DNA of 20,044 bases. Source: Aquificaceae bacterium (GTDB taxonomy: Bacteria > Aquificota > Aquificia > Aquificales > Aquificaceae). Of this stretch, positions 1 to 20,044 are shown in pieces. The notes beneath the pieces are model-generated. The model had not been told where the DNA came from and did not search any database. It worked only from the letters and a program-made list of their open reading frames with translations. A program made the position numbers and the translations under genes. Location of the stretch: positions 1 to 20,044 of the forward strand of contig JAXSMZ010000027.1 in assembly GCA_037924335.1 (NCBI GenBank), written 5' to 3'. Every line of letters starts with the position of its first letter. Within the stretch, counting starts at the first letter, position 1.

Positions 1-116
1 GTCCTGAATGTGGATATCAGGACAAGATGAACCGCGTAGGTGCGCGGTTCACAAGGGAGCTTATAGTCCCCTTGCCTGCTAAACCTCATTCTGTGGAATA
101 TTTTTCTATGGGATGA
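1..116 (+). pseudogene. tnpB: 3' end of an internally deleted TnpB-derived ORF (partial, runs off the window start)
   Basis: Frame 3 reads (C)PECGYQDKMNRVGARFTRELIVPLPAKPHSVEYFSMG*. CxxCG..K.NR resembles the first TnpB zinc-ribbon pair. The tail is nearly identical to the tnpB tail at 19921-20043, but the DAD catalytic motif and 5 codons (RNVLM) are absent. Confidence 0.65.
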
Positions 117-124
117 GGAACTAT
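5..124 (+). ncRNA. putative TnpB omega-RNA (reRNA) scaffold / element right end, family A copy 1
   Basis: 120/120 identical to 12214-12333. Stems: 28-36/43-51 (9 bp perfect), 52-57/69-74, and 84-98/104-118 (15 bp with 4 G-U pairs). Loop ATAGT (63-67) is complementary to terminal ACTAT (120-124), giving a possible pseudoknot. Confidence 0.7.
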
Positions 125-296
125 GCTTTACGGCTTTTTAACAACCATAACAGTGGGTGCATCCTATCACATAGTTCCTTTTCTACTCTGGTGGAAGGTT
201 TACGCCCCAAAGATGGGAAAGGAGAAGGTCTCTACCTTGAAAGAGATCCTTAACATAAAAGTTGCAAAGTTGCTCCTCCTGGCAATAAAAGCTTAG
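123..296 (+). pseudogene. 57-codon fragment of a membrane protein, probably interrupted by the element
   Basis: MLYGFLTTITVGASYHIVPFLLWWKVYAPKMGKEKVSTLKEIL... is hydrophobic and reads like an internal part of a real membrane protein. It starts exactly at the element boundary and its stop overlaps the speD stop. Confidence 0.5.
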
Positions 297-688
297 ATTT
301 TTAGCAGACTACTTCGAAGCTCAAAATCCTCAGACTTTCCTATCAGACCCCTTTCAAACACTTGCTTGTCTACCCTTTTAGGCTCAAGTGTTGAAATTAT
401 GTAATCCATAGCCTTGTAGGCTTTTGATGGATCCCCACAAGTGTAAGTGTCCACTGCAGCAAGACCGTGCTCTGGCCATGTGTGAATGGATATATGGCTT
501 TCCGCAAGGAGCACAACACCGGTAGCACCATGGGGATTAAACTGATAGTAGTGGGATGAGATCTTGGTAAGGTTTGCAATTTTTACGGCACTTTCGAGTA
601 AGTGCCTTATGTCCTCGACCCTGTCAATAAGGTCGGGGCTCACGCCATAAAGGTCTGCTAGGATATGCAGTCCGAGGGTCTTTGCCAT
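293..688 (-). CDS. speD: S-adenosylmethionine decarboxylase proenzyme
   Basis: 131 aa with the LAESHISIHTWPE self-cleavage motif and YTCG. SD AAGGAGG at 702-696. Confidence 0.93.
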   Translation of the reverse strand: MAKTLGLHILADLYGVSPDLIDRVEDIRHLLESAVKIANLTKISSHYYQFNPHGATGVVLLAESHISIHTWPEHGLAAVDTYTCGDPSKAYKAMDYIISTLEPKRVDKQVFERGLIGKSEDFELRSSLLKI

Positions 689-735
689 TTCCTATCCTCC
701 TTGTCAAAGTTTTTTTGAAGGGCAAAAAGCCTCAT
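658..735 (-). CDS. putative 25-aa upstream ORF overlapping the speD start out of frame
   Basis: Perfect SD AAGGAGGT (751-744), 8-nt spacer, ATG at 735. Encodes MRLFALQKNFDKEDRKWQRPSDCIS*. Confidence 0.45.
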   Translation of the reverse strand: MRLFALQKNFDKEDRKWQRPSDCIS

Positions 736-767
736 AACACAACACCTCCTTTAAAACAGAATATTAA

Positions 768-775
768 ATTATAAT
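768..775. promoter_or_regulatory. palindromic ATTATAAT providing overlapping -10 boxes for divergent speD and rsmD
   Basis: TATAAT on + at 770-775 (7 nt before the rsmD ATG) and on - at 773-768. Confidence 0.55.
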
Positions 776-782
776 ACTTTTT

Positions 783-1235
783 ATGGAAAAAGCAAGAAGA
801 AAACATAAAATCAGACCGACTTCTTCCCTTGTAAAGCAGGCGATCTTTAACATCCTAAAAGATATAAAAGGATTAGTGTTTTTTGACCTTTTTGCTGGCA
901 CAGGGCAAGTTGGACTTATGGCTGAAGAAATGGGAGCTAATGTAATTTTTGTGGAGAAGAATCCCAAGTTTGCTAAGGAAATAGCCAAAAAAACCAAAGG
1001 TAAAGTGATTATCTCCGATGCAATAAAGTTCTTAACTGATACAGAAATTAAACCAGACATAATCTTTTCTGATCCGCCATACGACTATAAAGATTACAAT
1101 AAGCTCATTGAATTGTCCATGAAAATTCTTAATGAAGGAGGTATTCTTTTGATAGAACACAGTAAAAAATTACATCTTAATGCACAAGATGAGAGAATTT
1201 ATGGCGATACAGCCCTATCCATATGGAGGAAGTAG
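783..1235 (+). CDS. rsmD: RsmD-family 16S rRNA m2G966 methyltransferase
   Basis: IRPTS, DLFAGTG (SAM-binding) and DPPY motifs. Lies upstream of coaD, a common arrangement. Confidence 0.88.
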   Translation: MEKARRKHKIRPTSSLVKQAIFNILKDIKGLVFFDLFAGTGQVGLMAEEMGANVIFVEKNPKFAKEIAKKTKGKVIISDAIKFLTDTEIKPDIIFSDPPYDYKDYNKLIELSMKILNEGGILLIEHSKKLHLNAQDERIYGDTALSIWRK

Positions 1236-1236
1236 T

Positions 1237-1734
1237 ATGGTCAAAGTTGTGTACCCTGGAACCTTTGATCCACCCCATCTTGGACATCTTGACATAGTTA
1301 AAAGAAGCTGTGAGGTCTTTGACCGCGTAATCGTGGCAGTGGCAAAGAATCCGAGGAAAAATCTCCTTTTCAGTGTAGAGGAAAGGGTGGACATGTTCAA
1401 AAGGATGGTGGAGCATCTTGGAGAAAATGTGGAGGTAAAGGGTTTTGATTCTCTTCTTGTGGACTTTATGGTCAGAGAGAACATAAAGCTCATAGTAAGA
1501 GGGGTAAGGCTCTTTACAGATTTTGAGTACGAACTTCAGATAGCCTTGAACAACTACAAGCTTGCAAAGGTTGAAACTGTTTTTATGATGCCATCTCAGG
1601 ACTACATACACATAAGCTCAACAATAGTTAGGGACATAGCGTCTTACTGTGGTAACCTGAAAGGACTTGTCCATCCAAGCGTGGAGAAAAAGCTGAGAGA
1701 AAAGTTCCAGTGCCCAGAGTCATCTACCTTTTAA
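1237..1734 (+). CDS. coaD: phosphopantetheine adenylyltransferase
   Basis: YPGTFDPPHLGH, VRGVR..DFEYE and ISST motifs. Start moved to ATG 1237, which follows SD GGAGG. Confidence 0.95.
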   Translation: MVKVVYPGTFDPPHLGHLDIVKRSCEVFDRVIVAVAKNPRKNLLFSVEERVDMFKRMVEHLGENVEVKGFDSLLVDFMVRENIKLIVRGVRLFTDFEYELQIALNNYKLAKVETVFMMPSQDYIHISSTIVRDIASYCGNLKGLVHPSVEKKLREKFQCPESSTF

Positions 1735-2700
1735 GGAAAGAAAAGCTGTGTAGCAGTTTTTTATTCTTACGCTAAGCTTACCCCCCTGTCTATCTACAAC
1801 CTTGCTGAGTAGCATATTCCCAATACCCATACCCACACCGCTTACAGAGCTCATATCGTTCCTGAACACAAAGAGAGCCTCTCCATTTGATTTGCAAACC
1901 CTTATGTGCACAAAACTCTTAGAGTGCTTTATCGAGTTGCTTATAAGGTTGTAAAATATGTCCATCAAGTCCATGCTATCTGCGTAAACGTATACCTCCG
2001 ATAACTTTGCTATGAGCCTCTTATCCGTTATGTCCTCTTCAAAATCCTTGAGCAGACCGATGAGCAATCTGTCGGCTCTTATCCATTCCTTCTTCATATG
2101 TTTTTCTTCTTTGAGTATGTTCAAGAAAAGGTTCATGTCTTTTTCTAACTTTGAGAGACTTTTCTCTATCCTCCTTATCGTGTTTTCATCTGCTCTTCCA
2201 CTTTTTAGCAGAGAAAGGTTAACCTTCTGCACGGACAGAAAATTGCCCAGTTTGTGAGCAATGGACACGATGAGACTTTTTATCCATTCTTCCTGTTCAT
2301 GGATCTTCCTTAGAAAGTTGTCTATGACAAGCTGATAAACAAGGATCACGGAGAAGATAGTTAAAAACTCAGCAATGAATATCCTCTTTATGGGATCGTT
2401 CATGAGCTTTTGGGCATAGGTTTTGCTAACACTCACGTTAACATCTTTCAAGGGGTCAGAAGGGTCTTTAAAAGCAAAAATCCTGTAAGCACTTCCCTTA
2501 TTATCCTGTATAGAGAAATGCTCATCACCTTTGTAGTTCCTGTTGTATATATAGGCAAGATAATGAGCGTAGGCCTCTCTGTAAAGGGACTCATCCACTA
2601 AGTTTCTTACTTCGTAAAAAAGTAAAAAGTTCATAATTCCAAAGGTAAACAGAAGAGTTACGAAAAGGTATGCCAAAAGCTTTAACTTTTTAATCCTCAA
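1720..2700 (-). CDS. membrane sensor histidine kinase-like protein with atypical catalytic boxes
   Basis: Two TM helices, H-box-like SIAHKLGN, N-box NLISNSIKH and G2-like GMGIG. Overlaps the upstream response regulator. Confidence 0.8.
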   Translation of the reverse strand: MRIKKLKLLAYLFVTLLFTFGIMNFLLFYEVRNLVDESLYREAYAHYLAYIYNRNYKGDEHFSIQDNKGSAYRIFAFKDPSDPLKDVNVSVSKTYAQKLMNDPIKRIFIAEFLTIFSVILVYQLVIDNFLRKIHEQEEWIKSLIVSIAHKLGNFLSVQKVNLSLLKSGRADENTIRRIEKSLSKLEKDMNLFLNILKEEKHMKKEWIRADRLLIGLLKDFEEDITDKRLIAKLSEVYVYADSMDLMDIFYNLISNSIKHSKSFVHIRVCKSNGEALFVFRNDMSSVSGVGMGIGNMLLSKVVDRQGGKLSVRIKNCYTAFLSLKGR

Positions 2701-3337
2701 TCTTGTACCCGCTCCCTTTTCTGGAGATTATAAACCCATCTGGAAGGTTCTTCCTTAGGTTTTTTATATGGGTTCTGACAACATCATCACCTACTGGCTC
2801 ATCTCCCCATACGTAGTTGAGGAGCTCTTCAGAAGAAACAAACCTGCCCCTGTTCTCCACTAAATATTTGAAGAGAAGCCACTCCTTCCTGGACAGGTTC
2901 ACAGTTTTTCCAGATACGGACAATTTCTCCTTTTCAAGGTCTACCATCACATCCCCCATGACTACGACGGGTGTTCCCACCTTTCTCCTGTAGAGGCTCT
3001 TTATTCTTAGGATGAGCTCTTTTGGCTCAAAGGGCTTTGTAAGGTAGTCATCTGCACCAGATGTAAAACATCTCTCTTTATCTTCTATGCTTTTCTTTGC
3101 TGTGAGTATGAGCACTGGAGTTTTCTTGTCCACTTTTCTTATATCTTCGAGCAATACCTCTCCAGGTATATGCGGCATCATGAGGTCAAGGACTATTACA
3201 TCGTAAAGGGATACATCCAAAAAGGCCAAAACCTCCCTTGGGTCGTACACCCAATCCACATACATTTTTTCTCCTCTTAAGAGCTCTCTCAGCGACTCCC
3301 CCAAGAGCTTATCATCCTCTATTAGCAAGACCCTCAC
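2690..3337 (-). CDS. OmpR/PhoB-family response regulator
   Basis: Receiver motifs IEDD, LDLMMP, LTA and GADDYLTKPF. Winged-helix C-terminus VRTHIKNLRK...GSGY. Confidence 0.94.
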   Translation of the reverse strand: MRVLLIEDDKLLGESLRELLRGEKMYVDWVYDPREVLAFLDVSLYDVIVLDLMMPHIPGEVLLEDIRKVDKKTPVLILTAKKSIEDKERCFTSGADDYLTKPFEPKELILRIKSLYRRKVGTPVVVMGDVMVDLEKEKLSVSGKTVNLSRKEWLLFKYLVENRGRFVSSEELLNYVWGDEPVGDDVVRTHIKNLRKNLPDGFIISRKGSGYKIED

Positions 3338-3379
3338 ATAAATTATTATAGCTTTACCTTGTTGGCTTATAATCTTTTT

Positions 3380-4108
3380 ATGCTTGAGAAGAAACCAATA
3401 GTTGAGCTTTTATCAACTGTCGTGGAAATAATAACGGAGACTCCAACAACAAAAACGCTCCTCTTTGAGGATGGGGGTCTGGATTTTTATCCAGGGCAGT
3501 ATGTTATGATAGAGGTTCCATATCCAAAAACGGGTGAGGTTTTGAAAAGGGCTTATTCTATAGCAAACCCACCGACCCAAAAGGATCACCTAAGCATAAC
3601 AGTGAAAAGAACGCCAAACGGTAAAGCTTCTTATATACTAACAGAGCATACAAGGGTTGGAGACAAGTTTAAAGTCAAAGGACCTTACGGTAAGTTTGTA
3701 TGGCTTCCAGGGATGTCTACGAGGATAGTTTTGGTAGCTGCAGGCAGCGGTATAGTTCCCCTTATGTGCATGCTCAGGTATATTGTGGATGCCAACCTTC
3801 ACAATGTAAAAGCAACGCTCCTGTATTCAAACACATCTTACGAAGAGGTCATATATAGGGAGGAACTGAAAAGTATGGAAAAACACTCCAACATAAAAAT
3901 AGTCCACACTCTTACACGCTCTGTACCAGAAGGATGGAAAGGCTACACTGGAAGGATAAACCCAGATATGATCCTGAAAGAAGTTGATGATATACCAGCC
4001 AACCTTTACTATGTGTGCGGACCCCCTAAGTTCGTCGATGATATATCAGTTATGCTAACAGAGCTTGGAGCTGACAGAGAGCAGATAAAGAAGGAAAAGT
4101 ACGACTGA
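3380..4108 (+). CDS. FAD/NAD(P)-binding oxidoreductase (ferredoxin reductase-like)
   Basis: PGQY, RAYSI, GKAS, GPYGKF, AGSGIVP and CGPP motifs. ATG 3380 preferred over TTG 3359. Confidence 0.9.
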   Translation: MLEKKPIVELLSTVVEIITETPTTKTLLFEDGGLDFYPGQYVMIEVPYPKTGEVLKRAYSIANPPTQKDHLSITVKRTPNGKASYILTEHTRVGDKFKVKGPYGKFVWLPGMSTRIVLVAAGSGIVPLMCMLRYIVDANLHNVKATLLYSNTSYEEVIYREELKSMEKHSNIKIVHTLTRSVPEGWKGYTGRINPDMILKEVDDIPANLYYVCGPPKFVDDISVMLTELGADREQIKKEKYD

Positions 4109-5113
4109 TTATAGGATGAGCATTCCATCCCCATAGCTGTAAAATCTGTACCCTTGCTCTATGGCTTTTTTATAAGCTTCAAGGATAAACTCCCTTCCAG
4201 CGAAAGCACAGACTAAAATGAGCAGGGAAGATTTGGGAAGGTGAAAGTTTGTTATAAGAGAGTCCACCACTCTAAACTCGTAGCCTGGGTGTATGTATAT
4301 ATCAGTAAAACCTTCAAAGGGTTCAAAGGGTTTTGTTTCAAGAGCCCTAACAACAGTTGTACCTACTGCAACCACTTTTCTATCCTTGCTTTTTGTCTCT
4401 TTTATGAGATTTACCGTTTCCTCCGGAACATAAACGTACTCCTTATCAACCTTATGCTTTTCTAAACTCTCACTTTCTATTGGCTTGAAGGTACCGTAGG
4501 ATATGTGCAACGTTACAAAAGCTTTTTTAATACCTTTTTCCTCTATCATTCCTAACAGTTCTTGGGAAAAGTGGAGGGAGGCTGTAGGCGCGGCAACAGA
4601 GCCATCAACTGTAGCAAAAACTGTCTGGTAATAGGTCCTGTCTATATCTTCCTCCTCCCTTTTCATATAAGGTGGTATGGGTATGCGACCATACTTCTGT
4701 ATAGCATTCATTGGGTCCTCAGAGAGAACTCTCACCACAAACATTCCCCTTTGGAGATGTTTAACAACTTCAACTTTGAAGCCATCAGATACCTCCAATA
4801 GCATACCCTCCTTTATATTTTTGCCACCCAAGAGAGCCTTCCACTCCTTAGGGTTTATAAAATCTGTCAGAAGAATCTCCACAGTGCCTCCTGTAGGTTT
4901 TTTCCCATAAAGCCTTGCGGGTATGACCTTTGTGTTATTAAAAACGAGAAGGTCTCCCTCCTTAAGATGAAGGGGTAGGTTCAAAAAAGTATCATGCTTT
5001 ATGCTCTTCTCTTTTCTGTTTAGAACCATTAGTCTTGCACTGTGTCTTGGAATGGCTGGATACTTGGCTACTAGCTCTTCAGGAAGATAGAAGTCAAAGT
5101 CTTTTAAGTTCAT
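4109..5113 (-). CDS. queA: tRNA preQ1(34) S-adenosylmethionine ribosyltransferase-isomerase
   Basis: FDFYLPEELVAKYP, IPIPPY, GSVAAPTA, TNFHLPKS and YRFYSYGDGM motifs. Confidence 0.97.
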   Translation of the reverse strand: MNLKDFDFYLPEELVAKYPAIPRHSARLMVLNRKEKSIKHDTFLNLPLHLKEGDLLVFNNTKVIPARLYGKKPTGGTVEILLTDFINPKEWKALLGGKNIKEGMLLEVSDGFKVEVVKHLQRGMFVVRVLSEDPMNAIQKYGRIPIPPYMKREEEDIDRTYYQTVFATVDGSVAAPTASLHFSQELLGMIEEKGIKKAFVTLHISYGTFKPIESESLEKHKVDKEYVYVPEETVNLIKETKSKDRKVVAVGTTVVRALETKPFEPFEGFTDIYIHPGYEFRVVDSLITNFHLPKSSLLILVCAFAGREFILEAYKKAIEQGYRFYSYGDGMLIL

Positions 5114-5135
5114 ATTAATATTTTGTTAATTATAG

Positions 5136-5262
5136 GTGAACTATCCTTCATTTCAATGAAGGGCTTCCTGCTTCAACGACAGGTGCCTCGTAGACCAAGC
5201 CATATAAGCTTGTTCCGCCGCCAGAGCTATCTTCACAGGCGTAAGTTCGGGCTGTTCCATTC
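5136..5262 (-). ncRNA. putative omega-RNA scaffold overlapping the tnpB 3' end
   Basis: TTACGCCTGTG...GTCGTTGAAGCAGGAAGCCC, then a hairpin, then TAGTTCAC. TGAA and TTCA are complementary (possible pseudoknot). The 5' limit is approximate. Confidence 0.6.
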
Positions 5263-5740
5263 ATACTTAATGCTATATATAGTAGATTTTTCGCTGCATT
5301 GATATATCTGTCATGCTTTGTTCTACATACAGGGCATGTCCACTCTCTGTCGTAGAGAGTCAGAGATGTGTTTTTGTAGCCACATTCACTGCAAAGTTTT
5401 GAGGATGGGTAGAACCTATCGGCAAAGATAATGTCTCTTCCATACCACTTAGCTTTGTAGGATAGAAAGGTCAAAAACATAGTCCAGCCACTATCGAAGA
5501 TGGCTTTGGATAATCTACCATTTTGAAGAAGACCTTTGACGTGCAGATTCTCTACCACTTGGTTTTCGTTGATAATAGTAGAGGAAAGTTTATGTAGAAA
5601 ATCTATCCTTTGATTTCTTACTTTCTCATGCAATTTTGTCACTCTTTGTGCTTGCTTTTGATAGTTCTTAGAATCCTTCTCTTTCCTGCTTAATTTTTTC
5701 TGTTGTCTCTTGGGAAGCCTCTCAGTCTTTAGTAGATACC
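5148..5740 (-). pseudogene. tnpB: C-terminal half of TnpB, N-terminus and RuvC-I deleted
   Basis: The open frame extends upstream of the ORF call (QKKLSRKEKDSKNYQKQ). It contains RNQRIDFLHKLS, VENL, PSSKLCSECG, WTCPVC and HDRYINAAKN, where the consensus is HDRDxNAA. Confidence 0.9.
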
Positions 5741-5841
5741 ATTTCCTAATGCTAAGGAAAATAGTTAACCTGTGGTTAACAGAAAGGCTTAGGCATTCAT
5801 AAAGTCTTTATAAATCAAGAACTTCAGAGGTTTAGCTTTCT

Positions 5842-5885
5842 GGCTCATAACCCGAAGGTCGGAGGTTCAAATCCTCCCCCCGCAA
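5842..5885 (+). pseudogene. orphan 3' half of initiator tRNA-fMet(CAT), att-site-like
   Basis: GG-CTCATAA-CCCGA-AGGTC-GGAGG-TTCAAAT-CCTCC-CCCCGCA-A gives the anticodon loop, T arm and acceptor 3' strand. No D arm or 5' acceptor strand upstream. Confidence 0.85.
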
Positions 5886-5917
5886 TTTATACCTTACCTG
5901 TGTTATCATAATTGCTG

Positions 5918-6475
5918 ATGATCAGAGCTTTCATAGGGTTCTTTACCACAAAGAAATTACATGAACAGGTTGAAAAACTTGAAAAACAAGCGAGCGATTT
6001 CATAAAGGGTAAATGGGTGGAACCTCAAAACCTTCACATGACCTTCCAGTTTATAAGGGAAATAGATGAGGATGGACTTGTAAATGTCATAAAGAACATG
6101 CAAGAGGTAGCAAGCAGATATAAACCCATACACATAAAGTATAAGTCGCTGGGAGTCTTTCCATCAGTGGAAAGGGCAAGAGTCCTATGGATAGGCATTC
6201 AGGAGGGCGCAAACCAGCTTAGAAATTTAGCAAAAGACATATCAACGGCCAACAGAAGGTCTGGCGTAAAGGAGGATGGGAAACCCTTCCATCCTCATGT
6301 GACTATGTGCAGGATAAAGGAAGCTAACCATAAAAAGCTTAAGGAGTTTTTAAAACAGAACCAAAACACATACTTTGGCGAAGATACTGTGGACCGCATC
6401 TCTTTAGTAAAGAGCTCTTTAAGTTATGTGGGACCAATCTATACGATTTTGGAGGAGTTTTTCTTCTATGGATAG
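5918..6475 (+). CDS. thpR: RNA 2',3'-cyclic phosphodiesterase (2H family, LigT)
   Basis: Two HxT motifs (NLHMTFQF, FHPHVTM) and ARVLWIG. Confidence 0.92.
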   Translation: MIRAFIGFFTTKKLHEQVEKLEKQASDFIKGKWVEPQNLHMTFQFIREIDEDGLVNVIKNMQEVASRYKPIHIKYKSLGVFPSVERARVLWIGIQEGANQLRNLAKDISTANRRSGVKEDGKPFHPHVTMCRIKEANHKKLKEFLKQNQNTYFGEDTVDRISLVKSSLSYVGPIYTILEEFFFYG

Positions 6476-7472
6476 ATGGACATACAAAGATGCAGGTGTT
6501 GATATAGGAAGGGCTGATGAGCTTGTAGAATACATAAAAGCCCGTGTAGCCAACACTTGGAAGAACATTATGCTTCTAGGAGGCTTCTCCAGCGGGCTTA
6601 AGATAGAAGGCTACAAGGACCCAGTCCTTTTCATGTCAACTGACGGAGTTGGTACAAAGTTAAAAGTTGCACAAGCGATCGGTGTTCATAACACAGTAGG
6701 AATTGATTTGGTAGCCATGAACGTAAACGATGTTATAACCTCAGGGGCAAAGCCTTTCGCCTTTCTTGATTATATAGCAACTGGTAGAATAGAGGTCAAC
6801 GTGCTTAAAGCTGTCTTAGATGGCATATTGGAAGGTTGTACAAGGGCAGAGACGCCTCTTGTTGGAGGAGAAACTGCAGAGATGCCAGACTTCTATCCAG
6901 ATGGTGTTTATGACCTTGCTGGTTTCTGTGTGGGATTGTGTGAGGCAGACAGCGTCCTTTCAGGAGAGGATATAGGGGAAGGAGACCTCGTTCTTGGTAT
7001 CCCCTCTTCTGGATTTCACTCCAACGGCTACTCTTTGATAAGAAAGGTTCTAAAGGCAAAGGGCATAGATTACCAAGAGCATGTGCAAGATTTTGGGAAA
7101 ACAGTGGCGGAGGTGCTCCTTGAACCAACGCGCATATACTGGAAAGACATAAAAAAGATAAGGGGCTCAGTTCGCATAAAGGCTATGGTTCATATAACGG
7201 GTGGTGGTATTAGAGAGAATCTTATAAGAGTACTAAAGGATGGAAGAAGGGCTATAATAGAGAAATCAGGCATACCTAAAAACCCCATCTTTGATTGGGT
7301 CAAAAGCTTAGGGAACATAGCCGAGGAGGAGATGTATAGGACATTCAACATGGGTGTTGGTTTTATGCTTGTGGTAAGCAAGGAGGAGGCAAGCAAGGTC
7401 TTTAACCTTCTGGATGATGTTTTTCTATGTGGACGTATAGAAAGGGGGAAAAGAGATGTCATACTTGTTTAG
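6468..7472 (+). CDS. purM: phosphoribosylformylglycinamidine cyclo-ligase (AIR synthetase)
   Basis: TYKDAGVDI, STDGVGTKL, GGETAEMP, HSNGYSL, HITGGG and TFNMGVG motifs. Start moved to ATG 6468. Confidence 0.96.
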   Translation: MDRWTYKDAGVDIGRADELVEYIKARVANTWKNIMLLGGFSSGLKIEGYKDPVLFMSTDGVGTKLKVAQAIGVHNTVGIDLVAMNVNDVITSGAKPFAFLDYIATGRIEVNVLKAVLDGILEGCTRAETPLVGGETAEMPDFYPDGVYDLAGFCVGLCEADSVLSGEDIGEGDLVLGIPSSGFHSNGYSLIRKVLKAKGIDYQEHVQDFGKTVAEVLLEPTRIYWKDIKKIRGSVRIKAMVHITGGGIRENLIRVLKDGRRAIIEKSGIPKNPIFDWVKSLGNIAEEEMYRTFNMGVGFMLVVSKEEASKVFNLLDDVFLCGRIERGKRDVILV

Positions 7473-9792
7473 AAAAGTGCTTCTGGCTTCTGCCCTTTTT
7501 TTAAACCTTTCCTTTGCCCAGACAGTAGAGAGGGTGGAGATAAGAGGTGCCAAGTATGTGCCCGATGAGGTTATAAAGGCTCTTATAGGGATAAAGGAAG
7601 GGATGACCTACACACCCGACTTAGTTAGGGAAGACATAAGAAGACTTTACAGAACTGGTTTCTTTGACAGGATAGAAGTTTACGAAGACAGAGTTGGAGA
7701 TAAAGTGGTTCTTTACTATGATGTGGTTGACCTACCCATCATATACAAGATAGAGTTTGTTGGAAACAAGAAGATAAAGTCTGAGGACCTTGAAAAGAAG
7801 ATAGGCGTTGAAGCTGAGGTAGGTAAAATAGACATAGAGGAGCTTACAAAAGGATACACATCTTCACCAGCCTTGGAAGAAAAGATAGAGGTACAGAAGA
7901 AGCTAAAGCTGGGAAGGGTTCTAAGTCGTGAGGAGATGGAGCTGATAAAGATGAGGATAATCCAAGCTTATGCGAAGGAAGGTTATCCCAAAGTGGAGGT
8001 AAGCTACGAGCTAGTTCCGAAGAAAGGAGCTTCCAAGCTCGTTTACCATATAGTGGAGGGTTCTCCAGAGTACGTATCCTCTATAGCCTTCAGGGGAAAC
8101 ATGTCTTTCAGAAGTGGCAGGCTTTTGGACCAGATGACTACAAAGCCACCAAGCTTACTTGCTTTGAGATTCCATCCACCCTTTAGCGAGGATGTGCTCA
8201 AGGATGATATAAAAAAACTGGAAGAGTTTTACAGGTCGGAAGGTTTCTTGGATGTTAAGATAAACTACAGGGTCAAGAAGAGAGATTCTAAGTACAATGT
8301 AGAGATAGACATAGAAGAGGGCAAGAGGTACAGCCTTGGAAGTCTAAAGATAGAAGGTAATACTCTCTTTTCTTACAAGGAGCTGGTAAGAGACATCTTA
8401 AAGAAGAACAGAGGCGGTTACTACAGGGAAGAGGTTATAAACAGCGTAGTTGACAACATAAAAAGAGAGTACTCCTCCATAGGATTTTTAAACGTTGCCG
8501 TATCAAAGGATGAGAGCGTAGATGAGAAGAAGAAGTCCGTTAATGTGGTGCTAAAGATAGAAGAAGGAGAGCCTGTTCACATAGAAAGGGTTAGCGTAAG
8601 AGGAAATTACGAAACTCGGGATTACGTAATAAGAAGGGAAATGAGAGTTCAAGAAGGTGAGCTTGCCAACGAGAAAGAGATCGAGCGATCAAGGACTAGA
8701 ATATTCAACCTTGGATATTACGAAGATGTATCCATAGAGCCTTTTCCATCTTCGAACAGCAGATGGAATTTGGACGTCAACGTTAGGGAAAGGTTCACGG
8801 GTCAGTTCTCAGTAGGTTTGGGCTATAACCAGGTTACAAAGATATCTGGGTTTGTCTCTTTGAGGAAGGGCAACTTTTTGGGTACTGGTGATATAGCTGG
8901 CATTTCTGTATCTTACGGTAGCAGATACAAAGACAACTCAATCTCTTACACAAAAAAGTGGTTTTTGAACAAACCCATAGATTTGAGCGGCTCCCTTTAC
9001 GATAGAAGGATAGAGTATACTACGTACACCGTATCAAGGACAGGGCTTGATTTTATAGCCTCCAGAGAGTTTGCCGAGTTTTGGAAAGCGAGCGCTGGCT
9101 TTAGCATACAAAGGGTAAAGTACTCGGACATATCACAAGATGCATCACCCATAGTAAAGCAGGAAGCCGGGACAAGGCAGTCTAGAAAGCTTCTCTTTGG
9201 TCTGACCAGGGACACAAGGGATAACTATCTATTCCCAACGAAGGGGTCTCTTACGGAGCTTAGCTACTCTGTGGCGGTGCCAGTGCTTGGTGGTACGGAG
9301 AGGTTCAACAAGGTTACACTTTCAGCTCAAAAGTTCTTAAAAGACAGATGGCTTGATACTGGACTGATACTATCTTTGAAAGGCGTTGTTGGTATGGTAG
9401 AGCCTTACGGTGGGAAGAGTGTTCCCCTTGACGAGAGGTTCTTTGTTGGTGGAGACTTTACCATAAGGGGTTACAAATATGGGTATGCTGGGCCCCTTGA
9501 CCCAAACACCAACGACCCCATAGGTGGGAAAAAGGAGCTCATACTTTCTGCAGAGCTTAACTATCCTATATACAAAAACATACTCTACGGTGCCATCTTT
9601 TACGATACAGGCTTGGGAGCAAACGATTGGAAGGAGTTTAAACCCCAAAACCTTCGCGGTGGATATGGAATTGGCATTAGGTTCATAACGCCCTTTGCAC
9701 CCATAAAGCTTGATTGGGCTTTCAAAACAAAGAAGGTGCCTGGAGACACATCAAGGTCCAAGCTTCACTTTGTGCTTGGGGTCTTCTTCTGA
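7456..9792 (+). CDS. bamA: outer membrane protein assembly factor BamA
   Basis: Signal peptide, POTRA repeats (GNYETRDYVIRRE), barrel motifs FFVGG..IRGY and TPFAPIKLDWA, and a C-terminal Phe. Confidence 0.93.
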   Translation: MSYLFRKVLLASALFLNLSFAQTVERVEIRGAKYVPDEVIKALIGIKEGMTYTPDLVREDIRRLYRTGFFDRIEVYEDRVGDKVVLYYDVVDLPIIYKIEFVGNKKIKSEDLEKKIGVEAEVGKIDIEELTKGYTSSPALEEKIEVQKKLKLGRVLSREEMELIKMRIIQAYAKEGYPKVEVSYELVPKKGASKLVYHIVEGSPEYVSSIAFRGNMSFRSGRLLDQMTTKPPSLLALRFHPPFSEDVLKDDIKKLEEFYRSEGFLDVKINYRVKKRDSKYNVEIDIEEGKRYSLGSLKIEGNTLFSYKELVRDILKKNRGGYYREEVINSVVDNIKREYSSIGFLNVAVSKDESVDEKKKSVNVVLKIEEGEPVHIERVSVRGNYETRDYVIRREMRVQEGELANEKEIERSRTRIFNLGYYEDVSIEPFPSSNSRWNLDVNVRERFTGQFSVGLGYNQVTKISGFVSLRKGNFLGTGDIAGISVSYGSRYKDNSISYTKKWFLNKPIDLSGSLYDRRIEYTTYTVSRTGLDFIASREFAEFWKASAGFSIQRVKYSDISQDASPIVKQEAGTRQSRKLLFGLTRDTRDNYLFPTKGSLTELSYSVAVPVLGGTERFNKVTLSAQKFLKDRWLDTGLILSLKGVVGMVEPYGGKSVPLDERFFVGGDFTIRGYKYGYAGPLDPNTNDPIGGKKELILSAELNYPIYKNILYGAIFYDTGLGANDWKEFKPQNLRGGYGIGIRFITPFAPIKLDWAFKTKKVPGDTSRSKLHFVLGVFF

Positions 9793-10589
9793 TGGTGGCA
9801 AGGGTCTTAACCATTGCGGGTTCAGACAGTGGTGGTGGTGCAGGGATTCAGGCAGACCTAAAAACCTTCACAGCCTTGGGAGTTTATGGTATGAGCGCCA
9901 TAACTTCCATAACTGCACAGAATACTGTAGGAGTCTTTGATGTGTATCCTATACCTCCCAGTACTGTTTACGAACAGATAAAGGTAGTTTGCGAGGATAT
10001 AGGAGTGGATGCAGCAAAAACGGGCATGCTTTTAAGTGCAGACATAGTAAGGTCAGTGGCAAAGGCAGTAAGGGACTTTAAGATAGAGAAGCTGGTGGTA
10101 GACCCTGTGATGATATCCAAGACAGGAGCTCAGCTTTTAAAAAAGGATGCTGTTGATGTTTTAAAGGAAGAGCTATTTCCCTTGGCACTTACCTTGACCC
10201 CAAACGTGCCAGAAGCTGAGTATCTCTGCGGTTTTAAGATAGACAGCTTGGAGCTTATGGAAAAGGCTTGCAAATTCATACGTTCCTTCGGATGTGAATA
10301 CGTTCTGGTTAAGGGGGGTCATATGGAGGGAGAGTTCTCCATAGATGTCCTTTACGACGGTAAGAGCTTTGAGTATTTAAAGGGAAGGTTCATTAAAACC
10401 AAGAACACCCATGGAACAGGATGCACTTTCTCAGCCGCCATAAGTTCTTACCTTGCAAAGGGCTTTGATGTCAAATCTTCTGTAAAAAAAGCTAAGGATT
10501 ACATACAGGGTGCCATACAGAACAGCTTAAACATAGGGCATGGTTATGGACCGCTGAACCATATGTGGCTATTCTACAGCAGGTTGTAA
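9792..10589 (+). CDS. thiD: hydroxymethylpyrimidine/phosphomethylpyrimidine kinase
   Basis: LTIAGSDSGGGAGIQADLKT, VVDPVM and THGTGCT motifs. The ATG overlaps the bamA TGA. Confidence 0.95.
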   Translation: MVARVLTIAGSDSGGGAGIQADLKTFTALGVYGMSAITSITAQNTVGVFDVYPIPPSTVYEQIKVVCEDIGVDAAKTGMLLSADIVRSVAKAVRDFKIEKLVVDPVMISKTGAQLLKKDAVDVLKEELFPLALTLTPNVPEAEYLCGFKIDSLELMEKACKFIRSFGCEYVLVKGGHMEGEFSIDVLYDGKSFEYLKGRFIKTKNTHGTGCTFSAAISSYLAKGFDVKSSVKKAKDYIQGAIQNSLNIGHGYGPLNHMWLFYSRL

Positions 10590-10600
10590 AATATTCTCCA

Positions 10601-11761
10601 ATGGCAAAGGTGCTTCTTGGCGTTTCATCCAGCATAGCAATTTACAAAGCCTGTGAACTTGTGAGAAGCCTAAGAAAGAGCGGTCATGAAGTGAAGGTAG
10701 TGATGAGCCCTTTTTCGGAGAGGTTGATCAAAAGGCTGTGCTTTGAAGCCCTATCTGGTAACAAAGCTTACACAGAATGGGAGGATGACCCACTGCTTCA
10801 CATAAACCTACCAAGATGGAGCGACCTTTTTCTAATTGCACCCTGCAGTGTAAACACACTTTCCAAGATAGCCTTAGGAATAGGTGATAACCTTTTGACC
10901 ACCTGCGCCCTTTCTCACAAGGGAATCCTCATGGTCGCTCCTGCTGGGAATGTGGAGATGTATAAAAATCCTGCAGTTCAGGAAAACCTTGAAAAACTAA
11001 GGAAAAGAGGCGTGATAATAATAGAACCAGAAGAGGGTAAATTGCTTTGTGAAGAGGAAGGGCAAGGAAGGCTTGCAGGTGAAGAGAGGATTCTTGACTG
11101 GGTTGAGTATTCCCTAAGACCCAAACACCTTTTGGGAAAGAAGGTCCTTATAACATGTGGTGCCACAAGAGAATACATAGACAGCGTCAGGTTTTTGTCC
11201 AATTCATCGAGCGGCAGGATGGGATTTTCTCTTGCCAGAGTGTTCAGGTGGTATGGTGCAAGCGTGAAGGTAGTAGCGGGTTTTACAACTGCAGAAGATC
11301 CTCCAGAGGTGGAGTTAATAAGGGTAGTTTCTTCAGAGGATATGTACAAAAAGGTTATGGAAATGTACCATTGGGCAGATGTTGTCGTTATGAACGCAGC
11401 AGTATCGGACTTTACACCGGAGGAAAGGTTTTTAGGAAAGATAAAGAAGGGAGAGAGACTAACCCTAAACTTCAAAAGGACAAGGGATATTCTCACTGAA
11501 CTTGGGAAAAGAGACAAGAAGTTTCTTGTGGGTTTTGCTCTTGAGGAGGAAAAACATCTTTTAAAAAATGCATGGGATAAGCTAAGGAGTAAAAACTTAG
11601 ATGTACTTGTGGCAAACCCCGTTGATGTAATGGAAAGCCAGAGTTTTAGGGGATTTTTGCTCTACAAGGATTCAAGAGAAGAAAAGATCGAAGCTACACA
11701 CAAGCTACAAGCTGCAGAGCTGATAGTTCAAAGACTTTTACCTTACCTGAGAACTTTTTAG
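10601..11761 (+). CDS. coaBC: bifunctional phosphopantothenoylcysteine decarboxylase/ligase
   Basis: SIAIYKA, HINL, GATREYIDSVRFLSNSSSGRMG, AAVSDF and VGFALE motifs. Start moved to ATG 10601. Confidence 0.95.
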   Translation: MAKVLLGVSSSIAIYKACELVRSLRKSGHEVKVVMSPFSERLIKRLCFEALSGNKAYTEWEDDPLLHINLPRWSDLFLIAPCSVNTLSKIALGIGDNLLTTCALSHKGILMVAPAGNVEMYKNPAVQENLEKLRKRGVIIIEPEEGKLLCEEEGQGRLAGEERILDWVEYSLRPKHLLGKKVLITCGATREYIDSVRFLSNSSSGRMGFSLARVFRWYGASVKVVAGFTTAEDPPEVELIRVVSSEDMYKKVMEMYHWADVVVMNAAVSDFTPEERFLGKIKKGERLTLNFKRTRDILTELGKRDKKFLVGFALEEEKHLLKNAWDKLRSKNLDVLVANPVDVMESQSFRGFLLYKDSREEKIEATHKLQAAELIVQRLLPYLRTF

Positions 11762-11849
11762 TTATATCTGAACCATACAGGATGTAAAGTTTTTTATAGA
11801 ATTCTGTTGTATGCTTCATATAGTTTTTTCATATAATTTTCCATACCAA

Positions 11850-12114
11850 ACGCCGAGTGAGAAATTCAAGAAAGCTCAGATACAAGCCTATCAATAAAAA
11901 GAGGCAGTAGGACTATAATTATTAGTCCTACAACCCTTAGGAGGTTATAACGTGGATATTTACTAACTTACATGTCCATCTAAAACAAAATCCTTCAAGA
12001 CTTCTTAAATGTGCCAAGAAATTAGCTCAACTTGAAAAGGACACAGAAGATAAAGAGGTATAGGAGAATGAGGTGAAGGAACAACGGCAGAATGCCTAAT
12101 TTCTCACCCGGCGT
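11850..12114. mobile_element. 265-bp MITE-like element bounded by 17-bp terminal inverted repeats
   Basis: ACGCCGAGTGAGAAATT (11850-11866) matches the reverse complement of AATTTCTCACCCGGCGT (12098-12114) at 16/17. No intact ORF inside and no clear TSD. Confidence 0.6.
11907..11931. repeat. 9-7-9 inverted repeat GTAGGACTA-TAATTAT-TAGTCCTAC
   Basis: Perfect 9-bp arms overlapping a TATAAT, followed by GGAGG at 11940-11944. Confidence 0.6.
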
Positions 12115-12135
12115 ATTAGAAACTAATCACTGAAT

Positions 12136-12173
12136 ATATAGAAGTTTATAAACGCATATAGAAGTTTAGAAAC
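12136..12173 (+). repeat. tandem direct repeat ATATAGAAGTTTA(T/G)AAAC x2 with 20-bp period
   Basis: Copies at 12136-12153 and 12156-12173 match at 17/18. Confidence 0.75.
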
Positions 12174-12184
12174 ATAAAGACCCC

Positions 12185-12212
12185 TTGACACTTTTGGTTG
12201 TATGGATATGTT
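12185..12212 (+). promoter_or_regulatory. sigma70-type promoter directly upstream of the stand-alone omega-RNA
   Basis: TTGACA (12185-12190), 16-nt spacer, TATGTT (12207-12212). Confidence 0.6.
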
Positions 12213-12213
12213 A

Positions 12214-12333
12214 TGAATGTGGATATCAGGACAAGATGAACCGCGTAGGTGCGCGGTTCACAAGGGAGCTTATAGTCCCCTTGCCTGCTAAACCTCATTC
12301 TGTGGAATATTTTTCTATGGGATGAGGAACTAT
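12214..12333 (+). ncRNA. stand-alone putative omega-RNA scaffold, family A copy 2
   Basis: Identical to 5-124, with no tnpB coding sequence upstream (in-frame stop at 12167-12169). Confidence 0.7.
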
Positions 12334-12358
12334 AAAATAATAATACATAAACTTGTCT

Positions 12359-12453
12359 GGCATAGACAGTAATCTATGCCCTACCGTTGGACCGACGGGA
12401 AGTTAAGCCCCCACAAGGGGAAGCTCCTCATTTGAGTGAGGAGAGGAGGTCAC
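12359..12453 (+). mobile_element. about 95-bp non-autonomous IS200/IS605 mini-element (PATE-like)
   Basis: Hairpin GGCATAGA-N6-TCTATGCC (12359-12380), then TACCGTTGGACCGACGGGAAGTTAAGCC...GGAAG, hairpin CTCCTCA/TGAGGAG (12424-12443) and terminal GGTCAC. The layout matches the right end at 5136-5262. Confidence 0.68.
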
Positions 12454-12631
12454 TACTAACCATGCTTCCATAGCTACATTTATATCCTTTTGGTGGAGAA
12501 GCAGGAGTTCTAGAGTTAAGACAAGTTTAAAGCCAGCCTTCGCAGCTCCAAGATTTTTTCTCCGTTGACATTCTATCGATAACCCAACAAGTTTTTATTT
12601 TGTCGTACCAAACCATTGAATGTTTTCTTGC

Positions 12632-14224
12632 TTATATTATGACTTGTTTGGCAAAGATTATCTCGGGAAGCTTCTTTATCTCCTCCATAACCTCCTGAGG
12701 CACTGGATCATCAAGGTTTAAGATGCCAAGGGCTATTCCACCCCTTTTCTCCCTTCCCAACCTGAAACCAGCTATGTTTACACCAGCTCTACCAAGTATG
12801 GAACCTATCTTTCCAATTACACCTGGTACGTCTTTGTTTTCAAAGAGAAGCATTATACCCTCTGGCTCCACATCAACTCTGTAACCATCTATTTGGAATA
12901 TTCTGGGTATATGGCCTTCCAGCAGTGAACCGACCATTACCTTTTCAGAACTGTCCGATTTAACAACAACCTTTATATAATGCTTGAAGTCTTCCGTTTC
13001 TTCAGAGGTTAGCTCCTCGACCTTTATACCCCTGTCCTTTGCTACATAGAAGGCGTTTATTATGTTTACTGGAAAATCCACTATCTCACGAAGCATGCCC
13101 ATAAGCACGGCTGAAGAAACAGGATGAAAATGCTGTGCTATATCCCCCCTAACTTCCACATGAACTTCTCTTATCCCTTCCTCAGACCATTGAACCAAAA
13201 ATTTCCCCATCTTTTCTGCAAGGTCAAGATGTGGTTTTATGAGCGTCAGGACGGAGAGGTCTGGAAAGGGGGCGTTCACTACATACTCTACAGTCAATCC
13301 TCTGAGAGCCTTTATGACCTGCTGGGTTATTATAACAGCCACATTCTCTTGTGATTCGTAAGTGTTGGCGCCTATGTGTGGAGAGAGGGACACGTTTGGA
13401 AACCTCTTTAGCCTTTCAATAAACTCATAGTTTGGTGGTTCCTTTGAAAATACGTCCAAGCCAACGCCCGAAAGTTTACCCTTTTCCAATGCATGTATGA
13501 GGTCATCATCGCTGACTATTCCACCCCTTGCACAGTTTATCAAAACTGCTCCATCTTTCATCAATTCAAACTCCCTTTTGGTTATCATGTTCTTAGTCTC
13601 GTGGGTCAAGGGAGTATGTATGGTTAGCACGTCCACCTGCTTTAGAAGTTCATGGAGGTTTTCAAGGAGCCTTACTCCAAGCTTTTCTGCCTTTTCCTTC
13701 GGTATGTATGGGTCATAAGCCAAAACTTTCATGCCAAAGGCCTTTGCTCTTATGGCAACCTGTGATCCTATGTTCCCGAGCCCTATTATTCCCAAAACTT
13801 TACCGTAAAGCTCCCTTCCCATGAACTTTTTCCTATCCCATCTTCCCTCAAGCAGGGACTGATGGGCCATATGCATGTTCCTCACCACGTTTAGAATATG
13901 GCTAATGGTTAACTCTGTAGCTCCTATGGTATTCGCTCCAGGTGTGTTTATAACAAGTATGCCTTTCATAGAGGCGCTTTCTATATCTACGTTATCCACA
14001 CCTACACCAGCCCTCCCTATAACCTTGAGATTTTCAGCCCTATCTATGAGCTCCTTTGTTATCGGTGTTCTGCTTCTCGTAATTATAGAGTCATAGTTTC
14101 CTACAACCTCCAAAAGCTCCTCATAGGATATATCTGGTTGGTTATCCACCTCAATATCTGGTTCTCTGACAAGAAGTTCTATGCCTTTTTCGGATATAGG
14201 GTCTGTTATGAGCACTCTAAACAT
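12632..14224 (-). CDS. serA: D-3-phosphoglycerate dehydrogenase
   Basis: RAGVGVDNVD, GLGNIG, INCARGG and SPHIGANT motifs with C-terminal ASB/ACT domains. Confidence 0.96.
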   Translation of the reverse strand: MFRVLITDPISEKGIELLVREPDIEVDNQPDISYEELLEVVGNYDSIITRSRTPITKELIDRAENLKVIGRAGVGVDNVDIESASMKGILVINTPGANTIGATELTISHILNVVRNMHMAHQSLLEGRWDRKKFMGRELYGKVLGIIGLGNIGSQVAIRAKAFGMKVLAYDPYIPKEKAEKLGVRLLENLHELLKQVDVLTIHTPLTHETKNMITKREFELMKDGAVLINCARGGIVSDDDLIHALEKGKLSGVGLDVFSKEPPNYEFIERLKRFPNVSLSPHIGANTYESQENVAVIITQQVIKALRGLTVEYVVNAPFPDLSVLTLIKPHLDLAEKMGKFLVQWSEEGIREVHVEVRGDIAQHFHPVSSAVLMGMLREIVDFPVNIINAFYVAKDRGIKVEELTSEETEDFKHYIKVVVKSDSSEKVMVGSLLEGHIPRIFQIDGYRVDVEPEGIMLLFENKDVPGVIGKIGSILGRAGVNIAGFRLGREKRGGIALGILNLDDPVPQEVMEEIKKLPEIIFAKQVII

Positions 14225-14234
14225 TACTTCCTCC

Positions 14235-14876
14235 TTATTTAATTATAGCATTGGCCAAGCTTTTTATTTCTTCCATTATGAGGTTTGAAACCTCCTTATA
14301 TCCTTTCAAGCTATCGTCTAAATATGTGTACACTTTTGGTTTTCCAATAAAAACTGATATTTTCTTTCCAAAGGATGGGAAATGCCTTCCCCTTGGGAGA
14401 ACATCATCGCTCCCATGGATGTAGACTGGCACCACTGGCTTTTTAGTCTTTACAGCTATATAGCCAACTCCTAGCTTTGGCTTTAGGAATTCACCGCTGT
14501 TGGCTCTTGTCCCCTCAGGGAAGATGCAGACATTGCAACCTCTGTTTAAAAGCTTCATAACAAGCTCAAGGGCTTTTATGTCTCCAGACCCTCTCCTTAT
14601 GGGCAGAGCTCCAAGGTGTGGCAGAAGATAACCAAAAGGGGGTCTAAAGAGCTCCTCCTTGGCAAGGAAGATAAGATGCTTTGGAAAAACTGAGTTAAGA
14701 ATAGGAGGGTCAAGATAGCTTCTATGATTGGAAGCCACTATATAGTTACCCTTTGGAAGGTTTTCAAGCCCGTAAACGGATACCCTAAGGAGGTTTTTAA
14801 ACAATGTTTTCACAAGGGGACAAAGGGGAGCCAAAAAGATTTTAGAAAATGGGCTTATAGGACAATTATAGGACAT
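14235..14876 (-). CDS. plsC: 1-acyl-sn-glycerol-3-phosphate acyltransferase
   Basis: NHRSYLD (HX4D), FLAKEELF and FPEGTR motifs. Confidence 0.9.
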   Translation of the reverse strand: MSYNCPISPFSKIFLAPLCPLVKTLFKNLLRVSVYGLENLPKGNYIVASNHRSYLDPPILNSVFPKHLIFLAKEELFRPPFGYLLPHLGALPIRRGSGDIKALELVMKLLNRGCNVCIFPEGTRANSGEFLKPKLGVGYIAVKTKKPVVPVYIHGSDDVLPRGRHFPSFGKKISVFIGKPKVYTYLDDSLKGYKEVSNLIMEEIKSLANAIIK

Positions 14877-15616
14877 CTTACGCTCCTTATAAGATGCTGG
14901 GATACGCTGCCTATGGCCTGGGCCAAACCCTTTCCCCTTTTACTGACCAATGTAAGATCGTATCCTTCCGTGTTTATGTGATCGGATAGTCCTTTGTAAG
15001 GGTCTCCTTCTATCAGATAAAGAGGGAGGTCTACGTCCCCAAAGCTCTCTTTAAAAAGGTGAAAGGCTTCATCCTTTCTATCTTCTAATATCCTTCTGTA
15101 CTCGTCCTCCGACATTTTGCCCTTTAGCCTCTTTACGTTTAGAGCATAAACAAGCTTTGTTTCTATAGGGAATACTTCCTTCATCATGCTTGCAAAACTC
15201 AACTGTCTTATAGACCTCTCTGAAAAGTCAACAGGTAGACAAACTTTTGATATGTCTTTGGTACAACCGTCTTTGTAAACCCATAGCTTCAAACCTGGAA
15301 CTAGGTTTATTATCCTATCGGCTAGGGATTTTCTCAAAAGATACCTCTTGTATCTGAGAAAAACCATATCTACTTCCATGTTAAGGAAAAGATCCCTTGC
15401 TACCTGCTCAATGTTTTGGGATGTGGCATGTATCCGAGCCTTTTTAAAGTATCTGTTTACGAGCTTTTCCACATCAAGCCTTTTACCTTTCAAGAAACCT
15501 TCTGTATGAACAACGATGGGTTCGACGTTAAGCTTTTTTATAATGTTAGATGTATAGTCTAAAAATTCATCCTCCTTTGTATCAAGGGTGATGTAAACGG
15601 CTGGCTTTTCTATCAT
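14855..15616 (-). CDS. universal stress protein family protein (tandem domain)
   Basis: KVCLPVDFSERS, EGDP and IGSVSQHLIRSVRCPIIVL are typical USP motifs. Confidence 0.85.
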   Translation of the reverse strand: MIEKPAVYITLDTKEDEFLDYTSNIIKKLNVEPIVVHTEGFLKGKRLDVEKLVNRYFKKARIHATSQNIEQVARDLFLNMEVDMVFLRYKRYLLRKSLADRIINLVPGLKLWVYKDGCTKDISKVCLPVDFSERSIRQLSFASMMKEVFPIETKLVYALNVKRLKGKMSEDEYRRILEDRKDEAFHLFKESFGDVDLPLYLIEGDPYKGLSDHINTEGYDLTLVSKRGKGLAQAIGSVSQHLIRSVRCPIIVL

Positions 15617-17532
15617 GCTTCTTTGGTTTGTATTTTCCTCTTTAAGAATCTTATAAACTCTTCTATGGGGTGGCTTCCCATGTTTCCTTCCTTTTTACCC
15701 CTAACGGATACGCTTTTCTCCTCCACTTCCTTTGTCCCTATTACCACAACGTAGGGTATTTTTTGAATCTCTGCATCCCTTATTCTTGCTCCCATCCTCT
15801 CTTCTCTGTCATCTATGTCTACTCTGAAACCTTCCTCTTTTAGTCTTCCCTCTATCTCCTTTGCGTAGTCTGTATGTTTTTCGGAGACTGGTAATACTCT
15901 CACCTGCAGCGGAGAGAGCCAAAGGGGCAAAAGTCCCGCATGATGCTCTAGCAAAACCCCCGTAAACCTCTCTATGGAACCGAGGAGCGCCCTATGTATC
16001 ATGTAAGGTCTATGCCTTTTGTTATCCTGCCCCACGTAAGTCATATCGAATCTCTCTGGAAGGTTGAAGTCAAACTGTATGGTGGAGCACTGCCAAAGCC
16101 TCCCAATGGCATCCTTTATCTTTACATCTATCTTGGGACCGTAAAAGGCACCGCCACCTTCATCAACCTCATACTCCATCTTCATGGCTTGTACTGCCTT
16201 TTTCAAAGAGCCTTCGGCCAGTTGCCACTGATCATCAGAACCTATAGCATCCAAGGGTTTGGTAGATATATAAACTTTAAAATCCCTAAAGCCAAAGTCT
16301 TTTAGCATGGATACTGCAAAGTCAAGGGTTTGATGTATCACATCCTCAACCTGTTCTGGTGTGCATATTATATGAGCATCATCCTGTGTAAACCCTCTTA
16401 CCCTCATAAGACCGTGCAGAACTCCAGACATCTCGTACCTGTAAACAGTTCCAAGCTCTGCAAGCTTTAGGGGTAGTTCTCTGTAGCTTCTGACTTTGCT
16501 TTTATAAATGGACACATGGAATGGACAGTTCATAGGTTTCAAAAAGTACTCTTCCTTTTCTATGTTCATCTGAGGGAACATGTTGGGTCTGTAATAATCA
16601 AGGTGCCCGCTTGTTTGCCAAAGGTCAGCCTTTCCCACATGGGGAGTGTAAACGAGCTGATAGCCTCTTCGTAGATGCTCCTCTTTCCAGTAATCCTCAA
16701 GGACTTTTCTGTACATTCCCCCTTTTGGAAGCCATAGGATCAAGCCAGAGCCTACAGACTCATCTATGAGGAAAAATTCCAGTTCTCTTCCAAGCTTTCT
16801 GTGGTCTCTCTTCTTTGCCTCTTCGTAGAATGTAAGCCTCTTTTGGAGCTCTTCCTCATCCCAAAAGGCTATTCCATAAATTCTTTGAAGCATAGGCTTT
16901 GATGAATCACCCATCCAGTAGGCTCCCGCTATATGAGTAAGCTTAAAAGCTCCAGCCTTGCCAGTTGATGTAAGATGTGGTCCCCTGCAGAGGTCAACAA
17001 AGTCACCTTGCTCATAAACAGATATAACATCTTCAGGGCTTATCCTATTTATGATATCCAGCTTGTACCTTTCTTTGAGCTGACTGAAAAGACTTATAGC
17101 TTCATCTCTGTCAATCTCTTTTCTAACTATAGGATAGTCACGCTCTATTATCTCCCTCATCTTCTCTTCTATTTTGGGAAGGTCCTCCTCGCTTAGCCTA
17201 ACACCTTCTATCTCAACGTCATAATAAAAACCATCCTCAGTCGTTGGTCCCATTCCCAAGTGGACCCTCTCTTTGCCGTAAATCTCTTTGAGAGCTTGAG
17301 CCATTATATGTGCCAAGGAATGTCTGAGTATTTCTAAACTTTCTGGGTCTTCTTTATAGATGGGTTTTATCTCCATACTCCACTTAGGTGGAGTTTGTAA
17401 ATCATAGATTAGTCCGTCGGCTTTCCCTCCAACCACTTTGTTTGGGTCCAATCCAGCCATCTCAAACACCTTTCCTAAGGGTGTGTTCTCATCAACTTGG
17501 TAAGCTTGATCGTCTACGAAAACCTCGACCAT
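15613..17532 (-). CDS. thrS: threonine--tRNA ligase
   Basis: LRHSLAH, DLCRGPH, RDHRKLG, KPMNCP, RVRGFTQDDAH and FYGPKID motifs. Confidence 0.98.
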   Translation of the reverse strand: MVEVFVDDQAYQVDENTPLGKVFEMAGLDPNKVVGGKADGLIYDLQTPPKWSMEIKPIYKEDPESLEILRHSLAHIMAQALKEIYGKERVHLGMGPTTEDGFYYDVEIEGVRLSEEDLPKIEEKMREIIERDYPIVRKEIDRDEAISLFSQLKERYKLDIINRISPEDVISVYEQGDFVDLCRGPHLTSTGKAGAFKLTHIAGAYWMGDSSKPMLQRIYGIAFWDEEELQKRLTFYEEAKKRDHRKLGRELEFFLIDESVGSGLILWLPKGGMYRKVLEDYWKEEHLRRGYQLVYTPHVGKADLWQTSGHLDYYRPNMFPQMNIEKEEYFLKPMNCPFHVSIYKSKVRSYRELPLKLAELGTVYRYEMSGVLHGLMRVRGFTQDDAHIICTPEQVEDVIHQTLDFAVSMLKDFGFRDFKVYISTKPLDAIGSDDQWQLAEGSLKKAVQAMKMEYEVDEGGGAFYGPKIDVKIKDAIGRLWQCSTIQFDFNLPERFDMTYVGQDNKRHRPYMIHRALLGSIERFTGVLLEHHAGLLPLWLSPLQVRVLPVSEKHTDYAKEIEGRLKEEGFRVDIDDREERMGARIRDAEIQKIPYVVVIGTKEVEEKSVSVRGKKEGNMGSHPIEEFIRFLKRKIQTKEA

Positions 17533-17597
17533 CCTTTAATTATAATATAGCGTCCATCGCTTGAATTATATTCACTCATGTGGGATAATTTTTCCCT

Positions 17598-18803
17598 ATG
17601 AGAATAGCCTTTTTCAAAACGGGCAATGAGATAGGGATAAACAGACATGTTTTGTCTTTGCTCAGGCATTGGGAAAGAAAGGGAGCAGAGGTCAGAGAGT
17701 TTGACCTAAGGACAGAAGATACGCAATCCTTAGTGAACGAGGTGCTCGAGTTCTCCCCTGCCTTCTCGGTAGATGTAAACTCAACTGGAATAATAGTAGG
17801 ACAACAAGAGGATAAGAAGCTTCCCATATCTGACATATTTGGATTCGTTCACGTTAGCATCTTTACAGATGACCCTCTTCTGTACTTCCCCCCTCTATCC
17901 GATATGAAGCAGGCCAATAACTTTTTACCCGTTGTTTGCGACCTCAAATACGTTGACAGTTTGAAGTTCATAGGTATAGAAAAAGGAGTCTTTTATATAA
18001 CACCCTTCGTTGATAAGGAATCCATGATAGAACCTTCTGGAGAAAAAGATATAGAGCTTATTTTTTTTGGTCCCGTTGTAGACCCCCAAGTAGTTATAAA
18101 CCAAGTCAGTCAAAACATACCACAAAACATACTTCCCATCTTCTTTGAAATGGGAGAGTTCATGTTCAGAAACCCAGAGGTACCAGTCTTAAAAGCCTTT
18201 GATTACATACTTTCCATGTTCAACCAAAGCTTTCAGGAAGAGTTAGAAAGATGGAAGTCAGAAAAGCCAGATGACTTTTACAGGTTGCTAAACGATACAG
18301 CCATGTATGCCACATCAAGAAAGAGACTTTATCTTCTTAGCTTTTTAGAGGGTATAAACCTAAAGTTGGTGGGTGAGTTTCAGTGTGAGCTTGCAGATGG
18401 ACACGAGCGCATAGAAGTTAGTTCACAGGAGGAGTTCCTGAAGGTCCTTGATAGGTCTTACATAGCAGTGCTAAGCTTCCCCTTCAGCACACCATCCGGT
18501 ATAGGATTTACCCCCTTGGAGGTGGCTTATATGGGATGTGCTCCTATGTTGGACATTAGAGCAACGCTTCAGAGCTTCTTATCTCCAGGTTCAGAATGTA
18601 TCTCTTACTATCCCATGGATAGGGCGGATATAGAAGAAAAAATTCTTTACTACCTTGACCATCTTGATGAAGCTCTTGAGATAGGCAAGCAGGCAAGGTA
18701 TAAGATTTTGGAAAAGTTCAACCCAGAAGATAGGGCTGAATTTCTCTGGGATGTTTTCAGTCAAATACTTGAGCAGGCGCAGATGAGAGACCAAGGGGGT
18801 TAG
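17598..18803 (+). CDS. putative glycosyltransferase (CgeB-like GT-B C-terminal domain)
   Basis: C-terminal LEVAYMG...[27 protein letters not shown] pattern. Promoter TTGAAT-17-GATAAT at 17561-17589. Confidence 0.6.
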
Positions 18804-19813
18804 TATATCCTTATACCCTCTCTACCTTCCACCCTACCAATAGCCCATGCCTTTGTATTGAGTTTACTCGCAATAATGTCTATACTTTGAGCCTTTTCCT
18901 GAGGTACTGTAAAGAGAAGTCCACCAGATGTGTTTGGGTCACACATAAGCAGAACTTGCCACCAATCTAAACCTTCCTTTATCAGGATCTCCTTCACAAA
19001 GTTATAATTGTCCATAGCTCCTTTTGGATACACCTTTTGCTTTATGTAAAATACAGCCTCCTCGTATATAGGCAGTTTAGAAAATTCTATGACAAGTCCA
19101 ACCTTTGACCTCTTTGCTATGTTGTAAGCATGTCCCAATAGGCCAAAACCTGTTACATCTGTGCAGGATGTAGCTTCAAGCTCTTTTGCTAGCTTCATGG
19201 CTTTATCGTTTAACATGAGCATATTCTCTATGGCGTGGAGTATGTCCTTTTCCGTGATTTTTCCTTCCTTTATAGCTTTTGTCAGGATACCAACGCCAAT
19301 GGGCTTTGTGATGACAAGGACATCCCCCTCCTTTGCCCCTTCCTGAAGGAAGTATTTTCCATCTGGGCAGATACCACTAACTGCAAGGCCAAATTTTGGC
19401 TCTCTGTCGTCCACAGTATGACCACCCAAAAGGACAGTTTTTGCCTCTCTCAGTTTATCCATGCATCCTGCCATTACCTCCTTAAAAACATCAACGCTGA
19501 GCTCACAGTTGTTAAAACACACAATGGCTAAGGCATTCAATGGAACACTACCCATGGCGTACACATCGCTGAGGGAGTTGGATGCAGATATTGCTCCCCA
19601 AAGATAGGGGTCGTTTACAACAGGGGTTATAAAGTCTACAGTATGAACAAAGATGTTGCCCTCATATTTGTAGACTCCAGCGTCATCCCCAACACCAAAA
19701 AGGGTCCTTTCATCCCTGTAAGGGTTAAGCCCCTTCACCAAATTCTCAAGGTCCGCCGGACCCACCTTTGCAGCTCAACCGGATGCCCTTACCAGCTTTA
19801 GAAGTTCCACCAT
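18800..19813 (-). CDS. selD: selenide, water dikinase (selenophosphate synthetase), selenoprotein, 337 aa
   Basis: The frame extends past the ORF call to ATG 19813: [13 protein letters not shown](TGA 19777-19775)-AAKVGP. Also [28 protein letters not shown] and DPNTSGGLL motifs. Confidence 0.95.
19750..19762 (-). promoter_or_regulatory. putative bacterial SECIS hairpin
   Basis: GGTCC-GGC-GGACC stem-loop with a G-containing loop about 18-20 nt 3' of the UGA. Confidence 0.6.
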
Positions 19814-19912
19814 AGTATTTAGTTTAATAACCAAAGGAGAGAGTTATTTACGAACATTTCAAAGTCAAAGAAGCTATTCCTTCGAAAACATTAAAGGTTA
19901 TAATTAATACTT

Positions 19913-19993
19913 ATAGTTCCTCATCCCATAGAAAAATATTCCACAGAATGAGGTTTCGCAGGCAAGGAGACTATAAGCTCCCTTGTGAACCGC
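19913..19993 (-). ncRNA. omega-RNA / right-end core, family A copy 3
   Basis: 79/81 identical to 44-124. Shared sequence ends at GAGGAACTAT. Confidence 0.7.
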
Positions 19994-20043
19994 ATAAGAA
20001 CATTCCTCGCACCTACAATGTCTGCATCTTCCTCATATCCACA
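19921..20043 (-). CDS. tnpB: 3' end of tnpB (partial, runs off the window end)
   Basis: CGYEEDADIVGARNVLMRFTRELIVSLPAKPHSVEYFSMG* covers the zinc-ribbon end and the RuvC-III DAD..GA.N motif. Confidence 0.82.
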   Translation of the reverse strand, partial: CGYEEDADIVGARNVLMRFTRELIVSLPAKPHSVEYFSMG

Positions 20044-20044
20044 C

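Follow-up and report, generated by a model that had tools for sequence, protein, structure and literature searches.

A multi-copy, protein-less miniature of a tnpB-only element, very probably of IS607 type, with a pruned predicted omega-RNA

The first 124 bases of the window (the whole 20,044-nt stretch of DNA analysed here) very probably form the right-hand terminus of a miniature that encodes no protein, occurs in many copies and derives from an IS607-type tnpB-only element. The miniature has both ends, lies 3' of a host GTAT, has lost ~850 bp of tnpB and has spread to many sites. What remains of the gene includes a predicted omega-RNA whose long arm has lost its interior. Whether this RNA is used is a separate question, to which we give a more guarded answer.

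The short tail at the start of the window

Because the window spans a whole contig (G000:C27:1-20044, where G000 is the genome carrying it, C27 the window contig and C1, C4, C12 and so on other G000 contigs), base 1 is an assembly break. The residual tnpB frame reads PECGYQDKMNRVGARFTRE... from base 3 and comprises 37 codons plus a stop (3..116, forward strand). A preliminary description of this DNA had it running to the same stop as a sibling copy, and that stop indeed lies at 114-116; an NCBIfam search of the frame matched no family. Bases 1-124 are 100% identical to C4:55176-55299, the 3' end of a gap-free 297-bp element, and bases 5-124 are repeated exactly at 12214-12333. On the strength of this sibling identity, we read 1..124 (+) as the last 124 nt of a non-autonomous miniature element of ~297 bp that derives from tnpB, with the remainder beyond the contig start. 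The identity of this copy rests on its identical siblings because its own upstream DNA is absent from the assembly.

The right end of the element is ACTAT (120..124, +), with the transposon-encoded motif CTAT; here the alignment of copies stops and the flanks diverge. The host flank at 125..140 (+) is the predicted guide, a role assigned from TnpB biology, and would be expected to target this same site in alleles that lack the element. The C-terminal remnant of an interrupted host membrane-protein gene, ~380 aa in relatives, occupies 123..296 (+). The left part of the copy is unassembled, host gene residues 102-282 are missing from the assembly, and a search for exact contig-end overlaps returned none with the C27 start. 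The same host gene is interrupted twice, by the copy at 1-124 and by a different tnpB element at the end of C21, and a paralogue lies on C14.

Miniature copies in the genome

G000 has 23 right-end and 19 left-end matches. The short tail occurs in nine of the 23 right-end matches, none of them seen on a long ORF. Three of these copies are gap-free elements (297 bp on C4, 297 bp on C18 and 221 bp at window 12113), three others cross an N gap, and the last three are incomplete, C27:1 and C7:1 at a contig edge and C26 at an N gap. In both 297-bp copies without gaps, the last ~95 tnpB codons follow directly on ~80 nt of left end, a core deletion of ~850 bp that takes away the start codon and ~270 N-terminal codons; WED/REC and RuvC-I/II are therefore gone as well. 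Between the element ends of the gap-free copies (221-297 bp; C4, C18 and window 12113) there is no effector or transposase gene. The nine short-tail copies occupy distinct sites with unrelated flanks, and each has a different guide. Where G000 DNA extends upstream of the junction point, in three pieces (C13, C38, C28), it always carries the long, DAD-containing tail.

These observations bear on the earlier proposal that the tail belongs to an independent, full-length, nuclease-dead TnpB, a TldR-like repressor with a minimised scaffold. Removal of the Asp and the second zinc pair in frame is what such a protein might display, loss of the C-terminal ZnF/RuvC part is frequent among TldRs (10.1101/2023.11.30.569447), and the lack of assembled DNA upstream of 1-124 leaves room for one. 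Against this, none of the six short-tail copies with an assembled left side has a long ORF, of 300-400 aa or otherwise; what lies upstream in these six of nine copies is the left end of the element, 198-297 nt from the right end (across an N gap in three of the six). Transposon ends are present, the guides vary from copy to copy, a match over the whole of 1-124 was found in G000 only among 41 genomes, and a search for the hairpin pattern in viral contigs did not find it. We regard a TldR-like repressor as highly improbable. TldRs are described as keeping the TnpB fold without identifiable transposon ends (10.1101/2023.11.30.569447). The element resembles them in having lost ZnF and RuvC-III coding sequence, and differs in having no WED/REC protein, no fixed guide and no partner gene, and in retaining its ends.

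Two siblings lie within the window. The first is complete and gap-free at 12113..12333 (+), with the GTAT target at 12113-12116, the left end, the pruned tail and a further 76-nt deletion. Its promoter-like site at 12185-12212 (+), with hexamers read by eye, is the same as in the C4 copy, where the core-deletion junction leaves a site matching 10/12 (the scan of that copy gave 3 sites against 1.1 expected). The second, at 19913..20044 (-), has an unpruned tail and retains DAD and RNVLM, as the preliminary description stated. It overlaps the start of C12 exactly by 50 nt, and C12 holds a left-end junction 290 nt in; this sibling is probably a miniature element too, not an intact tnpB. A synteny check gave no confirmation of the C27-C12 join. 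For none of the 23 guides does G000 contain a perfect GTAT-adjacent target, which is also the chance expectation. ARAGORN reported no tRNA over the window.

Three mobile elements are nested at window 11850-12453. Another miniature-element family, bounded by ~19-bp terminal inverted repeats and with relatives on C5, C4, C22, C2, C26 and C38, is represented at 11850-12116; the GTAT target of the 12113 copy lies within its right repeat. A third repeat (12334-12453), with a tnpB-type hairpin right end and matches on C23, C30, C1, C4, C11, C8 and C2, is probably another standalone omega-RNA family. Elsewhere, window 5148-5800 (-) holds a truncated remnant of an unrelated tnpB.

The parent element

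The parent is a ~1.2-kb tnpB-only element that encodes a 367-aa TnpB and is inserted 3' of GTAT. Full-length copies are present in G017 (three), in G005 (three, of which one is frameshifted and two match each other exactly over 1166 nt) and in records of hot-spring Aquificaceae. Of 102 proteins, 10 were excluded by length; among the 92 near-full-length homologues, each of the nuclease's D, E and D residues is retained in 91, and by this reading of its residues the parent nuclease is intact. The G000 assembly lacks a whole copy of this tnpB and instead has a 5' piece with 233 aa open and a 3' piece with 218 aa open, on different contigs.

Close relatives of this TnpB (L055, L064, L060; P0003, P0011, P0017, P0024) are labelled across distant taxa, namely Anaerolineae, Thermodesulfobacteriota, Nitrososphaerales, Acidobacteria, Caldatribacterium and Aenigmarchaeota, a scatter that reflects either wide horizontal spread or binning error. 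At L033 (G017:C1:750300-751956), a tnpB element of another family has inserted into a Y1 tnpA and split it. At the right junctions of L015 and L021, both in G005, the last two bases of the element are the AT of the downstream gene's ATG (genes identified by reading), and insertion at a start codon may therefore leave the gene usable.

Deletions and their order

Relative to the parent, 69 nt are absent from the short tail, in the form of two in-frame deletions. The 54-nt deletion, between bases 35|36, removes the second CxxC and the Asp; alignment to the parent thus bears out the earlier view that the codons of the second zinc pair and the RuvC-III Asp had gone in frame. The 15-nt deletion, between bases 44|45, had also been recognised, as the whole of the loss, which it is not. 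A 9-nt piece is retained between the two, and siblings carry a third deletion, of 6 nt, further upstream.

The copies form a nested series, from C12 (core junction and parental tail) through C2 (plus the 6-nt deletion, with the core junction hidden under a 7-N gap) and C4/C18 (plus the 54+15-nt loss) to window 12113 (plus 76 nt). We infer that the core deletion came first, followed by the 6-nt deletion, the 54+15-nt loss in the long omega-RNA arm and amplification, an order that recombination among copies could blur. Because the series puts the core deletion first, the frame-preserving changes probably arose in DNA without TnpB production, which suggests that they postdate loss of the ORF. Still, all three small deletions (6, 54 and 15 nt) keep the frame, an outcome of 1 in 27 if they are independent; this counts against our explanation.

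In run X7, one contig covers the left end, the junction and the 6-nt gap at a depth of 83.1; the two short-hairpin joints, at 48.8 and 38.5, together come close to this value, depth being distinct from copy number. Short-hairpin joints are listed in X7 only (0 in X1, X4 and X5), and X1 and X4 also show a loose end at the left-end junction.

The predicted omega-RNA fold

Bases 1-124 fold at -57 kcal/mol (z -6.5), and 0 of 200 shuffles are as good. Between P0 and P2, the predicted fold of the parent tail has a rod-like arm of ~95 nt, and P3 follows; in the short form only the base of this arm remains, alongside P0, P2 and P3. All are on the forward strand. The predicted hairpin P0 (1..23) corresponds to helix 1, 96.7% paired in 15 parent-type tails. 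P1 (28..51) is the basal stem of the parent arm, re-closed by a 4-6 nt loop (helix 2, 99.2% paired, two-sided change at 2/8 pairs). The P2 stem-loop (52..74) has two-sided change at 4/6 pairs of helix 5, and its loop (63-67) pairs with 120-124 in a predicted pseudoknot (helix 6, 100%). P3 (84..118) is a terminal hairpin with two-sided change at 5/12 pairs. Over the 15 parent-type tails the whole structure is 96.4% paired, with two-sided change at 16/66 pairs, most of it from two pairs of related sequences. Its score exceeds 500/500 shuffles and all slid controls, the fold having been derived from the same alignment on which it was scored.

The loop of P2 pairs with the last five bases in 15/15 parent-type tails. 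Among distant relatives the exact pseudoknot partner is found in 7/9, two with two-sided change; in the remaining two, by our own reading, the pairing includes one G-U. An Rfam scan gave no family at gathering score and 2 chance matches.

The perfect stem of the preliminary description is real, a 9-bp stem at 28-51. It had been attributed to the changes in the tail; in fact 8 of its 9 pairs already form the covarying base of the long omega-RNA arm in the undeleted parent. In this model the hairpin is inherited and the interior of the arm is deleted, so the accompanying suggestion that an omega-RNA stem had been trimmed holds up. Pruning shortens the scaffold, from P1 to the end, from 166 nt to 97 nt.

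In the ISDra2 work, the 3' pseudoknot is described as the conserved omega-RNA core, and trimming of a distal stem kept or raised activity (PMC10097598). The element is like the engineered ISDra2 Trim2 omega-RNA of that study in that a distal stem segment gives way to a short loop while core and pseudoknot are kept. It is unlike it in TnpB family and fold, and the likeness of the stems is an analogy rather than a shown homology.

Ends, target and family

GTAT precedes 19/19 left ends in G000. Uninterrupted orthologues of the 1-124 site have GTAT and then the flank in 3/4 loci, and L042 matches 16/16. The GTAT is host-derived: at C8 and L072, keeping it once restores a gap-free alignment to homologues. 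The C8 site was settled at the protein level, and there a 3-nt core, which seemed the better fit at first, misaligns at the junction. In a tblastx comparison, four of nine foreign copies were spanned, two with a 4-nt core and two with shorter ones, and five were not; L072 alone among the nine is informative. Empty sites of the C2, C7, C15 and C8 copies were sought in the genus and gave no DNA alignment across the junction. From the end sequences and the empty-site reconstructions with GTAT once, there are no terminal inverted repeats and no target duplication.

TAT, not GG, is common to both ends and target in the G000 and G017 copies. The GTAT/CTAT junction suggests a branch of IS607 in which (T)AT replaces GG as the core. 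Three G005 copies start GTGT, which mismatches the right-end core and counts against this reading. As DNA, the left 90 nt fold at -2.7 kcal/mol, with no stable hairpin and no left-end palindrome; TATAGAA-like repeats are visible there by eye.

The transposase genes near relatives point the same way as the ends. In a phmmer scan with one query each, serine-TnpA-like ORFs occur in 14/79 viral loci with distant TnpB relatives, and 4/4 of those tested pass the IS607 cut-off. Nine of 12 examined distant-relative loci end in AACT(A/G)T. Serine TnpA (NF033518) has no copy in cis; it scores below cut-off in G000, G017 and G087 and above it in G005 and G094, and it adjoins distant TnpB relatives (25-35% TnpB identity). 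The close full-length parent copies inspected have no tnpA. We propose that a serine TnpA supplied in trans would move the element through the common (T)AT core.

An IS200/IS605 PATE of the classical kind, mobilised by a Y1 transposase, would also have a 4-nt target motif, no duplication and a tnpB-only parent, and the G005 copies lack the common terminal dinucleotide. We consider this origin unlikely, given a left end without a stable DNA hairpin, Y1 genes in 0/79 of the related viral loci and a Y1 element in G017 whose hairpin ends are unrelated.

G000 itself, an assembly without small contigs, has no TnpA of either type over cut-off. It has several tnpB families, and the element has clearly spread there all the same. 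A weak resolvase-like match on C6 is, by our own reading of its sequence, a MerR-type regulator next to dnaJ. We set aside GTAT upstream of tnpA in relatives as evidence, the word being too common to count.

Studied IS607 members are described with GG at both ends and target (PMC6188088; 10.1101/2023.08.09.552727). Like IS607 (PMC6188088; ISXfa1, 10.1101/2023.08.09.552727), the element has neither inverted repeats nor target duplication; in the G000 and G017 copies its ends match the target in their terminal bases, and the target motif departs from the element's end at the first base (GTAT/CTAT as GGG/CGG). Some of its distant relatives carry IS607 TnpA. Unlike IS607, its core is (T)AT and no tnpA accompanies it in the close full-length copies inspected.

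Discussion

Mobile standalone omega-RNAs acting in trans have been described (PMC10691335; 10.1101/2023.03.14.532601), as have deletion-derived PATEs (PMC3119063). Like the former and other PATE-like elements, the miniature has no protein gene, both ends, many copies, an omega-RNA at its right end and a compatible tnpB in the same genome. It is unlike them in lacking a left-end palindrome, in having ends of IS607 rather than IS605 type and in a scaffold internally pruned by 69 nt; trans activity is here a prediction. A literature search returned no paper on standalone TnpB guides with a pruned scaffold or on IS607 elements with GTAT, which is weak support for novelty because it matched exact words in open-access text only, and supplementary figures on PATE-like elements may already show pruned scaffolds.

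The pruned RNA may load the intact TnpB of full-length siblings and cut element-free alleles, which would favour retention of the element. That it may load TnpB in trans follows from the base of P1, P2, the pseudoknot and P3 all being kept. Use by TnpB in trans is possible on this model, though we would put it short of probable. Alternatively, still within our explanation, the trimmed arm is a neutral hairpin-associated deletion.

Pure decay, in which the element moves by its DNA ends only and the RNA is unused, is a reading towards which we lean slightly. Hairpins favour deletions. The long arm would then have been lost because its hairpins are deletion-prone. Several observations speak for decay and against function: a P1 pair is broken, without compensation, in 1/9 short copies (C7:1-122), and independent derivatives lose different parts of the fold, P1, P2 or more (C4:19330, C17:14307, L057, L058, L060, L089). 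Internal deletion of such elements is reported to be frequent (PMC3119063). On the other side, the amplified forms in G000 keep the RNA core. Only 9 of 176 uniform 69-nt deletions that spare the right end fall wholly inside the arm, which counts against pure decay; that 65 of the same 176 would leave the core intact counts against function. In an X7 variant, one P1 pair has changed on both sides and a second has become U-G, a single event whose letters are also parental polymorphisms. The promoter-like site at the junction also weighs against pure decay, within the background count given above.

Taken furthest, the functional reading would make the 297-bp element a selected guide-RNA cassette, with the -35 of tnpB and a new -10, a pruned but loadable scaffold and a sibling TnpB that defends each site. 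We find this doubtful. Were it true, it would offer a naturally minimised scaffold, a ~365-aa hot-spring TnpB, a GTAT motif and an IS607 branch with a non-GG core. The TnpB is probably thermostable, to judge by its hot-spring habitat.

The finding adds no new RNA-guided repressor, and standalone omega-RNAs are a kind already known. If the pruned RNA works, the element would provide a natural map of the dispensable parts of an omega-RNA, together with a compact guide.

What the first reader, a model, noticed from the sequence alone, without database searches (positions are those of the whole stretch)
12185..12355. Stand-alone, promoter-driven compact omega-RNA: one of three copies of a TnpB guide scaffold, each with a different guide
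Seen: 12214-12333 is identical to 5-124, and its last 81 nt match the tnpB tail at 19993-19913 (79/81). All three copies share sequence through ...GAGGAACTAT and then diverge: GCTTTACGGCTTTTTAACAA, AAAATAATAATACATAAACT and AAGTATTAATTATAACCTTT. The module folds into three stems, one with 4 G-U pairs (strand-specific), and loop ATAGT can pair with terminal ACTAT. This copy has no tnpB gene but has TTGACA-16-TATGTT immediately 5'. Known: TnpB omega-RNAs overlap the tnpB 3' end, close a pseudoknot at the element end, and use flanking DNA as the guide. Inference: a dispersed set of roughly 115-nt guide RNAs programs a TnpB, or a nuclease-dead TnpB, in trans.
Basis: partly seen in the sequence, partly recalled or inferred. 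Interest (0 to 1): 0.85.

Follow-up and report, generated by a model that had tools for sequence, protein, structure and literature searches.

The report
Gene-less IS607 mini-transposon, trimmed guide scaffold
This is the most shortened copy of a small, gene-less jumping element present many times in a hot-spring bacterium; its right end is the guide-RNA fold of the transposon nuclease TnpB, and any RNA it makes would likely only help the element hold its own insertion site, a known kind of behaviour.

Summary
The repeats, fold, pseudoknot and promoter-like match are real, but this is no stand-alone RNA gene. 12113-12333 is a 221-bp deletion derivative of a tnpB-only IS607-type element with 21 right ends in this genome, 9 carrying the same trimmed hairpin. 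Relatives of its TnpB sit behind serine transposases; insertion is at GTAT with AT at both ends (an empty orthologue confirms it), so the 'guides' are simply flanks. The -35 is the element's own; the -10 comes from tnpB codons. The promoter abuts the scaffold only because this one copy lost 76 bp that sister 297-bp minis keep, including two conserved 5' hairpins. The core (nexus stem, pseudoknot) covaries strongly across the clade and the parent TnpB keeps D-E-D, so loading in trans for self-retention is plausible but untested. This copy's guide is the end of another mini-transposon (7 chromosomal matches, wrong TAM). Protein-free elements with omega-RNAs are known; the IS607 origin, AT core with GTAT TAM and natural scaffold deletion series were not found in my searches. 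The scan met this family before on other DNA (e1-8566502, e1-9978439).

The parts
12113..12333 (+). 221-bp gene-less mini-element (counted from the GTAT target motif to the right end) of a tnpB-only IS607-type family ('family A')
   Evidence: Sharp shared ends in 21 left and 21 right ends of G000; deletion series about 1.2 kb > about 350 > 297 > 221 bp
12113..12116 (+). GTAT target/TAM motif; its AT is the left copy of the core dinucleotide; its GT coincides with the last two bases of family C
   Evidence: 21 of 21 left ends in G000 begin GTAT; empty orthologue of the 5-124 site reads GGTAT-guide in 3 of 4 relatives
12117..12193 (+). Left end with TAGAA(A/G)(C/T) direct repeats at 12117, 12139, 12159, 12167, likely serine-transposase binding motifs
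   Evidence: IS607 left-end repeats described in PMC6188088 (passages); binding is inferred
12185..12212 (+). Chimeric promoter-like site: -35 TTGACA from the element's own tnpB promoter, -10 TATGTT from tnpB Tyr-Val codons
   Evidence: Parent has TTGACA-17-TACAAT before the tnpB ATG; 12194-12213 aligns to tnpB codons W-L-Y-G-Y-V; scan hit 10/12; activity untested
12213..12214 (+). Join of a 76-bp deletion private to this copy; removes conserved hairpin H, the 5' strand of the basal stem and the 5' arm of hairpin SL0
   Evidence: Comparison with complete 297-bp minis C4:55003-55299 and C18:151-447; folds; not bridged in the listed contigs of 7 metagenome runs
12214..12235 (+). Orphaned loop and 3' arm of SL0; its CAGG could stand in for the lost 5' strand of the basal stem
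   Evidence: substitution is predicted only
12237..12260 (+). SL1 trimmed to 10 bp; in full-length elements the same base pairs close an arm of about 90 nt over the zinc-finger/RuvC-III codons
   Evidence: 9 of 21 right ends are trimmed; base of SL1 93% paired, 4 of 7 pairs with double changes; compensatory C-G to T-A in mini L070 and in run X2
12261..12283 (+). SL2 (nexus-like stem) with pseudoknot loop ATAGT at 12272-12276
   Evidence: 7 of 7 pairs with double changes, 97.7% paired in 19 sequences; recovered unprompted by RNAalifold
12293..12327 (+). SL3 terminal hairpin, 15 bp with 4 G-U pairs
   Evidence: 73% paired, 7 of 8 counted pairs with double changes, poorly alignable
12328..12333 (+). 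AACTAT right end: closes the pseudoknot; last AT is the right copy of the core dinucleotide
   Evidence: 20 of 21 right ends end CTAT, 1 CTGT; pseudoknot 98.9% paired
12334..12353 (+). Predicted guide; it is the left part of a family-B element
   Evidence: 7 other chromosomal sites match 17-19 of 20, all preceded by TGTGGT or TGTGAT
12334..12453 (+). Family B: gene-less IS200/IS605-like mini-element ending GAGGAGGTCAC, lacking its first about 25 bp here
   Evidence: about a dozen related places in G000; weak HgcC similarity, E 0.14, below threshold
11850..12114 (.). Family C: internally deleted IS with 17-bp inverted ends; sister copies have 23-25-bp target duplications starting with AT, which create a GTAT at their edge
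1..124 (+). Second copy: a trimmed-SL1 mini cut by the contig start, retaining GTCC that the 221-bp copy lacks; inserted inside a protein gene
   Evidence: uninterrupted orthologues in 4 relatives
19913..20044 (-). Third copy: tnpB tail with RuvC-III codons and long SL1, cut by the contig end

Best explanation
12113-12333 is a gene-less, internally deleted copy of an IS607-type transposon whose right end is the 3' part of the TnpB guide scaffold, and any RNA it makes would likely be loaded by TnpB from full-length copies and point only at the element's own empty site. Steps. SHOWN: shared ends, deletion series, GTAT target with AT at both junctions, covarying nexus stem and pseudoknot, intact D-E-D in the parent TnpB. 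INFERRED from IS607 biology: a serine TnpA acting in trans binds the left-end repeats, excises the mini as a double-stranded circle and reinserts it at GTAT; excision rejoins GTAT to the right flank; TnpB with the flank-guided RNA cuts that joint and recombination with the sister chromosome restores the element. INFERRED: the 297-bp minis, which keep every conserved hairpin and only trim SL1, are the form that spread; the 221-bp copy is a later one-off deletion that lost hairpin H, SL0 and one strand of the basal stem, so I put its own chance of making a loadable RNA at about one in three, against about 60% for the 297-bp form.
For: Ends and copies. Parent element = left end + 367-aa TnpB (NF040570) + right end, no tnpA. 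IS607 clade: 39 of 80 metagenome loci with TnpB relatives carry a serine tnpA or a piece of one upstream, 0 of 186 loci hit the two partial Y1 queries; autonomous relatives also start GTAT and end AACTAT. Target: orthologue of the 5-124 site reads GAT GGT ATG C in G005, G006, G004-type loci (3 of 4); only GTAT restores the frame at L028. Structure: covariation score 0.417 against 0.179 shuffled (0/500) and at most 0.175 slid; loop/end 5-mers fully paired in 60 of 65 non-redundant ends. The 297-bp mini folds with H, basal stem, SL0, SL1, SL2, SL3, z -10.1. Stop-free tnpB pieces at contig edges cover aa 1-233 and 150-367 with all three catalytic residues. Random left-end/tnpB joins give such a -10 in 603 of 13590 trials, 4.4%. 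Literature passages: PATEs often encode omega-RNAs used in trans (PMC10055086); IS607 TnpB cuts donor joints (10.1101/2023.11.20.567912).
Against: No transcript or binding data; the one RNA run gave 5 low-depth contigs that cannot show expression. No serine TnpA above cut-off and no Y1 in the G000 assembly, nor a serine TnpA in complete G017, which has 3 full copies, so present mobility is unproven. No complete tnpB is assembled in G000. Clade covariation shows the parent's RNA is functional, not the mini's; the 9 trimmed copies are almost identical, so they carry no signal of their own. SL1 trimming could be a hairpin-driven deletion. In the 221-bp copy the conserved SL2 pairs are predicted at only about 0.43 probability, against 0.99 in the one 297-bp transcript folded (0.66-0.79 at 70 C; lower again when that scaffold was cut shorter). 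The right junction sits at a TGGT/TGAT position of family B, not GTAT, so the locus was probably rearranged.
Confidence: 0.6

Rival explanations
1. Fully passive MITE: the minis spread (or once spread) only because they keep both transposase-binding ends; the folds are inherited baggage and no mini RNA is loaded by TnpB.
For: The right end must be kept for transposition anyway; copies are near identical; the promoter match is not above shuffle expectation; this copy lost conserved 5' elements; no expression evidence.
Against: The 297-bp form's left breakpoint falls just upstream of the first conserved hairpin and its second deletion spares the base of SL1; a diverged mini in another genome keeps the trimmed stem by a compensatory change and keeps a -10-like hexamer (L070), although parents also vary at those two positions; 4.4% chance for the -10.
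Confidence: 0.3
2. One reading: a dispersed, host-retained set of compact guide-RNA genes programs TnpB or a dead TnpB against chosen targets such as phages or other mobile elements.
For: In this copy the predicted start (about 12219) lies just before a CAGG that can replace the lost basal strand, giving a tidy three-way core; its guide matches 7 copies of another mini-transposon.
Against: Guides are insertion flanks, one inside a disrupted gene; the locus is empty in the closest relative G006, 80-bp gap; the trimmed hairpin was found in 1 of 151 genomes of the phylum by pattern; no RTRT-adjacent 16-nt self targets for any of 21 guides; no phage record match; viral scans gave 0, 0 and 4 hits, the 4 for an AT-rich 20-mer at chance level and not extending; TnpB is catalytically intact; family-B sites lack the GTAT motif.
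Confidence: 0.06
3. The 221-bp form is an assembly artefact that collapsed a 297-bp mini between two other repeats.
For: Repeat-rich locus; several sister copies have N gaps; the join has 1 nt of shared sequence and is not bridged in the listed contigs of 7 runs, which show the 297-type continuation.
Against: No N in the window; contig C10 ends exactly at the left side of the join and C8 resumes right beside its right side, as expected if reads with this join branch the graph; those runs hold only about half of the stretch's words and are not the source.
Confidence: 0.08

Closest known systems
PATE-like protein-free elements with omega-RNAs in Geobacillus stearothermophilus (Meers et al., PMC10055086; passages seen)
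   Same: Gene-less derivative with both ends, omega-RNA at the right end, needs TnpA and TnpB in trans
   Different: Those are IS200/IS605 (Y1, hairpin ends); this one derives from an IS607 clade with direct-repeat left end and a dinucleotide core, and shows stepwise trimming of the scaffold
IS607-family CboIStron and ISXfa1 (10.1101/2023.11.20.567912; 10.1101/2023.08.09.552727; passages seen)
   Same: Serine-transposase family, matching dinucleotide at both ends and in the target, nexus stem closing a pseudoknot with the scaffold 3' end, TnpB aimed at the donor joint
   Different: Those use GG cores and G-rich TAMs (TGGG, GGG); here the core is AT and the target GTAT; no intron, no tnpA, no tnpB in this copy
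Standalone omega-RNAs acting in trans (described in PMC10691335 introduction; passage seen)
   Same: Mobilised omega-RNA without effector in a genome that has the effector
   Different: In-trans function was shown there and is untested here; here the promoter is a deletion chimera
Engineered truncated ISDra2 omega-RNA (PMC10821889; passages seen)
   Same: 5' segments removed and a long stem shortened to a small loop, core stems kept
   Different: Here the trimming is natural and in another TnpB clade; which hairpins are dispensable cannot be carried over
ISFba1 / RAGATH-18 IS607 TnpB systems (PMC11061315; passages seen)
   Same: IS607 TnpB with pseudoknotted guide RNA
   Different: RAGATH-18 RNA lies downstream of the gene and TAMs are AGGAG or GAGGG; here the scaffold overlaps the coding end and Rfam gives no match

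Membership tests
IS607 family | Serine-recombinase tnpA in the element or its lineage | tested here: inconclusive
   Absent from this element, from its full-length parent and from the G000 assembly; present upstream, whole or in part, in 39 of 80 metagenome loci of TnpB relatives at about 32-55% identity, including a remnant at L108 (55%)
IS607 family | No terminal inverted repeats and no target duplication | tested here: met
   Ends GTATTAG and GAACTAT are not inverted repeats; flanks of copies with both ends are unrelated
IS607 family | Same dinucleotide at both ends and in the target | tested here: met
   AT at 21 of 21 left and 20 of 21 right junctions and in the empty site; it is AT, not the GG of the elements in PMC6188088
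IS607 family | Directly repeated TnpA-binding motifs in the left end | tested here: inconclusive
   7-nt repeats at element positions 5, 27, 47, 55 (and 83 in the parent), spacings 22, 20, 8, 28; binding untested
TnpB omega-RNA | Scaffold at the element right end with nexus stem and 3' pseudoknot | tested here: met
TnpB omega-RNA | TAM plus guide equals the empty donor site | tested here: met
   Shown for the 5-124 copy; not testable for the 12113 copy, whose two flanks come from different repeats
TnpB omega-RNA | Complete clade scaffold retained | tested here: not met
   This copy lacks hairpin H (79% paired, 9 of 12 pairs with double changes), the 5' basal strand (59% paired, near relatives only) and the SL0 5' arm; the 297-bp form keeps them
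TnpB omega-RNA | Transcribed, bound by TnpB, directs cleavage | not testable with these tools
   Only contigs of one RNA run were available
PATE / IS200-IS605 derivative | Protein-free element keeping both ends | tested here: met
PATE / IS200-IS605 derivative | Belongs to a Y1 (HUH) transposase lineage | tested here: not met
   0 of 186 loci hit by two partial Y1 queries, many by serine queries
TldR (nuclease-dead TnpB regulators) | Inactivated RuvC in the cognate protein | tested here: not met
   D186, E251, D335 present in P0001 and in G000 fragments
RAGATH-18 / any Rfam family | Rfam match at gathering score | tested here: not met
   Best hits over the region 23.8 and 22.8 bits against thresholds 57 and 50

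The most novel reading that the evidence does not exclude
The family is a natural minimisation series for an uncharacterised IS607 TnpB clade that uses an AT core and a GTAT TAM. The 221-bp copy is its end point: a working RNA of about 115 nt plus guide in which a second CAGG replaces the lost basal strand, made from a promoter that deletion assembled right at its 5' end, and whose guide lets TnpB engage the left ends of a different mini-transposon family (7 chromosomal copies) without cutting them.
Probability: 0.1. Interest if true: 0.65.

Novelty: new variant of a known kind. Interest (0 to 1): 0.32.

Why it matters
As biology it is mostly ordinary: protein-free elements carrying omega-RNAs are described. 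Two points have some value. First, the clade is IS607 yet inserts at GTAT with an AT core, whereas 10.1101/2023.11.20.567912 states that IS607 TnpBs evolved G-rich TAM preference (passage); a whole-word search for GTAT with TnpB and TAM found no paper. Second, the three natural scaffold lengths give a ready-made test of which hairpins a 367-aa TnpB from a hot-spring bacterium needs, of use for compact thermostable editors if the nuclease is active.

Tried and rejected
Rfam: nothing at threshold. TnpA in G000: PF00239 0, PF01797 0, NF033518 one hit far below cut-off. The serine-TnpA elements of G005 and G042 are other IS607 families; G000 holds only tnpB remnants of the G042 one. Pattern for the trimmed hairpin: 0 in metagenome contigs, 1 of 151 genomes (G000 only; the genome holding L070 was not shown among them). 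Guide targets: none TAM-adjacent over 16 nt in G000 for 21 guides; phages no match; viral contigs 0, 0 and 4 hits for the three window guides, the 4 rejected as chance (AT-rich, no extension, about 0.1-9 expected per 10 Gb); the other 18 guides were not scanned against viruses. Empty-site tests at C8, C15, C18, C2 and C7 were uninformative or ambiguous; L064 shows an apparent empty allele with ATAT instead of GTAT and four left ends (L023, L026, L029, L063) start GTGT, so the motif is GTAT by preference, not absolutely. Reads: only contigs were served; RNA run X9 covered 12214-12335 at low depth and not the left end, which shows neither strand nor expression. Nuclease-dead partner rejected (intact D-E-D). 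IS200/IS605 assignment rejected. One search failed on a frame slip and was not needed. No structure prediction or covariance model was built; pair counts and RNAalifold were used instead. Supplements of the papers were not opened; TAM tables there could list a GTAT enzyme.

Full report
Observation. The sequence statements hold. 12214-12333 is identical to 5-124 and matches 19993-19913 at 79 of 81. The 120-mer folds well (z -5.64 on +, -4.05 on -), the last stem has 4 G-U pairs and TTGACA-16-TATGTT lies at 12185-12212, one hit against 3.0 expected in shuffles. Rfam has no family for it. The window is the whole of contig C27 of G000; titles of the nearest TnpB carriers are Aquificaceae and the runs that hold the stretch are mostly hot-spring metagenomes.

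It is a mobile element with two ends. BLAST of the genome gave 21 right ends that stop at GAACTAT (one GAACTGT) and a shared left end starting at 12113; 21 of 21 left-end motifs begin GTAT, three of them from diverged sub-families. The parent is left end + tnpB + right end with no transposase gene. Its TnpB is 367 aa, matches NF040570 just at cut-off and keeps D186, E251, D335. G000 has no complete copy assembled, but stop-free pieces at contig edges span aa 1-233 and 150-367. Shorter forms make a series: about 350 bp with the left end fused to the 3' part of tnpB (C12:290, C2:70418), 297 bp with the long arm also trimmed (C4:55003, C18:151), and 221 bp here. Of 21 right ends 9 are trimmed, 10 long, 2 undetermined. 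Of the 8 other trimmed copies 6 show bases that the window copy lacks and 2 are hidden by N gaps.

Family. Relatives of the TnpB were fetched from three collections. Two serine-TnpA queries hit many of 186 loci, two partial Y1 queries none; by my list from that output 39 of the 80 metagenome loci, redundant ones included, have a serine tnpA or a piece of it upstream. These autonomous relatives also start with GTAT in most left ends inspected and end in AACTAT. The left end carries short direct repeats, as described for IS607 ends (PMC6188088, passages). So this is an IS607-lineage element that lost tnpA. Against present mobility: no serine TnpA above cut-off in G000 or in complete G017; G005 and G042 have one from other families.

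Target and guides. The copy at 5-124 interrupts a gene whose orthologues read GGT ATG C across the site in 3 of 4 relatives, and only GTAT restores the frame at L028. The target is thus GTAT, with AT at both junctions, and the 'guide' is the right flank, so TAM plus guide is the empty site, as in CboIStron (10.1101/2023.11.20.567912, passages), which uses GG and TGGG instead. Exceptions: GTGT left ends at L023, L026, L029, L063 and an apparent ATAT empty allele in L064. None of 21 guides has a TAM-adjacent 16-nt match in G000; phage and viral searches with the three window guides gave nothing above chance.

This locus. In the closest relative G006 the coaBC-serA gap is about 80 bp; here it is 870 bp and holds three repeats end to end: family C (11850-12114, inverted ends), family A (the finding) and family B (12334-12453, IS605-like). 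The guide is therefore family-B sequence: 7 other sites match 17-19 of 20 nt, preceded by TGTGGT (5) or TGTGAT (2), not GTAT. The left junction fits insertion at the GTAT formed by a family-C end and its duplication; the right junction does not fit the same event, so a rearrangement is likely (inference).

Promoter. The parent has TTGACA-17-TACAAT before the tnpB start. In the minis the -35 remains and the -10 is TATGTT from the Tyr-Val codons of tnpB. Random joins would give such a hexamer in 603 of 13590 cases, a weak hint of selection from a single founding event. Contigs of 7 runs show the 297-type continuation at 12214 where a loose end is listed, one spans a whole 297-bp mini, and no listed piece bridges the 221-type join (tables were cut). 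Contig ends C10 and C8 lie at the join, which suggests it is real in the source reads.

RNA structure. On 19 full-length relatives chosen by me for spread, a five-helix model was 85.3% paired with covariation 0.417 (shuffled 0.179, 0 of 500; slid at most 0.175): SL2 7 of 7 pairs with double changes, pseudoknot 98.9% paired, SL1 base 93%, SL0 and SL3 about 73%. Related sequences can beat the shuffles without structure, and the model came from these sequences, but RNAalifold found hairpin H, a short SL0, the SL1 base and SL2 unprompted. Over 65 non-redundant ends the loop and terminal 5-mers pair fully in 60, with ACAGT/ACTGT and ATGGT/ACCAT swaps; the ends were picked by a motif, so this count is biased upward. 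Upstream hairpin H is 79% paired with 9 of 12 double changes; the basal stem holds only in near relatives, 59%. The 297-bp mini keeps all of these and folds at z -10.1. The 221-bp copy has lost H, the basal 5' strand and the SL0 5' arm; the freed arm competes with SL2 (pair probability about 0.43 against 0.99 in the one 297-type transcript folded), though its CAGG could replace the basal strand. A diverged mini in another genome keeps the trimmed stem through a C-G to T-A change (L070; same changes in run X2); parents vary at these positions too. For ISDra2, 5' segments were dispensable and a shortened stem worked (PMC10821889, passages), and processed omega-RNAs of 79-466 nt are reported (PMC10278001, passages), so a short form is possible, not shown.

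Mechanism and rivals. Best reading (0.6): selfish non-autonomous IS607 minis whose RNA would guide TnpB in trans to their own empty sites, with this copy a further-deleted singleton. Rivals: wholly passive MITE (0.3), assembly artefact for the 221-bp form (0.08), host-retained guide set (0.06).

Comparison. It works like the PATEs with omega-RNAs of PMC10055086 (passages) and the standalone omega-RNAs cited in PMC10691335 (passages), but is not a PATE in the strict Y1 sense, not a RAGATH-18 system (PMC11061315, passages) and not a TldR. Eight literature searches (listings and abstract starts) did not show an IS607 gene-less mini with an omega-RNA, a GTAT TAM, or a guide aimed at another element; the library lacks most subscription papers and supplements were not opened. 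Earlier scan notes had already called this family a miniature transposon with a trimmed guide; the IS607 assignment, target motif, loss of 5' hairpins in this copy and the family-B guide were tested here.

Verdict. Real feature, observation confirmed, interpretation partly supported; new variant of a known kind; interest 0.32.

Noticed in passing
window 12334-12453; G000 C1, C2, C4, C8, C11, C23, C30: Family B: about 145-bp gene-less IS200/IS605-like minis with a left hairpin and a GAGGAGGTCAC right end, about a dozen places, with compensatory variation in the last hairpin; weak HgcC similarity.
   Followed up: partly
window 11850-12114; G000 C4:78315, C5:54714, C22, C26, C38: Family C: internally deleted IS with 17-bp inverted ends ACGC...GCGT and unusually long 23-25-bp AT-rich target duplications; its edge plus duplication makes the GTAT that family A uses, which may explain their co-location, also at 19912.
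   Followed up: partly
L023:1501, L029:1501, L067, L068, window 122-127: The right end GAGGAACTAT followed by G rebuilds an ATG with a GAGG six bases upstream; several insertions sit exactly at host start codons (uvrD-like, mutS2-like) and may leave the gene translatable.
   Followed up: no
   Followed up: partly
window 5148-5642 (-) and 5848-5885: 3' fragment of a different, IS200/IS605-type tnpB ending in an ...AGTTCAC right end, next to a partial tRNA-like stretch that ARAGORN does not call.
   Followed up: no
L072 (G042:C9) and G000 C4:54607-54992, C7:52597-53276, C18, C28: A second IS607 family with intact serine tnpA in G042 has a left-end motif resembling family A's (ACTAGTCTCTGA against ACTAATCACTGA) and tnpB remnants in G000: a candidate helper transposase.
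   Followed up: partly
G000 C4:18950-19330 and C17:14307-14780; C8:49769: Other deletion derivatives with family-A-like left ends: two with a shortened terminal hairpin, one with a different structured RNA before yebC.
   Followed up: no
window 11931-11907 (-) and 12456-12631: A terminator-like hairpin inside family C and about 175 bp between family B and the serA stop that do not match the G006 gap.
   Followed up: no
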